A model generated the notes under the pieces. That model saw only the letters and a list, made by a program, of their open reading frames with translations. It had not been told where the DNA came from and did not search any database. Shown one piece after another: positions 1-64,000 of a stretch of 64,000 nt of DNA. The position numbers were made by a program, and so were the translations under genes. How positions within the stretch are numbered: the stretch's first letter is position 1; each line of letters starts with the position of its first letter. Source of the DNA: Spirochaetota bacterium (GTDB lineage: Bacteria > Spirochaetota > UBA12135 > COTS27 > CBDBHE01); assembly GCA_965205605.1 (NCBI GenBank), contig CBDBHE010000002.1:32001-96000 (forward strand), given 5' to 3'.

Positions 1-10
1 AAAAATCATC

Positions 11-970
11 ATGAAGCACAAAAAATCTTATTTTTCTATTGAAAAACTCAAAACTTATTTTCCAATAGAAACCAATTTTTTTGGTAAACCTAAAAAGTAT
101 TTAAAAGCTCTAGATGGAGTGAGCTTGAAAATCCAACAAGGAGAAACTCTTGCTTTAGTGGGAGAGTCAGGTTCTGGTAAAACTACCTTGGGCAAAACAA
201 TGTTATCTTTAGTCAAAAAAACGTCAGGCAATGTTAAATGGAAAGAAAAAAATATTGATCTTTTCAATAAAAAAGAAAAACTTTTCTTTAGAAAAGAAAA
301 TCAAATTATTTTTCAAGACCCTATTAATTCTCTTAATCCTTCTTTTAGTATTTTTGAGATCCTTTGTGAAGGGCTTGATATTCATTTCAAGCTTTCTTTT
401 CAAGAAAAAAAAAATAAGATTAAACAAGCCTTACGAACCATTGGTTTAGAAGATGCTTTTGATAAATACCCACATCAATTTTCAGGGGGTCAAAGACAGA
501 GAATTATGATTGCTAAAGCCACTTTATTACAACCTAAATTTATTGTTTGTGATGAACCAGTGGCTTCTTTGGATGTTTCAATTCAAGCTCAAATTTTAAA
601 ACTTTTAATGGATTTACAAAAAAAATATTCTCTTTCTTATCTATTTATTTCTCATGATTTAGCGGTGGTTTACCATATAGCTAGCCGAGTAGTTGTGATG
701 TATTTAGGAGAAATTGTCGAGGAAGGCCTGACTCAAGAGATTTTCAAGTCGCCTTCTCATCCTTATACGCATTCTCTTCTTGAAGCGATCCCAAAGTTTT
801 CAAAGAGAAAAAAAAAGCTTGTTAAAGGAGATATTCCTTCTCCTATTGACAAACCTTTAGGATGTGTTTTTAATACTCGCTGTGATAAAGCCACTGAAAA
901 ATGTTTTTTAGAAAAACCTTTATTTAAAAAACTTTCTAAGACTCATTTTTCAGCTTGTCATTTTTCTTAA
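11..970 (+). CDS. oppF: Oligopeptide/dipeptide ABC transporter ATP-binding subunit (OppF/DppF type)
   Basis: Walker A GESGSGKT, signature FSGGQRQR, Walker B IVCDEP, C-terminal HPYT...GCVFNTRC...C...ACH oligopeptide domain. Confidence 0.9.
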   Translation: MKHKKSYFSIEKLKTYFPIETNFFGKPKKYLKALDGVSLKIQQGETLALVGESGSGKTTLGKTMLSLVKKTSGNVKWKEKNIDLFNKKEKLFFRKENQIIFQDPINSLNPSFSIFEILCEGLDIHFKLSFQEKKNKIKQALRTIGLEDAFDKYPHQFSGGQRQRIMIAKATLLQPKFIVCDEPVASLDVSIQAQILKLLMDLQKKYSLSYLFISHDLAVVYHIASRVVVMYLGEIVEEGLTQEIFKSPSHPYTHSLLEAIPKFSKRKKKLVKGDIPSPIDKPLGCVFNTRCDKATEKCFLEKPLFKKLSKTHFSACHFS

Positions 971-2119
971 ATCACCTTTACTTTTCTTTTCTTTTTGTAC
1001 TTCAAATCCCAAATATTTTAACACTTGACTTGTTTTAGGTTTTAAAAAACTTGAATGCTTGATCACATAGTGGTGAAATTCAAGTCTTCTTGGATACTGT
1101 TTTCTAAATGTTTCGAAAGCAGACTTGATGTTTTTTGTTTTTAATAAGATTTGTTTGAAATTTTGAGCTTCTTTTTTAATGTTATAAACTTTTGAAATTA
1201 CTTGAAAAAGTGTTTGTGTTAGACTGTTATCTTCTTTTAATGAAATGATTTTTTTCTTTGACAAGCTTGTTGGAATTTTCCATTTAATAGGTTCTTTTTT
1301 CCATTCACAAAATTGATGATAAATGATTTCGGTTGCTTTTATTTTTCCATCAAAGCTATAACCGGCTATATGAGGGGTTGCTAAAAAAATTTTCTTTAAA
1401 ATTTTTGGATTAATATGGGGCTCTTTTCTAAAAACATCTAAAATAACTTGAGAAATCATTTCTTTTTTAATTGCTTTTAAAAGGTCATTTTCTTTAATAA
1501 TCTCTCCTCTACTGGCATTAATTAAAAGAGGTTTTTGAGTTAATTTTTTTAAAAAAGCACCATTGACAAAATTATTTGTTGGGTATTTGGTTTGGTAGGT
1601 GAGAGGGACGTGAAAACTAATAATATCTGCTTTGGTAGCAGAGATTAGACTTTTAGAAAAATTTTTTTTATCTAAAAAAGGATCAATAGCAATCACTTTC
1701 ATCTTTAATTTTTTGCACCAATTGATCAAAAGACTTCCAATATGACCACAGCCAACAATCGCAATCGTTAAGGTTTCAACTTCTTTTGAATATTCAGTAG
1801 CGTAATAAAAAATAGCCGAAAAAACATACTCACAAACAGAACGAGCATTACAACCTGCAGCATGAATAAAAGCAATTTTTTTTTTGTTTAAATAAGAAAG
1901 ATCTACGTGATTAATGCCACTTGTTGGAGAAGCAATAAATTGAATCAAGGTGTTTTTTAAAAGAGAATCATTAATGAAGGTATTAGACTTTGTAATGAGT
2001 CCGTGAGCTTTTTTAAGGTGCTTATTTTTTAATTTTTTTACTTCAAAAAGAGTGACTTTTGCATGGAAGGAAAATGCTTGTGAAGCAAAAGGAATATTCT
2101 CATCAATAAAGAGATTCAA
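950..2119 (-). CDS. pdxB: Erythronate-4-phosphate dehydrogenase
   Basis: TTG start; N-terminal IDENIP, GCNARSVCEY, GCGHIG Rossmann motif, FHVPLT, NASRG, TPHIAGYSFDGK, C-terminal FETFRKQYPRR. Confidence 0.85.
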   Translation of the reverse strand: MNLFIDENIPFASQAFSFHAKVTLFEVKKLKNKHLKKAHGLITKSNTFINDSLLKNTLIQFIASPTSGINHVDLSYLNKKKIAFIHAAGCNARSVCEYVFSAIFYYATEYSKEVETLTIAIVGCGHIGSLLINWCKKLKMKVIAIDPFLDKKNFSKSLISATKADIISFHVPLTYQTKYPTNNFVNGAFLKKLTQKPLLINASRGEIIKENDLLKAIKKEMISQVILDVFRKEPHINPKILKKIFLATPHIAGYSFDGKIKATEIIYHQFCEWKKEPIKWKIPTSLSKKKIISLKEDNSLTQTLFQVISKVYNIKKEAQNFKQILLKTKNIKSAFETFRKQYPRRLEFHHYVIKHSSFLKPKTSQVLKYLGFEVQKEKKSKGDLRKMTS

Positions 2120-2148
2120 GGGGCAAAAAAAGCTTGGTTTGTTAAAAA

Positions 2149-3267
2149 TTAATCGTTTTGATGTAAAGACTGATTGAGTTCAACAGACTTTTTGTTGGGA
2201 TAGCAAATAATTTTTCCTGAAGTAGAATCTTGTAAAAAAAGAAGATTCTCTTTACCCGATAGCTCAGCACCTTTAATAATATTGTCGCCTTCTTTAACAA
2301 ACTCTTCTTTTAGATTGATAGGGTTTTTTTCTTGATTATAAAGTGAAACTTTTGTCCCTGATGTAATATACACTCCTGCAGCAATTGTACAACCATCTCC
2401 TAAAGAGATCCCTGTCCCTGCATTGGCTCCTATAAGGCATCTTTGTCCAATGTGAATGATGGTTTTTCCTCCTCCAGAAAGAGTGCCCATAATTGAGGCT
2501 CCTCCACCAATATCAGAGTCTTTTTCTAAAACAACTCCAGCAGATACTCGACCTTCTATCATACAGTTTTCAATTGTTCCTGCATTAAAATTAACATACC
2601 CTGCAGGCATGATAGTCGTCCCTGTCCCTAAGTAAGCACCTAACCTAGCTTGCGAGCCTGAAGCAATACGAACTCCTTTTGGAATCGTATAATTAAGTAA
2701 ATGAGGAATCTTATCAACATAAAAAATTTGTAATGGGTGTTCGGTTGTTAAATACTTTAATTTTTCTTCTTCCACGTCATTAATGAGCATCGGGCCTTTG
2801 TTGGTCCAAGCTAAATTGTTTAAATAACCAAACATGCCTTCTAAAGAAAGTTGATTGGGCTGATAAAGCTTTTTTGAAATACAATGAAGTTTAAAGAAAG
2901 CTTCTTCGGTGCTTAAAATTGCCTTTTTTTCTTCAAAGAGAAAAAAAAAAATTAGATCGATAGTTGTGTATTTTGATGTTTCTAAATTTAAATGAAGGAG
3001 TGTTTTTAAAATTTGATTTTTTTTTGAATTGTTTTCTTTTGATGAATTTTCGATGAAACTTTCAAGGGTCTCTTTTGTCAGAAGTTTTAAGCCATTTTTT
3101 GAGTCATTGATAGAAGAGGTGATCTTTAAAGTTTTTAAGGTATTAATTAAACTATTTTTATCTTTATTTTTAGAAGTTTCAATAATAGGGAAAGTAACAT
3201 CTAAAGTTTTATTTGCTTTTTTTCTTCGAATTCCAATCCCACAAGTCAGTAGTTTTTGATTTTGCAT
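2149..3267 (-). CDS. dapD: Tetrahydrodipicolinate N-succinyltransferase, long (Pseudomonas/actinobacterial-like) form
   Basis: AWTNKGP, VDK.P...Y..P.GVRIA, RLGAYL, GYVNFNAGT, MIEGRVSAGV, DIGGGASIMGTLSGG hexapeptide region. Confidence 0.9.
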   Translation of the reverse strand: MQNQKLLTCGIGIRRKKANKTLDVTFPIIETSKNKDKNSLINTLKTLKITSSINDSKNGLKLLTKETLESFIENSSKENNSKKNQILKTLLHLNLETSKYTTIDLIFFFLFEEKKAILSTEEAFFKLHCISKKLYQPNQLSLEGMFGYLNNLAWTNKGPMLINDVEEEKLKYLTTEHPLQIFYVDKIPHLLNYTIPKGVRIASGSQARLGAYLGTGTTIMPAGYVNFNAGTIENCMIEGRVSAGVVLEKDSDIGGGASIMGTLSGGGKTIIHIGQRCLIGANAGTGISLGDGCTIAAGVYITSGTKVSLYNQEKNPINLKEEFVKEGDNIIKGAELSGKENLLFLQDSTSGKIICYPNKKSVELNQSLHQND

Positions 3268-3360
3268 TTTGTTTTATAAGTATATTTTCACCATTTTAGC
3301 ATGATTTAAAAAAGAATTTTTTCTCTTTTATGCTTGTAAGAGGCTTTGGCTTAGAAAATA

Positions 3361-3369
3361 TGCTATAAT
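3361..3369 (+). promoter_or_regulatory. Extended -10 sigma70 promoter for tRNA-Cys/tRNA-Leu
   Basis: TGcTATAAT ending 25 nt upstream of tRNA-Cys. Confidence 0.6.
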
Positions 3370-3394
3370 TTTTTTTAAAAATCAATCACTACTT

Positions 3395-3466
3395 GGAGGG
3401 TTAGCCAAGTGGTAAGGCAGAGGTTTGCAAAACCTCTATGCACCGGTTCGAATCCGGTACCCTCCT
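3395..3466 (+). tRNA. tRNA-Cys(GCA)
   Basis: GGAGGGT/ACCCTCC acceptor stem, GAGGT-TTGCAAA-ACCTC anticodon arm, GGTTCGAATCC T-loop, U73; CCA not encoded. Confidence 0.95.
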
Positions 3467-3515
3467 CTTCAATAGTAATCACTTTCCTATAAAAAAATTG
3501 GAATGGTGAAATAAT

Positions 3516-3600
3516 GCCGGAGTGGTGGAATTGGTAGACACAAGGGACTTAAAATCCCTCGGCTGTTACAGCTGTGCCGGTTCAAGTCCGGCCTCCGGTA
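3516..3600 (+). tRNA. tRNA-Leu(TAA)
   Basis: GCCGGAG acceptor, AGGGA-CTTAAAA-TCCCT anticodon arm, long variable arm, GGTTCAAGTCC. Confidence 0.95.
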
Positions 3601-3642
3601 CTTTTTTATTTTGAATGCCATTGTAATGATTCATTCTTTTTA

Positions 3643-4548
3643 ATGACTATTTCTTTACAAATTGATTGTTATGCAAAGATCAATTTATTTCTTTCTTTAT
3701 TAAAAAAAAGAAGCGATTCTTATCACGAAATACAATCTGTTTTTCAAAGTATTTCTCTTTATGATTCGTTAGTTTTAAAAACATCAAAAACCTTTTCTTT
3801 AAAGCTCAATCAAAAAGCTTCTTCTTTTCCAATTAAAGACAAAGAAAATTTTTTAAATCAGAATTTGATTCAACAGATTTACGATTACTTTTTAAAGACT
3901 TATCACATTAATGCAGTGAGAGTAAATTTAATTAAAAGAATTCCTATTGGAGCAGGCCTTGGGGGAGGAAGTGCTGATGGAGCTGGGATGATTTGGGGGC
4001 TCAATCAATTGTTTGATCTCAAACTTTCTTTAAAAAAACTTATTGGTATTGCTTCTTACTTTGGCAGTGATATTCCTTTTGCTTTAAGAGGAGGGTGTGC
4101 ATTAGTAAAGGGAAGGGGGGAGAAGATTCGTTTTTTACCTTCGGTTGTTTCGTGCTATGTGCTCCTTATTTATCCGGAAATTTTTATTTCAACTAAGGTG
4201 GCTTATAAAGATCATGCTATTTTAAATAAAAACAAAAAAGCTAAATCGTTTATTAAATTTTTTTTTGACACTAAAAGAAAAAACTCTTTACAAAAAGCTG
4301 CTTTGAAAGCTTATAATGGTTTTGAAAGTAAAACATTTTTAAAATGGCAGACAATTTACAAACTTTTTGAAACATTAAAAAAACACGCTTCTTTTGTTCG
4401 TATGAGTGGATCTGGCTCAAGTTTATTTGCTTTGTTTTTAGATAAAAAACAAGCTGAGTCTGCTTTTCTTTTTTTTAAAAAAAAATATTTTTATACGTTT
4501 CTTCTTAAGACAGAAAATCAAGGAATTAGGGTGAAATCTATTGTTTAA
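3643..4548 (+). CDS. ispE: 4-diphosphocytidyl-2-C-methyl-D-erythritol kinase
   Basis: AKINLFL, YHEIQS, IPIGAGLGGGSAD, GSDIPF, MSGSGS. Start moved to ATG 3643 because the ORF-track start lies inside tRNA-Leu. Confidence 0.92.
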   Translation: MTISLQIDCYAKINLFLSLLKKRSDSYHEIQSVFQSISLYDSLVLKTSKTFSLKLNQKASSFPIKDKENFLNQNLIQQIYDYFLKTYHINAVRVNLIKRIPIGAGLGGGSADGAGMIWGLNQLFDLKLSLKKLIGIASYFGSDIPFALRGGCALVKGRGEKIRFLPSVVSCYVLLIYPEIFISTKVAYKDHAILNKNKKAKSFIKFFFDTKRKNSLQKAALKAYNGFESKTFLKWQTIYKLFETLKKHASFVRMSGSGSSLFALFLDKKQAESAFLFFKKKYFYTFLLKTENQGIRVKSIV

Positions 4549-4597
4549 ATCATTGGTGTTTCAACTTCAATTTCTTTGTAATTTGAAGTCATTTGTA

Positions 4598-4606
4598 TGT
4601 TATAAT
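4598..4606 (+). promoter_or_regulatory. Extended -10 promoter for tRNA-Gln-rplY-pth-tilS
   Basis: TGtTATAAT ending 23 nt before tRNA-Gln. Confidence 0.6.
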
Positions 4607-4629
4607 AACTACCAAATTGTTATATTAAT

Positions 4630-4701
4630 TGGGGTGTAGCCAAGTGGTAAGGCAACGGGTTTTGGTCTCGTCATACCTAGGTTCGAATCCTAGCACCCCA
4701 G
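4630..4701 (+). tRNA. tRNA-Gln(TTG)
   Basis: TGGGGTG/CACCCCA acceptor, ACGGG-TTTTGGT-CTCGT anticodon arm, GGTTCGAATCC; usual ispE-tRNA-Gln-rplY context. Confidence 0.95.
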
Positions 4702-4752
4702 ATGATTTAATACTTAAAAAAAGAAACGGTATCAAGTATTTTAAGGAGTTCT

Positions 4753-5406
4753 ATGATGAAACTTGTTTTAGAAGCCAATAAACGAAAAATAAAAATAAAA
4801 AATATCGCTAGAAAATCTTTTAAGAATAACTTTATCCCGGCTATTCTTTATGGCAAAAATCTTAATACTCCAGTTGAAGTTTCTCGTAGTCAATTTGAAA
4901 AAATCTTCCCACATATTCAAACTAATTCTATTTTAAAACTTATTTTGGAAAAAAAAGAAGAAAAGGTGTTTTTACGAGATTATACAATTTCTCTTAAAAA
5001 TAGAAGTATTAATCATATTGATTTTTTTGCTGTAAATGAAAATTCAACCATTTCTATAGGGATTCCTATTGAATTAAAAGGAGTTGCAAAGGGAGTTCTT
5101 AGAGGAGGTGTGGTGCGATGTTTTAATAAAACTATTTTTGTGAAGGCTCAAGTGCTTAATCTCCCTAAAACAATAGAAATTGATATTTCTAATTTAGACG
5201 TGGGTCATTCTTTTCTTGTAGAAGATTTAAAACTAGGTGAAAAACTTATCATTTTAGACACCCCTAAAAGAACCATTGTAACAGTGGTTGCTCTAGCAAA
5301 AGAAGCTAAAGTAGAAGAAGAAGAGAGTGATAATAAAGAAAAAGAGACTGCCTCAGCAGATGCTCCCAAAAAAAATCTAAAACAAAATGAAGAGAAAAAA
5401 AAATAA
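4753..5406 (+). CDS. rplY: 50S ribosomal protein bL25/Ctc
   Basis: IPAILYG, HIDFF, IPIELKG..KGV..GG, LPKTIEIDIS.L.VG; AAGGAG RBS; upstream of pth. Confidence 0.92.
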   Translation: MMKLVLEANKRKIKIKNIARKSFKNNFIPAILYGKNLNTPVEVSRSQFEKIFPHIQTNSILKLILEKKEEKVFLRDYTISLKNRSINHIDFFAVNENSTISIGIPIELKGVAKGVLRGGVVRCFNKTIFVKAQVLNLPKTIEIDISNLDVGHSFLVEDLKLGEKLIILDTPKRTIVTVVALAKEAKVEEEESDNKEKETASADAPKKNLKQNEEKKK

Positions 5407-5434
5407 CAATTAATTTATTTTTTAATCTATTAAA

Positions 5435-5995
5435 ATGAATGTAAAACTTATTGTTGGTTGTGGTAATCCAGGAATAGAGTACACAGATACAAGACATAAT
5501 CTTGGTTTTAAATGTATCGATTTTATTTCGAATACTTTTAAAATCCCTCTTAATATAGAGAAAAAAAAAGCTATTTTTGGAAAAAAAAATATTACTAAAA
5601 GTCAATCTGTTGTTTTACTTAATCCTCAAACTTTTAGCGTCCATATTGGAGAAGCCGTTCTTTACATTGCTTCTTTTTTAAAAGTTCAAATTAAAGATAT
5701 TTTTGTTATTTTCGATGATATCCACTCTTCTTTTGGTCAAATAGGGCTCTTTGAAACTTCAGAATCTTTTGTTCATAGTGCCATTAAAAGTCTTAACGAA
5801 TCTCTTATTAGTGATGACTTTATAAAATGCGCTGTTGGTATTGGTCCTTTACCAGAAGGTAAACTAGAAGAAGATTTTTACTTAGAGTCTTTTTCAGAAA
5901 GTGAAGAAGCTTTAAAAAAAATTTACCAAAAAGTGTACCAAAAAGCTTTGGATTTTATTAATATTAATCCTTTAGAGAGTTCTAATAAGTTATGA
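5435..5995 (+). CDS. pth: Peptidyl-tRNA hydrolase (divergent active site)
   Basis: LIVGCGNPG..Y..TRHNLGF N-terminus and rplY-pth-tilS synteny; the MN and GHNG motifs are replaced. Confidence 0.85.
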   Translation: MNVKLIVGCGNPGIEYTDTRHNLGFKCIDFISNTFKIPLNIEKKKAIFGKKNITKSQSVVLLNPQTFSVHIGEAVLYIASFLKVQIKDIFVIFDDIHSSFGQIGLFETSESFVHSAIKSLNESLISDDFIKCAVGIGPLPEGKLEEDFYLESFSESEEALKKIYQKVYQKALDFININPLESSNKL

Positions 5996-6023
5996 TGTTG
6001 TTTGATCATTTTAAGCTTAAAGA

Positions 6024-7418
6024 ATGAGCTTAGAAGATCTTTTCTTTACTAAAATTAAAAAAAATTTAGAAAAACATTCTTATTTTCTACAAAATAAAAA
6101 ACTTCTTTTACTCGTTTCAGGAGGGGCTGACTCTGTTTTCTTAACTTATTTTATTTGTTCTTATATAAAACCTGAAAACATTCATGTCCTCCATATTAAT
6201 TATGCCCTTAGGGGCAAAGCTTCTTTTAAAGAACAATCTTTTGTTCAAAATCTTTGCGATTTTTTTAAAATTAAAAATCATTCTTTTTTATATCCTTTAG
6301 ATAAAAAAAAAAATATTCAATTTTTTGCAAGAAACTATCGTTATCAAGTAGCTCATCAACTTAAAGAAAAATATCACTTAGATTATATTTTAATTGCTCA
6401 CCATCAAGATGATGTCGTAGAAACTTTTTTTATTAAGCTTCTACAAAAAGCTGGTCTTAAAGGGCTGACTTCATTTGACTTGTCTACAGATTGTTTGCTT
6501 AGGCCTCTTTTGATTATTACTAAAAGTGAAATCCTTCATTATCTTAAAATGAAGAAAATCTCTTATAAAACAGATCATTCCAATAAAAAAAATAAATTTT
6601 TAAGAAACTTTTTAAGAAATAAAATTTTTTCTATTCTGGATAACCATTTAACTCATTGGAGAGAAAGTTTTTTAGCTTCTAAGCAATCTTTAAAAGAATC
6701 TTTATTTCTCATTAATCATTTTCTTTCTTTTTTTTTTACTTATAACAATAAGGAAAAAAATTTGTTTTTTCATAAACAATTTTTTACTTTATCTACTTTA
6801 ATTCAAACCACATTATTAAAGCACGCTTTTGGTGCTTTTTTTAAAAAAAAACATTTTTCAAAAAAAGAAATTGCTGCCATTTTAGAAAAAATAAAAAAAC
6901 CAGGTGAAAAAAAATTGTTTTCTATTAACAATCTTTTTTATGCTTATTCAACAGGAACTCTTTACCCTACAAAAGACGAAATTTTAATTTCAAAAAAAAT
7001 TATTTTAAACAAACAACAAATTTTTAATTCTAAAAAAATTATTTTAAAATCAATAAAAGATTCTTTAAATCTTAAAAAAACCATTACTTTCTCCCTACCT
7101 TATTTTACAAATTTTGTTTTATTAAGAAGCAAAAATAAAGGAGAAAAAATTTGTCTAAATAAAAAATCAAATCGTACTACTTCTTTAAAAAAAATGTTTA
7201 TTAATCAAAAAATACCCAAATGGTTTAGGGATTTTACTTGGGTTATTGAAAGCGAACGTAAGGAAATTATTGGTTTTTTTATTCCTTTGTGGAAAGAAAA
7301 AGACTTATTAGTTAAAATGCAATGGATGAAAGAAGATTCTCTTATTTGGATTGTCGATCAGTTTTCTAAGACTAAAAATACTTATAAATACCTTCTTTAT
7401 ATTGACTCTATAGATTAA
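6024..7418 (+). CDS. tilS: tRNA(Ile)-lysidine synthetase
   Basis: VSGGADS PP-loop, AHHQDD.VET, RPLL, D.SN.....RN.LR, C-terminal LKKMFINQKIPKWFR. Confidence 0.9.
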   Translation: MSLEDLFFTKIKKNLEKHSYFLQNKKLLLLVSGGADSVFLTYFICSYIKPENIHVLHINYALRGKASFKEQSFVQNLCDFFKIKNHSFLYPLDKKKNIQFFARNYRYQVAHQLKEKYHLDYILIAHHQDDVVETFFIKLLQKAGLKGLTSFDLSTDCLLRPLLIITKSEILHYLKMKKISYKTDHSNKKNKFLRNFLRNKIFSILDNHLTHWRESFLASKQSLKESLFLINHFLSFFFTYNNKEKNLFFHKQFFTLSTLIQTTLLKHAFGAFFKKKHFSKKEIAAILEKIKKPGEKKLFSINNLFYAYSTGTLYPTKDEILISKKIILNKQQIFNSKKIILKSIKDSLNLKKTITFSLPYFTNFVLLRSKNKGEKICLNKKSNRTTSLKKMFINQKIPKWFRDFTWVIESERKEIIGFFIPLWKEKDLLVKMQWMKEDSLIWIVDQFSKTKNTYKYLLYIDSID

Positions 7419-7470
7419 ATTTAAGGATATACTTTTATTTCACAGGAGGTTGTAAAGCAACAAACGGTAA

Positions 7471-10400
7471 ATGAATTTTTTGAAATTTAAACTTTTTTTT
7501 ACTCTTTCTTTAGCTTTTAAAATTTTTTTGAAATGGGGATGGGTAATGGGCCTGTTTCATTTTTTTTATGTTACTTTAAATCTTTCTGAGAAGCTTCCTT
7601 TATCAGTAGAAAAAAAAATTCTTTTTTTCTACCCTACCATTTTATTTTATTTTGTGAGTCTTTTTTTAATTAAAGCAATAAAGGCTTTGAGTCATTTTGA
7701 AGTCTTACTTGAAAACACTTTCGATCTTGATTTTCAACTTATCAACTTAAAGAATGCTTCTAGAAAAAAACACCTAAAGCCTCTTTATGATAACGAAGTC
7801 AATCGCCTATTAACTTCTTTTTCTCCTAAAGTTTTTTTTACAAAAAATACCCTAAGAGACTCTAAGGCAACTTTTATAGTTTTAGGACTTGTTTTTTTAT
7901 TTCATTTGTCTTTTCTTGATTCTCACAATCGTTTTGTAAATAATGTAAAAAGCATTCTTTTATTTCCTTCAACAGATATTTTTTTAAGTTACCCCAAAGC
8001 CATTAAAGAAAATGAAACTTTCTCTTTTTCTTTTTCAGGTAATTTTCAAAAAGGAATTCTTTTTCTTAATTCAGGTGAAAAAATAATCAAAAAGTCCCTT
8101 GATAAAAATGAAGTGTTTGCTATTTCTAACGTGACATCTAAAATAAATGGAAAGATTACTTTTCGTAAAGGACGTTTTTATAAAACAGAGGCAGTTAATG
8201 TAAATCTTTTACAAAAGCCTGTCATTAATTCTGTTGTTTTTAAAATTAAAAATCCTTTTGAAGATAAACCAACTTATTATGAAGGGATTTTAAGAGTTGA
8301 TGTCTATCAGCAATCTCAGGGCAAGCTTACTTTAAGCATTCAAAAAAATCAGGTCATTAAACAAGTTTGGCTTAATAAAAGATTGCTTTCTAACCAAGAA
8401 ATCAAAATTAATAAAAATAAGCTTTATTTTTATTTTAAAACTCCAGTTGCCCCTAAGTGGGAGCTTCGTCTTTTAAATCAACATGACCTCATTTCAGATC
8501 CTTTTTCATTAAAGCTAACAACGATTTTCAATAAATCACCAGAAGTTTTTATCTTAAGTCCAACTAACAACCTTATCGTAACCAATTATAAAGTTTCTAT
8601 TAGTTACTTGGCTCGAGATAATATTTTTTTAAAAAAAGTTACCTTATATTTACAAAATCCAGAAACTTACAAAGAGTTTTCGATTAAAAATCAAAAAGTC
8701 ATTTTTTTAAATCAAACTAAAAAACCAATTTATCAAATTGAAAAAAAAGTAATCCTCCCTTTAGATGCTTACTTTAAATCTGAAACAGATATTTTAAATT
8801 ATTATTTAGTCGCAGAAGATTTTTATGGCCTTAAATCTGCTTCTAAAACCAATACTTTAAAACAAAAAAATATCTTGGACACTTTAGTAGAAAACAAGCA
8901 ACATCAAGAAAATATTAAAGCAGAATTGACTCAAACTTTAAACAAACTAAAAGATTTAAGCCAAGATTATCAAGCACTTAAAATATTAAAAGAGCAAGGT
9001 CTTTTAAAAAAAGAATCTATTCATCATTATCAAAAAAAAGCAGAAGAAATTAAAGATGCTCTTAAAACTGTTTCAAAAAAACTTTCTGATTTTTTAGATC
9101 AAGATAACAAAAAAGACACCAAGTTATTTTCAAAAACTATTAGAGATAAAATTGCTTTTATTAAAAAAGAAATCGATCAAATTAATAAAGATTTTTTAGA
9201 ACAATTTTTAAAAAAAATGAAAAAAAACCTATTTGAAAAAAATTTTTCAGCAAAAGACTTTGAAAATTATTCAAATCAACTTAACCCAAAAGAGTTTGAA
9301 AAGCGTCTTGATACGTTGCTCAATGCTATTAAACAATTAAAAAAAAAAAGTCAAGCTGAAGCCCTTTCAAAATTAGCAGAAGATATTTATGATCACTTTG
9401 AGGACCTCCGTTTTTTTGATCTTTCTCCTCCGGGAATTAGAAAAGAAGTTTTAAAAAAAGAGCTTAATAGCATTACTATTAAATTAATAAAACTACAAAA
9501 TGATTTCGAAGCTTTTGATAAAGAATATCAAATTAAAAATGCCGATTCTTTAGAAGTTGTTTTAAAAGTACGTTCTTTTTTTAAATCTGATTTTAAAACA
9601 AAGATTTTAAACCTAAACGCACTAGCTAATAATAAAAAAGCAGGTATTATTAGTGAAAATCTCAATGATCTTAGAAAACGCTTTGCTTTTTTTCTTAGAG
9701 AACAAACAAATTTAGAATATGATAAAGCTTTTAAGCAAATTGAAGAACAGTTTCAAGGTTTTTTAATTAAAATTTCTTGGATAGAGCGCTTATATAAAGA
9801 AGAAATTGTTGATTTAGAAAACATCAATAAACCTTATCGAGATAGTCTTGTGACTGCTTTTATTTCTGACTATAAGACTCTTACTTTGTTTTATAAAAAT
9901 AAAATTTATCAAAATCTCTCTGGGTATGTAGGGGGAATTTTAAAACTGGTTAAAAAATATGATTACTTAATTAATCGTTTGGAAATTTTTCAAGAAAAAA
10001 TAGACCCGTCTAAACAATTGTTTAATGAAAATCATCACCTTACTATTTCAAAAAAATTCACTCAAATAGAAGAAATATCAAAAATTATTACCGCTGATTT
10101 ACTCACACTAAAGCAAATTCTTTCTAAAAAAAAGCAATTAGAAGAAAGAATGCAAAGCTTAAATCAAGCTGCACATCTTCAAAAAAAACAAGGTCAAAAA
10201 ATAAGTCGTTTGAAAAAGAAAGGGCTTGGAAACAGTCAAAACCTTACAGATGCTCAAAAACAATATTTGAAAAGACTCGCTTTAGAACAAGCTTATATTA
10301 AAAGTCTTTTAAAAAAATACCAAAATCTCCCCTTGTCAAAAAAAAACTCTCCCTCTTCTCAAAACAAACAACGCCTTCAAAAAAAATCTTCTTCTTCTTT

Positions 10401-10755
10401 GAAGCAAAGACAGCATGCTATTAGTAAAGCTATTGCTTTAATGAAAACTTTAGAAGAAGAAATTAAAAAAAAAGAAGAAAAAATCGATTTCGATCGACTT
10501 AAAAATTTGAATGAAAAAATCGAATTTAATTTAAAAAAAGGGAACTTAGGTCTTATCTCTAAAAATAAAATTATTAATAAAAAAGAAAGAAAAGCTGAAA
10601 AAGAACAAGCCCTTTACCAAGGACAACAAAAGTTGATTTCAAAAAAAGATTTGTTTTATAAAAAAAAAATATTGACTAAAAAAAAGGCAAAATTAATTCC
10701 TGCTCGTTATCGAGAAAGAATTGATTTTTTTATTAAGAATTTAGATGAAAATTAA
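7471..10755 (+). CDS. Large membrane-anchored protein: N-terminal TM helices, beta-rich middle, long coiled-coil C-terminus (DUF4175-like)
   Basis: About 3 hydrophobic N-terminal segments, P.V.I.SP...ARDN...V beta motifs, K/E/Q-rich helices, terminal IPARYRERIDFFIKNL as in DUF4175-like proteins. Confidence 0.5.
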   Translation: MNFLKFKLFFTLSLAFKIFLKWGWVMGLFHFFYVTLNLSEKLPLSVEKKILFFYPTILFYFVSLFLIKAIKALSHFEVLLENTFDLDFQLINLKNASRKKHLKPLYDNEVNRLLTSFSPKVFFTKNTLRDSKATFIVLGLVFLFHLSFLDSHNRFVNNVKSILLFPSTDIFLSYPKAIKENETFSFSFSGNFQKGILFLNSGEKIIKKSLDKNEVFAISNVTSKINGKITFRKGRFYKTEAVNVNLLQKPVINSVVFKIKNPFEDKPTYYEGILRVDVYQQSQGKLTLSIQKNQVIKQVWLNKRLLSNQEIKINKNKLYFYFKTPVAPKWELRLLNQHDLISDPFSLKLTTIFNKSPEVFILSPTNNLIVTNYKVSISYLARDNIFLKKVTLYLQNPETYKEFSIKNQKVIFLNQTKKPIYQIEKKVILPLDAYFKSETDILNYYLVAEDFYGLKSASKTNTLKQKNILDTLVENKQHQENIKAELTQTLNKLKDLSQDYQALKILKEQGLLKKESIHHYQKKAEEIKDALKTVSKKLSDFLDQDNKKDTKLFSKTIRDKIAFIKKEIDQINKDFLEQFLKKMKKNLFEKNFSAKDFENYSNQLNPKEFEKRLDTLLNAIKQLKKKSQAEALSKLAEDIYDHFEDLRFFDLSPPGIRKEVLKKELNSITIKLIKLQNDFEAFDKEYQIKNADSLEVVLKVRSFFKSDFKTKILNLNALANNKKAGIISENLNDLRKRFAFFLREQTNLEYDKAFKQIEEQFQGFLIKISWIERLYKEEIVDLENINKPYRDSLVTAFISDYKTLTLFYKNKIYQNLSGYVGGILKLVKKYDYLINRLEIFQEKIDPSKQLFNENHHLTISKKFTQIEEISKIITADLLTLKQILSKKKQLEERMQSLNQAAHLQKKQGQKISRLKKKGLGNSQNLTDAQKQYLKRLALEQAYIKSLLKKYQNLPLSKKNSPSSQNKQRLQKKSSSSLKQRQHAISKAIALMKTLEEEIKKKEEKIDFDRLKNLNEKIEFNLKKGNLGLISKNKIINKKERKAEKEQALYQGQQKLISKKDLFYKKKILTKKKAKLIPARYRERIDFFIKNLDEN

Positions 10756-10760
10756 TTTTT

Positions 10761-11549
10761 TTATTTGGTATCGTTTTTTAAAGATAAAGCCACAGGACAG
10801 TGATCAGAGCCCATAATTTTATTTAAAAGGGAGCAGGAATTAATTTTATTTAAAAGAGAGGTATTTGTTAAAAAATAATCAATCCTCCAACCGATATTTT
10901 TTTCTCTAGATTTAAATCGATAGCTCCACCAAGTATAGGCGTCTTTTTCATCTGGTTTAAATTTTCTAAACACATCAATCAAATCATTCTTAGCGGTTAA
11001 AAACTCACCAAAGGCATTTCTTTCGTCAATATGAAAACCGGGGTTCATGGTGTTTCCTTTAGGGTTTTTGATATCAATTTCTTTGTGAGCGACATTAAAA
11101 TCACCACAACAAATAACGGGGTTTTTTTTCTTTAGTGTTTTAATAAAATTTAAAAATTCTTTATTAAATTTAAGTTTGTAATCAAGCCTTTTTAATTCTT
11201 GTTGAGAGTTTGGGAAGTAAACACAGCTTAAATAAAAAGAATCATATTCTAAAGTAATGATTCTTCCCTCGTCATCGTATTTCTTATTCCCTAGTCCTTT
11301 TAAAACACTCAGTGGCTTTAGCTTTGTTAAAATACTAACACCCGAGTACCCTTTTTTTAAAGCAACGTGATGGTACTGATAATATGGTTTTAAGACTTGA
11401 TGTTCATTATAACTTTTTGGAAATTGATTTTCTTGTATTTTTGTTTCTTGAAGACAAAGGATATCAGGGGAAATTTGTTGAATAAAATCATAAAATGTTT
11501 TTTTAATAATAGCTCTAAGACCATTGATATTCCAAGAAATAATTTCCAT
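10761..11549 (-). CDS. xth: Exodeoxyribonuclease III / AP endonuclease
   Basis: SWNINGLRA, LCLQETK, GYSGV, YFPN, GDFNVAH, YTWWSYR, GWRIDY, GSDHCP. Confidence 0.95.
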   Translation of the reverse strand: MEIISWNINGLRAIIKKTFYDFIQQISPDILCLQETKIQENQFPKSYNEHQVLKPYYQYHHVALKKGYSGVSILTKLKPLSVLKGLGNKKYDDEGRIITLEYDSFYLSCVYFPNSQQELKRLDYKLKFNKEFLNFIKTLKKKNPVICCGDFNVAHKEIDIKNPKGNTMNPGFHIDERNAFGEFLTAKNDLIDVFRKFKPDEKDAYTWWSYRFKSREKNIGWRIDYFLTNTSLLNKINSCSLLNKIMGSDHCPVALSLKNDTK

Positions 11550-11556
11550 TAATTTA

Positions 11557-12084
11557 TTATAAAGTAACTTTATTTTGAAATAAGCTTTTGATTTTTTTTA
11601 ACTTGGGTTTGATGGTGATGAGACAATAAGGTTGAGAGTTATTTCTTTTGTAGTATTGTTGATGATAATCTTCTGCAGGGTAAAAATCAGTAAAAGGTTT
11701 AATTTCTGTTATGATAGTTTGAGAGTATTTATTAGCAAGTAATTTTTTTTTGAAGTGAAGAGCGATTTCTTTTTGGGTTTGATGATGATAAAAAATAATC
11801 GAACGATATTGATAACCGACATCATTTCCTTGTTTATTAAGACTTGTTGGATCATGAGAGGCAAAAAAAACTTCTAAAATTTCTTCATAAGAAATTATTT
11901 TTGCATTAAATAAAAAATGAACAACTTCAATATGTTTTGTTTTACCACTACAAACGGCTTTATAATTAGCTTCATTGGCTTTTCCTCCTGAATAGCCAGA
12001 AATTAAGTTTTCAATCCCTTTTAATTGATTAAAGATAGCTTCTAAACACCAAAAGCACCCGCCACCTAAAGTTACTTTTTCCAA
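11557..12084 (-). CDS. msrA: Peptide-methionine (S)-S-oxide reductase
   Basis: GGGCFWC, GYSGG, HDPT, QGNDVGYQYRS, FYPAEDYHQQY; TTG start. Confidence 0.95.
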   Translation of the reverse strand: MEKVTLGGGCFWCLEAIFNQLKGIENLISGYSGGKANEANYKAVCSGKTKHIEVVHFLFNAKIISYEEILEVFFASHDPTSLNKQGNDVGYQYRSIIFYHHQTQKEIALHFKKKLLANKYSQTIITEIKPFTDFYPAEDYHQQYYKRNNSQPYCLITIKPKLKKIKSLFQNKVTL

Positions 12085-12376
12085 TGCATTATTATACTAG
12101 CTTAAAAAAAATTAAAAAGATAGTTTTTTTACCTTCTTCTTGAGCTAGGTAGCTTGGTAGAAGAGGTGATGACATGAACACTTGGTTTTTATTAATAAAA
12201 GAAAAAAAAGCTTAAATAAAGCATTGATTTTAATCAATTTTTTTTTATTTAGCATTTATAGCGTTTTATTTTTAAAAATACTTGAAATATTTTTGTATGT
12301 AATTGTAAACTTTTTTTACTTAACTTGATTTTTTAAGAAAAAGGTATAATTTTTCTATAAAAGGTATGATGTTTTT

Positions 12377-13318
12377 ATGATAGAAATTAAACAAATAAGC
12401 AAAAACTATGGTGAAATTAAGGCCGTTGAGGATCTTAATTTTACAATTGAAAAAGGAGAAGTCCTTGGTCTTTTGGGACCTAATGGAGCGGGGAAGAGTA
12501 CAACGATTCGAATGCTTTGTTGTTATTTAAAACCAACGGAAGGTAATATTATTGTTAATGGCAAAAGTATTTTAGAAAATTCTCAGTTAGTTAAAAAAAT
12601 GATTGGTTATTTACCAGAGTCAGCTCCTCTTTATAGTGATATGATTGTTTATGATTATTTAAATTATATTGCAGAAATTCGAGGGATTGAAAAAGATAAA
12701 AAAGAAAAACGTATTAAAGAGCTTGCAGAAACTTGTGTGATAAAAGAAGTGATGTCCAAAAACATTAGTCAGCTTTCTAAAGGATATAAACAACGAGTTG
12801 GTTTAGCTCATGCTCTTATGGGAGATCCTGAGATTTTAGTTTTAGATGAACCCACTTCTGGGCTTGATCCTAATCAAATTATTGAAATTAGAGAATTAAT
12901 TAAAAAAATAGGAAAAAAGAAAACAGTCATTATTTGTTCTCATATTTTAAGTGAAGTCGAAGCGACTTGTAATCGAGTTGTTATTATTAGTAAAGGAAAA
13001 GTTGTGGCTGATGGGACAACAGAAACACTTAAAAAAGGAAATGTAAAAAGCAAGACTGTTTTATTAGAAATTGCTAAAGAAGGAAATTTAGATGAAAAAC
13101 AAATAGAAAAAAAGATGGCTTCTATAAAAAATGTTTCGAAAGTTAAGACGATGGTTTCTAGTGAAAAAGATGTTTTTAAATATGAAATCAGTTATCAATG
13201 TGAAGCAGATATTAGAAAAGATATTTATCAATTTATTAAGAAAAACAATTGGATACTTTTAACTTTTTATAAGCAAGAAAACACGCTTGAAAGTGTTTTT
13301 AGAAATTTAACCAATTGA
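12377..13318 (+). CDS. ABC transporter ATP-binding protein (GldA-like)
   Basis: GPNGAGKST, LSKGYKQRVGLA, LDEPTSGLDPNQI, SHILSEV. Confidence 0.9.
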   Translation: MIEIKQISKNYGEIKAVEDLNFTIEKGEVLGLLGPNGAGKSTTIRMLCCYLKPTEGNIIVNGKSILENSQLVKKMIGYLPESAPLYSDMIVYDYLNYIAEIRGIEKDKKEKRIKELAETCVIKEVMSKNISQLSKGYKQRVGLAHALMGDPEILVLDEPTSGLDPNQIIEIRELIKKIGKKKTVIICSHILSEVEATCNRVVIISKGKVVADGTTETLKKGNVKSKTVLLEIAKEGNLDEKQIEKKMASIKNVSKVKTMVSSEKDVFKYEISYQCEADIRKDIYQFIKKNNWILLTFYKQENTLESVFRNLTN

Positions 13319-13351
13319 ACAAAGGATTAAGCAAGGAGTTTTTATTTTTTT

Positions 13352-14074
13352 ATGGAAAAGTGTTTTTCATTTATAAGGTCAATTTGTAAAAGAGAGTTAA
13401 ACTCTTATTTTTATTCTCCCATTGCTTATGTGGTGATTTCTATTTTTTTAGGGATCATGGGGTGGTTTTTTTTCAATGAGTTTTTTTTAAGAGATGAAGC
13501 GAGTTTAAGATCTTTTTTTGGTCTTTTACCTTGGATTTTTACTTTTATTATTCCAGCAGTTACGATGAGGCTTTATTCTGAAGAAGAGAGTACAGGTTCT
13601 TATGAAATGCTAGTGACGCTTCCAATCAAAGAGGTTGATATTGTTTTAGGGAAATTTTTAGGAGCTTTTATTTTTGTTGGTATTATGATTTCACCTTCTA
13701 TTTTTTATGCTATCATTGTTGAAACTATAGGAGATTTAGATTGGGGACCTGTTATAGGTGGTTTTTTAGGGAGTCTTTTACTTGCTTCTACTTATATTTC
13801 AATCGGTATTTTCACCTCTTCGGTTACAAAAAATCAAATTATTGCTTTTATTCTTAGTGTGTTGTTTTGTTTTATTTTGACGAGTATTGATTCTTTTTTT
13901 GTTTTTTTACCGTCTTCGTTTTTAGGTGTTTTTCAATATATTTCTGCTAGTTATCATTTTCAAAGTGTTGCTAAAGGATTAATTGATACCAGAGATTTTT
14001 TCTATTTTCTTTCTTCTTCTTTTTTATTTTTATTAATGACTCATCAAGTAATGTTGGAAAAATATAGAAAGTGA
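13352..14074 (+). CDS. ABC-2 permease (GldF-like)
   Basis: RELNSYFYSPIAY, PAVTMRLYSEE..TG..E.L.T.P, six TM helices, G.ID.RD..YF. Confidence 0.88.
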   Translation: MEKCFSFIRSICKRELNSYFYSPIAYVVISIFLGIMGWFFFNEFFLRDEASLRSFFGLLPWIFTFIIPAVTMRLYSEEESTGSYEMLVTLPIKEVDIVLGKFLGAFIFVGIMISPSIFYAIIVETIGDLDWGPVIGGFLGSLLLASTYISIGIFTSSVTKNQIIAFILSVLFCFILTSIDSFFVFLPSSFLGVFQYISASYHFQSVAKGLIDTRDFFYFLSSSFLFLLMTHQVMLEKYRK

Positions 14075-14105
14075 AAACTTTTTAAAATCAAGGTAGGATT
14101 TTTTA

Positions 14106-16301
14106 ATGGTAAAAAAAATATTAGCTTTTTTAAAAAAAATATTTGGTTATTATAGCCAGTTTTTTTTATATCTTTTTATTATCTTTCTTTTTATTATTGC
14201 TTCTAATATTATTTTTTTTAGAATCGATTTGACAAAATCTCAAGTTTTTTCACTTTCTAAACCGAGTAAAAAATTAGTTTCTGATTTAGTTGTTCCTCTT
14301 CGTATCAAAGTCTTTTTCTCAAAAAATTTACCCGCTCCTCATAATAATACAGAGCGTAATTTGAAAGATCTTTTAGAAGAATATTCTCTTGCTGGTAATA
14401 AGTATTTTTCATATAAGTTTTATGATTGTTCTCTTGGTAAAGAAGATTCTTCTGAAAAAATCAAAAAAAATATAGAAGTAGCAGGTTCTTATAATATTTA
14501 CCCAGTCCAAAGACAAATCATAGAAAAAGATGAAGTAAAATTTACACGTGTGTATATGGGGATTATTATTGAACATGGAGATATTGTAGAGCAAATTGCT
14601 GATTTAAGTGATACGTATGCTTTAGAATATCGTTTTTCTCAAATTATCCAAAGAATGCATAATAAGATTAATGCGCTTGCTAGTTTAAAAGAAGATATTA
14701 AAATCAAGCTTTTTTTATCTTCTTCTCTTGAAAAAGTAGGCCCACACATTAATATCAAAAATCTCTCTGAAGTCCCAAAGAAAATGCAAGAAGTCATTAA
14801 AGCTTGTCAAAAAAGAAATTATGGGAAAGTAAAATATACTTTTTTGGACTCTTCAAAAGATTTAAATGTTAAAAAAAAGGCAGAGAGTTATAAGCTTCAA
14901 CCATTAAGTTGGGGGGATGATAAACGAATCAATCTTAAAGCAGGTGAAGGGTATGCTTCTTTAGTGATTGAACATGGGGAAAAAGAAGAAGTTATTTCTT
15001 TAATTAAAATAGCCCAGCTCCCTATTTTTGGTGTTAGTTATTCATTGGAGAAAATTGAAGATTTAGAAAATAGAATTAATTCTCTTATTGACAACCTTCT
15101 TAATATTAATGAAAAAGTAGCTTATCTTAAAGATAAAAGAGGTCTTGATATCTCTCTTCCTATAAGAAACTTTCAAAGAAATACACCTCCAGGCCCCGGT
15201 GGTAATTTTAATCAATTAGTTTCAAAAAATTATGACATTAGTGAAATCACGGCCTATGAGCTTACTAAAAACTATAAAGCTCTCATTATTGCAGGAGTCA
15301 AAGAATTTTTTAGAGAAAGAGAGCTTTTTCTCATCGATCAATTTCTTCTTTCTGGTAGATCGCTTATTATTTTTCAAGATGCTTTTGAAGAGGTTGCTAA
15401 CAAGCAATTAGGGGCTTATGGTGCTCCAAGCTACAATCCTATTAATACGGGTTTAGGAAAACTTTTAAATCATTATGGAGTGGTGATTGAAAAAGGTATT
15501 GTTTTAGATCAGATTTGTTATGAGCAGTTAAAAGATCCTCAAAGAGGGGGGGGTAAACAAGCGGTTTATTTTATTCCTAAAGTTTTACATAAGCAGATTA
15601 ATACTCGTTTTATCGCCTTAAAAGGAATTAAGGAAATTTATGCTAATAGAACAAGTCCGCTTTCTTTTAATGAAGAGATTCTTAAAAAAAACAAAATTCA
15701 GAAAACTGTTTTATTCTCTTCAAGTCCTAAAAGTTGGGTTTTGAAAGATAGAATTATTTTAACACCTGGCTATATGGTTCCACCTAAAGAAGAGTATTTA
15801 AAATCTTTCCCTTTAGCTGCTTTACTTGAAGGAGAATTTACGAGTTATTTTTCAGAAATAGGTCCTCCAGAAGAAATTTCTCAAGAAAATCAAGGAACTA
15901 CAAGCTTGCCCTTAATTAAGGAAACTTTTATTAAAAAAGGAAAGAAAGGGAAAATTTTTATTATGGGGACATCAGGTAATATTAGAAATGAAATTTTATC
16001 TCCTCAAGGGGAGTTTGCAAATAGTCCTATTTTAAGAGGAAATGCGATTTTTATTAATAATCTTGTTGACTATATGAACGATCGAAAAAATTGGGCTTTA
16101 ATGCGAGGAAAAGGAGATATGCGAAACCCACTTGTTCCTTATAATGTTAAGTCTAATATTATTGCTCGTTTTTTTACTAATCGAGATTTGATTCGTATTT
16201 TTGGGATTTATTGTTTGCCTATTTTAATGATTTTTGTAGGTTTTCTTTTTTATTCTAAAAGAAGAAAAAAGAAAAAAGTAATAAAAGAGCTTTTTAGTTA
16301 A
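14106..16301 (+). CDS. GldG-family ABC auxiliary component
   Basis: RIDLT..Q.FSLS..S, LKDLLEEY, LEY, IDQFLL.G; N- and C-terminal TM helices; follows gldA/gldF-like genes. Confidence 0.85.
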   Translation: MVKKILAFLKKIFGYYSQFFLYLFIIFLFIIASNIIFFRIDLTKSQVFSLSKPSKKLVSDLVVPLRIKVFFSKNLPAPHNNTERNLKDLLEEYSLAGNKYFSYKFYDCSLGKEDSSEKIKKNIEVAGSYNIYPVQRQIIEKDEVKFTRVYMGIIIEHGDIVEQIADLSDTYALEYRFSQIIQRMHNKINALASLKEDIKIKLFLSSSLEKVGPHINIKNLSEVPKKMQEVIKACQKRNYGKVKYTFLDSSKDLNVKKKAESYKLQPLSWGDDKRINLKAGEGYASLVIEHGEKEEVISLIKIAQLPIFGVSYSLEKIEDLENRINSLIDNLLNINEKVAYLKDKRGLDISLPIRNFQRNTPPGPGGNFNQLVSKNYDISEITAYELTKNYKALIIAGVKEFFRERELFLIDQFLLSGRSLIIFQDAFEEVANKQLGAYGAPSYNPINTGLGKLLNHYGVVIEKGIVLDQICYEQLKDPQRGGGKQAVYFIPKVLHKQINTRFIALKGIKEIYANRTSPLSFNEEILKKNKIQKTVLFSSSPKSWVLKDRIILTPGYMVPPKEEYLKSFPLAALLEGEFTSYFSEIGPPEEISQENQGTTSLPLIKETFIKKGKKGKIFIMGTSGNIRNEILSPQGEFANSPILRGNAIFINNLVDYMNDRKNWALMRGKGDMRNPLVPYNVKSNIIARFFTNRDLIRIFGIYCLPILMIFVGFLFYSKRRKKKKVIKELFS

Positions 16302-16310
16302 AAGAAACCA

Positions 16311-17282
16311 ATGATGAATAAAAGTAATAAAATTTTAATTATTATTGCCTCGAGCTTACTTTTAATAATTTTTATCCATCGACTCAAGCCTCTTTTGAAA
16401 AAGCCTAAAGAGATCAAAGCAATTGAACCCCCAATTAATAAAGTGATTATTCATAATCCAAAATTGGAAATAATGCATGTTTTTGTTCAAAAAGATCAAG
16501 TTTGGTTTTTGGGAGAAAAAAAATATGAAGTCGATAGACAAGCTATTAGTAATCTTTTAATTGAAATTAAAAAATCAAGAAACATTGAACTTGTTTCAGA
16601 GTTAGATGATGATTTTAAATATAATCTTGGAAGCAGTAATCGTATTAAGGTAGAAGCTTTTGGTGATAATAAATTGATCAGAACTCTTTTTATTGGTAAA
16701 GAAAGTGCTACTTATCATTATCGATATTTGAAGTATGATAAAAATCCTTTTATTTACCAAACAAAAGATACTTTTAAAGGAAAGTTTCAATTATCAACAA
16801 CAGATTTTAGAAATAGACAAGTCTTTTCTTTTGCTGAAAATCAAGTGACTTCAATAAAACTCGAAGATTTAAATAAAGATTCTCTTGTTATTAGTAAAGA
16901 GATCTCTAATGGAAATAAAGACAAAGAAAGTAAAAAAGATGAAGATTCTTCTTTAGGCTTTGTTTGGCAAGATTCTTTAAAAAGACGGTATAAAAATCAA
17001 GAAATCACAGCTTTTATTAATATTCTTGGTAATCTTAAAGTGGATTCTTTTTTAGAAGAAACTTCTAAATCACTTGAAATAAAAAAGATTAAAAGAAAAA
17101 TTACTATTAATACAGCAAATAAAGTTTATGAGCTTATCATTCTTAAAGATAAAAAACTAAATCAAATTTACACTCCTAGTAAAAAATATGGATTTATTGT
17201 AAGTGCTTCAGATGCGGAAGTATTGAGTCGTAATTTTTCTCTTTCTTCTATTGAAGAGGAAGCGGGTAAAAATAAAAAGTAA
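16311..17282 (+). CDS. DUF4340-like membrane-anchored protein of the GldAFG-like operon
   Basis: N-terminal TM, W.L....Y.VD, Y.LG, L.IGK, DFRNR repeat architecture; usual fourth gene of this operon. Confidence 0.7.
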   Translation: MMNKSNKILIIIASSLLLIIFIHRLKPLLKKPKEIKAIEPPINKVIIHNPKLEIMHVFVQKDQVWFLGEKKYEVDRQAISNLLIEIKKSRNIELVSELDDDFKYNLGSSNRIKVEAFGDNKLIRTLFIGKESATYHYRYLKYDKNPFIYQTKDTFKGKFQLSTTDFRNRQVFSFAENQVTSIKLEDLNKDSLVISKEISNGNKDKESKKDEDSSLGFVWQDSLKRRYKNQEITAFINILGNLKVDSFLEETSKSLEIKKIKRKITINTANKVYELIILKDKKLNQIYTPSKKYGFIVSASDAEVLSRNFSLSSIEEEAGKNKK

Positions 17283-17321
17283 ATTTAAATAAATATATAG
17301 AGATTGGTTTAAAAAGTAATT

Positions 17322-17816
17322 GTGAGCGAAAATTTTTTTATTAGAGAGTATCATGATGAAGATCATGACTTAGTGTATAGTTTGATATTGTCTATTATTG
17401 AGTCGGAGTATCGAGATATTCCACCTGATTCTTATTTATTTGATATTGATCATTTTCATGATGTTTATAATGGCTCTAGGGATGCTTTTTGGGTCGTGGA
17501 GCAAAATTCTAAGAATCGTAAAGAAATTATTGGAACGATTGCCATTAAAGAAGATGATGAAAAAACGGCTCTTTTAAGAAGGTTTTTTGTTTCTCCAAGA
17601 TTTCGAGGTAAAGGAATAGGGAAACAGCTTTTTGAAACTACTTTGGAATTTTGTCAAAATAATCACTATAAAACAATTATTTTTATTGGAAATAATAAAA
17701 TGAATAAAGTAAATAAATTTCTTAAAAAAAGAAACTTCAAAGATATTGAAGTCATTGATTTAAAAAAAGAAAAAAAAGATTTGTTTGGAGTCTATAAACT
17801 TTCTTTTAAATGTTGA
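17322..17816 (+). CDS. GNAT family N-acetyltransferase
   Basis: IIGTIAI, ALLRRFFVSPRFRGKGIGKQL acetyl-CoA motif A. Confidence 0.85.
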   Translation: MSENFFIREYHDEDHDLVYSLILSIIESEYRDIPPDSYLFDIDHFHDVYNGSRDAFWVVEQNSKNRKEIIGTIAIKEDDEKTALLRRFFVSPRFRGKGIGKQLFETTLEFCQNNHYKTIIFIGNNKMNKVNKFLKKRNFKDIEVIDLKKEKKDLFGVYKLSFKC

Positions 17817-17878
17817 TGTTTTATATCAACCTTGTCCTATTTTTATATTTCTTTAATATTTAAAATAAAAGAAAAAAA

Positions 17879-19420
17879 TTGACTTTTAAGCGTTCTATTA
17901 TTATTCTTGATTTTGGTTCTCAGTATACACAGCTCATTGCTCGTTGTGTACGTCAAATGAATGTTTACTCATTGATATTACCTTACAATGTTTCTGTAAA
18001 AGAAATTTTAAATTATACTCCTTTTGGTATTATCCTTTCAGGAGGCCCTTCTTCAGTTTATGCTAAGAAAAAACCTTTAATAAGTCCTTCCCTTCTTAAT
18101 ATGGGTATTCCCATTTTAGGGATTTGTTATGGGATGCAAATTTTAACTTTGATAATAGGTAGTAAAGTAAAAGCATCTGAAACAAGAGAGTATGGATATC
18201 AAAAAATTGAAATTATTAAAGAAAAATCTTTATTGTATAAAGGTATCAAAAAAAAACATTTAACGACTTGGATGAGCCATGGAGATCAAGTTGAAGGAGA
18301 TTTAAAAGATTTTGAAGTCACAGCAAGATCTGGTGAAATAGTGGCCTCTATCGAAAATTCTAAAAAGAAGATTTATGGGGTTCAATATCATCCTGAAGTA
18401 ACACATACTTCTTTGGGTTTTGAAATTTTATCCAATTTTGTTTTTGAGATTTGTAAGGCTAAAAATAATTGGTTTATCAGTTCTTTAATTCAAAACATGA
18501 CCCAAGAAATTAAAGAACAAGTAGGAAATAATAAAGTTATTTTAGGAGTTAGTGGAGGAGTAGATTCGATGGTGATGTCTGTTTTACTCCACAAGGCAAT
18601 AGGAGATCAGCTCACCTGTGTTTTTGTTAATAATGGGTTTTTACGTATAGGAGAAGCCGAAAAAGTTTGTAAGGTTTTTCAAGAATCTTTTAAAATATCT
18701 TTTAAATATATTGATGCAAGCAAACTTTTTTTGAAAAAAATAAAAGGAATAAAAAATCCAGAAAAAAAAAGAAAAATTATTGGGAAAATATTTTCCCGTG
18801 TTTTTTTTAAAGAGTTTGATAAAAAAACTTTTTTAGCTCAAGGGACTTTATACCCCGATGTGATTGAATCTGTTTCGGCAAAAGGTCCTTCCGAAACTAT
18901 TAAGACACATCATAATCGAGTCAAAGAGATTATTAAGTTAATAAAGCAAAAAAAAATTATTGAACCTTTTGAGACCTTCTTTAAAGATGAAGTTAGAGAA
19001 ATTGGGAAAACATTAAAAATATCAAAAAATATTTTATTAAGACAACCTTTTCCAGGCCCTGGTTTAGCAATTAGAGTGATAAGTAAAATCACAAATGAAA
19101 GGCTAGATATTTTAAGAAAAGCAGACCAGATTTTTTTAGAGGAAATTAAAAAAGCTAATTTATATTCATCCCTTTGGCAAAGTTTTTGTGTATTATTACC
19201 TATTAGATCAGTTGGTGTGATGGGAGATAAACGTTCGTATGAAAATACAATTGTGCTTCGAGGGGTAACGAGTTTAGATGGCATGACAGCGGATATTGCT
19301 GATTTTAAAAAATCATTTTTGACTCAAGTGACTTCTCGAATCATTGGGGAAGTGAAGGGAGTTAATCGAATTGTTTATGATATTACAAGTAAACCCCCTG
19401 GTACTATTGAATGGGAATAA
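17879..19420 (+). CDS. guaA: GMP synthase (glutamine-hydrolysing)
   Basis: LDFGSQYTQLIAR, GICYGMQ, HPEV, SGGVDS, QGTLYPDVIES, KPPGTIEWE. Confidence 0.97.
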   Translation: MTFKRSIIILDFGSQYTQLIARCVRQMNVYSLILPYNVSVKEILNYTPFGIILSGGPSSVYAKKKPLISPSLLNMGIPILGICYGMQILTLIIGSKVKASETREYGYQKIEIIKEKSLLYKGIKKKHLTTWMSHGDQVEGDLKDFEVTARSGEIVASIENSKKKIYGVQYHPEVTHTSLGFEILSNFVFEICKAKNNWFISSLIQNMTQEIKEQVGNNKVILGVSGGVDSMVMSVLLHKAIGDQLTCVFVNNGFLRIGEAEKVCKVFQESFKISFKYIDASKLFLKKIKGIKNPEKKRKIIGKIFSRVFFKEFDKKTFLAQGTLYPDVIESVSAKGPSETIKTHHNRVKEIIKLIKQKKIIEPFETFFKDEVREIGKTLKISKNILLRQPFPGPGLAIRVISKITNERLDILRKADQIFLEEIKKANLYSSLWQSFCVLLPIRSVGVMGDKRSYENTIVLRGVTSLDGMTADIADFKKSFLTQVTSRIIGEVKGVNRIVYDITSKPPGTIEWE

Positions 19421-19499
19421 TTTTAGGACTTTAACTTATTATTTCTAGATGTGATAATATAAACAAGTGAATTGTTATTAATTTTTCAAGGAGATTTAA

Positions 19500-20219
19500 A
19501 TGTCAGGACATAGTAAATGGTCTACAATTAAGCATAAAAAAGCATCCGCTGACGCTAAAAGAGGTAAGCTTTTTAGTAAACTTGTAAAAGAAATTACAGT
19601 TGCAGCTAGAATTGGAGGAGATAATTTAAGCTCTAATATTAGGCTTCGTTCTGCTGTTAATAAAGCCAAAGAAGCTAGTATGCCTTCTAAAAATATTGAA
19701 AATGCTATTAAAAAGGGGGCTGGAAATAAAGATGGAGTCAAGTATGAAGAAGTTGTTTATGAAGGTTATGCCCCAGGAGGGGTGGCTATTTTAGTCCAAT
19801 GCCTTACTGATAATAAGAATAGAACTGTTTCAGAAGTACGTTTTACCTTTGGTAAAAATGGAGGTAATCTAGGAGAAAATGGTTCTGTTGCTTGGCAATT
19901 TGAAAAAGTAGGGACCGTTTATATTGAAAGATCTGTTATATCAGAAGAAAAAATTATTGAAGAAGCTTTAGAGGCAGGGTCTGAAGATGTGATTTCTAAT
20001 CAGGAAGGTTATGTCATTAAAGTAAAGCCAGATCAATTTGAAAGTTTGGTAGAAGCTTTAAAAAAAAAGCAGATTTCGATTGTTAATTCAGAAATAGAGA
20101 TGTATCCTAAAAATTTTGTGACGGTTTCTAAAGAAATAGGTGAAAAAATTCTTAAATTGACACAATTACTTGATGATCTTGATGATGTACAAAGTGTTTC
20201 AAGTAATGAAAGCTTTTAA
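19500..20219 (+). CDS. yebC: YebC/PmpR family regulator
   Basis: MSGHSKWSTIKHKK, YEGYAPGG, TDNKNRT, LDDLDDVQ. Confidence 0.96.
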   Translation: MSGHSKWSTIKHKKASADAKRGKLFSKLVKEITVAARIGGDNLSSNIRLRSAVNKAKEASMPSKNIENAIKKGAGNKDGVKYEEVVYEGYAPGGVAILVQCLTDNKNRTVSEVRFTFGKNGGNLGENGSVAWQFEKVGTVYIERSVISEEKIIEEALEAGSEDVISNQEGYVIKVKPDQFESLVEALKKKQISIVNSEIEMYPKNFVTVSKEIGEKILKLTQLLDDLDDVQSVSSNESF

Positions 20220-20231
20220 ATAAAAGGTTGT

Positions 20232-20702
20232 ATGATTTTGGGAATTGATCCAGGGTTTGCAATAACAGGTTTTGCTGTTTTAAAAAATAACACTTCTCTT
20301 TTTTTACAAGAATGTGGGATTATTAAAACCTCTGTAAAAGATGATTTTCCAAAAAGACTCTTTGATGTAGAAAATAATTTACAAGAAATTACCAGTCATT
20401 ATTCTTTCTCTGGTGCTGCTGTTGAAAGTCTTTTTTTTTATGACAATAAAAAAACAGCCATTCATGTCGCTCATGCTCGAGGGGTTATTTTAAAAACACT
20501 TTATCAATTAAAAATTCCTACTTATGAATACACTCCCCCACAAGTAAAAAAAGCTCTAACCGGTAATGGTCATGCAACTAAATTAGAAGTACAAGGAATG
20601 GTTGAACGTATTTTAAATTTAAAAGATTTTTCTATTTCACAAGATGATGCTTGTGATGCCATTGCCATTGCCATTTGCCATTCTTATTTGATGAAGCGAT
20701 AA
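20232..20702 (+). CDS. ruvC: Holliday junction resolvase RuvC
   Basis: ILGIDPG, AVESLFF, EYTPPQVKKA.TG.G.A.K, DDACDA.AIA.CH. Confidence 0.95.
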   Translation: MILGIDPGFAITGFAVLKNNTSLFLQECGIIKTSVKDDFPKRLFDVENNLQEITSHYSFSGAAVESLFFYDNKKTAIHVAHARGVILKTLYQLKIPTYEYTPPQVKKALTGNGHATKLEVQGMVERILNLKDFSISQDDACDAIAIAICHSYLMKR

Positions 20703-20707
20703 TTTTT

Positions 20708-21325
20708 ATGTATGATTATTTAGAAGGAAATTTTGTTGAAAAAAGACGGCAATATTTGATTTTGGATGTGGGCGGAATTGGGTATAAGCTTTTTGTTCCT
20801 TTGCATATCAATCAGGATCCATTTGATTTATTTAGTAAAATTAAACTTTATATATATATGCAGCAAACTGAAGAAACCATTAATTTATATGGTTTTCTAG
20901 ATAAAAAAGAAAGGGATTTTTTTGAGAAACTTATTTCGATTTCTGGTATAGGGCCTAAACTTGCTATTAAGATTCTTTCTTCTGTTTCTTATGTAACAAT
21001 GGTTGAAATGATTTTACTTGAAGATAAAGAAGGTTTAAAAAAAATACAGGGTTTAGGGCCCAAAACAGCCATTAAAGTTTTAGTTGACTTAAAAGATAAA
21101 CTTAAAGATTTTCCGATTTATTTAGACGTTTCATCAAAAGCATCTACAGGCAGTACCCGTCAATTGGAGTTTATCATAGAGCTTAAACAGGCTCTTGGTA
21201 CATTGGGTTATAAAGATTTTGAAATAATAAAGGTAATTGATCTTCTTAGTAAAGAAAAAAAACTAACTGACCTTGAAACGAGCATTAAAGCAGCTTTGTT
21301 AATTTTGTCACCTTTAAAAAAATAA
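20708..21325 (+). CDS. ruvA: Holliday junction branch migration protein RuvA
   Basis: ATG 20708; DVGGIGY, LYGF, ISGIGPK.A, GLGPKTA, ALGTLGY. Confidence 0.93.
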   Translation: MYDYLEGNFVEKRRQYLILDVGGIGYKLFVPLHINQDPFDLFSKIKLYIYMQQTEETINLYGFLDKKERDFFEKLISISGIGPKLAIKILSSVSYVTMVEMILLEDKEGLKKIQGLGPKTAIKVLVDLKDKLKDFPIYLDVSSKASTGSTRQLEFIIELKQALGTLGYKDFEIIKVIDLLSKEKKLTDLETSIKAALLILSPLKK

Positions 21326-21336
21326 AGGAAACTCCT

Positions 21337-22395
21337 GTGTTTGAAAAGAAAACAACCATCACAAGTCCTGATGATTTTCATTTGCATCTTAGAGAAGGGA
21401 AGATGATGAAAGCGGTGTTGCCTTACACAAGTGCTATTTTTTCTAGAGCTTTAATTATGCCTAATTTAACTTCTCCTATTGACACGGTTTCTAAAGCCTT
21501 GACTTATAGAAATCAAATCTTAAAAGCTCTCCCTAAAGGTCATTTTTTTGATCCTTTAATGACTCTGTATATGACAAAAAATTTTTCAGCTAAAGAAATC
21601 ATTAAAGCAAAACAAAATCCTTTTATTTTAGGGGTTAAATATTATCCTGCTGGAGTCACTACAAATGCTTATTTTGGATTTAAAAATCAGGATAAGCTTT
21701 TTTCTATTTTAGAAACTATGGAAAAAGAAGCCTTACCTCTTATGATTCATGGGGAAATTCCAGATGAAAGTGTTGATGTTTTTGATTTAGAAAAATTTTT
21801 CATTGATAAAATGTTAAAGCCTATTGTAAAAAAATTTAAAAAATTAAAAATAACTTTAGAACATATTACTACAAAAGAAGCTTGTGAGTTTATCGAAGAA
21901 CATAAAAACCAACTAGGAGCAACGATTACCATTCATCATTTATTATTAAATAGAAATGATTTGCTTTTAAGAAAAATAAAACCACATTATTATTGTTTGC
22001 CTATTTTAAAACGAGAAGTCCATAGGAGAGCTATTGTAAAAGCAGCAACCTCAGGAAAGAAATGTTTTTTTTTAGGGACTGATAGTGCTCCTCATTCGAT
22101 TGAACAAAAACAATCTTCTTGTGGATGTGCAGGTATTTTTTCAGCTCCTATTGCGATGCAAGTTTGTGCTGACATTTTTGAAAAAGAAAATAAGCTACAA
22201 AATCTTGAAGCTTTTTCAAGCTTAAACGGAGCTTTTTTTTATGGTTTAAAAAAAAATAATACCAAAATTACTCTTATCAAAAAAAGAATAACAAATAACC
22301 GTCTTTGTTATTATGATCAAAAAAAATTCATTAGACCTTTTCTTTATAAAAAAAATATTGAATGGAGTATTTTAGAAAAAAGATTATTAAAATAA
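21337..22395 (+). CDS. pyrC: Dihydroorotase, homodimeric E. coli-like type
   Basis: PDDFHLHLR, MPNL, KYYPAGVTTN, HGE, LEHITT, CLPILK, GTDSAPH. Confidence 0.95.
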   Translation: MFEKKTTITSPDDFHLHLREGKMMKAVLPYTSAIFSRALIMPNLTSPIDTVSKALTYRNQILKALPKGHFFDPLMTLYMTKNFSAKEIIKAKQNPFILGVKYYPAGVTTNAYFGFKNQDKLFSILETMEKEALPLMIHGEIPDESVDVFDLEKFFIDKMLKPIVKKFKKLKITLEHITTKEACEFIEEHKNQLGATITIHHLLLNRNDLLLRKIKPHYYCLPILKREVHRRAIVKAATSGKKCFFLGTDSAPHSIEQKQSSCGCAGIFSAPIAMQVCADIFEKENKLQNLEAFSSLNGAFFYGLKKNNTKITLIKKRITNNRLCYYDQKKFIRPFLYKKNIEWSILEKRLLK

Positions 22396-22422
22396 TTGAT
22401 AATTAATATCACAATCAATCAA

Positions 22423-23346
22423 ATGAAAAATCAAAATATTTTAATTTGCGGAGGGACAGGTTTTATTGGTCAATATTTAATACGTTCATTTCTTAACGAA
22501 AAAAAAAAGATTGTTGTTTTAACTAGAAATATTAATCGAGCTAAAAAGATTTTCCCTAAAGAAATCACTCTTTATGAGTGGGCTTCTCCTTTGACAGAGT
22601 TGCCGCCAAAAAAAGCTTTTAGCTCTCTTAAAGGAATTATTAATCTTTCTGGAGAAAATGTAAGTCAGCGGAGATGGTCATTAATTCAAAAAAAAAAAAT
22701 TTTAGAATCAAGAGTTTTATTGACTCGAAATCTTGTTAGAGCAATTGAGAAATATCATGATCATCATAATCTGCCTGTTTATATAGGGGCTTCTTCTATT
22801 GGGTATTATGAAAAAAATAAACAAGAGCCGTTAGATGAGAACGCTCTTTTAGGAAATGATTTTCTAGCTTTGGTTTGTGATGCTTGGGAAAAAGAAATTT
22901 TTTCTTTAAAAAAAGCTAAAAGAAAAATTATTTTTAGAATAGGTATTGTGATAGGAAAAGAAGGAGGGGTCATCAAAAAACTTGTTCCAATCTTTCATTT
23001 TTTTTTTGGAGCAATTTTAGGATCGGGCAAACAAATGATGAGTTGGATCCATATAGAAGATTTTTCTCAAATGATTCGAAATGCTTTAGAAAACCCTTCT
23101 TATACAGGAGTTTATAATGCAACTAGTCCACAACCTATTAGTAATAAGGATTTTAGTAAAGCAATTGCTAAAAAATTAAGACGAATTGTTTTTTTAAAAA
23201 TCCCTTCTTTTTTTTTAAAAATTGTTTTAGGAGAAATGGCATCTTTGCTTTTAGATGGACAACATGTTTATCCTAAAAAAATCCTTTTAAAAGGATTTCG
23301 TTTTCGTTATTCTAATTTTTATAGAGGTTTAAAAAAAATTCTATAA
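22423..23346 (+). CDS. TIGR01777/YfcH family NAD-dependent epimerase-like oxidoreductase
   Basis: GGTGFIG, INLSGE, RWS...KK.I..SR, SSIGYY, G.G.Q..SWIHI.D, LGEM..LLL.GQ.V.P. Confidence 0.9.
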   Translation: MKNQNILICGGTGFIGQYLIRSFLNEKKKIVVLTRNINRAKKIFPKEITLYEWASPLTELPPKKAFSSLKGIINLSGENVSQRRWSLIQKKKILESRVLLTRNLVRAIEKYHDHHNLPVYIGASSIGYYEKNKQEPLDENALLGNDFLALVCDAWEKEIFSLKKAKRKIIFRIGIVIGKEGGVIKKLVPIFHFFFGAILGSGKQMMSWIHIEDFSQMIRNALENPSYTGVYNATSPQPISNKDFSKAIAKKLRRIVFLKIPSFFLKIVLGEMASLLLDGQHVYPKKILLKGFRFRYSNFYRGLKKIL

Positions 23347-23373
23347 AAATAAAAAACATTGTAAAAATAAAGA

Positions 23374-25737
23374 ATGAATTTTTTCCCACTCTTTTTTTTA
23401 ATTCTTAATTTTTTCCTTTTTTTTTCTTTTACAGTTGATCGAAAAACGATCCATTTAAGTGATCAAGAAGCAACTCCCTTAGAAAAAGATTTTTTTAAAG
23501 ATATAGCAGATGGTTCTTTAGATACTTTTAATTTTATAGAAGGTTATTTTGTTGTTACAGGGGTTGTAAATAAGAAGGAGTTTGATTTATTAAATAAAGC
23601 TTATCGAAAGAAAAAGAAACTTATTTTTTCATATATTTCTTCAAGTAGCTCTAAAAAAAAGGCAGAGAAGCTTTGTGAATTAATGCACCAAAAGAAACTT
23701 CTTAAACAGTACAGTTTTGATGCTGTCTTTGTAAAACCTCTTATTAAACAAGGGCTTTTTAATTGTGTGACTTCTAGTGCTGTTTATAGAGATTTAATGA
23801 TTACAGCAAAAATTAATTCAAAATTTGCTTTTGTTGATAAGCATATTTATAAATATGTTTATCTTAATAATGTTCCCATTCAAGTAGAACCTACCAATCC
23901 TTATGGATTTGATCCTGGAAAACATAATATGATTGTTCGCTCAAATGGCTCTCGAAGCTGGACACCAAAAGTGCGTTATCAAAATCCTAAAATTGTAGGT
24001 GATTTTAAATTTTTAGCTTCTCTGTACCTTGATGCTAGGGTATGGTCTAAAATAGCTGGAAATAATCTTGATAAAAACATTGCTTTTTGTAAAAAAGGGC
24101 TTATACTGGACCTTGAAAATGATTTTTTACAACAAAACTTTATTTATTGGACTTCTAAAAAAGCTAATAAACTTTATGCTCTTAAGCAATTTAATCATTT
24201 AGAATCTTTTGCTATTTCTTCTATTCAGGTTTTATCAGGGAATAAATATCAAAGTTACCAAAAAGAAATGTTACGTTTTATTGCGTATGCTTTGTTAGAT
24301 GAGCTTAGAAAAGAAGATTATCAATCAAGTAGTGATATGATTAATCGTTTAAAGAAAAAATTATCTAGAGAGTATTTTCAAAAAGTATTTCTAATCAGTG
24401 TACAAAAAGCCAATCGAATTTTTTTATCTAAAAATGAAATTGATAAATCTAAAATTCTGATAAAATTTAGTGAGCAGTGGTTATCTAAAAATAAACAATT
24501 TGAAGAACAAAAAAATATTGTTAGTAGAGTTGGTGCTAAATCAAGTAAAAAAATTGAAGAATTAATTAATTATTATCTTAAAGAAAAGAAAAGAAACCAC
24601 TTTAATGAAGGTCTTTTTTCTAAAGATATTTATGATCTTTCTTACCATTTGGGGGTTTTTGGAAGATTGAAAGATTTGAAAAAAAATTATTCTCTTCTTG
24701 AAGAGCACTTTCCAACAAAACTTTTAAATGAGATTTATAAAGTTTTAATAGTAAATCTTATTTATCAAAGTTATGACTTAAAAGAATACGATAAAGGGAT
24801 TGCTCTTTATCATTTTTCCAAAAAACTTTTTCAAGAAAGTCAAATTGATGAAAATTATATAGCACTTATTGATAAGTATGTTAGTGAACTTTTTTTTAAA
24901 GATAGCCTAAATGCTGCTATTCTTTTTCTAGTTTCAGAAGAAAAAAAATCAAAAGAAGTCTTTGCAAAACAAAATTATTTTGCTTCTAAACTAAGTGAAA
25001 TAGCTGAAAAAGAAATTAAAAGAAATAATAATTTTAGTATTTTTCTTTTTTTAAAAAATTTAAAAAATTCTCTTAGTGAAGCTGATTTTAATATTTTTAT
25101 TAAAAAAGCCATTATTAATGGTACTTATGTTTTAATTGAAGAAGGTTATTATGATAAAGCAATGCAATTAGTGGAAGAGACGATAGAGATTGGTTTTGAT
25201 AAAGAGCTTATTAAAAATAATTATTTATCAGCGGTAAATCGAAGAGTTGAATCTATTTTACTTCAAAAAGATGAAAAAAAGGCAATGAGTGTTTTGTCAA
25301 AAGCTTTACAGATTTATTCTAATTCTTCAAAGCTTAGGGAGTTAGTTATTTATCATTTAGGGACTTGCTTAGAATCTCTTTTAATTGAAGGTGATTTTAA
25401 AAAAGTAAATTATTTGATTTCAAAAATAAAGTCACTTTTAGATCAAAAATCATTTGATGATTTTCTAAAAAAACTTTATGTAAGTGCTTCTTACCAATTA
25501 ATTCAAAAAAAAGCATATCACCAGAGCTTGGATATTTGTGTGGAAGGATTGTCAAAAATAAAACATCAAGGTGATGAAATTTTAAACAATTATCGGTATG
25601 CTTTAAATGAATATTTGAGTGAATTAAAAAAAAAAAACCTTCAAAAAGCAAAGTCAGCATTAAAACAAGCGGTGAGAATACTTGGGGAAAATGATAAGGT
25701 GATTGTTTTTTGGAACAGGCGATTAAGAGGTTTTTAA
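23374..25737 (+). CDS. Secreted transglutaminase-like (Cys protease fold) domain plus TPR-like helical repeats
   Basis: Signal-like N-terminus; FNCVTSS...KHIY...VEPTNPYGFDPG; downstream helical repeats such as GYYDKAMQLVEE. Confidence 0.55.
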   Translation: MNFFPLFFLILNFFLFFSFTVDRKTIHLSDQEATPLEKDFFKDIADGSLDTFNFIEGYFVVTGVVNKKEFDLLNKAYRKKKKLIFSYISSSSSKKKAEKLCELMHQKKLLKQYSFDAVFVKPLIKQGLFNCVTSSAVYRDLMITAKINSKFAFVDKHIYKYVYLNNVPIQVEPTNPYGFDPGKHNMIVRSNGSRSWTPKVRYQNPKIVGDFKFLASLYLDARVWSKIAGNNLDKNIAFCKKGLILDLENDFLQQNFIYWTSKKANKLYALKQFNHLESFAISSIQVLSGNKYQSYQKEMLRFIAYALLDELRKEDYQSSSDMINRLKKKLSREYFQKVFLISVQKANRIFLSKNEIDKSKILIKFSEQWLSKNKQFEEQKNIVSRVGAKSSKKIEELINYYLKEKKRNHFNEGLFSKDIYDLSYHLGVFGRLKDLKKNYSLLEEHFPTKLLNEIYKVLIVNLIYQSYDLKEYDKGIALYHFSKKLFQESQIDENYIALIDKYVSELFFKDSLNAAILFLVSEEKKSKEVFAKQNYFASKLSEIAEKEIKRNNNFSIFLFLKNLKNSLSEADFNIFIKKAIINGTYVLIEEGYYDKAMQLVEETIEIGFDKELIKNNYLSAVNRRVESILLQKDEKKAMSVLSKALQIYSNSSKLRELVIYHLGTCLESLLIEGDFKKVNYLISKIKSLLDQKSFDDFLKKLYVSASYQLIQKKAYHQSLDICVEGLSKIKHQGDEILNNYRYALNEYLSELKKKNLQKAKSALKQAVRILGENDKVIVFWNRRLRGF

Positions 25738-25738
25738 A

Positions 25739-26272
25739 TTGACTTTTTTATTAAAGATTTTTTTGATCACGGTTTTTTTGTTTTTCACTTTATTTTCTCA
25801 GCAGAATATTACCGGTTGGGCTGATTTTAAACTGGGAATGAATTATAAAGAAGTTTTAGAAATGATCCAAAAAGAAATCATTCCTTGGATCAAGCTTAAA
25901 GGAGATCAACTCTCTGAAATCGAAGAAGAGAGAGAGGGTTATTCTTTGGAAATTTTACCAACTGATTTTTTAAAAGAAGGGTATTTTCAATTTAATAAGG
26001 AGAAAAAACTTTATTTAATTAAACTTGTTTTTGATAAAAAATATTTCTCTTTTCTTTCACTTATGACCCAACTAACTAATAAATATGGAAATCCTAATAA
26101 AACAACTTATAAAAAAGCTCAGTGGAATAATAATAATTTTTTTTTAGAGCTACAAAGAGATAGAGTTATTCGTTATTTTAATACGTCTATTTTTCAAAAA
26201 GAAACATTGCCTAAAAGTCAAGCAGAAAGTTTAATTAAAGAAAATATTAAAGATATTTTAGAATCTTTATAA
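25739..26272 (+). CDS. Hypothetical exported protein
   Basis: 177-aa ORF 1 nt after the previous stop; signal peptide, GW.DFKLGM and L..KYG.P motifs. Confidence 0.6.
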   Translation: MTFLLKIFLITVFLFFTLFSQQNITGWADFKLGMNYKEVLEMIQKEIIPWIKLKGDQLSEIEEEREGYSLEILPTDFLKEGYFQFNKEKKLYLIKLVFDKKYFSFLSLMTQLTNKYGNPNKTTYKKAQWNNNNFFLELQRDRVIRYFNTSIFQKETLPKSQAESLIKENIKDILESL

Positions 26273-26307
26273 GATTGTTATTGTAAGTTTTTGACATCAT
26301 CAATTGT

Positions 26308-29300
26308 TTATTGGTTTTCTTGTAAGATGAGTTCTACTTCGTAAATTTCCAAACTAAGGTGTTTAGAAATTTCTTCCTTACTCCAACCGATGCGGCTTAA
26401 AGATAAAACAGATTCTTTGGTGCTTTCTGTCATATTTTTTTCTTCATCATCTCTATCACCGATTATATTTTTTTGCCTTTCTTTATTCAATAGCTTTAAA
26501 GACATTTTAATTTGTTCGTCCAAAGTGTTTTTAATTTTTTTTGTTTCTTCTTTTTCACTGATTAAAGTTGTTTTCATTCCTAAAAGGTCGTCTTTCATTT
26601 TGTCTATAATTCTTTTTCTTTGCTCTATGTCTTGAAGAGCGATATCTAATTGGTCGTATTTTTCATTAAATTCGATGAGTTTTTTTTGATTTCCTTCTAA
26701 TATCATAGATTTGTTTTCGATTTTATCTAGTTGATTTTTAATATCAGCTTGATTTTCTTTAAGCTTATCACTATCTCTTTTTATATCAAAATGTTGCTCT
26801 TGAATTTCTTGATTTTCTTCGATAATATGTTTGTATTCTTTGATGGTTGAGTCAACTTCTATTTTAGAGTCTTTAATTTTTATAAAATCTTCCTTAATGG
26901 TATTTGAATCTTGACGAATAGAGTTAATTTGATTTAAAAAAACAATAATTTGTTTTTTTGATTTTTCGATTGAGTTAATTTTTGTATCAACTGTTTCTGA
27001 AAAGCTCTTGAGATTTTCTATTTTTTGATTTACCATTAAAATATCTCCTTCTTTAAGTGAGATTTTATTAAAGATTTTCTCAATTTGCTTTTGGGACAAT
27101 GTAGCTAGTTTAAGCTGTTTATCGACATCGCTAAGAGATGAAGATTTTTCTTTCATGCTTTCTATTTTTTCATTGTAATGCTTTATACTTTGATCTAATT
27201 TTTCTTTTAGAATATCTGTTTTTTTAAAGATGTTTGTTTGTTTTGTAAAATTATCAATTTGTTCTGCGATAGCAATAATTTTTTTGTTAATGCCTTCAAA
27301 TTGCTTATTAGATTCTAAAGAAAGCAATTTTTCTTTTTCTTTTAAGTTTTGACTAATTTTTGTAAAATCTTCTTCGATTTTTTGTTTTTTAGAAGTTAAT
27401 GTATTTTCTATTTTTTGAGATACTTCTTCGATATTTTTTTGGAATTCGACTTCTTGATTAGTAAGAGCTTTTTGATAATCTTTATGAAGAGAGTCGAATT
27501 TTTCTGTTAATTTACTTGCTTTATTTTGGTGCTGTTCTTTAAATAAGTCGATTTGTTGATCTAAAGAATCAATAATTTTTTTACTGGTTTTAATAAAGTT
27601 TTTAATTTTTTCTTTTCTTTCTTTTTCTTCTTGTTCGAAATTATTTTTCATTTCTTTTAATTTTTCTTTTTCTTCATTTAGGTTGTCTTTATGTTCAGTA
27701 TTTAAGTTTTCGATATCTTCAATGGCTTTTATTAGTTTTTTTTCATTAATTTCATTAATTTCAATTTCTGCTTGTTGTTGTTGTTCAATTAGATTTTGGA
27801 AGCTTTTTTGGTATTGTTCTAGCTCTTTATTTAGTTTGATTTCAAAATCAATAAATCGTTTGTCTTTTTTAGGAGATAAAGATTTAATTAGTTGATTGGA
27901 GTTTTGGATTTCGTTTTTCACATAATCTTTAAATTCTTTGATTTCGAAAAGCACATCATTTTGAAATTTTTCTTTAATATTAGAGAGTTCTTTTTGAGTA
28001 TTTTTAAGTTTATCTTGAAAATAGAGAGACTGCTTATTCATTTCATCTTGAGTTTTTTTCTTTTCATCTTTAGAGAAAGCATTAAGTTCTTGATGGGTTG
28101 AAGACTTAAGTTCTTTTAAAGTTTTTTCATTGTCTAAAATGAGTTTGTCTAATTTTTCTTTGCTACTGATGTCGTAATCTTCTATTTTGCCCATTAAATC
28201 TTTAAGGATAGATTTTTGTTTAGAAACTTCTTTAATTTCATTTGACATTTGGGTTTGAAATTTTTCTTTAAGGCTATTAAGTTCGTCTTGAGTTTTATTT
28301 GTTTTTTGGAAGACTAGATTAATTTCTTTATCCATTTTTAATTGGAGATCATTTTTAAGAGATTCAAATTGGTCTTTGTTTTTGATTTCTGCTTGCTTAG
28401 AAAGTTCTTTTTGAAAATCTTTAATAATATTTGAGATTTGTTTATTAGCGGTCGTTTTTTGTTGTTCGGCTTCTTTGAGGATAGTATCTATTTTAGAAAA
28501 GAATTTTTTTTTTTTTTTTTCTAAAAAAGCTAATTGGTTGTCGAGTTCTTGATGATTTTGATAATAAATATTAGATTTTTCTTCTTTTTGTTTATTAATA
28601 TCATTTACTTCATTTGACATTTGAGTTTGAAATTTTCCTTTTAAATTGATCAAATCTTTTTGAGTTTGTATTGTTTTTTTCTCGAAGGTTGAAAAAAGTT
28701 TTTCCATTTCTTTTTGAACTTTTTTCTTTTCATCTTTAGAGAAGTCATAGAGTTCTTGATGGGCTGAAGACTTAAGTTCTTTTAAAGTTTTTTCATTGTT
28801 TAAAATGAGTTTGTCTAATTTTTCTTTGCTACTGATGTCGTAACCTTCTATTTTATTCATTAAATTTTTTAGAGTTGAGGCTTGTTTGGTAAAGTTTTTA
28901 ATTTCATTTGACATTTGAGTTTGAAATTTTTCTTTAATATTAGAGAGTTCTTTTTGAGTATTTTTAAGTTTATCTTGAAAATAGAGAGACTGCTTATTCA
29001 TTTCATCTTGAGTTTTTTTCTTTTCATCTTTAGAGAAAGCATTAAGTTCTTGATGGGCTGAAGACTTAAGTTCTTTTAAAGTTTTTTCATTGTCTAAAAT
29101 GAGTTTGTCTAATTTTTCTTTGCTACTGATGTCATAATCTTCTATTTTGCCCATTAAATCTTTAAGGGTAGATTTTTGTTTAAAAACTTCTTTAATTTCA
29201 TTTGACATTTGGGTTTGAAATTTTTCTTTAATATTAGAGAGTTCTTTTTGAGTATTTTTAAGTTTATCTTGAAAATAGAGAGACTGCTTATTCATTTCAT

Positions 29301-32028
29301 CTTGAGTTTTTTTCTTTTCATCTTTAGAGAAAGCATTAAGTTCTTGATGGGCTGAAGACTTAAGTTCTTTTAAAGTTTTTTCATTGCCTAAAATGAGTTT
29401 GTCTAATTTTTCTTTGCTACTGATGTCATAATCTTCTATTTTGCCCATTAAATCTTTAAGGGTAGATTTTTGTTTAAAAACTTCTTTAATTTCATTTGAC
29501 ATTTGGGTTTGAAATTTTTCTTTAATATTAGAGAGTTCTTTTTGAGTATTTTTAAGTTTATCTTGAAAATAGAGAGACTGCTTATTCATTTCATCTTGAG
29601 TTTTTTTCTTTTCATCTTTAGAGAAAGCATTAAGTTCTTGATGGGCTGAAGACTTAAATTCTTTTAAAGTTTTTTCATTGTCTAAAATGAGTTTGTCTAA
29701 TTTTTCTTTGCTACTGATGTCATAATCTTCTATTTTGCCCATTAAATCTTTAAGGGTAGATTTTTGTTTAAAAACTTCTTTAATTTCATTTGACATTTGG
29801 GTTTGAAATTTTTCTTTAAGGCTATTAAGTTCGTCTTGAGTTTTATTTGTTTTTTGGAAGACTAGATTAATTTCTTTATCCATTTTTAATTGGAGATCGT
29901 TTTTAAGAGATTCAAATTGGTCTTTGTTTTTGATTTCTGCTTGCTTAGAAAGTTCTTTTTGAAAATCTTTAATAATATTTGAGATTTGTTTATTAGCGGT
30001 CGTTTTTTGTTGTTCGGCTTCTTTGAGGATAGTATCTATTTTAGAAAAGAATTTTTTTTTATCATTTTCTAAAAAAGCTAATTGGTTGTCGAGTTCTTGA
30101 TGATTTTGATAATAAATATTAGATTTTTCTTCTTTTTGTTTATTAAGTAAATCGATTTCATCTTGTAAAAGAGTAAAAAAGTTTGATTTTTTTTTCTTAA
30201 TTTCTTTTGAGAAATTTTCGTTAATTTCCTCTTTTATTTTTTCAAAATCCAAGACTTTGTTTTCAACTTCTTCTAATTTGATTTCAAGTGATTTTTTAAT
30301 GTTATTCATATCGCTAAATTGTGATTTGATAACTTCAAACTCTTCTTTAGTATTTCCAAAAAAAGTTTGTGTTTCACTTTCAACTTCGTTAATGGTGAGC
30401 TTAATATTTTCTTTTTCTTGCAGTAGATAATCATCAAGGGTTTCTTGAATGTTATCAATAATGTTTTGTTTTTGCTTGTTTAAACTTGAAGCAATTTTTT
30501 CTAATTGTTTATTAGCTAAGTTATCTTCTTTATTAATTTCTAATTGAATGCTCTTTTTAATTTCATTTGAAAATACTTCTTGCTCTCTTTCAAGTTTGGA
30601 ATACCAATTTTTACTTATTTCAGAGAAATCTTTTTTAATTTTTTCTAAATGATTGTTAGCTTCTTTTTTAATTTTTTCTTGATTTTTTTTTGCTTGTTGT
30701 AAAATAGTAGCGAGGTCTTTTTCACTTAATTTAATGGAAGTAATATTTTTTCTAATGTCTTTTTTAACTTTATCTCTAATTTGGATTGATTGGCTCATAA
30801 TGTTTTGATATAAATCTTTTTCAAGTTTTTCTTTAAAGTTTTTAATTTCTTTTTCAATAAGGTTTTCTTCTTTTTTAAAGAAGTCTTTTATATTTTTTTT
30901 GAGTTTACTTCCTTTTTTTAAAACTAAGGAGATGTCATTGGATTCTATTTTTTCTAATTTGTTTTTTAATTTAGAAAGATGAGTTTCAAATAATGAGACT
31001 TTATCATTAATTGTGAATTGATGTTCGTTGATATATTCTGAAAATTTTTCAAATTGAGATTGTTTACTTTTTTTTAATTTTTTTGATTGATTAAATTCGG
31101 CTTTTAAAGTTAATAATTCTTGACTGACAGTTTCTAATTGTTTTTGACTTTCTTTTGTTGAAGAGTTATTTTTAATTTGATCGTACTTAAGGATGAGGTT
31201 TTTAACTTGTTGTGAGAATTGGCTTTGATAAAGCTGGGTATTTTGTTGGATATTTTTTATTTCTTCTTGACTTAGTTCTAGTTGATCTTTTAAATTTTCA
31301 AGCTCTTCTTTATCAATATTATTAATGTTATTAGTAAATAAAGCATGAAGTTTTTTTTGATTTTGATTGATGAATTCAGTTTGTTTATGTTCCATGTCAT
31401 TTTTTAGCTTTTCATTAAGTTGAATAATTTCATCAACTTTTTGAGAGAATTCATTTTCGAAAATATTTTTTTTATCTTTTATTTCTGTTTTAAGGTCTTG
31501 AATTGTGTTTCGCATTTTTTGATTAGTTTCTTCTTTAGTTTTTTCTAATTTTTCTTGGAGATTTAAAATAAGTTTTTCAATTACCTGCTTTAAAGGTTTA
31601 ATTTTTTTAGAAGAAGAGGTTATTTCTTCGTCTATTTTTTTAGAAGTAATTTCTTTTTCTTTTATTTTTTTTAGTTGCTCTTTAATATCACTAAGAGAGT
31701 TTTTTAAATTGTCTTCGTATTGATCAAATTCTTTTGATTTTTTTTGAAGGTTTTTTGAGTTTTCATTAATTTGATTGAGCTTACTATCAAGAGAATAGAG
31801 TTTTTTTTCAATCTCAACTTCTAGTTGGTGAAATTTTTTCAAATCGACAGAAATAACAGAATTAATATCATCTAAATTAAGGACTTTAGCTGAGATTTTG
31901 TCGTTAAATTCTTTTTCTTTTGATTTAATAAATTTTTTTAATTTATTAATACCTATTTTTTTTGAGTAATAACGATTAATAAAAAAAGAGAAAGCAAATA
32001 ATAATAAGAAATAAATAATAGATTCCAT
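26308..32028 (-). CDS. Giant membrane-anchored coiled-coil protein, SpiroCoCo family-like
   Basis: N-terminal TM, about 1800 aa of E/K/Q-rich coiled coil, C-terminal V..L...GWS.EEISKHL.L...EVELIL HTH-like tail. Confidence 0.8.
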   Translation of the reverse strand: MESIIYFLLLFAFSFFINRYYSKKIGINKLKKFIKSKEKEFNDKISAKVLNLDDINSVISVDLKKFHQLEVEIEKKLYSLDSKLNQINENSKNLQKKSKEFDQYEDNLKNSLSDIKEQLKKIKEKEITSKKIDEEITSSSKKIKPLKQVIEKLILNLQEKLEKTKEETNQKMRNTIQDLKTEIKDKKNIFENEFSQKVDEIIQLNEKLKNDMEHKQTEFINQNQKKLHALFTNNINNIDKEELENLKDQLELSQEEIKNIQQNTQLYQSQFSQQVKNLILKYDQIKNNSSTKESQKQLETVSQELLTLKAEFNQSKKLKKSKQSQFEKFSEYINEHQFTINDKVSLFETHLSKLKNKLEKIESNDISLVLKKGSKLKKNIKDFFKKEENLIEKEIKNFKEKLEKDLYQNIMSQSIQIRDKVKKDIRKNITSIKLSEKDLATILQQAKKNQEKIKKEANNHLEKIKKDFSEISKNWYSKLEREQEVFSNEIKKSIQLEINKEDNLANKQLEKIASSLNKQKQNIIDNIQETLDDYLLQEKENIKLTINEVESETQTFFGNTKEEFEVIKSQFSDMNNIKKSLEIKLEEVENKVLDFEKIKEEINENFSKEIKKKKSNFFTLLQDEIDLLNKQKEEKSNIYYQNHQELDNQLAFLENDKKKFFSKIDTILKEAEQQKTTANKQISNIIKDFQKELSKQAEIKNKDQFESLKNDLQLKMDKEINLVFQKTNKTQDELNSLKEKFQTQMSNEIKEVFKQKSTLKDLMGKIEDYDISSKEKLDKLILDNEKTLKEFKSSAHQELNAFSKDEKKKTQDEMNKQSLYFQDKLKNTQKELSNIKEKFQTQMSNEIKEVFKQKSTLKDLMGKIEDYDISSKEKLDKLILGNEKTLKELKSSAHQELNAFSKDEKKKTQDEMNKQSLYFQDKLKNTQKELSNIKEKFQTQMSNEIKEVFKQKSTLKDLMGKIEDYDISSKEKLDKLILDNEKTLKELKSSAHQELNAFSKDEKKKTQDEMNKQSLYFQDKLKNTQKELSNIKEKFQTQMSNEIKNFTKQASTLKNLMNKIEGYDISSKEKLDKLILNNEKTLKELKSSAHQELYDFSKDEKKKVQKEMEKLFSTFEKKTIQTQKDLINLKGKFQTQMSNEVNDINKQKEEKSNIYYQNHQELDNQLAFLEKKKKKFFSKIDTILKEAEQQKTTANKQISNIIKDFQKELSKQAEIKNKDQFESLKNDLQLKMDKEINLVFQKTNKTQDELNSLKEKFQTQMSNEIKEVSKQKSILKDLMGKIEDYDISSKEKLDKLILDNEKTLKELKSSTHQELNAFSKDEKKKTQDEMNKQSLYFQDKLKNTQKELSNIKEKFQNDVLFEIKEFKDYVKNEIQNSNQLIKSLSPKKDKRFIDFEIKLNKELEQYQKSFQNLIEQQQQAEIEINEINEKKLIKAIEDIENLNTEHKDNLNEEKEKLKEMKNNFEQEEKERKEKIKNFIKTSKKIIDSLDQQIDLFKEQHQNKASKLTEKFDSLHKDYQKALTNQEVEFQKNIEEVSQKIENTLTSKKQKIEEDFTKISQNLKEKEKLLSLESNKQFEGINKKIIAIAEQIDNFTKQTNIFKKTDILKEKLDQSIKHYNEKIESMKEKSSSLSDVDKQLKLATLSQKQIEKIFNKISLKEGDILMVNQKIENLKSFSETVDTKINSIEKSKKQIIVFLNQINSIRQDSNTIKEDFIKIKDSKIEVDSTIKEYKHIIEENQEIQEQHFDIKRDSDKLKENQADIKNQLDKIENKSMILEGNQKKLIEFNEKYDQLDIALQDIEQRKRIIDKMKDDLLGMKTTLISEKEETKKIKNTLDEQIKMSLKLLNKERQKNIIGDRDDEEKNMTESTKESVLSLSRIGWSKEEISKHLSLEIYEVELILQENQ
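27961..30146. repeat. Nested intragenic repeats: 294-bp units starting at 27967, 28633 (diverged), 28927, 29221 and 29515, plus a 638-bp block 27961-28598 duplicated at 29509-30146
   Basis: Near-identical DNA at exact offsets of 294 bp and 1548 bp. Confidence 0.95.
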
Positions 32029-32134
32029 ATTTATATAGGTTTTAAAAACCTATTTTGTTTTTAAATTATTTTTTAAAATAAAAGAAAAACAGGGTATTAC
32101 ACAAGCTTATTTAAACTTTAAGAAGTAAATAAAA

Positions 32135-32163
32135 ATTGTACTCTTCAAAAATTCAAAAGTCAA
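32135..32163 (-). promoter_or_regulatory. Sigma70 promoter of the coiled-coil gene
   Basis: TTGACT-N17-TACAAT on the minus strand, about 100 nt upstream of the ATG at 32028. Confidence 0.65.
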
Positions 32164-32205
32164 TTTTTATGAAATGGAAGAATTTCTTTTTCAAAAAAGA
32201 AAAAA

Positions 32206-32289
32206 TGCCCAAGACTGGAGTTGAACCAGCACAGGATTTCTCCCACTACTCCCTCAAAGTAGCGTGTCTACCAATTCCACCACTTGGGC
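32206..32289 (-). tRNA. tRNA-Leu(GAG)
   Basis: GCCCAAG/CTTGGGC acceptor, CTACT-TTGAGGG-AGTAG anticodon arm, long variable arm. Confidence 0.95.
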
Positions 32290-32345
32290 TAAGGGGTTTA
32301 TAGAGATTTAATAAAATCAAGCATATAAAACAAAACACAAAAAAG

Positions 32346-32417
<72 letters not shown>

Positions 32418-32420
32418 ACA

Positions 32421-32502
32421 TGGAGGGAGAAGGATTCGAACCTTCGAAGGCGAAGCCAACGGATTTACAGTCCGCTCCATTTGACCACTCTGGTACCCCT
32501 CC
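32421..32502 (-). tRNA. tRNA-Tyr(GTA)
   Basis: GGAGGGG/TCCCTCC acceptor, GCGGA-CTGTAAA-TCCGT anticodon arm, variable arm GGCTTCGCC. Confidence 0.95.
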
Positions 32503-32522
32503 TTATTTTTTTAAAGATTTCC

Positions 32523-32551
32523 ATTGTACAATTTTGAATTTACTTTGTCAA
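32523..32551 (-). promoter_or_regulatory. Sigma70 promoter for tRNA-Tyr-Gly-Leu
   Basis: TTGACA-N17-TACAAT ending 20 nt upstream of tRNA-Tyr. Confidence 0.75.
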
Positions 32552-32603
32552 ATGCTCTTTTATTTTCTTTTATAAAAAAGTATAATGATAGACAGAAAAT
32601 TTT

Positions 32604-33263
32604 ATGGATTATAGAGAATTTAAAAATATTATCAATCAAACTCAAATTATTAAAATGCCCACTAAAAATATTGTTACCTTTGATCAAACACTTTATAAGT
32701 ATTATTTTTTAAGTGCTGCTAGTAAAACTAGTACTTATGTAAGAGAAGGTAGTTTAAAAGTAAAAAAACCTTTGATTTTTCTTCCAGAAGATTTTCATCA
32801 TTCATTAAAAGGCTTTAAACAAGATGTCAATCGTTTTGCAAATAGAATATTAGCTGAAAATGGTTCTAGTCTTAAATCTTTAGGGTATCGTTTTGAGCAT
32901 ATTCCTCATCAAAAGTCTCTTCAAAAACATTCTATTGAACAAGTGATTATGGATATTTCAAAAGTTTCCAACAAAAATCCAGAAGGTGTCATTGTTGTTG
33001 GTCGTGATTCCCTTTGGCAAATTTCATTACTTAGATTTATCTTTAAAATTATAGAGCGTTCTTTTTTAATTAATTTTGAAGAAATAGAAGAAAGGGGTTT
33101 TTTTGATAAAAAAGGAATCCCTCCTTCTATTTATAAGGAAATTGATGGGCTTTTTGCTTTAGCTAAAAAAGACAAAAAAAGGTTAAAGCAACTAGGTGCT
33201 TTACTTTTAGAAAATGATCTTTTTGAAGACTATGAAGAACAATTTTTTAATTTAATAAAATAA
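32604..33263 (+). CDS. Conserved hypothetical protein
   Basis: 219-aa ORF with TATAAT upstream, 2 nt from gpmA; TF..T...Y...VREG....KP.I..P motif recalled from uncharacterised proteins. Confidence 0.6.
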
Positions 33264-33265
33264 CA

Positions 33266-33988
33266 ATGAATCAAAATAACCAACTCCTCAAACTTGTCCT
33301 TTTAAGACACGGGGAAAGTGAATGGAATCAGGAAAATCGTTTTACCGGATGGGTTGATGTTGACTTAAGTGAAAAAGGACTCGATGAGGCCAAACAAGCA
33401 GCTGATCAACTAAAAAAACACCAGTTTCATTTTGATATTGCTTACACTTCTCTTTTAAAAAGAGCTAATAAAACTCTTTTTTTTGTTTTAAGTGGCTTGA
33501 ATGAACATTGGATTCCTGTCATTAAAGACTGGAGACTTAATGAACGCCATTATGGAGGGCTTCAAGGACTTAACAAAAAAGAAACCGCTTCTAAATATGG
33601 AAAAGAGCAAGTCCTTCTTTGGAGAAGAAGTTATAAAACTAAACCACCTCTTTTGGTTCAAGATAGTCCTTATGACCCTAGAAACGATAGGCGCTACCAA
33701 CATCTAAGAGATGATGAAATCCCTTTTTCAGAATGCCTTTATGATACGGTAAAGCGTTTTTTGCCTTTTTGGGATCAAACGATCAAGCCTTCTCTTAAAA
33801 AAGGTAAACAAGTTTTAATTGTAGCTCATGGAAATAGTCTTAGAGCCCTCATCAAGCATTTAGATCAAGTTTCAGATGAAGACATTATTAAATTAAATAT
33901 CCCAACAGGGATTCCTTTAGTCTATGAATTAAATAAAGAGACTTTATTCCCTACTAATCACTATTATTTAGAATCAAAAAAAACATAG
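33266..33988 (+). CDS. gpmA: 2,3-bisphosphoglycerate-dependent phosphoglycerate mutase
   Basis: [51 protein letters not shown]. Confidence 0.97.
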
Positions 33989-34009
33989 CTAAAATTTCAA
34001 AACTAGTTT

Positions 34010-36097
34010 TTATAAATATTTATTAAGAAGATTTTTCATATTTTCTTTTAAAATAGGTTTGCTCACATAATCATCCATTCCGCTTAGAAAGCATTTGTCT
34101 TGATCTCCTATAATCGAATTAGCTGTAATTGCAGCAATAATCACTTTTTTTCGTTTTTTTTTTTTTTCAATAGAACGTATTTTTGAAGTTGCATCATAGC
34201 CATTCATACTTGGCATATGACAATCCATTAAAATTAATTGGTACTCTTTTTTTTGATAGTATTCAATCGCCTCAAGTCCATCAAAAGCAATGTCCACTTC
34301 ATCTTTTCCTAAACTAGATAAAACGCTTTTAATGATTTTTTGATTCACTAGATTATCTTCAACAATTAAAATGTTATCTTTAATTTTTTTTGATTTTTTT
34401 TTTTTTTGGTTTCTTTCAAGAAGCTTTTGAATTGAAAAAAAGAAATTTTTTTTTTGAAAAGGTCTTTTTAAATAGACAAGTGATTCATTAATATTTTTTT
34501 CTTGATTAAAGGCTTTGTTGATGATTACAAGAGTAGGGAGTAAATGGCATAATTTGATGATTTCTTTTGTATGAGTGATTTCTTCCTGATTAATCACAAC
34601 GATGCTATAGTTGTGATTAGAGAAATCATTTTGTTTTATTTTTAAAATAGCTTTTTCTATATTTTGAGTGGTGTCTAATAAGATATCTTCTTTGTAAAGA
34701 ATTTCACTAACTAACTTAGTTAAAATCTCATTGTTATTAACAAATAATATTTCTTTTATCGTTAGAGTTTTTTTTATTTTTTCCTTAAAATTATCTTGTT
34801 TTGACTTCTCTAAAGTTAAAGAATAAGTAATAGATAAATTTTTATGTTTACTCATTTTTATTTTTGGTTTTTGAGTTTGGTGAATAGTTTTTAAGATATC
34901 AAATGAGCTGTTGTTAGTAAAAATTTTAAAAATTCTTTTTTTACCTTTCGTTTGAATATTAAGATTATTTAAAATCATAAATTGAATGTTAGTATAAAAA
35001 TTAGTTTCTTTTTTTGTTTTGATTTTTAAAATGAGGTCTTTCTTTTTTGTAAGATTAAGAGCTTGATTAAATATTTTAAAAAGCAAGATTCGAAATTTTA
35101 TAGGAGAGGCATAAACTTTTTGATAAACTTTATGGTCTATAATCATGGCAAAATTAATTCCATTTTTCATGGCTTTTTTATAAAACTCTTCCTCAATACT
35201 TGAAAGGGTTGCAAGAAGATCAAATTCTTCTTTATGGTTATTGTCATTTTCTTTGTCTTCTTCAATTGATTGTGGATCTATCTGGGCTAGATTAAGGGAT
35301 TTATTAATTATTTTTAAAAGTGAAAGCGTGCTATTAAAGCTAGAATCAAATTTTTCTTTATCTTCTTTTCTAAGTTTCACCTTTGAAAGAGTGTTGAAAT
35401 GATAGACAATATTATTTAAAGGAGTTTTGAGCTGATGAGAAATTTTTCTTAAAAATTCTGTTTTTACTTTTACGGCTTTTTCTTTTTTATCAATTTCGTT
35501 AATAAATTTATCTTGGGCCTCTTGTCTATAATATTCAAATATTCTAGATAAAACTGTAATCAGTAAAAATCCAGAAAAATACTTAACAACTTCTCTTAAG
35601 TTAAACCCAATTAAAAACTCTTTTTTTAAAATAAAAGTAGTTGAAATAGAAAAAAAAAATAAGAAAAAAGTTAAAAACAACCCGATATTTTTTCCAGCTA
35701 AAAAAAAAGCAAGTAAAGGATACACATAAAACCAAAGAGCATTTGTTTTTTCTGCAGAAGAATAATAAACATAAAAGAAAGTAAACCCAATCGTAATTAA
35801 AGCAACATAAATAGTAATTTGAAGATTAGCCGTGATTCTTAAAAAAATTATATTGATACTTGTAATAATAAGCACACTAATATTAATAATAAACCTTTTA
35901 CTATTAATAAAACTTTTTATATCTTTTTGAGAAAAATCTAAAAACAACAAAAAAGATAGCACGAGTATAGCAAAAAAATGAGAGCCATATAACAGTGTTT
36001 TTTTTCTTTGATATTCTATTTGTTCTATTTTGCTGATTTTATTATTTTTGAATCGAAATATTATTTTTAAAAAAAGGTTAAGCTTTTCTTTAAGCAT
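34010..36097 (-). CDS. Membrane hybrid sensor kinase/response regulator with degenerate ATPase domain
   Basis: About 6 TM helices, H-box ISHQLKTPL, eroded HATPase, degenerate REC, intact terminal REC (VEDN, LMDCHMP, ITA, SKP). Confidence 0.8.
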   Translation of the reverse strand: MLKEKLNLFLKIIFRFKNNKISKIEQIEYQRKKTLLYGSHFFAILVLSFLLFLDFSQKDIKSFINSKRFIINISVLIITSINIIFLRITANLQITIYVALITIGFTFFYVYYSSAEKTNALWFYVYPLLAFFLAGKNIGLFLTFFLFFFSISTTFILKKEFLIGFNLREVVKYFSGFLLITVLSRIFEYYRQEAQDKFINEIDKKEKAVKVKTEFLRKISHQLKTPLNNIVYHFNTLSKVKLRKEDKEKFDSSFNSTLSLLKIINKSLNLAQIDPQSIEEDKENDNNHKEEFDLLATLSSIEEEFYKKAMKNGINFAMIIDHKVYQKVYASPIKFRILLFKIFNQALNLTKKKDLILKIKTKKETNFYTNIQFMILNNLNIQTKGKKRIFKIFTNNSSFDILKTIHQTQKPKIKMSKHKNLSITYSLTLEKSKQDNFKEKIKKTLTIKEILFVNNNEILTKLVSEILYKEDILLDTTQNIEKAILKIKQNDFSNHNYSIVVINQEEITHTKEIIKLCHLLPTLVIINKAFNQEKNINESLVYLKRPFQKKNFFFSIQKLLERNQKKKKSKKIKDNILIVEDNLVNQKIIKSVLSSLGKDEVDIAFDGLEAIEYYQKKEYQLILMDCHMPSMNGYDATSKIRSIEKKKKRKKVIIAAITANSIIGDQDKCFLSGMDDYVSKPILKENMKNLLNKYL

Positions 36098-36358
36098 TAT
36101 GATTGATTTTTTGTTAATCTCTATTATAGATAATTTTTTGAATTATTATTTAATAAGTTTTTTTAAATGCATCAATGGTTTTCACTTATTCTTTTACTTT
36201 TTGGATATTAGTCTTGTTGAAAAACAAGAAAGAGGATAGTAGTAAAATGAATTTTTTATTAGAATAATACTAGATTAATACTTAACAATTTAAATCATTT
36301 AGTTTTTTCATCACAATCTCAACTTGCTTTTATTTTTTATAAATACAATAATTTTTTT

Positions 36359-37282
36359 ATGTTAAGAGTTTTGTTGTTTTGTTTTTCACTGTTATTTCTT
36401 TTTTTCAACGTTCTTTATTCAAAATCTATTAATTTACCAAAAACAAAAAATTTCAAATCTTATTGGTATGGCTATGGAGCTGAAATTAGTCGTTATCAAT
36501 TAACTTTTTCTCGCTATGGAGTTCCTAGAGAAGGGAACGCTATTTTGATTTTTGTTACAGAAGACTTTTTACCTAATCAACAAGTTAAAGCAGAAATATT
36601 TAATTCTAGAAAAAAAAGTATACCTATTTTAAAGTTAAACTCCATCCATCGGTTTGAAACGGGAGTTTATGATTATTCTATAATGCAGTCGATTTTTACG
36701 CCTATTCTTTTTTCTCAAACCAAAGCAAGTACTTATAAAGTCACAACCACGGTTCAAGATTGGTGTGGTCATGTTTTTAGCCAGCTTAATCTTCAAAAAG
36801 AATTTTATAAAGGAACTGTGTTTTCTTATTTTGAAAAAGAAGGTGATAAGCAGTTTTATTTGAAAAAAGCTTTGCTTGAAGAAGAGCTTTGGATGAAAAT
36901 AAGAATCAACCCTAAAGCATTACCAGAAGGAGAATTTGAATGTATCCCCAGTAGCCTTACTAGTACAATACGCCACATGACCCCCAAAGTTTTAAAAGCC
37001 AAAGCTACTTTATCTATTGAAAAAGTCGATAAACAATCTTTGTATCGCTATACTATTGAATATTTATTTATTCCAAGGAAATTGAGCATTTATTTTACCC
37101 AAGGCTTTCCTTATCATATTATTTCTTGGGAAGAGATTCAAGAACTTTCTTTTCGAAAAAAGAAAATTCTTGCCAAAACAAAAGCGGTTAGAACCCATGC
37201 TCTAATGCTTGATTATTGGAATCATAATTCACTTAAAGATGAGAAAATTCGTTCTAAGCTTGGTTTGAAAAGCCCTTTCTAA
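36359..37282 (+). CDS. Conserved exported hypothetical protein
   Basis: Signal peptide; YWY.Y.AEI.RY.L...RYG..R.G...LIFVTE.F, F.TGVYDYS.M.S.F, QDWCGH, YFE.E.D, terminal DYW.HN motifs of a widespread uncharacterised family. Confidence 0.7.
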   Translation: MLRVLLFCFSLLFLFFNVLYSKSINLPKTKNFKSYWYGYGAEISRYQLTFSRYGVPREGNAILIFVTEDFLPNQQVKAEIFNSRKKSIPILKLNSIHRFETGVYDYSIMQSIFTPILFSQTKASTYKVTTTVQDWCGHVFSQLNLQKEFYKGTVFSYFEKEGDKQFYLKKALLEEELWMKIRINPKALPEGEFECIPSSLTSTIRHMTPKVLKAKATLSIEKVDKQSLYRYTIEYLFIPRKLSIYFTQGFPYHIISWEEIQELSFRKKKILAKTKAVRTHALMLDYWNHNSLKDEKIRSKLGLKSPF

Positions 37283-37333
37283 TTTTTTTTATTTAACTTA
37301 CTTTATTTTTTTTGATTCGTCTAAAATAGTTAA

Positions 37334-38265
37334 TTGAGCTTTAAAATTAAAGTGAAATTAAATTATTTTTTTTTGATCATTTTTTTTTCATATTTTAGTA
37401 TTTATTTTTTAGATACTTTGGTTTTTTCTTTAACAAAAGATTTTTTTTTTATTATTTTATCTGTAAGTATTGTATTTTTTTTAAAAAAAAGAAGTGTTGT
37501 TAATCAAAAACTTAAAGTTCTTTATTTAAAATTAAAAAATCAAGAAATAACTTGGGAAAAATATTCAAACCAACTCGCTTATGCCAGCTTGACTAAAAGC
37601 ATCGCTCATGAAATCAAAAATCCATTAAAAATGATTTTAATCGGTAGTGAACTTATTTTAAAAAATATGACTCAAAAAAATCTTGTGAAAGAATTGACTC
37701 AAAAAAATATTGAAATAATGCTTAGGCTTAATAAAATTTTAGAAAACATGTTAGCCTACGCATCTAATAATTCTAAAATTAAAAATATTTTTCTGTTTCT
37801 GATACTTTAGATTTAGTGCTTTTACTTGTAAAATCTTATTGTGTCAAAAAATTAGTTCGAGTCAATCAACAAATTAAAGAAGTCCCTTTGATTTTAGGGC
37901 TTACTATTCATTTTCAGCAAATTTTTACGAATATCATTTTAAATGCTATTGAAGCCATGCAAGAGAGTAAAAAACGTATTTTAAGTGTTAATATAAATTT
38001 GAAAAAAAGCAAAAATGAATCTCTCCCTTTATTCATTGAAGTCAACATTAAAGATACTGGAAAAGGACTTGAAAAAAAAGATATTAAAGAAGTCTTTAAA
38101 CCTTTTGTAACCAAAAAGCCAGACAATTTAGGTCTTGGGCTTTCGATTGTTGTTAGAATTTTAAATTTATATAAAGGACATATCGATTTTATTTCTAAAA
38201 AAAATAAAGGGACTCATGTTAAAATTCAAATTCCTATTGAAAAACAAAAGCCAAATTTGTCTTGA
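37334..38265 (+). pseudogene. Membrane sensor histidine kinase split by a 1-nt frameshift
   Basis: HisKA (SIAHEIKNPL) in ORF 37334-37810; HATPase (QIFTNIILNAIEAM, DTGKG, FKPFVTKK, GLGLSIV) in ORF 37816-38265. One extra A in the A5 run at 37781-37785 rejoins them. Confidence 0.85.
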
Positions 38266-38323
38266 ATTAGCTTTCTTTAATTAAGTTTTTTCTTCCCCTA
38301 AAGTTTGAAGAAGCAAGCCATAA

Positions 38324-38420
38324 CAATCTTCAATCTTCAATCTTCAATCTTCAATCTTCAATCTTCAATCTTCAATCTTCAATCTTCAATCTTCAATCTT
38401 CAATCTTCAATCTTCAATCT
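38324..38420. repeat. Perfect heptanucleotide microsatellite (CAATCTT)x13 plus CAATCT
   Basis: 97 bp of uninterrupted repeat, read directly. Confidence 0.98.
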
Positions 38421-38430
38421 ATAATTTATT

Positions 38431-38458
38431 ATTATCTTAAAAGATTTTTTAAGATAAT
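38431..38458. other. 12-bp perfect inverted repeat ATTATCTTAAAA-gatt-TTTTAAGATAAT
   Basis: Read directly, 10 bp downstream of the microsatellite; function unknown. Confidence 0.6.
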
Positions 38459-38808
38459 CAACCACTTCTGACTGAATTAATTTCAAAACTTCTAGGCTTT
38501 TTTTTATATGTTATAATCATAAAAACAGTCAAAGAGGGGACACTTTTTTGACTTTTAAGAAAAAAAATTTATCTTCTAATTTCTCAAGTAAATAAATTAG
38601 GAGTTTTTTCATTTTGTTGTAAATAACATATTTGACTGATGAGTTCTTTTGGATTTAAAATTTTTACTAACATAGATTAGAAGTGATTTTTTTAAAAAAA
38701 TCAAATATAATCTAATATAGAATATCGAAAAAAATGACGATAAATTTTTTTAATGTTATTCTTTTTATGACTTTTTTTACTACTTTTAATTTAAACTCAT
38801 TTTTTTTT

Positions 38809-39271
38809 ATGCTTCGTTTTTTACGTACTTTTTTACTAAAAGCAAAATCCTTTTATATTAATTTATGAGCATTAAATACTTCTCCGGATTCTATTGCCTT
38901 TGGCTTTGCGGTAGGGACTTTTTTTTGTATTTTACCAACAGCAGGTTCTTAGCATTTTCGCTACTTTTGTAAATATTTACTTTGCTAAGAAGGTCAATAA
39001 AATAGCAGTTGTTGGATCTTTTCTAATTTGGAACCCTGTTTTCTTAGCTCCTATTTATGCTTTTAGCTATTACTTAGGGAGTTTAATTAATACGAGTAGT
39101 AAGGGAGAATATGAGGTCACGATTTGGAAAAAAATTTTTCATTTCTCTATTAATTTTATATTAGGTAGTTTTTTTATTGCGATTTTTATAGCTATTTTGA
39201 GCTATTTTATTACTAAGTACTTTGTTTCGTATTATCAAAGTAAAAAGAATATAAAAAATATTGGAGAATAA
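38809..39271 (+). pseudogene. DUF2062-family membrane protein pseudogene (missing from the ORF track)
   Basis: Manual translation gives NL*ALNTSPDSIAFGFAVGTFFCILPTAG / LSIF...KVNKIAVVGSFLIWNPVFLAPIYAFSYYLG...LGSFFIA; TGA at 38866-38868 and a 1-nt frameshift near 38947. Confidence 0.8.
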
Positions 39272-39272
39272 T

Positions 39273-39798
39273 ATGAGGAAAAAAAGAACTAAATTTATCA
39301 TTGATAAAAATTTTCAATATGATTTTCTTTATAAAAGTATTTTATAGTTTGTTTTTTGTTTTGGCATTATTTTTTTAATTATTACTTTCTGGAATTATTA
39401 TGAGATAAAACAAGGCTTTCTTATTCGTTCACCTGAAAATGAAACTGTAGCCAAATGGGCTAAAGAAAATAACATTCAACCTAATAGCGTAGAGTATATG
39501 AGTCAATTTTTAATTCAAGCAGCACCCTATACAATTTATGACACTACTTGCAAACCACTTTTGTTGGCTTTTTTAATACAAGTAATTTTTCTTTTTATTA
39601 CAAATATTTATGTGACTCATAAAATAGTAGGGCCTATTTATCATTTAAAGCAATATTTAAAAAAAAATTAAAGGTAATGAAAACGAAATTTTTAACTTTA
39701 GAAAAAACGATACATTTTAAGAACTGGTAGTTTTAATTAATAAGTTTTTGAAAAAACTCAAAAAAAATTTTCAAAAAAAGATGATTGAATTATATTAG
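39273..39798 (+). pseudogene. Two-TM protein with HAMP-like tail, pseudogene (missing from the ORF track)
   Basis: GGAG RBS; MRKKRTKFIIDKNFQ...THKIVGPIYHL...FRKND.F*EL...IN; TAG at 39345, frameshift in A9 at 39659-39667, TAA at 39718. Confidence 0.75.
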
Positions 39799-40240
39799 TT
39801 TAAAGAAAAGCCATAAAGCATAAAGTTTACCAAGCTTTATTATTTCTCCATTGGCTTCAAACAATTAAATCTTTCTAAAAGCATATTTAAGGTTTTTTTT
39901 CTTTTCTGCAAAAAAACCCAAACCAAGTATATTTTTGAACATAAAAAAGAAACTTTATTTTTTAAGCATCTCTTTTATTGCCATATTAGATAGGTTGTTT
40001 TTTTTACCAAGTTCATTAAAAAACAATAAATATCCCCACTCTTGGTATTTCTTTTTTTGTTTTAAATTTTTTAAGATCTTTGGGTTATCTGTTGTTGTTT
40101 TTCTTTTTAAAAAATTAAGTTTCTTTTCCCAATTTTTGATTTCATTGACACTAATGCAAAGCCTTTTTTTTCAGAAACTCTCATAAGAACGCTACTCATT
40201 ATCATTAAAAAAAGAATCAACCCTTTATACTTTATAATCA

Positions 40241-41467
40241 TTGTATATTTTAATGACATTAGACTTAGCATTGACAATGTTTAATTTATTTTTTCAAGAA
40301 ATTAGAACAATTTTTTTAAGATATTTTGTTGATTATCCTGATTTAGAAAAAGAAATAATTTTTTTTAAAAAAAAAATGGAATTTGTTGAAAATCAAAATG
40401 AAACTTTAAAAAAATTATTATCGGTCATCAATCAAATTGAAAAAGCTTTGCCAAAAGAATATCTTATTTATTTTGTTCTCCAGCTTTTTGCTTCTCCCTA
40501 TCTTTCTTTTTTAAGTCATCATAAAAAAAAGAGCAAGCCTTTCACTACTTTAAAAGAAGAATATTTTTTTTGGATTTGTTTTTTTGTTTGGAATCATAAA
40601 AATCTTAAAAAATCTCAAGATCTAATTGTTGAAGACCTTCATTTTTTAAGTCAAATCCTTTTAGGAGGGAAAAAACTTATTTCTTCAAGTTTTTCTAAAG
40701 ATTCAACTTGTTTTAAAGAAAAAACTTCTTTTACTTTTAATACATTGCCTAACATTCTTAAGTTTAACCCTCATGCTTCACTATCCAATTTAGGAATTGA
40801 TTATCGTTCTAATTTGATTTCTTTTCTAAATCGAAATAAAAATACTTGGGATTGTAGTTCAAAATTTAATGTCAATTGGTATAAAAGTAGATTTTTTGTC
40901 TTGGGTAATATTTATGCCCTTGATCAAAACCAAACTCCGCTTGCTTCTATTTATCTTCTTCTTTCCCCTAACCAAGGTGCTTATTCTAAAGAAATTTTTT
41001 ATTACCAAAAACAAGTCGTTAATTTTGTGTTTATTGATAAAATTCAAATAAATTGCAAAGGATTAGATGCTAATTTTTTCACTTCTTTTTTTGCTAGTCC
41101 TCCATTTGATTCGTTTGATTTTGTTTTAATCAACCCTTTTAAAGCGATTTCAAACTATAAAAAGACGAATATTGCTTTTAATCGTTATTTATTGGGTTTG
41201 TTAAAAACGAACCCAATACAAGTTTATTTTGATTTAAAAGAAATTAAAAAGAATTCATATTTTTATTATTTAAATTATTTTAATGCTTATGATAGTTTAA
41301 ATAAAAAAAATATTTACCTCTCTGTTACAAATCGCCTTGATATTAAAGAAGGTTGTTTTATCAATCACCAAGTTAAAGGCTTTTTTAATTTTTTAAGGCT
41401 CCCTTTAAAACATCATTTGAAAGAAATGCTAGCAACAAAAAAATCTTTCTTAAAGCAAATTTTTTAA
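40241..41467 (+). CDS. Hypothetical protein
   Basis: 408-aa ORF, too long for chance at this AT content; no motif recognised; start uncertain (ATG 40277 is plausible). Confidence 0.55.
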   Translation: MYILMTLDLALTMFNLFFQEIRTIFLRYFVDYPDLEKEIIFFKKKMEFVENQNETLKKLLSVINQIEKALPKEYLIYFVLQLFASPYLSFLSHHKKKSKPFTTLKEEYFFWICFFVWNHKNLKKSQDLIVEDLHFLSQILLGGKKLISSSFSKDSTCFKEKTSFTFNTLPNILKFNPHASLSNLGIDYRSNLISFLNRNKNTWDCSSKFNVNWYKSRFFVLGNIYALDQNQTPLASIYLLLSPNQGAYSKEIFYYQKQVVNFVFIDKIQINCKGLDANFFTSFFASPPFDSFDFVLINPFKAISNYKKTNIAFNRYLLGLLKTNPIQVYFDLKEIKKNSYFYYLNYFNAYDSLNKKNIYLSVTNRLDIKEGCFINHQVKGFFNFLRLPLKHHLKEMLATKKSFLKQIF

Positions 41468-41540
41468 AATAAATAAGTTGTTTTAGGTTGTCAATATTAT
41501 TAAACTATCACTATTTTTATTTGTTTTTTGATCAACAATT

Positions 41541-42452
41541 ATGAAAAAACCACTTCTTATTTTCGCTCATAAAAAAGAAGCTGCTGCTTTTTTAAAAGCT
41601 TTTAACTACCAAAAACATATTTTAAAGAACTCTTTTTTTGTCTATGAAACAAATAATCATTATCTTTTTATTGGGGGCAGTGGACTTTATACGGTCTTGG
41701 CAAGCTTTTCTTATCTTTTAGGTAAATTAGAAGGTTGTTTTTGTAAAGCCATTAATTTAGGGATAGTAGGTGCTCTTAGAGCAGGAAAAGAAGTAAATAC
41801 TATTTATGAAATAAGGACAGCATATGTTTTTCCTCTTCATAAATTTTTTTTTCAAAGTTTTTCTCTTATAAGAAAAAATAGGTATCCATATGCAGACTGT
41901 ATTTCTTCACTTCAATCAATTTTAGATGAAAAGTCTTCAGAGCAATATAGCTGTTTTGCTCATTTAGTTGATCAAGAGCTTTGGGGTATTGCGTATGTTT
42001 GTTCTAAACAATCTTTAAAGCTACATTCTTTAAAAATTGTTTCTGATATTCCTAAAGATAATCCTTCTTCTCAAAAAGTGATTGAAAATGCTTCTTTTTT
42101 GAGTGAGAAACTTTTAGTAGCTTATCAAGATACTTTTCCACAGAGTTCTTCTATTAAAAGTCAAAGATTCATAAAACCAAAACCTTTAAAAGAAAATTTA
42201 GATTTTTTAAATAATTTTCATATTACCTTTTCTCAAAATAATCAAATTAAAACCCTGCTTCAAAAATGGTCTAGTAAGTATGCAACCTCTCAACAATCAA
42301 TTTTAGAAAATAAAACTTTTTTGTCTCTGCTAAAAAAATGTCAAAACAAAAAAAATAAAACAAAAACATTGATTCAGTTTTTAATAGAAGATCTTGACCC
42401 TTTTACAGTTGATAAAATACAGCATTTTTTGAAAAGAGAAAAAAATGATTGA
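41541..42452 (+). CDS. Nucleoside phosphorylase/MTA-SAH nucleosidase-fold protein with C-terminal extension
   Basis: A...EA, G.G, INLGIVGAL, VDQE, LKIVSD motifs of the PNP_UDP_1 fold; overlaps the next gene by 8 nt. Confidence 0.65.
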   Translation: MKKPLLIFAHKKEAAAFLKAFNYQKHILKNSFFVYETNNHYLFIGGSGLYTVLASFSYLLGKLEGCFCKAINLGIVGALRAGKEVNTIYEIRTAYVFPLHKFFFQSFSLIRKNRYPYADCISSLQSILDEKSSEQYSCFAHLVDQELWGIAYVCSKQSLKLHSLKIVSDIPKDNPSSQKVIENASFLSEKLLVAYQDTFPQSSSIKSQRFIKPKPLKENLDFLNNFHITFSQNNQIKTLLQKWSSKYATSQQSILENKTFLSLLKKCQNKKNKTKTLIQFLIEDLDPFTVDKIQHFLKREKND

Positions 42453-43452
42453 AATGATTTTTCTTGAACAAGCCGTTGAAAAAAATCCTTTTGCTATTAA
42501 AATTTTAAATTATTTTTCAAAAATTCCTGTCAAAAAAATAGATAAACTAGAAAACATTTTTGAAGCTGTTAAACGTCCTTATTTGAACAAAAGAGAAGGG
42601 TTGCAACTTTTTATAGGAGAAAAAAAAGGTCAGTTAATTAAAGAAACTCCAGAAGCATATGGGCATTTAGAAGGCAAACATTTTTACTTTATTCATGCTT
42701 ATAACTGCATTTATGAGTGTGAATATTGTTATTTACAAGGTTATTTTAATTCTCCAGATCTTGTGTTATTTGTTAATCATAACGACATTATAGGGGAAAT
42801 GGAAAAGCTTGTTGAGCTTAACCCTAAAGACAAGTTTGTTTTTCATGCAGGTGAGTTTAGTGATTCTTTGGCACTTTCTCATATCACTAAAGAATGGGAA
42901 TTGTATTGGGATTTTTTTTCTAAATATCAAGATAGAGCTTTTCTTGAGCTTAGAACCAAAAGTAACAACATTAAAGCCATTGAAAATTTACCTTCGTTTT
43001 CAAATGTAACCATTGGCTTTTCGATTTCTTCTCAAAAAAGCATTTCTTTGTTTGATCGAAAAACACCCTCTTTGAAGGCTCGATTGCAAGCAATTGAGAT
43101 TTTAAATTCAAAAGGATTTAAAATTGGCTTTCATTTTGATCCAATTATTTTAAGTCCAGATTTTTTAACAGAATACCAGCAGTTAATACAGGCGATTTTA
43201 GAAATTGTTAAAGCAAAAAAAATAGCTTATTTTTCTTTAGGAGTCGTCCGTTTTACAAAAAAAGTTTATCGAGAGGTTATTAACAATTACCCCAAGAGTG
43301 AGTTTATGAAGCAAAATATGGTAAAAAATGATGGGATGATTCGTTACCCATATGATGTTAGAATGTTTACTTTAAATCAAATAAAAAAGAAACTTTTGCA
43401 AAAAGGAATCAGCGAAAAACAAATTTATTTTTGTATGGAAAAAAGTCATTAA
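42445..43452 (+). CDS. Spore photoproduct lyase-family radical SAM protein
   Basis: NCIYECEYCYLQG (CxxxCxxC), GEFSDSLA, LELRTKS, TPSL.ARL.A, GFHFDPII. Confidence 0.85.
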   Translation: MIEMIFLEQAVEKNPFAIKILNYFSKIPVKKIDKLENIFEAVKRPYLNKREGLQLFIGEKKGQLIKETPEAYGHLEGKHFYFIHAYNCIYECEYCYLQGYFNSPDLVLFVNHNDIIGEMEKLVELNPKDKFVFHAGEFSDSLALSHITKEWELYWDFFSKYQDRAFLELRTKSNNIKAIENLPSFSNVTIGFSISSQKSISLFDRKTPSLKARLQAIEILNSKGFKIGFHFDPIILSPDFLTEYQQLIQAILEIVKAKKIAYFSLGVVRFTKKVYREVINNYPKSEFMKQNMVKNDGMIRYPYDVRMFTLNQIKKKLLQKGISEKQIYFCMEKSH

Positions 43453-44735
43453 TCCATTTGCCCTGTTGCTTCTAAAACATTAAACCATAAAGTCCCTTTA
43501 GGATTCATTCGTTTGATGATATCTGTTAGAGCTCGCATTGGAATGTGTGTCATAACCCCATGCCAATAACCGATCAGCATAGAAGTTTTTCCTGCCATTC
43601 CAGCATGAACAGCATTTTGAGCGAGCCTGAAACAAAAATTCCTATCACTCGTGTTAGCGGCTGCCGATCGAATAATGTAACTAGGATCAATATACTTTAA
43701 AGCTAAAAGAGTTTTAGTTTTTTTAAAATGTTCTCCTATTTTTTTTTTAAGATACAGCCCAATATCACCTAGTTTTTTATTTCCAGAATCATCTTTGCCT
43801 CTAGACTTTATATTCAAATGCCTTTGACCTGCTCCTTCAGCAACCACAATCAGTGCATTTCCTTTTTTCTTAAGAAGGTTTTTTAAATGAAGATACAGGC
43901 CTTCAGATCCTTCTAAATTAAAAAGCACTTCTGGTACAAGGCAAATATCCACATCCCCTGTAGAAACAGTTGTATTTGCTGCAATAAAACCAGTGTGCCT
44001 TCCCATCAGTCTCACAAGGCCAACTCCATTTTTGTGACCTTTGGCTTCTTCGTAAGCTGAAGAAACAACATTTTCTGCTTTTTCAACAGCGGTATCAAAT
44101 CCAAATGATCTCCTTACATAAGGAATATCATTATCAATTGTTTTAGGAATTCCAATAATAGAAATATTTAATTTCCTTCTTTCAATTTCTTTTGAAATTT
44201 TCAAGGCTCCTCTCATCGTTCCGTCTCCTCCAATAGTGAAGAGAATACTGATTTTATGTTTTTTTAAACTATCGACGATTTCTTCAATAGAAGGCGTTCC
44301 TCTTGAAGTCCCTAAAATGGTACCTCCTTGCCTATGAATTCCTTCAATACTTTTACGATTGATTACAATAATTTCTCCATTTTTACCTAACCCTTGGTAT
44401 CCATATCTCACACCTAAAACATTTTTAACTTGATATCGTTCCCAAAGTTGGTGACAAATCCCTCGAATGACAGCATTGAGTCCAGGACACAAGCCCCCAC
44501 AAGTTACAATGGCTGCTTTTATTTTTTTAGGATTAAAGTAAATCTTTTTTCGAGGACCGGCTTGTTCAAAACTACTTGGGATTTCACTTTCTTTAAAATA
44601 TTTCTGATTAAATTTAAGAGATATTGTCTCTAAAATTCGATCATTTTCATTAATATAGTTGATATCCGAATGCATCTTAATCGGATTTATAATTTTCGCC
44701 TCTCCAAGTTTTTTGACAAAAAAATCATGATTCAT
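43449..44735 (-). CDS. pfkA: ATP-dependent 6-phosphofructokinase (group X, spirochaete/plant-like)
   Basis: AGPRKKIYF, TCGGLCPGLN, GGTILGTSRG, GGDG, PKTIDND, LMGR, KYIDPSY. Confidence 0.93.
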   Translation of the reverse strand: MNHDFFVKKLGEAKIINPIKMHSDINYINENDRILETISLKFNQKYFKESEIPSSFEQAGPRKKIYFNPKKIKAAIVTCGGLCPGLNAVIRGICHQLWERYQVKNVLGVRYGYQGLGKNGEIIVINRKSIEGIHRQGGTILGTSRGTPSIEEIVDSLKKHKISILFTIGGDGTMRGALKISKEIERRKLNISIIGIPKTIDNDIPYVRRSFGFDTAVEKAENVVSSAYEEAKGHKNGVGLVRLMGRHTGFIAANTTVSTGDVDICLVPEVLFNLEGSEGLYLHLKNLLKKKGNALIVVAEGAGQRHLNIKSRGKDDSGNKKLGDIGLYLKKKIGEHFKKTKTLLALKYIDPSYIIRSAAANTSDRNFCFRLAQNAVHAGMAGKTSMLIGYWHGVMTHIPMRALTDIIKRMNPKGTLWFNVLEATGQMD

Positions 44736-44747
44736 CTTAATTAATTC

Positions 44748-45572
44748 TTAAGGCTTCCTTTTAAATTTTGAAAAATTAGGCTTCCTTTTTTCTAGAAAAG
44801 CATTTTTTCCTTCTTGTCCTTCTTCAGTCATATAGTAAAGCATGGTGGCATTGCCGGCTAGTTCTTGAAGACCATATTGTCCATCACAGTCAGCGTTAAG
44901 CGCTGACTTTAAACATCGAATCGCTATAGGAGAGCGCTCTAAAATTTCCTTGCACCATTTAATTGTTTCTTCTTCTAGCTTTTCATAAGTAACTACAGTA
45001 TTGATCATTCCCATTTCCAAAGCTTCCCTAGCACTGTATTGTCTACATAAAAACCAAATTTCTCTTGCTTTTTTTTGACCCACCATCCTTGCTAAATAAC
45101 TAGCTCCAAATCCTCCATCAAAAGAACCTACCTTAGGACCCGTTTGTCCAAAAATAGCATTTTCAGATGCAATGGTCAAATCACAAACCACTTGTAAAAC
45201 ATGTCCCCCTCCAATGGAGTACCCGTTTACCATAGCAATCACAGGCTTTGGACAACTTCTAATTTGTTTTTGAAACTCTAAAATATTTAAATGCATTACG
45301 CCTTTACTATCTTTATATCCTGCCTCACCTCTTATCTTTTGGTCCCCTCCAGAGCAAAAAGCTTTTTTTCCACTTCCTGTTAAAATAACCACTCCTATCC
45401 TTTCATCAAGTCGTGCTTCTCTTAAGGCTTCTATCATTTCTTCTACAGTTAAAGGACGAAAGGCATTCCTAACTTCTTCTCGATTAATCGTTATTTTGGC
45501 AATCCCTTCTGAGCATTTTTCATATTTTATATCGGTATAAATTTTTGCAGACTTCCAATTTACAGCACTCAT
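44748..45572 (-). CDS. menB: 1,4-dihydroxy-2-naphthoyl-CoA synthase
   Basis: [47 protein letters not shown]. Confidence 0.97.
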
Positions 45573-45687
45573 TTCAATTTCCTTTCTAGAGTTTCTTCTC
45601 CTCTAATTAGCTTATGATTATCTATTGAATTATCATTATTTTCAATCTCTTTTGTTTTACAAATAAAAAACAAAATTACTCTAAACA

Positions 45688-47379
45688 CTAAAGTTCTTTA
45701 TTAATTTCTCTTTTGATTTGAGCACTTTTTTTGGCATTAATTTCTATTTCAACAACACATAATTTTTTTTGTTTTAAAATTAATATTAATACTTCATCAA
45801 GTTTTTCTAAAGATTTAATATGAAAATAAGAAATTTGTAAAAAATTTTCTACAAAATTAAATTGATAATTATGTTTACAAAAAAGCCAGTCTTCTTTTTC
45901 TTTAAAAAATTCAAAAATAGGTAAGTTTCTAAAAATATAACCTCCTTGATTGTTGATAATAAATAAAGCACTTTTAGGGAGTGTGTTTTTAAAAAGAGTG
46001 ATCGAATTTAAATCATGTAAAAAAGATAAATCTCCCAAAACAGCCCAAATAGGCTTTTTTAAACCATCACTCACGCCACTTGCTGTTGCAAGTAATCCAT
46101 CGATCCCACTTGCTCCTCGATTGGCATAAACCTTCGTTTTTAATAAATTACTTTTAGTAAAATAATCCATATCTCGAATAGGAGAACTATTACCTACAAA
46201 AAGAGAAATTTCAGATGGGCAGTTTTTTATCAGTGAGTTTGCAAGACTTATTTCATTAAGTGTTGTTTCTGTTTTTTTTTTGATCATTGCTTCAATTTTT
46301 TTTTCTTCTTTTTTGATACCAGTAATTAAGTCTTCATTTTTTTTTTCAGAGCTCATTGATGAGATAAAATTTTTTAAAAACAAATCTTCACAAAGATTAA
46401 TTTTATCTGTTACTAGACTTGCGGGGTCTTGTTGGATTTGTGTGAAATCATTGATTTGTAAGTAGGTTTTGGGTTGATTTTCTTTTAAAAAAACCAGTAG
46501 TTGTTTAGAAACAAAACTTCCTCCCAAGTGAATAATAGTATCTATTTTTATTTTTTTATTTTTTAATAATAATTCGTGATAATTTAGACAAAGATTTTTT
46601 TCAACAAGATGTCTTGAAAAACTTGCTATATCTGAAATAATTGGCCAATTTAATTTTTGACAAAAGGTTTTTAATATTTTTTCATTTTGGTAAGGAAATT
46701 CTTTTTTCCCTAAAATCAAAACTCCTTTTTTAGTTTTTTGAATTTTGTTTTTTACAAAATTTTCAATTTCATTTGTTTGACAATTAGTTTGATAATAAAC
46801 AGTTTTTGGGGATTTATTTGATTTAATCAAATCAGTTGTTGTATTTTTTTTTGAGTCAAAAAGAGGTTCTCTTAAAGGGACATTAAGGTGAATGGGACCT
46901 TTTTTTAAGCATTCTTGATGAAGCCAGCTTAATTTAGATCGCAGTTGTTTTTTTGAAACTTCTTCACTAGGAATGGGTAATTGGATAAAATGATGGACAT
47001 AATTTCCAAAAATTTTTATTTGATCGATCGTTTGATTAGCCCCACTTTTAACCAACTCCAAAGGTCTGTCAGCTGTCATTATAAAAAGAGGTAACTTAGA
47101 TTGAAAAGCTTCAATAACAGTAGGAAAAAAATTAGCAACAGCAGTCCCAGAAGTGCTAATAATGCAACTGACTTTTTGACTCCCTTTAAGATACCCTAAG
47201 GCATAAAAACCAAGTCCTCTTTCATCAAAATGAATGTTTGCTTTTGCTAAAGAATCTTCTAAAATAGCATGAATAATCGGACTGTTTCTTGAGCCAGGAG
47301 CAAAAAAAAAATCGGTTGTACCACATGTTACAAGTTCGTCTACAATTGTTTGACACCAATTATAATTGTTTGTTAGCAC
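45688..47379 (-). CDS. menD: SEPHCHC synthase
   Basis: PGSRNSP, DERGLGF.ALG, TSGTAVAN, TADRP, GANQTIDQ, NRGASGIDG, GDLSFLHD. Confidence 0.95.
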   Translation of the reverse strand: MLTNNYNWCQTIVDELVTCGTTDFFFAPGSRNSPIIHAILEDSLAKANIHFDERGLGFYALGYLKGSQKVSCIISTSGTAVANFFPTVIEAFQSKLPLFIMTADRPLELVKSGANQTIDQIKIFGNYVHHFIQLPIPSEEVSKKQLRSKLSWLHQECLKKGPIHLNVPLREPLFDSKKNTTTDLIKSNKSPKTVYYQTNCQTNEIENFVKNKIQKTKKGVLILGKKEFPYQNEKILKTFCQKLNWPIISDIASFSRHLVEKNLCLNYHELLLKNKKIKIDTIIHLGGSFVSKQLLVFLKENQPKTYLQINDFTQIQQDPASLVTDKINLCEDLFLKNFISSMSSEKKNEDLITGIKKEEKKIEAMIKKKTETTLNEISLANSLIKNCPSEISLFVGNSSPIRDMDYFTKSNLLKTKVYANRGASGIDGLLATASGVSDGLKKPIWAVLGDLSFLHDLNSITLFKNTLPKSALFIINNQGGYIFRNLPIFEFFKEKEDWLFCKHNYQFNFVENFLQISYFHIKSLEKLDEVLILILKQKKLCVVEIEINAKKSAQIKREINKEL

Positions 47380-48095
47380 TTGTTATTTTTTTCTCCTAGA
47401 TAAATACTAGCAATCCCAAAGGTTAGGGGTATTTGTCGACACTTGGTAAACCCTGCTTTTTCCATAAGGTTAACAAACTTCCACCCATAACTAAAACTCT
47501 CTACACTTTCATTTAAGTATAAATACGCTTCTGAATTTCCTGAAAAAAAAGCTCCTATTTTAGGTAATATTTTTCTAAAATAAAAAAGGTAAAAAAAACG
47601 TACTGTTTTTTTAAAAGGGATTGAAAATTCTAAAACAATTGTCCTACCTTCAAATTTCAAAACTCGATACTGTTCCTTGAGTGCTTTTAGAGGCTCGGGG
47701 GTATTTCTAATGCCAAAAGCAATAGTTGTTAAATCATACGTGTTGTTTTTAAAAGGTAAGTTAACAGCATCGGCTACTTTTGTTGATGCAATATGATTTA
47801 ATTTTGCTCTTTTTATTTTTTTTTCTCCCTCAAAAAGCATATTTTCAGCAAGATCAACGCCAAGTGCTTTCTTGATTTTTTTTGAATTTTTAATTAAAGC
47901 AATCATCAAATCACAAGTCCCTGTTGCGATATCTAAGTAAATCAAATCCTTTTTTTTAGATAAATATTGTTTGACCTGCTGTCTCCAAAAAATATCTTGC
48001 CCAAAAGATAAAAAGTGATTTAAAAAATCATATCTTTTTGAAATTAAATTAAAAAGTTTCCAAGATTCTTTTTTTTTAATGATATTTTTTTTCAT
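47373..48095 (-). CDS. menG: Demethylmenaquinone methyltransferase (UbiE/MenG)
   Basis: F..I..RYD.LN..LSFG.D..WR, LDIATGT, AFGIRN, LEFS, AY.YL.ES; adjacent to menD. Confidence 0.9.
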   Translation of the reverse strand: MKKNIIKKKESWKLFNLISKRYDFLNHFLSFGQDIFWRQQVKQYLSKKKDLIYLDIATGTCDLMIALIKNSKKIKKALGVDLAENMLFEGEKKIKRAKLNHIASTKVADAVNLPFKNNTYDLTTIAFGIRNTPEPLKALKEQYRVLKFEGRTIVLEFSIPFKKTVRFFYLFYFRKILPKIGAFFSGNSEAYLYLNESVESFSYGWKFVNLMEKAGFTKCRQIPLTFGIASIYLGEKNNKC

Positions 48096-48210
48096 AAGAG
48101 ATAGGTTTTTATTTTATCATTATGATTCTAAAATCTTTTTTGAATTTTTCTTGATAATAAAAATCATGATAATCTTTTAAAATAAAAATTTTTAGGAGTT
48201 AGTAGTATTA

Positions 48211-49062
48211 ATGGCAATTTTAATTGGAATGTTTCCAGGTCAAGGTTCTCAAAAAAAAGGCATGGGAGAAGACCTTTTCGATCTTTTTTCAAAAGAAGTT
48301 AAAGCAATTGATGACTTCTTAGGTTACTCTATTAAAGAGCTTTGTACTCAAGACCCAAACAATGTTTTAAATCAAACTTGTTATACTCAAGTAGCTCTTT
48401 ATGTTATTAGTGCTTTAGAGTTTTTAAAAAAACAAAAAAAAAATCATAGAAATTTTGATTATTTTATTGGTCATAGCTTAGGAGAATACAATGCTCTTTT
48501 TGCTTCTGGAGCTTTTGATTTAATGACCGGTCTTGCTTTGGTCCAAAAAAGAGGGGAGTTAATGTTTAAAATCAAAGAAGGGGGTATGGCAGCTGTTATT
48601 GGTTTGGAAGAAAAAACGATTCAGTCTGTTTTACAAGAATATTCTAGCAAAGGAACTATTGAGATCGCTAACCACAATTCTCTCAACCAAATTGTTATTT
48701 CAGGGGACAAAACTTTAATTGAGGAATTAGCCCTTGTTTTTACTGAAAAAGGAGCAAAGCGTTATATTCCTTTAAACGTCAGCGGGGCATTTCATTCAAG
48801 CTATATGAAACAATCTGCAAAAGAATACGCTATTTTTTTAGATACGATTTCAATTGATTTCCCTAAAGTCCCTGTAATTGCTAATGTGGATGCTAAGCCT
48901 TATGAAAATAATTTAGCGGCTATTAAAAAAAAACTTGTGGAGCAAATAAATCACCCTGTCTTATGGGTACAAACTATTTTAGATTTAAAAAACAAAGGGG
49001 AATGCTTTTTTGAAGAAATCGGTCATGGTAAAGTTTTAACCGGGCTTGTTAGAAGAATCTAA
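48211..49062 (+). CDS. Malonyl-CoA:ACP acyltransferase, PksC/trans-AT-like
   Basis: FPGQGSQ, GHSLGEY, RG.LM, LNVSGAFHS; LGYSIKELC..DP...LNQT.YTQ.ALYV and YNALFA.GAFD closely match B. subtilis PksC as recalled. Confidence 0.88.
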   Translation: MAILIGMFPGQGSQKKGMGEDLFDLFSKEVKAIDDFLGYSIKELCTQDPNNVLNQTCYTQVALYVISALEFLKKQKKNHRNFDYFIGHSLGEYNALFASGAFDLMTGLALVQKRGELMFKIKEGGMAAVIGLEEKTIQSVLQEYSSKGTIEIANHNSLNQIVISGDKTLIEELALVFTEKGAKRYIPLNVSGAFHSSYMKQSAKEYAIFLDTISIDFPKVPVIANVDAKPYENNLAAIKKKLVEQINHPVLWVQTILDLKNKGECFFEEIGHGKVLTGLVRRI

Positions 49063-49796
49063 GTAAAAAATAACTCTAAATTTTTATTAATAAGATTTGT
49101 TTTCTTAGGCAAGCAAATTGACAACACATTCTCATCAAAATTAAAACTATACGCTTTTAATTGAAAAAAATTGGTAAAAAAGCTTTCATATTTGTTTTCT
49201 TTTTTTTTCATCTTACTTACTTCCCATATTTTGTAGGGTGTTGTAAACCCACACCTTAATGTTTTAGAGACAGCTTCTTTAATAGACCAAAGGATATTTG
49301 CCATAACCACCTCTGTTTCTTCTTTTTGTTGTTTAATCAAATCAAGCTCGTTTTTAGTCAGAATTCGTTTGTATATTTTTTCTTTTTGTTTTTTTTCCTC
49401 TAAATCAATTCCCATAGGATGACCAGATTGAAACACTAAAGCACAAATGTGAGACTTGGTGTGTGTAATAGAAACTTCATAAGGATTATTTAAGCAAGTA
49501 TGAATGATTGGATAAGTGAAAATTCCATTTTTGATAGCAGTCTTTTTCATTTTAATTTTAGGTTCCATGTTTTGTAAGGCAATTTTACAAATAAACCGAC
49601 TCGCCATAAATTTCTTTTTTCCTTCAAATAAAGAAATGTTTTTTATTTTTTTCTTTTCATAAGGGTGTAGGTGTTTTTCAATTTCTTTAAAAGGGATTTT
49701 GTCTATTGTACTTGATATTAAAATAGCTTTGGGGGTTTGGTCTTTTCTTGAAAGAGATAGCGAGGTTATTTTTAAACTATTTTTCCAAGATTCCAT
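49059..49796 (-). CDS. 4'-phosphopantetheinyl transferase (Sfp-type)
   Basis: LHP.E, SR...K.A, G.F..P, SITH, PMGIDLE, LWSIKEA.SK...G. Confidence 0.85.
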   Translation of the reverse strand: MESWKNSLKITSLSLSRKDQTPKAILISSTIDKIPFKEIEKHLHPYEKKKIKNISLFEGKKKFMASRFICKIALQNMEPKIKMKKTAIKNGIFTYPIIHTCLNNPYEVSITHTKSHICALVFQSGHPMGIDLEEKKQKEKIYKRILTKNELDLIKQQKEETEVVMANILWSIKEAVSKTLRCGFTTPYKIWEVSKMKKKENKYESFFTNFFQLKAYSFNFDENVLSICLPKKTNLINKNLELFFT

Positions 49797-49834
49797 TTAA
49801 GTAGTTTTGTCTTTTTTTTAACTTTATCATTATT

Positions 49835-51061
49835 TTAGCTCCAAGAATAAAATAAAGTCTCTTTTCCTTTTTTAAGGACTTCTTTTTTTTTAAGCTCTAT
49901 AAATCCACTGGCTTCACTAAGGATAGCCCAGTTTCCAGAGTTTATTATTTTTAAAGGGGTTCCAAAAAAGTGGCCTTTTATTTCTTTAGTAGAAATCAAA
50001 ATAAATTGATTAAAGGTATCTTGGCCTTTGAGTGTTTTGTCAATTTTGATGCTTTGTTGTTTATGATGGTAGCAAATTATTTTCATTAACGCTGGTTTGA
50101 TGTAGCGATAAAATAAAATAAGAGATGAAATAGGGTTTCCAGGTAGAGCAAAAAAAAGTTGATTTTTTTCCCCTATTCCAAACCAAAAAGGCTTCCCTGG
50201 TTTTTGTTTGACTCCATGAAACACTTCTTTAACTTTTGCTTCTTTTAAAGCTTGCACTGTATAATCATAGCAACCTTTTGAAACTCCTCCACTTAAAATA
50301 AAAATTTCAAATTGATCCAAAGTTTTGATAATCATTTTTTTCAATTTAATTAAATCGTCTTTTAAATGAAATACACTCGGTTTTAAAGAAGCAAAATCAT
50401 TTTTTAAAGCACTTTCAATTGCATAACTATTAGATCGATATGTTTTATATAGACAATTTTTTTGACCTGGATCGATGAGTTCATTTCCGATAGAAAAAAT
50501 AGCAACTTTTGGTGTTGATGAAACAAGGAGAGCCTCTTTTCCAATTGAGGCAGCAGTGGCTAAGTGAGGGGTTTGAATTTTTTTAGGATTTTTAAGTAAA
50601 AGTTTTTTTGGATGGTAGCTACCTTGAGTTTGAATATATTGCCCTTTGATAGGAATGTAATTTTTGTTTGTGATTGTAGCAGAGAAATTTTTAAAATTAA
50701 TATTTTCAACTGGAATAACAGTATCAGTTTTTTTTGGAAGTGGGCAACCTGTTGTGACTTCAATAAAGCTTTTTTTGTTTTTTTTTGTTAGAGGTTTTTT
50801 TCCTATTTTTTGGATACTTTCTTGAGAGAAAATGGTTGTACCTTGTTTCCAATCGTTAAAGTCAATAGCAATGCCATCCATTAAAACTTTATCATAAGGA
50901 GGCATTAAAGGAGTAAAGAGATTTTCTCTTAAAATATGACCTATGGATTTTCTTAGAGAAACAGGGAGGGGAGAGGATTTTTTTAAATTGGAAAATATTT
51001 TTTTTTCAGCAACGTTTACGGAAATAATTTTTTTTTTAAGTAAAAAAGAGCTATTTTTCAT
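49835..51061 (-). CDS. moeA: Molybdopterin molybdenumtransferase
   Basis: PPYD...MDG.A, TG.P.P...D.V...E, GNEL, SGGVSKG..D, KPGKP, ALPGNP.S. Confidence 0.92.
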   Translation of the reverse strand: MKNSSFLLKKKIISVNVAEKKIFSNLKKSSPLPVSLRKSIGHILRENLFTPLMPPYDKVLMDGIAIDFNDWKQGTTIFSQESIQKIGKKPLTKKNKKSFIEVTTGCPLPKKTDTVIPVENINFKNFSATITNKNYIPIKGQYIQTQGSYHPKKLLLKNPKKIQTPHLATAASIGKEALLVSSTPKVAIFSIGNELIDPGQKNCLYKTYRSNSYAIESALKNDFASLKPSVFHLKDDLIKLKKMIIKTLDQFEIFILSGGVSKGCYDYTVQALKEAKVKEVFHGVKQKPGKPFWFGIGEKNQLFFALPGNPISSLILFYRYIKPALMKIICYHHKQQSIKIDKTLKGQDTFNQFILISTKEIKGHFFGTPLKIINSGNWAILSEASGFIELKKKEVLKKGKETLFYSWS

Positions 51062-51149
51062 TTTAAGTAAAAAAATTATAGCTTTTTAAGAAAAGAAATA
51101 GTGATTTTTAGTGATTTTTTTTAGAATAAGCAATTTTTTTCCTTATTTT

Positions 51150-51178
51150 TTGATTAATTTTTTTTAAAGTGTTATAAT
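51150..51178 (+). promoter_or_regulatory. Sigma70 promoter for tRNA-Thr-Trp-secE-nusG
   Basis: TTGATT-N17-TATAAT with TG extension, ending 15 nt before tRNA-Thr. Confidence 0.75.
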
Positions 51179-51193
51179 TTACGCTCTAAGTAT

Positions 51194-51266
51194 GCCCGCA
51201 TAGCTCAGTTGGTAGAGCATTTCCATGGTAAGGAAAAGGTCAGCAGTTCGACTCTGCTTGTGGGCT
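51194..51266 (+). tRNA. tRNA-Thr(GGT)
   Basis: GCCCGCA/TGTGGGC acceptor, TAGCTCAGTTGGTAGAGC D-arm, TTTCC-ATGGTAA-GGAAA anticodon arm. Confidence 0.95.
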
Positions 51267-51322
51267 TATGGATGTTTCTGAAGGAACAAGAGATTTTTTA
51301 TAAGGATTTTTTTAATAAAAGG

Positions 51323-51396
51323 GGGCCAGTAACTCCAATTGGTAGAGTAACGGATTCCAAATCCGGCTGTTAGAGGTTCGAGTCCTCTCTGGCCCG
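51323..51396 (+). tRNA. tRNA-Trp(CCA)
   Basis: GGGCCAG/CTGGCCC acceptor, CGGA-TTCCAAA-TCCG anticodon arm, G73; directly before secE. Confidence 0.93.
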
Positions 51397-51413
51397 TTTT
51401 AGGTTTTAAAAAT

Positions 51414-51713
51414 ATGTTTAAAAAAATTAGAATTTTTTTAAGAGAAATAAAAACAGAACTTTTAGATAAGACAACTTGGCCTACTAAAGATGTTGTACTT
51501 AGTTCTACTATTGTGGTGATTGTTTCTATTGTGGTGGTTTCAGTGTTTCTTTTTTTAGTTGATTTTGGCGTTAGTCGCTTGGTACGTATGTTTCTTATTG
51601 AAAAAGTAAGTGAATTTAGGCCATTTTTTAATACGGCTACTTTTTTTGCTTTTATTGTGATTTCGTTTTTTTTAACAGTTTTGTTTTATAGATTTAAAAA
51701 AAGAATTGGATAA
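51414..51713 (+). CDS. secE: Preprotein translocase subunit SecE with C-terminal extension
   Basis: FLREIKTELLDKTTWPT...V..ST.VV...F.FLVD; between tRNA-Trp and nusG. Confidence 0.92.
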   Translation: MFKKIRIFLREIKTELLDKTTWPTKDVVLSSTIVVIVSIVVVSVFLFLVDFGVSRLVRMFLIEKVSEFRPFFNTATFFAFIVISFFLTVLFYRFKKRIG

Positions 51714-51748
51714 TTTTATTTTCAAAATTTTTTTGGTTTTATTTAGTA

Positions 51749-52285
51749 ATGGAACATAAATGGTATATTATAAGGACGCATTCTGGGAAAGAATTTGCTG
51801 CAAAAAAAGCATTAGATAAAAAAATATTAGATGATAATTTTGAGGAAATTAAGGAAGTTGTTGTTCCTATTTATAAAGAGATTGTTTATAAAGATGGTAA
51901 AAAGAGAGAAGTTGAGAGAAAGTCTTTTCCGGGATATATCTATATTCATATGATTTTAGAAAAACAAGCGATTGCTTTTGTTAAGAATAGCCCTTATATT
52001 TCTGCCTTTATTCATCAAGGGGATTCTGTGCCTAGAGCTTTAAGCGACGCTGAAGCTAGAGGAATGTTTTCTAAAGAAGCGGATGAAACCTCAGATTTAA
52101 TATCTTCAGTACAAATTGATTTTGATGTGGGGCAAAAGGTTTTAATTATAGATGGGCCTTTCAATAATTTTTCAGGGACGATTAAAGAGATTTATCCAGA
52201 GAAAAGAAAAGTATGTGTGAATATTGCTATTTTTGGTCGGACGACTCCTGTTGAGATCGATTATTTTAAGGTTAAAAAGAATTAG
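51749..52285 (+). CDS. nusG: Transcription termination/antitermination factor NusG
   Basis: [19 protein letters not shown] motif [20 protein letters not shown]. Confidence 0.96.
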
Positions 52286-52299
52286 ATTTAGGAAAGACA

Positions 52300-52722
52300 A
52301 TGGCTAAAAAAATTTTTCGTCAAGTAAAGTTGCAAATAGAGGCAGGTAAGGCAACACCAGCACCTCCTGTAGGAACGGCACTTGGTCCTTTAGGGATTAG
52401 AATTATGGATTTTTGTAAGCAGTTTAATGAAAGAACGGTTAATAACAAAGGGATGATCGTTCCGGTTTTAATGAATGTGTATGAAGACAAAAGTTTTGAT
52501 TTTGTTTTAAAGACGTCTCCAGCTGCTATTTTAATTAAGAAGGCACTTGGTTTGGAAAAAGGATCGGCAGAACCTAATCGAAATAAAATAGGTAAAATTT
52601 CATCCTCAGAGCTTGAGAAAATAGCTAAAGTAAAGTTACCGGATTTGAATGCTTATGATATAGAAATGGCTAAAAAAATTATTGCAGGGACAGCCAGAAG
52701 TATGGGGATCTTAATTGAGTAG
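52300..52722 (+). CDS. rplK: 50S ribosomal protein uL11
   Basis: [34 protein letters not shown]. Confidence 0.98.
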
Positions 52723-52741
52723 TTAAGAGGGGTTGAGAAGG

Positions 52742-53416
52742 ATGATTAAAAGAAGTAAGCGTTATCGAGCCATTGAGTCTAAAGAAGATTTTTTAGGGTT
52801 TAAAGAAGCTTTAGAAGTAATTAAAAAAAACATTACTTCTAAATTTGATGAAACGATAGAGATCGCTTTTAATTTAAATTTTTTAAAAAAGCATTCTATT
52901 AGAGACATTGTTGTGTACCCTCATTCATTTGGAAAAGCAGTCAAAGTGGCCGTATTTGCTAAAGATAAAAAAGCTAAACAAGCTAAAGAAGCTGGGGCTG
53001 ATTATGTGGGGGATGATGATTTGATTAAAAAAATAGAGGGGGGGTGGTTGGATTTTAAAGTGGCTATTGCAACTCCTGATATGATGAAATCTATTGCTAA
53101 AGTTTCGCGTATCCTTGGGCAAAAAGGTTTGATGCCTAGTCCTAAAGCTAAAACAGTCACTGGAGATGTTGTGCAGGCAGTGAAGTCTGTCAAAGCAGGT
53201 AGGAGAGAATTTAAGGTGGATGCAAGTGGAGTACTTAATTTTCCAGTAGGGAAGGCTTCAATGAGTGAAAAGCAAATCCTTGAAAATATTAATGAAATTT
53301 GTAATGCTGTTAAGAAAAAAAAACCAATAGATATTAAAGGAGAGTACATTAAAAGTGCTTATCTTTCTTCGACAATGGGAAAATCAATTTCTATTTTGAA
53401 GAAAGCTTTTTTATAA
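52742..53416 (+). CDS. rplA: 50S ribosomal protein uL1
   Basis: KFDETIE, AKEAGADYVG, IATPDMM, LG.KGLMP.PK..TV, LSSTMG; short LNFLKKHSIRD loop as in spirochaetes. Confidence 0.96.
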   Translation: MIKRSKRYRAIESKEDFLGFKEALEVIKKNITSKFDETIEIAFNLNFLKKHSIRDIVVYPHSFGKAVKVAVFAKDKKAKQAKEAGADYVGDDDLIKKIEGGWLDFKVAIATPDMMKSIAKVSRILGQKGLMPSPKAKTVTGDVVQAVKSVKAGRREFKVDASGVLNFPVGKASMSEKQILENINEICNAVKKKKPIDIKGEYIKSAYLSSTMGKSISILKKAFL

Positions 53417-53451
53417 AGAGAAATAATACTTTTTGATTTTATAAAGTAACG

Positions 53452-53946
53452 ATGATTAAAAAAGAGAAAGTCCAAGTTGTTAAAGATTTTGCTGAGAGCA
53501 TTAAAGGAAAAGCTTTAATTTATGTTGACTATAAAGGCTTAGATGTTTTTTCTGCTAATAAAATCCGCCTTAAGCTAAGAGACAATGGAGGGAGATTTAA
53601 AGTTTTTAAAAATACTTTAATTAAAAGAGCTTTTGAATTGAATCAAACTGATTTTGATGGAAAAGTTTTAAAAGGAATGACAGGAGTTACGATTACTTCG
53701 GATGATTCATTTACAGTTAATGGGAAAGTGCTCTATGATGCTCAAAAAGAAGGGAAGCTTTCAATTAAAGGTGGTTTTTATCAAGGAGAAAAAGTCGATG
53801 GAAGGTATGTTGTAAAAATAGTCAGTATCCCATCGGAAAAAATTCTTCATGAGATGTTGGTGGCTTCTTTAAAAGGGGTTATTTCTCAGATAGTTTTTAC
53901 TTTAGAAGAAGTTAAAAAAGAAAAAGAAAAAGAAAAAAAATTATAA
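53452..53946 (+). CDS. rplJ: 50S ribosomal protein uL10
   Basis: VDYKGL, KVFKNTL..RA, IKGG, IPS; position in rplKAJL. Confidence 0.92.
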   Translation: MIKKEKVQVVKDFAESIKGKALIYVDYKGLDVFSANKIRLKLRDNGGRFKVFKNTLIKRAFELNQTDFDGKVLKGMTGVTITSDDSFTVNGKVLYDAQKEGKLSIKGGFYQGEKVDGRYVVKIVSIPSEKILHEMLVASLKGVISQIVFTLEEVKKEKEKEKKL

Positions 53947-53980
53947 ATTTTTTTTTAAAAAATAAGAGGTATTGATTAAA

Positions 53981-54352
53981 ATGGCGCTTACAAAGAATGA
54001 TTTCATTAAAGAAATAGAAAAGATGACAGTGCTTGAACTAAATGATTTAGTTGAAGCTTTAAAAGAAAAGTTTGGAGTTACAGGTATGCCAGTGATGGCA
54101 CAAGGAGTAGCTAGTGGAGGAGCAGATGTGGAAGTTGCCAAAAGTGCTTTTGATATTGTTTTAAAAAATCCTGGTGGTAATAAAATTGCTGTTATTAAAG
54201 AAGTAAAAGTTATTACTGGCTTAGGGTTAAAAGAAGCAAAAGAGTTTGTAGATAATCCACAAAAAGCTCTTAAACAAAATGTTGATAAAGCAGAAGCAGA
54301 AGAGATTAAAAAGAAATTAGAAGCTGCTGGTGCTGAAGTTGAGCTTAAATAA
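53981..54352 (+). CDS. rplL: 50S ribosomal protein bL12 (L7/L12)
   Basis: ATG 53981; MTVLELNDLV.ALKEKFGV, KIAVIKEV, GLGLKEAK, LEAAGAEVELK. Confidence 0.97.
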   Translation: MALTKNDFIKEIEKMTVLELNDLVEALKEKFGVTGMPVMAQGVASGGADVEVAKSAFDIVLKNPGGNKIAVIKEVKVITGLGLKEAKEFVDNPQKALKQNVDKAEAEEIKKKLEAAGAEVELK

Positions 54353-54398
54353 TAATTTTTATAAAAAATTATTATTTATTTGGAGGAATTTTACATAA

Positions 54399-57300
54399 AT
54401 GCCATTAAGTGAACCTATAGAGGAATCAATTAAAAAAGTAAGGGAAGATATTTTAAAAAAGCATTATCTTTCTCAATATAATCGAGTGATGCTTTGGAAA
54501 AAAAAAGAAGGGTTTAAGCTTTCTAATCTTAATGATTTGCAACTTTCTTCTTTTAAAGATTTTTTTCAGGAAGAAATTGATCCACATAAAAGAAAAGATA
54601 TTGGTTTACAGTTTCTTTTTAATTCTGTTTTTCCTTTTAAGTCTACGGATGGGAAAGTACGTTTAGAGTTTAGTCATTATACAATTGGTGAAAAAAAATA
54701 TTCTAGAGAGGAATGTGTTTTAAAAGATTTGAGCTGTACGGTCCCGATTAAAGCAAGTATTAGCCTTATTTTAGAAGAGACAGGGGAAATTAAAGAGCAA
54801 GAGATTTATATTTGTGATGTTCCTTACATGACTCCAGATGGGACTTTTATTATTAATGGAGCAGAACGAGTTGTTGTTTCACAGATTCATAGGAGTCCTG
54901 GGGTTATTTTTGATTATAATCTTAGAGCCAATATGTTTCATTCTAGATTGATTCCTAATAGAGGTCCGTGGCTAGAATTTGAAATTGTTAAGGATATCTT
55001 GTATGTCAGGATTGACCGGAAAGCTCGTATTTTAGTTTCTACTTTTTTTAAAATATTAGATTTGAATAGTAAGGAAGAGGTTATTAGGACTTTTTCGAAA
55101 ACTGAAAAAATATCACTTGATGGTGGTTTGGAAGAAGTGAAGAAAAAACTATCTAATCGTTATATTGTTGAAAGCATTAAGAGTAAAGAGGAAGGCTTGC
55201 TTATAGAGTCTGGCGACTCGATTCTTCCTGAAGTAGTTAATTCTATTATGGATTTGGGTTTAAAAGAGATAGAGGTTGTTAGTTTAGAAGATGCTGATTT
55301 GTATGAGATTATTTTTAATACGTTAAACAAAGATACGAAGGAGCTTTCTAGAAAAGAAGCTTGTAGTTATATTTATTATATTCTTCGTGGTTCGGAGCCT
55401 ACTTTCTCGCAACTTGCGTATAATGAAATTATTTGTAGGTGGAAATGTAAAGAATGTGAAGAGATTTATGATGTTTTTGATCGACCTGATTTTTGCAAAA
55501 AATGTGGAGCTGATGAAACAACTTTTTTTCAGTGTGATAAGTCAATTTTTTTCAATTCTAATAATTATTCACTTGGTGAAGTAGGCCGTTATCGAATTAA
55601 TAAGAAGTTTAATTATGAAAAACCTGTCCAGTCAACTGTTTTAACGCCAAAAGATATTTATAGTACGGTTAAGCATTTGATTAAAGTTCATCGAAGAGAA
55701 GTTTCTGTTGATGATATTGATCATTTAGGTAATCGTCGCGTTAGGCGAGTAGGGGAACAGTTAGTCAATCATCTAAAAATCTGCTTTATGAGAATGGAGC
55801 GATTAGCTAAGGAGCGAATTACCATTCAAGATCATGATACCTTAACTCCTCAAAATTTAATTTCAATTAAGCCAATTACAGCGGGGATAAAAGAATTTTT
55901 TGGGACTGCTCAGCTATCTCAGTTTATGGATCAAACCAATCCGCTAGCAGCGATTACTCATAAAAGACGCCTTAATGCTTTAGGTCCAGGTGGGCTGACA
56001 AGAGAAAGGGCTGGTTTTGAGGTAAGGGATATTCATTACACTCATTACGGTAGGATGTGTCCTATTGAAACACCTGAAGGGCCTAATATTGGTTTGATTG
56101 TTTCTTTGGCTTCTTTTTCAAGGATTAATGATTATGGTTTTATAGAAACTCCTTATTATAAAGTAAAAAATGGAAAGATTTTAAATGAAATAGAGTATCT
56201 TTCTGCTATTGAAGAAGATCGTTATATTATCACTCCTTTTAGTGTTAATTTAGAAGAGGGGGGTAAAATTAAAGATGAATTGGTTCCTACTAGAAAAAGA
56301 GGAGACTATCCCATTAGTTATGCTAAAGATGTTAATTATATGGATGTTTCTCCTAAGCAAATTGTATCGATTTCTAGCTCTATTATTCCTTTTTTAGAGC
56401 ATGATGATGCAAATCGAGCTTTGATGGGCTCTAATATGCAAAGACAGGCAGTTCCTCTTTTGTTTCAAGAGGAGCCTATTGTAGGGACTGGAGTTGAAGA
56501 AGATATTGCAAAATATTCTGGGTTTTGTCAAGTAGCAAAAGAAGATGGGGAAGTTGTTGGAGTTGATAATGCTAAAATTGAAATTAAAGAAAACAAGAAA
56601 GGGGTTATTAAGCATTATAAGCTTGTAAAGTCGATTCGAACCAATCAAGACACTTATTATAATCAAAGACCTTCTGTTGCTTTGGGTGAAAAAGTTAAAA
56701 AAGGAGACATCATTAGTGATGGGCCTTCCATTAAAAATGGAGAACTTGCTTTAGGTAAAAATGTTTTAGTTGCTTTTATGACGTGGGAAGGCTACAACTT
56801 TGAAGATGCTATTTTAATGTCTAGAAGATTGATTAAAAATGATACGTATACATCGATTCATGTTGAAGAATTTGAAATTGAAGCTCGTGAAACGAAATTA
56901 GGTAAAGAGCAAATCACTAAAGACATTCCCAATGTTTCTGAAGATCAACTAAAAGATTTAGATAATGATGGGATTATCCATGTGGGTTCTTTTGTGAAAC
57001 CAGGGGGGATTTTAGTTGGCAAAATCACACCTAAGGGACATACAGAAGTGACACCAGAATATAAGCTATTGCATTCAATTTTTGGAGAAAAAGCAAGGGA
57101 TGTAAAAGATACTTCTCTTAGGGTTCCTCATGGGACTGAAGGAACAGTGGTTGATATTAAAAGATACGATCGAGAGACAAGAGGAGATTTGAAACCTGGA
57201 GTTATTGAACGTATTAAAGTGTATGTGATTAAAAAAAGAAGACTTAAAGAAGGTGATAAATTTGCAGGACGCCATGGGAATAAAGGGGTTGTTGCAAGAG

Positions 57301-57989
57301 TAATACCAGAAGAAGACATGCCTTTTTTAGAAGATGGTACTCCAATTGATATTGTTTTAAATCCTTTAGGAGTGCCTTCTAGGATGAATATAGGGCAAGT
57401 GTTTGAAACTGTTTTGGGGTGGGCAGGAAAATCATTAGGCCTTAAGTTTGGGACCCCCATTTTTAATGCTATTAGTTATGATAATATTTGCAATCTTTTA
57501 GAAAGATGTGATCTTCCAGCTAATGGTAAAGCAATTCTTTATGATGGGAGAAATGGAGAAGCTTTTAAAAAACCAGTTACAGTTGGGTATATGTATTATT
57601 TGAAATTGGCGCATTTAGCTGATGATAAGATTCATGCCAGGTCAACTGGGCCGTATTCTCTTGTCACGCAGCAACCTTTGGGTGGAAAAGCTCAATTTGG
57701 AGGGCAAAGAGTTGGAGAGATGGAGGTTTGGGCTATTGAAGCTTATGGGGCTTCTAATATTTTACAAGAATTTTTAACTGTTAAAGCAGATGCAATGGAA
57801 GGAAGGACTCGTATTTATGAAGCGATAGTTAAAGGGGAGTATATCTCTACTCCTGGTATACCAGAATCATTTAATGTATTAGTACAAGAGCTTAGAGGGC
57901 TTGCGCTTAATATTGAAATTTATGATGTGAATGGTAAAGAAATTAGTATTACACCTAAAAAAAAAAGAGATAAGAAAAAATTTATTTAG
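54399..57989 (+). CDS. rpoB: DNA-directed RNA polymerase subunit beta, with a Cys4 insertion
   Basis: [57 protein letters not shown]. Confidence 0.99.
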
Positions 57990-57999
57990 GATTAATTAA

Positions 58000-60900
58000 A
58001 TGCTTAATGATATCAATCAATATAATTATGATCGAATTAGAATAGGAGTTGCTTCTCCAGAACAAATTATAGCTTGGTCTTATGGTGAAGTACTTAGACC
58101 AGAAACAATTAATTATAGAACTTTAAGACCGGAAAAAGATGGTCTTTTTTGTGAAAGAATTTTTGGAACAACTAAAGAGTGGGAATGTTTTTGTGGTAAA
58201 TTCAAGAGCATTCGCTATAAAGGAGTGGTGTGTGATCGCTGTGGGGTTGAAGTGACTCATTTTAAAGTGCGTCGTGAAAGAATGGGGCATGTGGAGCTTT
58301 CAAGTCCTGTGGCCCATATTTGGTTTTATAAAGCAGTCCCTTCGAGAGTGGGGCTTTTATTAGATCTTTCTATTATTGGTCTTAAGTCAGTGATTTATTA
58401 TGAAAAATATATTGTAACGGATCCTGGGGAAGTAGGTGAAATTAAAAAAAATGATTTACTTTCAGAAGAAGAATATTATGAGCTAAGAAAAAAATATGGA
58501 GACGCTTTTCAAGCAGGAATTGGAGCTGAAGTAATCCGAGAAATGCTAATGGATCTTAACTTGGAAGAAGAAGCTATGGAGTTAAGAGAAAAAATGAATA
58601 CGGCTAAAAGTATTGATAAAAGAAAATTAGTACGTCTTAGCTTACTTGAAGATTTTATTAATTCTAATAATCGTCCAGAGTGGATGATATTGACGATTAT
58701 TCCCGTTATTCCCCCCGAGCTTCGTCCGATGGTTCAGCTAGAAGGGGGTCGTTTTGCAACTTCTGATATTAATGATCTATATAGAAGACTGATTAATCGA
58801 AATAATCGTTTAAAAAAATTGATTGCCTTAAAAGCTCCTGATATTATTATCAAAAATGAAAAAAGAATGCTTCAAGAAGCAGTGGATGCTCTATTAGATA
58901 ACTCGAGAAGAAGAACAACCGTTAAAGGAGTTGGAAATAGACCTTTGAAGTCACTTTCAGATGTGCTTAAAGGGAAGCAAGGGCGTTTTCGGCAGAATTT
59001 ACTTGGAAAAAGGGTGGATTATTCAGGTCGTTCGGTAATTGTTGTGGGTCCTGATTTAAAACTGCATCAGTGTGGCATCCCTAAAAAAATGGCCATTGAA
59101 CTTTTTAAGCCTTTTATTATGAGAAAATTAGTTGAAGAGAAAAGAGTTTTTAATATTAAAAGTGCTAAAAAACTTATTGACAGAGAACACCCAGAAGTTT
59201 GGAGTATTTTAGAAAGTGTTGTGAAAGAACATCCTGTTTTACTTAATAGAGCACCGACTCTTCATCGTTTGGGGATTCAGGCTTTTGAGCCCTTACTAAC
59301 AGATGAAAAAGCAATTAGGCTGCACCCCATGGTTTGTACAGCTTATAATGCTGATTTTGATGGGGATCAGATGGCCGTTCATGTGCCTCTAAGTTCGGAA
59401 GCTCAAATTGAAGCTTGGACATTGATGCTTTCTTCTAAGAATTTATTAGATCCAGCTAATGGAGAACCTATTGTTAACCCTTCTCAAGATATGGTTTTAG
59501 GGGCTTATAATTTAACGATGTTGAAAAAAAATATTTTAGGAGAAGGGAAAATGTTTGGTTCTAAAGAAGAGGTTATTAAAGCTTATGAAAATAACAGCAT
59601 TGAGCTTCAGGCAAAAATAAGGCTTTATAATCAATCTAAAAAAAAATTTATTGCAACTTCTCCAGGAAGGCTTATCTTTAGTGAGATTTTGCCTAAAAAA
59701 CACCCATTAATTGATGAAGTTTTAGATGAGAAGGCTTTAAAAAGATTAGTATCAACCATTTGTAAGCAATATGGAGATTATCAAACCGTCATTGTGCTCG
59801 ATGCGCTTAAGGATCTTTGCTTTCATTATTCAACTATTTTTAGTAATACTATATCGGTTTCAGATATTTTGATTCCAAAAGCTAAAAAGAAACTCGTTGG
59901 AAAAAGTGAAAAAGAAGTTTTGCAAATAAATGAACAATATCGTAATGGGATTTTAACAGACGAAGAGCGTTATCAAAAAACAATTTCTGTTTGGACTTTT
60001 ACCAATGATCAAATTACTAAAGAAATGATTAATGAGCTTGAAAAAGATAAAGATGGGACCAATGACCTTTATATTATGTCTATTTCTGGAGCGAGGGGAA
60101 GCAAACAACAAATTAGACAGCTTGCTGGTATGAGAGGACTGATGGCAAGACCGTCAGGGGATATTATTGACTTGCCTATTGTTTCTAATTTTAAAGAAGG
60201 ACTTACTGTTTTAGAATATTTTATCTCTACTCATGGAGCTAGAAAAGGACTTTCAGATACAGCTCTTAAAACAGCAGATGCAGGTTATCTAACTAGAAAG
60301 CTTGTTGATATTGCCCAAGATGTTACTGTCGAAATGGAAGACTGCGGTACGATTAGTGGAATTGATATCTATCCTATAAAGGTAGGAGATGAGGTCATAG
60401 AAAAACTTTCGGAGAGAATTATAGGTCGCTACACAGCTTTGCCTATAGTTAATCCGTATACAGAGGAAGTTATTTTAAAAGCTGATGAAATGATTATAGA
60501 GGAAATTGGAAAAAAAATTGATGAACTTGAAATTGATCATGTAAAAATTAGAACTGTAGTGACTTGTGAATCTCCAAAAGGAATTTGTCAAAAATGTTAT
60601 GGACTTAATCTTGCAAATAATTTACTTGTTGATATTGGAGAACCAGTTGGGATTTTAGCTTCTCAGTCTATAGGTCAACCAGGAACTCAGTTAACAATGC
60701 GTACTTTTCATATTGGAGGGACGGCTTCTTCTGAAGTTAAAAATCCAGAGTTTAAACTTCCAAATGATTCTGTTGTTGTAGAATTACCTGCAAATATGAT
60801 TCGAAATAAAATCAATAAATTAGTAATTCCTAGAAGAGGGAAAATGTCTGTTGCCACAGTTTTTCAATTTTTTAAAGAAAGTGAATTTAAAAAAATTAAA

Positions 60901-62229
60901 GTTAAAGATGGGCAAAGAGTTAAAAAAGGTGATTTGATTGGTGAAAAAAAAGATGGGAATCAAGTTGAGGCTAAAAAAATTGGATTTATCAAGGTAGATA
61001 AAACTAAAGATCAAATTCTTTTAATAGGGATTAAATATAAACTTCCTTTAGAAGTAGGGGGAGTTTTTCAAAAAGAAATAGGTTCATTAGTTTTAAAAAA
61101 TGAAGTTATTTATCGTTTTGACCCTATTACAGAACCTATTATTTCTGAAAATTCGGGAGTTGTTTGCTATCAAGACATTATTTTAAATAAAACACTTAAA
61201 GAAGAAATTGATGATTATACAGGGGTTGTTATTAAAAAAATTATTGAATCTAAAGAAGAACACTTACAACCCAAACTTATTATTGTTCCTAGTGAAGGAG
61301 AATCAATTGAAGCTGATCTTCCTGCAGGGGCGATTCTTCAAAAAGCAGATGGTAGTACTGTTGAAGCAGGTGAAATCATTGCTGGAAAAACAAGAACCGC
61401 TCAAAAAACAACAGATATTACAGGAGGCTTGCCAAGAGTACAAGAGCTTTTTGAAGCAAGAAATCCCGTTGATGTTGCTGTTATTGCAGAGCTTTCAGGG
61501 ATTGTTGAAATAGGTGCTACTTTTAAAGGAAAGCGTCAAATTCTTATTAAAAATGAATTTGATGATTCTATTAAACATGTTGTTTCTTCGGGAAAAGTAT
61601 TGGCTGTTCGTAATGGAGACTATGTTAATGTAGGAGAACCTATTTGTGATGGAAGCTTAAACCCTCATGACATACTAAGGGTGAGTGGAGAAATTGCAGT
61701 TTATCGTTTTATTTTAGAAAATGTTCAAGAAGTCTATAAAAGGCAAGGAGTTAGTATTAATGACAAGCATGTTGGTTTAATTATAAGGCAAATGCTTAGA
61801 AAAGTTGAAATTATTGATCCAGGGGACACTCCTTATATCAAAGGAGAGTTGATTGATAAATATCGACTTCGAATTGAAAATAAAGCTGTTATCGAAGAAG
61901 GTGGTCAGCCAGCAGTTGCTCAGACAATTCTTTTAGGTCTCACAAAGGCTTCTCTTAATACAGAAAGCTTTATATCCTCTGCTTCGTTTCAAGAAACAAC
62001 TAAAGTTTTAACAAATGCAGCGATTAAAAATTCTTTTGATGAACTTAGAGGCTTAAAGGAAAATGTTATCATCGGTCAAAAAATCCCAGCAGGAACAGGA
62101 AAAATTTATTACGAAAAAGTCAATGTTTACAAAAGCGTTTATGGAGACTTGGATTTTATTGGCGCTGAGGATGATGATGTCGATTCAACGACTCTAAAAG
62201 AACAGCAGAAAATTTTTGAAAAAACTTAA
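58000..62229 (+). CDS. rpoC: DNA-directed RNA polymerase subunit beta-prime
   Basis: N-terminal Zn ribbon, [21 protein letters not shown] followed by a large trigger-loop insert, SASFQETT. Confidence 0.99.
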
Positions 62230-62272
62230 TTTATAAAACCTCTTTAAAATATTTTTTGTAAATTAATATTGG

Positions 62273-63082
62273 TTGAAATTTTACTTGTTAAATTTTTTTA
62301 AAAAAAAAGATAATAATGATTTAAGTATTAATCAAATTAGGCAACAAATAGAAGAAGAATATAAAAAAAATGCTACTCTTTATGGTTCTTTTGCTTTTAA
62401 CATACAACCTTTTTATGTTCGATATCAAAAGATCTTAAGTCAAGATGAAAAAACTTTAAAAAATTTCCTTATTTCAGAATTAGAAGCTCTTCAAGCTTAT
62501 GTTGAAAAAATCAAAGAAAAACCCCCTTCTTCCTCTCTAGACAAAATAGAAAAAAAATCTGTAATTCAAAAAATATATGATGGCTATGATGAAAGATTAA
62601 AAAAATACCCTCAAATATTTTTGCATTCAAGTGCTTTTAAAGAAATAGAACATCTTTATGGTTGCTTGATTCAGTTTCATGAAAGTCATACTCATAATTT
62701 TTTTAAAATAAGATCTCTTTTAACACGTCCTTATGAACAGCAATTTTATTTAGATTTAGAAGTTTTTATTAATGAACTCTTTCCATTATTATCAAGTAAA
62801 AAAGCCATTGCTTTTGAAAATTATATTTTTGAAATAACAAAATATCAAAATGATCAGGAAAAAATTGAAGCATTAGGACAAATCGTGTTAAAAAAAACAT
62901 TTCATATGATGAAAGCAATAAAAAAATTACTTGATTTTTTAAAAATAGAATTAGAAAGAAGAATTTCTACAATTAATTTTGTTTATAAAAAAAAAGCTTT
63001 GAAATTTTCAGAATATGAAGACGCTCTTAGAACAGAATGTGATCAAATTCTTAAAGACTTTAGACTTACAGGTTTTTTTTAA
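62273..63082 (+). CDS. Hypothetical protein
   Basis: 269-aa helical ORF with KYP.I.LH..A..EI..LYG and terminal I.KDFRL motifs; no function recognised. Confidence 0.6.
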   Translation: MKFYLLNFFKKKDNNDLSINQIRQQIEEEYKKNATLYGSFAFNIQPFYVRYQKILSQDEKTLKNFLISELEALQAYVEKIKEKPPSSSLDKIEKKSVIQKIYDGYDERLKKYPQIFLHSSAFKEIEHLYGCLIQFHESHTHNFFKIRSLLTRPYEQQFYLDLEVFINELFPLLSSKKAIAFENYIFEITKYQNDQEKIEALGQIVLKKTFHMMKAIKKLLDFLKIELERRISTINFVYKKKALKFSEYEDALRTECDQILKDFRLTGFF

Positions 63083-63108
63083 AAAAAATAATTTTTTAGA
63101 TTCTGATT

Positions 63109-64000
63109 TTGAAACATCTTTCTTTTCTTTTGTTTTTTTGTTTGTTTTTTTCTTGTTTTAAAAATGCTCAAGACTTAGCTCTTTATAAAAACATTATTCC
63201 TCAGGAAGAAACCGTTAATGCTTCTTTAATGCATTATGAAATTTTATGCAAGAAGATTCAATTGTTGTATGAAAAAAAAGCCTATTACGAAGTTTTTTCT
63301 AATATTGATTTTTATTATAAAATTTTTAATCAAGATGATGATAATGATTTTATAGATTATTATTTAGGTAAAACAATTAACCATGTCATTAATGAAAAAG
63401 AATTTTTTTATCATATGGAAAAAATGGATTCTAATTTAAGATTTGTTTATGCTGTTAGAAAAAACAAAGTAAATAAAAAAAACCTTTTAGTTTACACAAA
63501 CACTCATTTTTTAAAAATTATTCAGGAAAAAAATAATTATGAAATTGAAAAAAAAGCAATGAGGGAAATTTTAAAAAATGATTTTAAAAAATTAGAATAT
63601 TTATCAGGTCTTAAGATTAAATCAGGGCAAATTGACTGGGTATTGAAGCGTTATCCTGATTTGATAAAGGATTTAAAAGAGTTGGTTGTAAATGAAAACT
63701 TCAATTTACTTTCTTTGCAATCAAAAGAAATTGCAGATTTTTTAAAACTTTATGAAAGCAATCACCAAGGTTTTGCCCTTATTGCTTTCTCAAAAAATTA
63801 TTTTAATATTCTTCGAAATAGAATGCACTCAATTCGTTCTAGAAACTTATTAAAATTAGAACTTTGGGAACCTATTACTGTTATTGGAAAAAATTTGATA
63901 GGGGAAGATGGTGAAAAATGGTGTTATGTTAAGGGGCATTTAGGTATTAAAGGGTATGTTTTGCAAAAAAGTTTGTTGTTTTTAACAGATGAGAAAGAGT
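63109..64000 (+). CDS. Putative lipoprotein with C-terminal SH3b-like domain (runs off the window; missing from the ORF track)
   Basis: Frame is open from TTG 63109 to the window end; MKHLSFLLFFCLFFSC signal and lipobox; C-terminal PITVIG......GEKWCYVK...GIKGYV. Confidence 0.7.
   Translation, partial: MKHLSFLLFFCLFFSCFKNAQDLALYKNIIPQEETVNASLMHYEILCKKIQLLYEKKAYYEVFSNIDFYYKIFNQDDDNDFIDYYLGKTINHVINEKEFFYHMEKMDSNLRFVYAVRKNKVNKKNLLVYTNTHFLKIIQEKNNYEIEKKAMREILKNDFKKLEYLSGLKIKSGQIDWVLKRYPDLIKDLKELVVNENFNLLSLQSKEIADFLKLYESNHQGFALIAFSKNYFNILRNRMHSIRSRNLLKLELWEPITVIGKNLIGEDGEKWCYVKGHLGIKGYVLQKSLLFLTDEKE

Follow-up and report, generated by a model that had tools for sequence, protein, structure and literature searches.

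A 36-residue Cys4 insertion with a predicted rubredoxin-like fold in the RNA polymerase beta subunit of one Spirochaetota order

[quoted passage not shown] We know of zinc in bacterial RNAP only in beta-prime, at two sites, and of no metal site in the beta subunit. Subunits of the archaeal and eukaryotic multisubunit RNAPs carry zinc ribbons. The described insertions closest to the present one are Si1 and Si2 of E. coli and the BEAN domains. Alvarez-Carreno et al. 2024 (PMC11515920) reported two insertion sites in the domain containing E. coli Si1; the BEAN fold is CATH 3.90.105.10, with about 100 residues. The words zinc, rubredoxin, ribbon, cysteine and spirochaet are absent from that paper. 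Si1 and Si3 are described in a preprint on the spirochaete RNAP (10.64898/2026.02.09.704077), from which the word Brevinema is absent.

The insert described here was found in the beta subunit (RpoB) of a Spirochaetota bacterium. Like Si1, Si2 and the BEAN domains, it is an extra, fast-evolving domain of the lobe, probably on its surface, which follows phylogeny. It differs from them in its length of only 36 residues, its richness in Cys and its predicted rubredoxin-like fold. It was not classed as a BEAN domain, because it has 36 residues instead of about 100 and no RNAP chain was among the 50 best Foldseek hits obtained with the insert alone. The beta insert of 8i23_C lies at a different site, approximately 25 residues further on (query residue 406 corresponds to chain residue 280, and query residue 415 to chain residue 397). 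The insert resembles the zinc sites of the multisubunit RNAPs as a small, putatively surface-exposed Cys4 knuckle of the polymerase, but it is located in a bacterial beta subunit and confined to one order.

The window, which is the whole stretch of DNA analysed, has 64,000 nucleotides. The features relevant to the insert are as follows:

51749..52285, + strand: nusG, with the Pfam NusG and KOW domains above the cut-off
54399..57989, + strand: rpoB, RNA polymerase beta subunit, host of the insert, an uninterrupted ORF of 1196 aa
55386..55403, + strand: motif RGSEPT, residues 330-335, which we take to be the gate loop; aligned with rpgeppt of 7ye1_C, 10 residues upstream of the insert
55434..55541, + strand: 36-residue Cys4 insert, predicted to be rubredoxin-like, RpoB residues 346-381 (translation; gap in RpoBs outside the order; AlphaFold2/Foldseek)
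55434..55436, + strand: extra Cys C346 in the N-terminal neck of the insert (translation, aligned relatives)
55446..55457, + strand: first cysteine knuckle, C350-K-E-C353 (translation; pair in register in 14 of 17 sequences with the insert)
55494..55505, + strand: second cysteine knuckle, C366-K-K-C369, followed by G370 (both Cys in 13 of 17)
55533..55535, + strand: extra Cys C379 in the C-terminal neck of the insert (translation, aligned relatives)
58000..62229, + strand: rpoC, beta-prime subunit, 1409 aa, with Cys clusters visible in the sequence

The 1196-aa product is the RNAP beta subunit. The Pfam Rpb2 domains 1, 2, 3, 45, 6 and 7 were all above the gathering cut-off (52.9–441.8 bits), and the full-length protein matched 40+ solved RpoB sequences at E = 0 in phmmer. 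The Cys clusters of rpoC are presumably the canonical beta-prime zinc sites.

Translation of positions 55374-55601 gave 20 residues, the 36-residue insert and another 20 residues, as in the initial annotation, whose residue numbering and DNA coordinates (55434-55541) held on retranslation. The insert has six Cys (C346, C350, C353, C366, C369, and C379), with a core spacing of CxxC-x12-CxxC. It has a W-x-CxxC start, P363 lies three residues before C366, and F376 lies seven residues after C369. The neck residues C346 and C379 are common only to the query and its nearest relative, P0004. The phmmer alignment with 7ye1_C paired query residue 336 with residue 385, at the rpgeppt motif, and query residue 381 with residue 394. 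Over the same interval the query has 44 residues and 7ye1_C has 8, a net gain of 36. This gain and a clean gap in 22 other Spirochaetota RpoBs bore out the annotation's claim that RpoB carries about 36 extra residues between two normally contiguous blocks.

The gate loop is part of the beta lobe and contacts the NGN domain of NusG in other bacteria. Sigma and the non-template strand also contact this element across the main cleft. An RPGEP-type motif occupies the RGSEPT position in most other Spirochaetota, and the motif is altered in the insert-bearing order. The best explanation of the alignment is that the insert emerges from the lobe, which forms a wall of the main cleft, with one short helix separating it from the gate-loop motif upstream. 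Its apparent place at the end of that helix suggests a surface position beside the element contacted by NusG. The initial annotation had put the insert in the beta lobe near the downstream DNA channel; the lobe was retained, and the second part was adjusted to the position after the gate-loop helix.

We rejected the possibility that the insert arose in assembly or annotation, for instance through a chimeric join or a frameshift, and regard its probability as negligible. The insert is in frame inside the unbroken 1196-aa ORF, and homologous inserts were present in 8 other species genomes and in 8 further metagenomic RpoBs. Several of the 9 insert-bearing species genomes are single-contig assemblies. 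Public contigs from two samples agreed across both junctions. In run X1, one contig covered positions 55000-56000 with 0 differences, although the window may itself derive from this contig. Run X2 comes from a different sample within the same study; there, both junctions were crossed with 0 differences by two 151-base pieces (55324-55474 and 55493-55643), leaving 55475-55492 uncovered. Sequencing support for the insert was thereby obtained.

The insert was present in frame in all nine species genomes of the order. In the MAFFT alignment of 30 Spirochaetota RpoBs, the insert columns were filled by 8 sequences of the same order and cleanly gapped in the 22 others, namely the sister order (G009) and 21 other Spirochaetota. 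L013, which has a broken rpoB, was left out of alignment A2. The insert was not found outside the order in a 400-genome sample of the phylum, where the matches covered only the flank after the insert. Three apparent exceptions in this search were rejected: G051 and G364 proved to be RpoBs that lack the insert, and G280 proved to be another protein. A search of 1.84 billion representatives with profile A1 found one further insert-bearing RpoB (P0004), and the remaining matches were flanks or rubredoxin-like repeats. A word-index search matched only the query. The contig scan gave one in-clade locus among the matches listed; the others were mostly from Bacteroidota and matched through the conserved VGRYKINKK flank, and all 8 of the non-clade matches inspected had no insert. 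The insert is therefore a lineage-specific RNAP insertion in the general sense, since it occurs in one clade, is absent from the sisters, and has flanks that are contiguous elsewhere.

A quick maximum-likelihood tree, built without the insert columns and with SH-aLRT as its only support value, united all 17 sequences with the insert in a single clade, with G009 as its sister (SH-aLRT 99). Four near-duplicates (P0013, P0015, P0017, and P0018, at least 98% identical to L007, L006, L008, and L003, respectively) were left out of the tree and the counts. Among the 18 distinct RpoBs of the clade, 17 carried the insert. The exception, P0024, is nested inside the clade, and its position in the quick tree points to a clean secondary deletion. 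The insert was retained at RpoB divergence down to approximately 60% identity.

Two Cys pairs were kept in 13 of the 17 insert-bearing sequences, three Cys in one (G005, with the first pair and only the first Cys of the second pair), and no Cys in three (G004, P0021, and P0022). The quick tree implies at least three losses of Cys within the clade and one loss of the entire insert. The Cys pairs aligned in register and were accompanied by conserved aromatics, with a Pro preceding the third Cys and a Gly following the fourth. These scaffold residues (aromatics, Pro, Gly, and the D-K-S exit) were retained even in the members that lost Cys (G004, P0021/P0022, and G005). Insert length varied, with inter-knuckle spacers of 14 and 22 residues among the relatives and Cx4C variants in the first knuckle of G001 and P0019 and in the second knuckle of P0004. 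The mean pairwise identity was 0.29 for the insert, 0.25 for the Si1-like region, and 0.56–0.72 for the lobe and core. The net charge of the insert ranged from −4 to +5. Zinc-ribbon ribosomal proteins likewise exist in Cys-containing and Cys-less forms. The insert is similar to them as a small domain that retains its four Cys in some related lineages and lacks them in others, by analogy and with no homology claimed.

AlphaFold2 predicted the insert with a pLDDT of approximately 96 as part of the lobe and 83 when it was modelled by itself. The Foldseek search of the PDB with the insert alone gave 4tpu, the rubrerythrins 1b71, 1ryt, 9fj2, and 1nnq, and many rubredoxins at the top, followed by MCM zinc fingers. 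The best matches had a TMq of 0.65–0.78 and an rmsd of 1.0–2.3 Å, with E-values of 0.02 or weaker (best 0.021). The top 50 were mostly rubredoxin-like domains or rubredoxin fusions (TMq 0.57–0.78), and none reached E ≤ 0.001. Weak E-values are to be expected from a model of 43 residues. In the ESM Atlas, residues 343-385 gave scores of 0.81–0.82, all with RpoB clusters, which was uninformative.

The initial annotation compared the Cys4 pattern with the rubredoxin domain of rubrerythrin, and at the level of predicted fold this comparison was supported, at weak E-values, the closest matches being rubredoxin-like domains that include the rubrerythrin C-terminal domain. The insert shares with the rubrerythrin family PF21349 (RUBY_RBDX) and with rubredoxins the pattern W-x-CxxC-x12-CxxC-G, the Pro before the third Cys, and the aromatic after the fourth, and its modelled fold matched rubrerythrins 1b71 and 1ryt with a TMq of 0.75–0.78 and an rmsd of 1.5–1.7 Å. 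It differs from rubrerythrin in scoring below the Pfam cut-off, lying within RpoB, and having no diiron four-helix bundle, and its iron binding is putative. Membership of the rubrerythrin family was not upheld. No Pfam family reached its cut-off on the insert, and PF21349 scored 12.1 bits on the whole protein, 17.7 on a 76-aa piece, and 19.0 on the insert alone, against a cut-off of 26.5. Only three of nine inserts matched PF21349 at E ≤ 0.1, with similar numbers for HypA (4/9) and Zn_ribbon_8 (3/9). The PF21349-type spacing with the Pro before the third Cys is present in the query insert and varies in the relatives. The C-terminal fusion to a diiron ferritin-like domain was absent; the insert sits in RpoB, with lobe sequence on both sides.

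Outside RpoB, hhalign aligned the insert with a rubredoxin-like domain that belongs to a flavoprotein fusion of 884 aa in another spirochaete (probability 97%, 29 columns). Proteins with tandem WRCxxCGYIH...CPVCGA repeats matched the insert profile at E-values of 3e-6 and 7e-4. In the PDB profile search the best rubredoxin was 1yk5 (E 0.0016), and Rpb12-type and TFIIS-type ribbons gave weak matches (E 0.18–0.98). Polydactyl C2H2 fingers occupied the top rows of that search and were judged spurious, with many weak repeats of a KPxxCxxCG-like motif. A donor was sought in the organism's own genome with the insert profile against all six-frame ORFs, and only RpoB was recovered (E 1.6e-17), the next being a small CxxC...CxxC ORF (E 0.004). 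A PF21349 scan of the genome gave the RpoB insert as its sole match (17.9 bits), with no other rubrerythrin-type domain. Neither search yielded a donor. The insert resembles Cys4 knuckles in general, rather than the rubrerythrin family specifically.

We consider that the insert is probably a structural metal knuckle, a surface module by the NusG/sigma docking side of the cleft that arose as a lineage-specific beta insertion, and we hold this reading with moderate confidence. The predicted fold of this module of 36 residues and two cysteine knuckles resembles that of a rubredoxin or zinc ribbon, and the module would have arisen in a single gain at the root of one small Spirochaetota order. C350, C353, C366, and C369 may hold one metal ion, Zn or Fe, which would mostly keep a very small domain in shape. 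The loss of all four Cys in G004 and P0021/P0022 and of one in G005, with the other conserved residues kept, speaks for a metal with a structural role and against one with an essential chemical role. Since the best fold matches are iron proteins, the matches themselves give no preference to structural zinc. The module would adjoin the gate-loop element contacted by NusG and would most likely add or reshape a protein-contact surface on that side without binding nucleic acid. Its fast evolution, like that of the Si1-like region, and its range of net charge favour a surface module over a nucleic-acid binder. We observed the insertion and where it occurs, its Cys pattern, a confidently predicted fold and the resemblance of that fold; we infer that a metal is bound, which metal it is, where exactly the module lies in three dimensions, and how it might affect transcription. 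The absence of the insert from P0024 and of Cys from three members suggests that the role of the module is dispensable in some lineages. The lack of an order-specific indel in NusG, the weak Foldseek E-values and the absence of a Pfam match at its cut-off also count against the structural knuckle.

The insert could instead be a tolerated, essentially neutral, self-folding Cys4 knuckle in a permissive loop, which persists because its clean removal is rare. The low identity, the variable length and knuckle spacing, the erosion of Cys in 4 of 17 sequences, and the clean deletion in one nested lineage are all consistent with neutrality. NusG showed no indel specific to the order, of the kind that a co-evolved partner might carry, which fits as well. 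We nevertheless consider neutrality unlikely, since the insert was kept in 17 of 18 distinct clade sequences across the RpoB divergence given above and its scaffold residues were conserved even after Cys loss. The very confident structure prediction and the change in the adjoining gate-loop motif in the order also argue against it.

Alternatively, the insert may be a rubredoxin-type Fe(Cys)4 centre that serves as a built-in redox, oxygen, or iron sensor, in which oxidation or iron loss would shift the conformation of the lobe and gate loop and so affect initiation or elongation. The nearest folds (rubrerythrin, rubredoxin, and the rubredoxin-like domain of 4tpu) belong to iron proteins, the nearest non-RpoB sequences are the rubredoxin-like domains of the spirochaete flavoprotein fusion and the tandem repeat proteins, and the neck residues C346 and C379 recur in P0004, all of which would suit a sensor. 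Against this, Fe and Zn are indistinguishable by sequence or fold, MCM zinc fingers match too, PF21349 stays below its cut-off with few of the inserts matching, and the genome has no other rubrerythrin-type domain. The repeated Cys losses and the one insert loss argue against an indispensable sensor and are compatible with a sensor in those lineages where Cys4 is retained. Sensing of redox state or iron is possible, less likely than a structural knuckle, and in our estimate quite improbable. In its strongest form, this idea would make the Fe(Cys)4 site in the beta lobe by the gate loop a third, redox-active metal centre of RNAP, tuning cleft closure, NusG/sigma docking, or pausing, so that the core enzyme would sense oxygen or iron in these spirochaetes, most of which are anaerobic or host-associated. 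We regard this as very unlikely.

No Cys4, zinc, or rubredoxin-like insert in bacterial beta was described in the full-text literature searched, the catalogue of Lane and Darst 2010 being outside the search. Within that scope, our result agreed with the initial annotation, which knew of no such insert among the described beta insertions, and the insert appears to be an undescribed kind of lineage-specific beta insertion.

A Cys4 knuckle in the beta lobe would differ in kind from the catalogued beta insertions. With iron as its metal, it would give a bacterial core RNAP its first redox centre. Should it prove to be no more than a structural zinc knuckle without measurable effect, it would extend the list of lineage-specific insertions modestly and would mark the order cleanly in phylogeny. 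NusG/Spt5 is the universal factor that uses the gate loop, and a knuckle beside this element would be a natural experiment on remodelling the lobe side of the cleft, for which the clade supplies ready controls in its Cys4, Cys-less, and insert-less forms.

The rpoB ORF of the window was identified from its translation, in which every Rpb2-type Pfam domain scored above its cut-off, and it matched solved bacterial beta subunits at E = 0. Its features are as follows:

54399–57989, + strand, rpoB ORF (1196 aa; ORF and translation)
55386–55403, RGSEPT motif (RpoB residues 330–335)
55434–55541, + strand, 36-residue Cys4 insert (RpoB residues 346–381)

The phmmer alignment with 7ye1_C paired query residue 336 with residue 385, at the end of ...rpgeppt, and query 381 with residue 394. 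Therefore, the query has 36 residues more between blocks that are near-contiguous in solved enzymes. For E. coli beta (10ma_I), query 381 is paired with residue 386. The translation bore out the numbering and spacing given in the initial annotation (C350/C353, C366/C369, C346, C379, P363, and F376). C346 (55434–55436) and C379 (55533–55535) are extra cysteines, one at each neck of the insert, common only to the window RpoB and its nearest relative P0004. The family f4 genomes G003, G006, and G008 have the extra Cys one position later instead (PC[YF]xCxxC). These neck cysteines may supply an additional, fifth ligand or form a disulfide. Downstream, a 269-aa ORF immediately 3′ of rpoC (62273–63082, + strand) had no Pfam match at E ≤ 0.001, and the next ORF (63109–63999, open at the window end) had a sub-threshold DHHA2 match (20.5 vs. 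27 bits). The usual rpsL-rpsG-fusA genes were absent directly after rpoC.

One contig of the public sequencing run X1, possibly the window's own source, crossed 55000–56000 with no differences. Two 151-base contig pieces of run X2, which belongs to the same study but to another sample, matched 55324–55474 and 55493–55643 with no differences; they span both insert junctions and leave 55475–55492 uncovered. More weight is carried by the relatives: each of the nine species genomes assigned to the order of the window has a homologous in-frame insert, and several of these genomes are single-contig assemblies.

The class comprises 10 species genomes, namely these nine and G009, which alone represents the sister order. 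The insert is missing from G009, which reads ...EMAKKEIF followed by NLFFSPTVYNLGKVGRY. The first Spirochaetota alignment showed the insert in none of 21 other RpoBs. Within a 400-genome phylum sample, matches outside the order started at approximately query residue 67, in the flank after the insert, and three rows reached further. G051 and G364 were rejected as carriers, being RpoBs without the insert on reading, as was G280, a flavoprotein fusion of 884 aa that includes a rubredoxin-like domain. The region profile found one further insert-bearing RpoB fragment (P0004) among 1.84 billion representatives. When 5.8 billion clustered proteins were searched by profile and 8000 candidates scored, 14 RpoBs reached E ≤ 1e-8, every one a member of the clade. 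The rpoB N-terminal third matched weakly (27% identity) in another Spirochaetota genome (L013, G028:C4:485338-486301), where the matching stretch contains 16 stop codons and the long ORF is 893 aa; this rpoB may be broken, split, or misassembled.

After removal of four near-duplicates, 18 distinct clade RpoBs remained, and 17 of them carry the insert. Both Cys pairs are kept in 13 of the 17, ten with CxxC/CxxC spacing. The first knuckle is Cx4C in G001 and P0019, and the second is Cx4C in P0004. G005 has three Cys left; G004, P0021, and P0022 have none but retain the R-W start, aromatic positions, Pro, and D-K-S exit. The insert is missing from P0024 (...AINEIIGKKSIFF...), a metagenomic RpoB of 1150 aa on an 8376-base contig, with the junction ...NEIIGKKSIFF... 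of a clean loss; in the quick tree described next, its branch is the longest within the clade (0.76).

A quick maximum-likelihood tree (28 rows, insert columns excluded, SH-aLRT support) recovered all 18 as a single clade, with G009 as its sister (99). P0024 was nested inside, beneath branches with support of 93 and 97. G004 was sister to the Cys4 sequence P0020 (98), P0021 grouped with P0022 (88), and G005 with the Cys4 genome G007 (85). The simplest history would be one gain, at least three independent Cys erosions, and one secondary deletion.

AlphaFold2 modelled residues 140–470 (29-row alignment) with a mean pLDDT of 87.7 and 94–97 in the insert blocks; the insert alone (343–385, 9-row alignment) reached 83, with short strands beside each knuckle. 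Foldseek of the insert alone against the PDB returned no rows at E ≤ 0.001. The top match was the rubredoxin-like domain of 4tpu (E 0.021, TMq 0.75, rmsd 1.0 Å, 35 columns), followed by the rubrerythrins 1b71, 1ryt, 9fj2, and 1nnq, many rubredoxins and constructs fused to rubredoxin, with MCM zinc fingers ranking below these. ESM Atlas matches to residues 343–385 were all RpoB clusters (scores 0.81–0.82) and uninformative. Many Pfam Cys4 families matched the insert, all sub-threshold; over nine inserts at E ≤ 0.1, HypA matched 4/9, RUBY_RBDX 3/9, and Zn_ribbon_8 3/9. The closest non-RpoB sequence relatives are rubredoxin-like domains: hhalign with the G280 domain gave a probability of 97% over 29 columns, and tandem WRCxxCGYIH...CPVCGA repeat proteins matched the region profile (E 3e-6 and 7e-4). 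The rubredoxin-like part of the proposed rubrerythrin-type module is supported, whereas rubrerythrin family membership was not established (RUBY_RBDX 19.0 vs. cut-off 26.5). We conclude that the insert is a predicted rubredoxin-like Cys4 knuckle, for which sequence and predicted fold do not distinguish Fe from Zn. No donor was found in its own genome. The closest non-RpoB match within the phylum sample is the G280 ORF (L121, G280:C11:587500-591500), with the domain RRWKCLVCGEVFDGLEPPDICPACGAKKEMF mid-protein; we read its N-terminal metallo-beta-lactamase/flavodoxin-like and C-terminal pyridine-nucleotide oxidoreductase-like flanks as a probable flavodiiron-type fusion.

The RGSEPT motif is the aligned counterpart of rpgeppt in solved enzymes, and we take it to be the beta gate loop; the insert starts 10 residues beyond it. 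The gate loop is part of the beta lobe, lies across the cleft from the clamp helices, and touches the NGN domain of NusG/RfaH. In the AlphaFold2 model, the motif is the turn joining helices 318–330 and 337–344, and the insert directly follows the second, eight-residue helix, a position that would put the insert no more than a few tens of angstroms from the tip of the gate loop. The motif is RGSEP, RGNRP, KGxQA, or similar in the order and of RPGEP type in most other aligned Spirochaetota. It is IRSNEA in G009, and the gate-loop change occurs in the same lineage as the insert gain. The insert site is separate from the Si1-like variable region of the lobe (residues ~232–318), and differs from that of the 8i23_C insertion, which lies ~25 residues downstream. 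Three Spirochaetota RpoBs of ~1280 aa (L015, L016, and L030, in G040, G027, and G012) are longer by ~110 residues in the Si1-like part of the lobe (region lengths 417–421 vs. ~300–330).

The available part of a 2024 survey of RNAP insertions classes beta insertions as BEAN domains (PMC11515920), and zinc, rubredoxin, ribbon, cysteine, and spirochaet are absent from that text. A 2026 spirochaetal RNAP preprint, in the passages covered, reports that Spirochaeta africana has Si1 and Si3, and mentions no insertion at the site described here. The full-text search, whose scope excluded Lane and Darst 2010, gave no description of such an insert. On this comparison, we rate it a lineage-specific RNAP insertion whose fold class and predicted metal site are unreported for bacterial beta in the literature searched.

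Mean pairwise identity was 0.29 in the insert, 0.25 in the Si1-like region, 0.56–0.67 in the lobe, and 0.72 in the core, and the net charge of the insert ranged from −4 to +5 across the clade. These values are more in keeping with a protein module on the surface than with a conserved contact to nucleic acid. Because the insert persists without Cys in three lineages and one lineage deleted it cleanly, we argue that the predicted metal is structural and the module useful yet dispensable. NusG showed no order-specific indel. An Fe-based redox sensor ranks third and is improbable; a neutral, tolerated insertion ranks second and is unlikely. Divergence, charge, Cys-less persistence, and clean deletion together favour a structural metal knuckle that would reshape or extend the gate-loop side of the cleft. 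We hold this statement as a whole at somewhat better than even, its identity part more firmly and its role part much less so.
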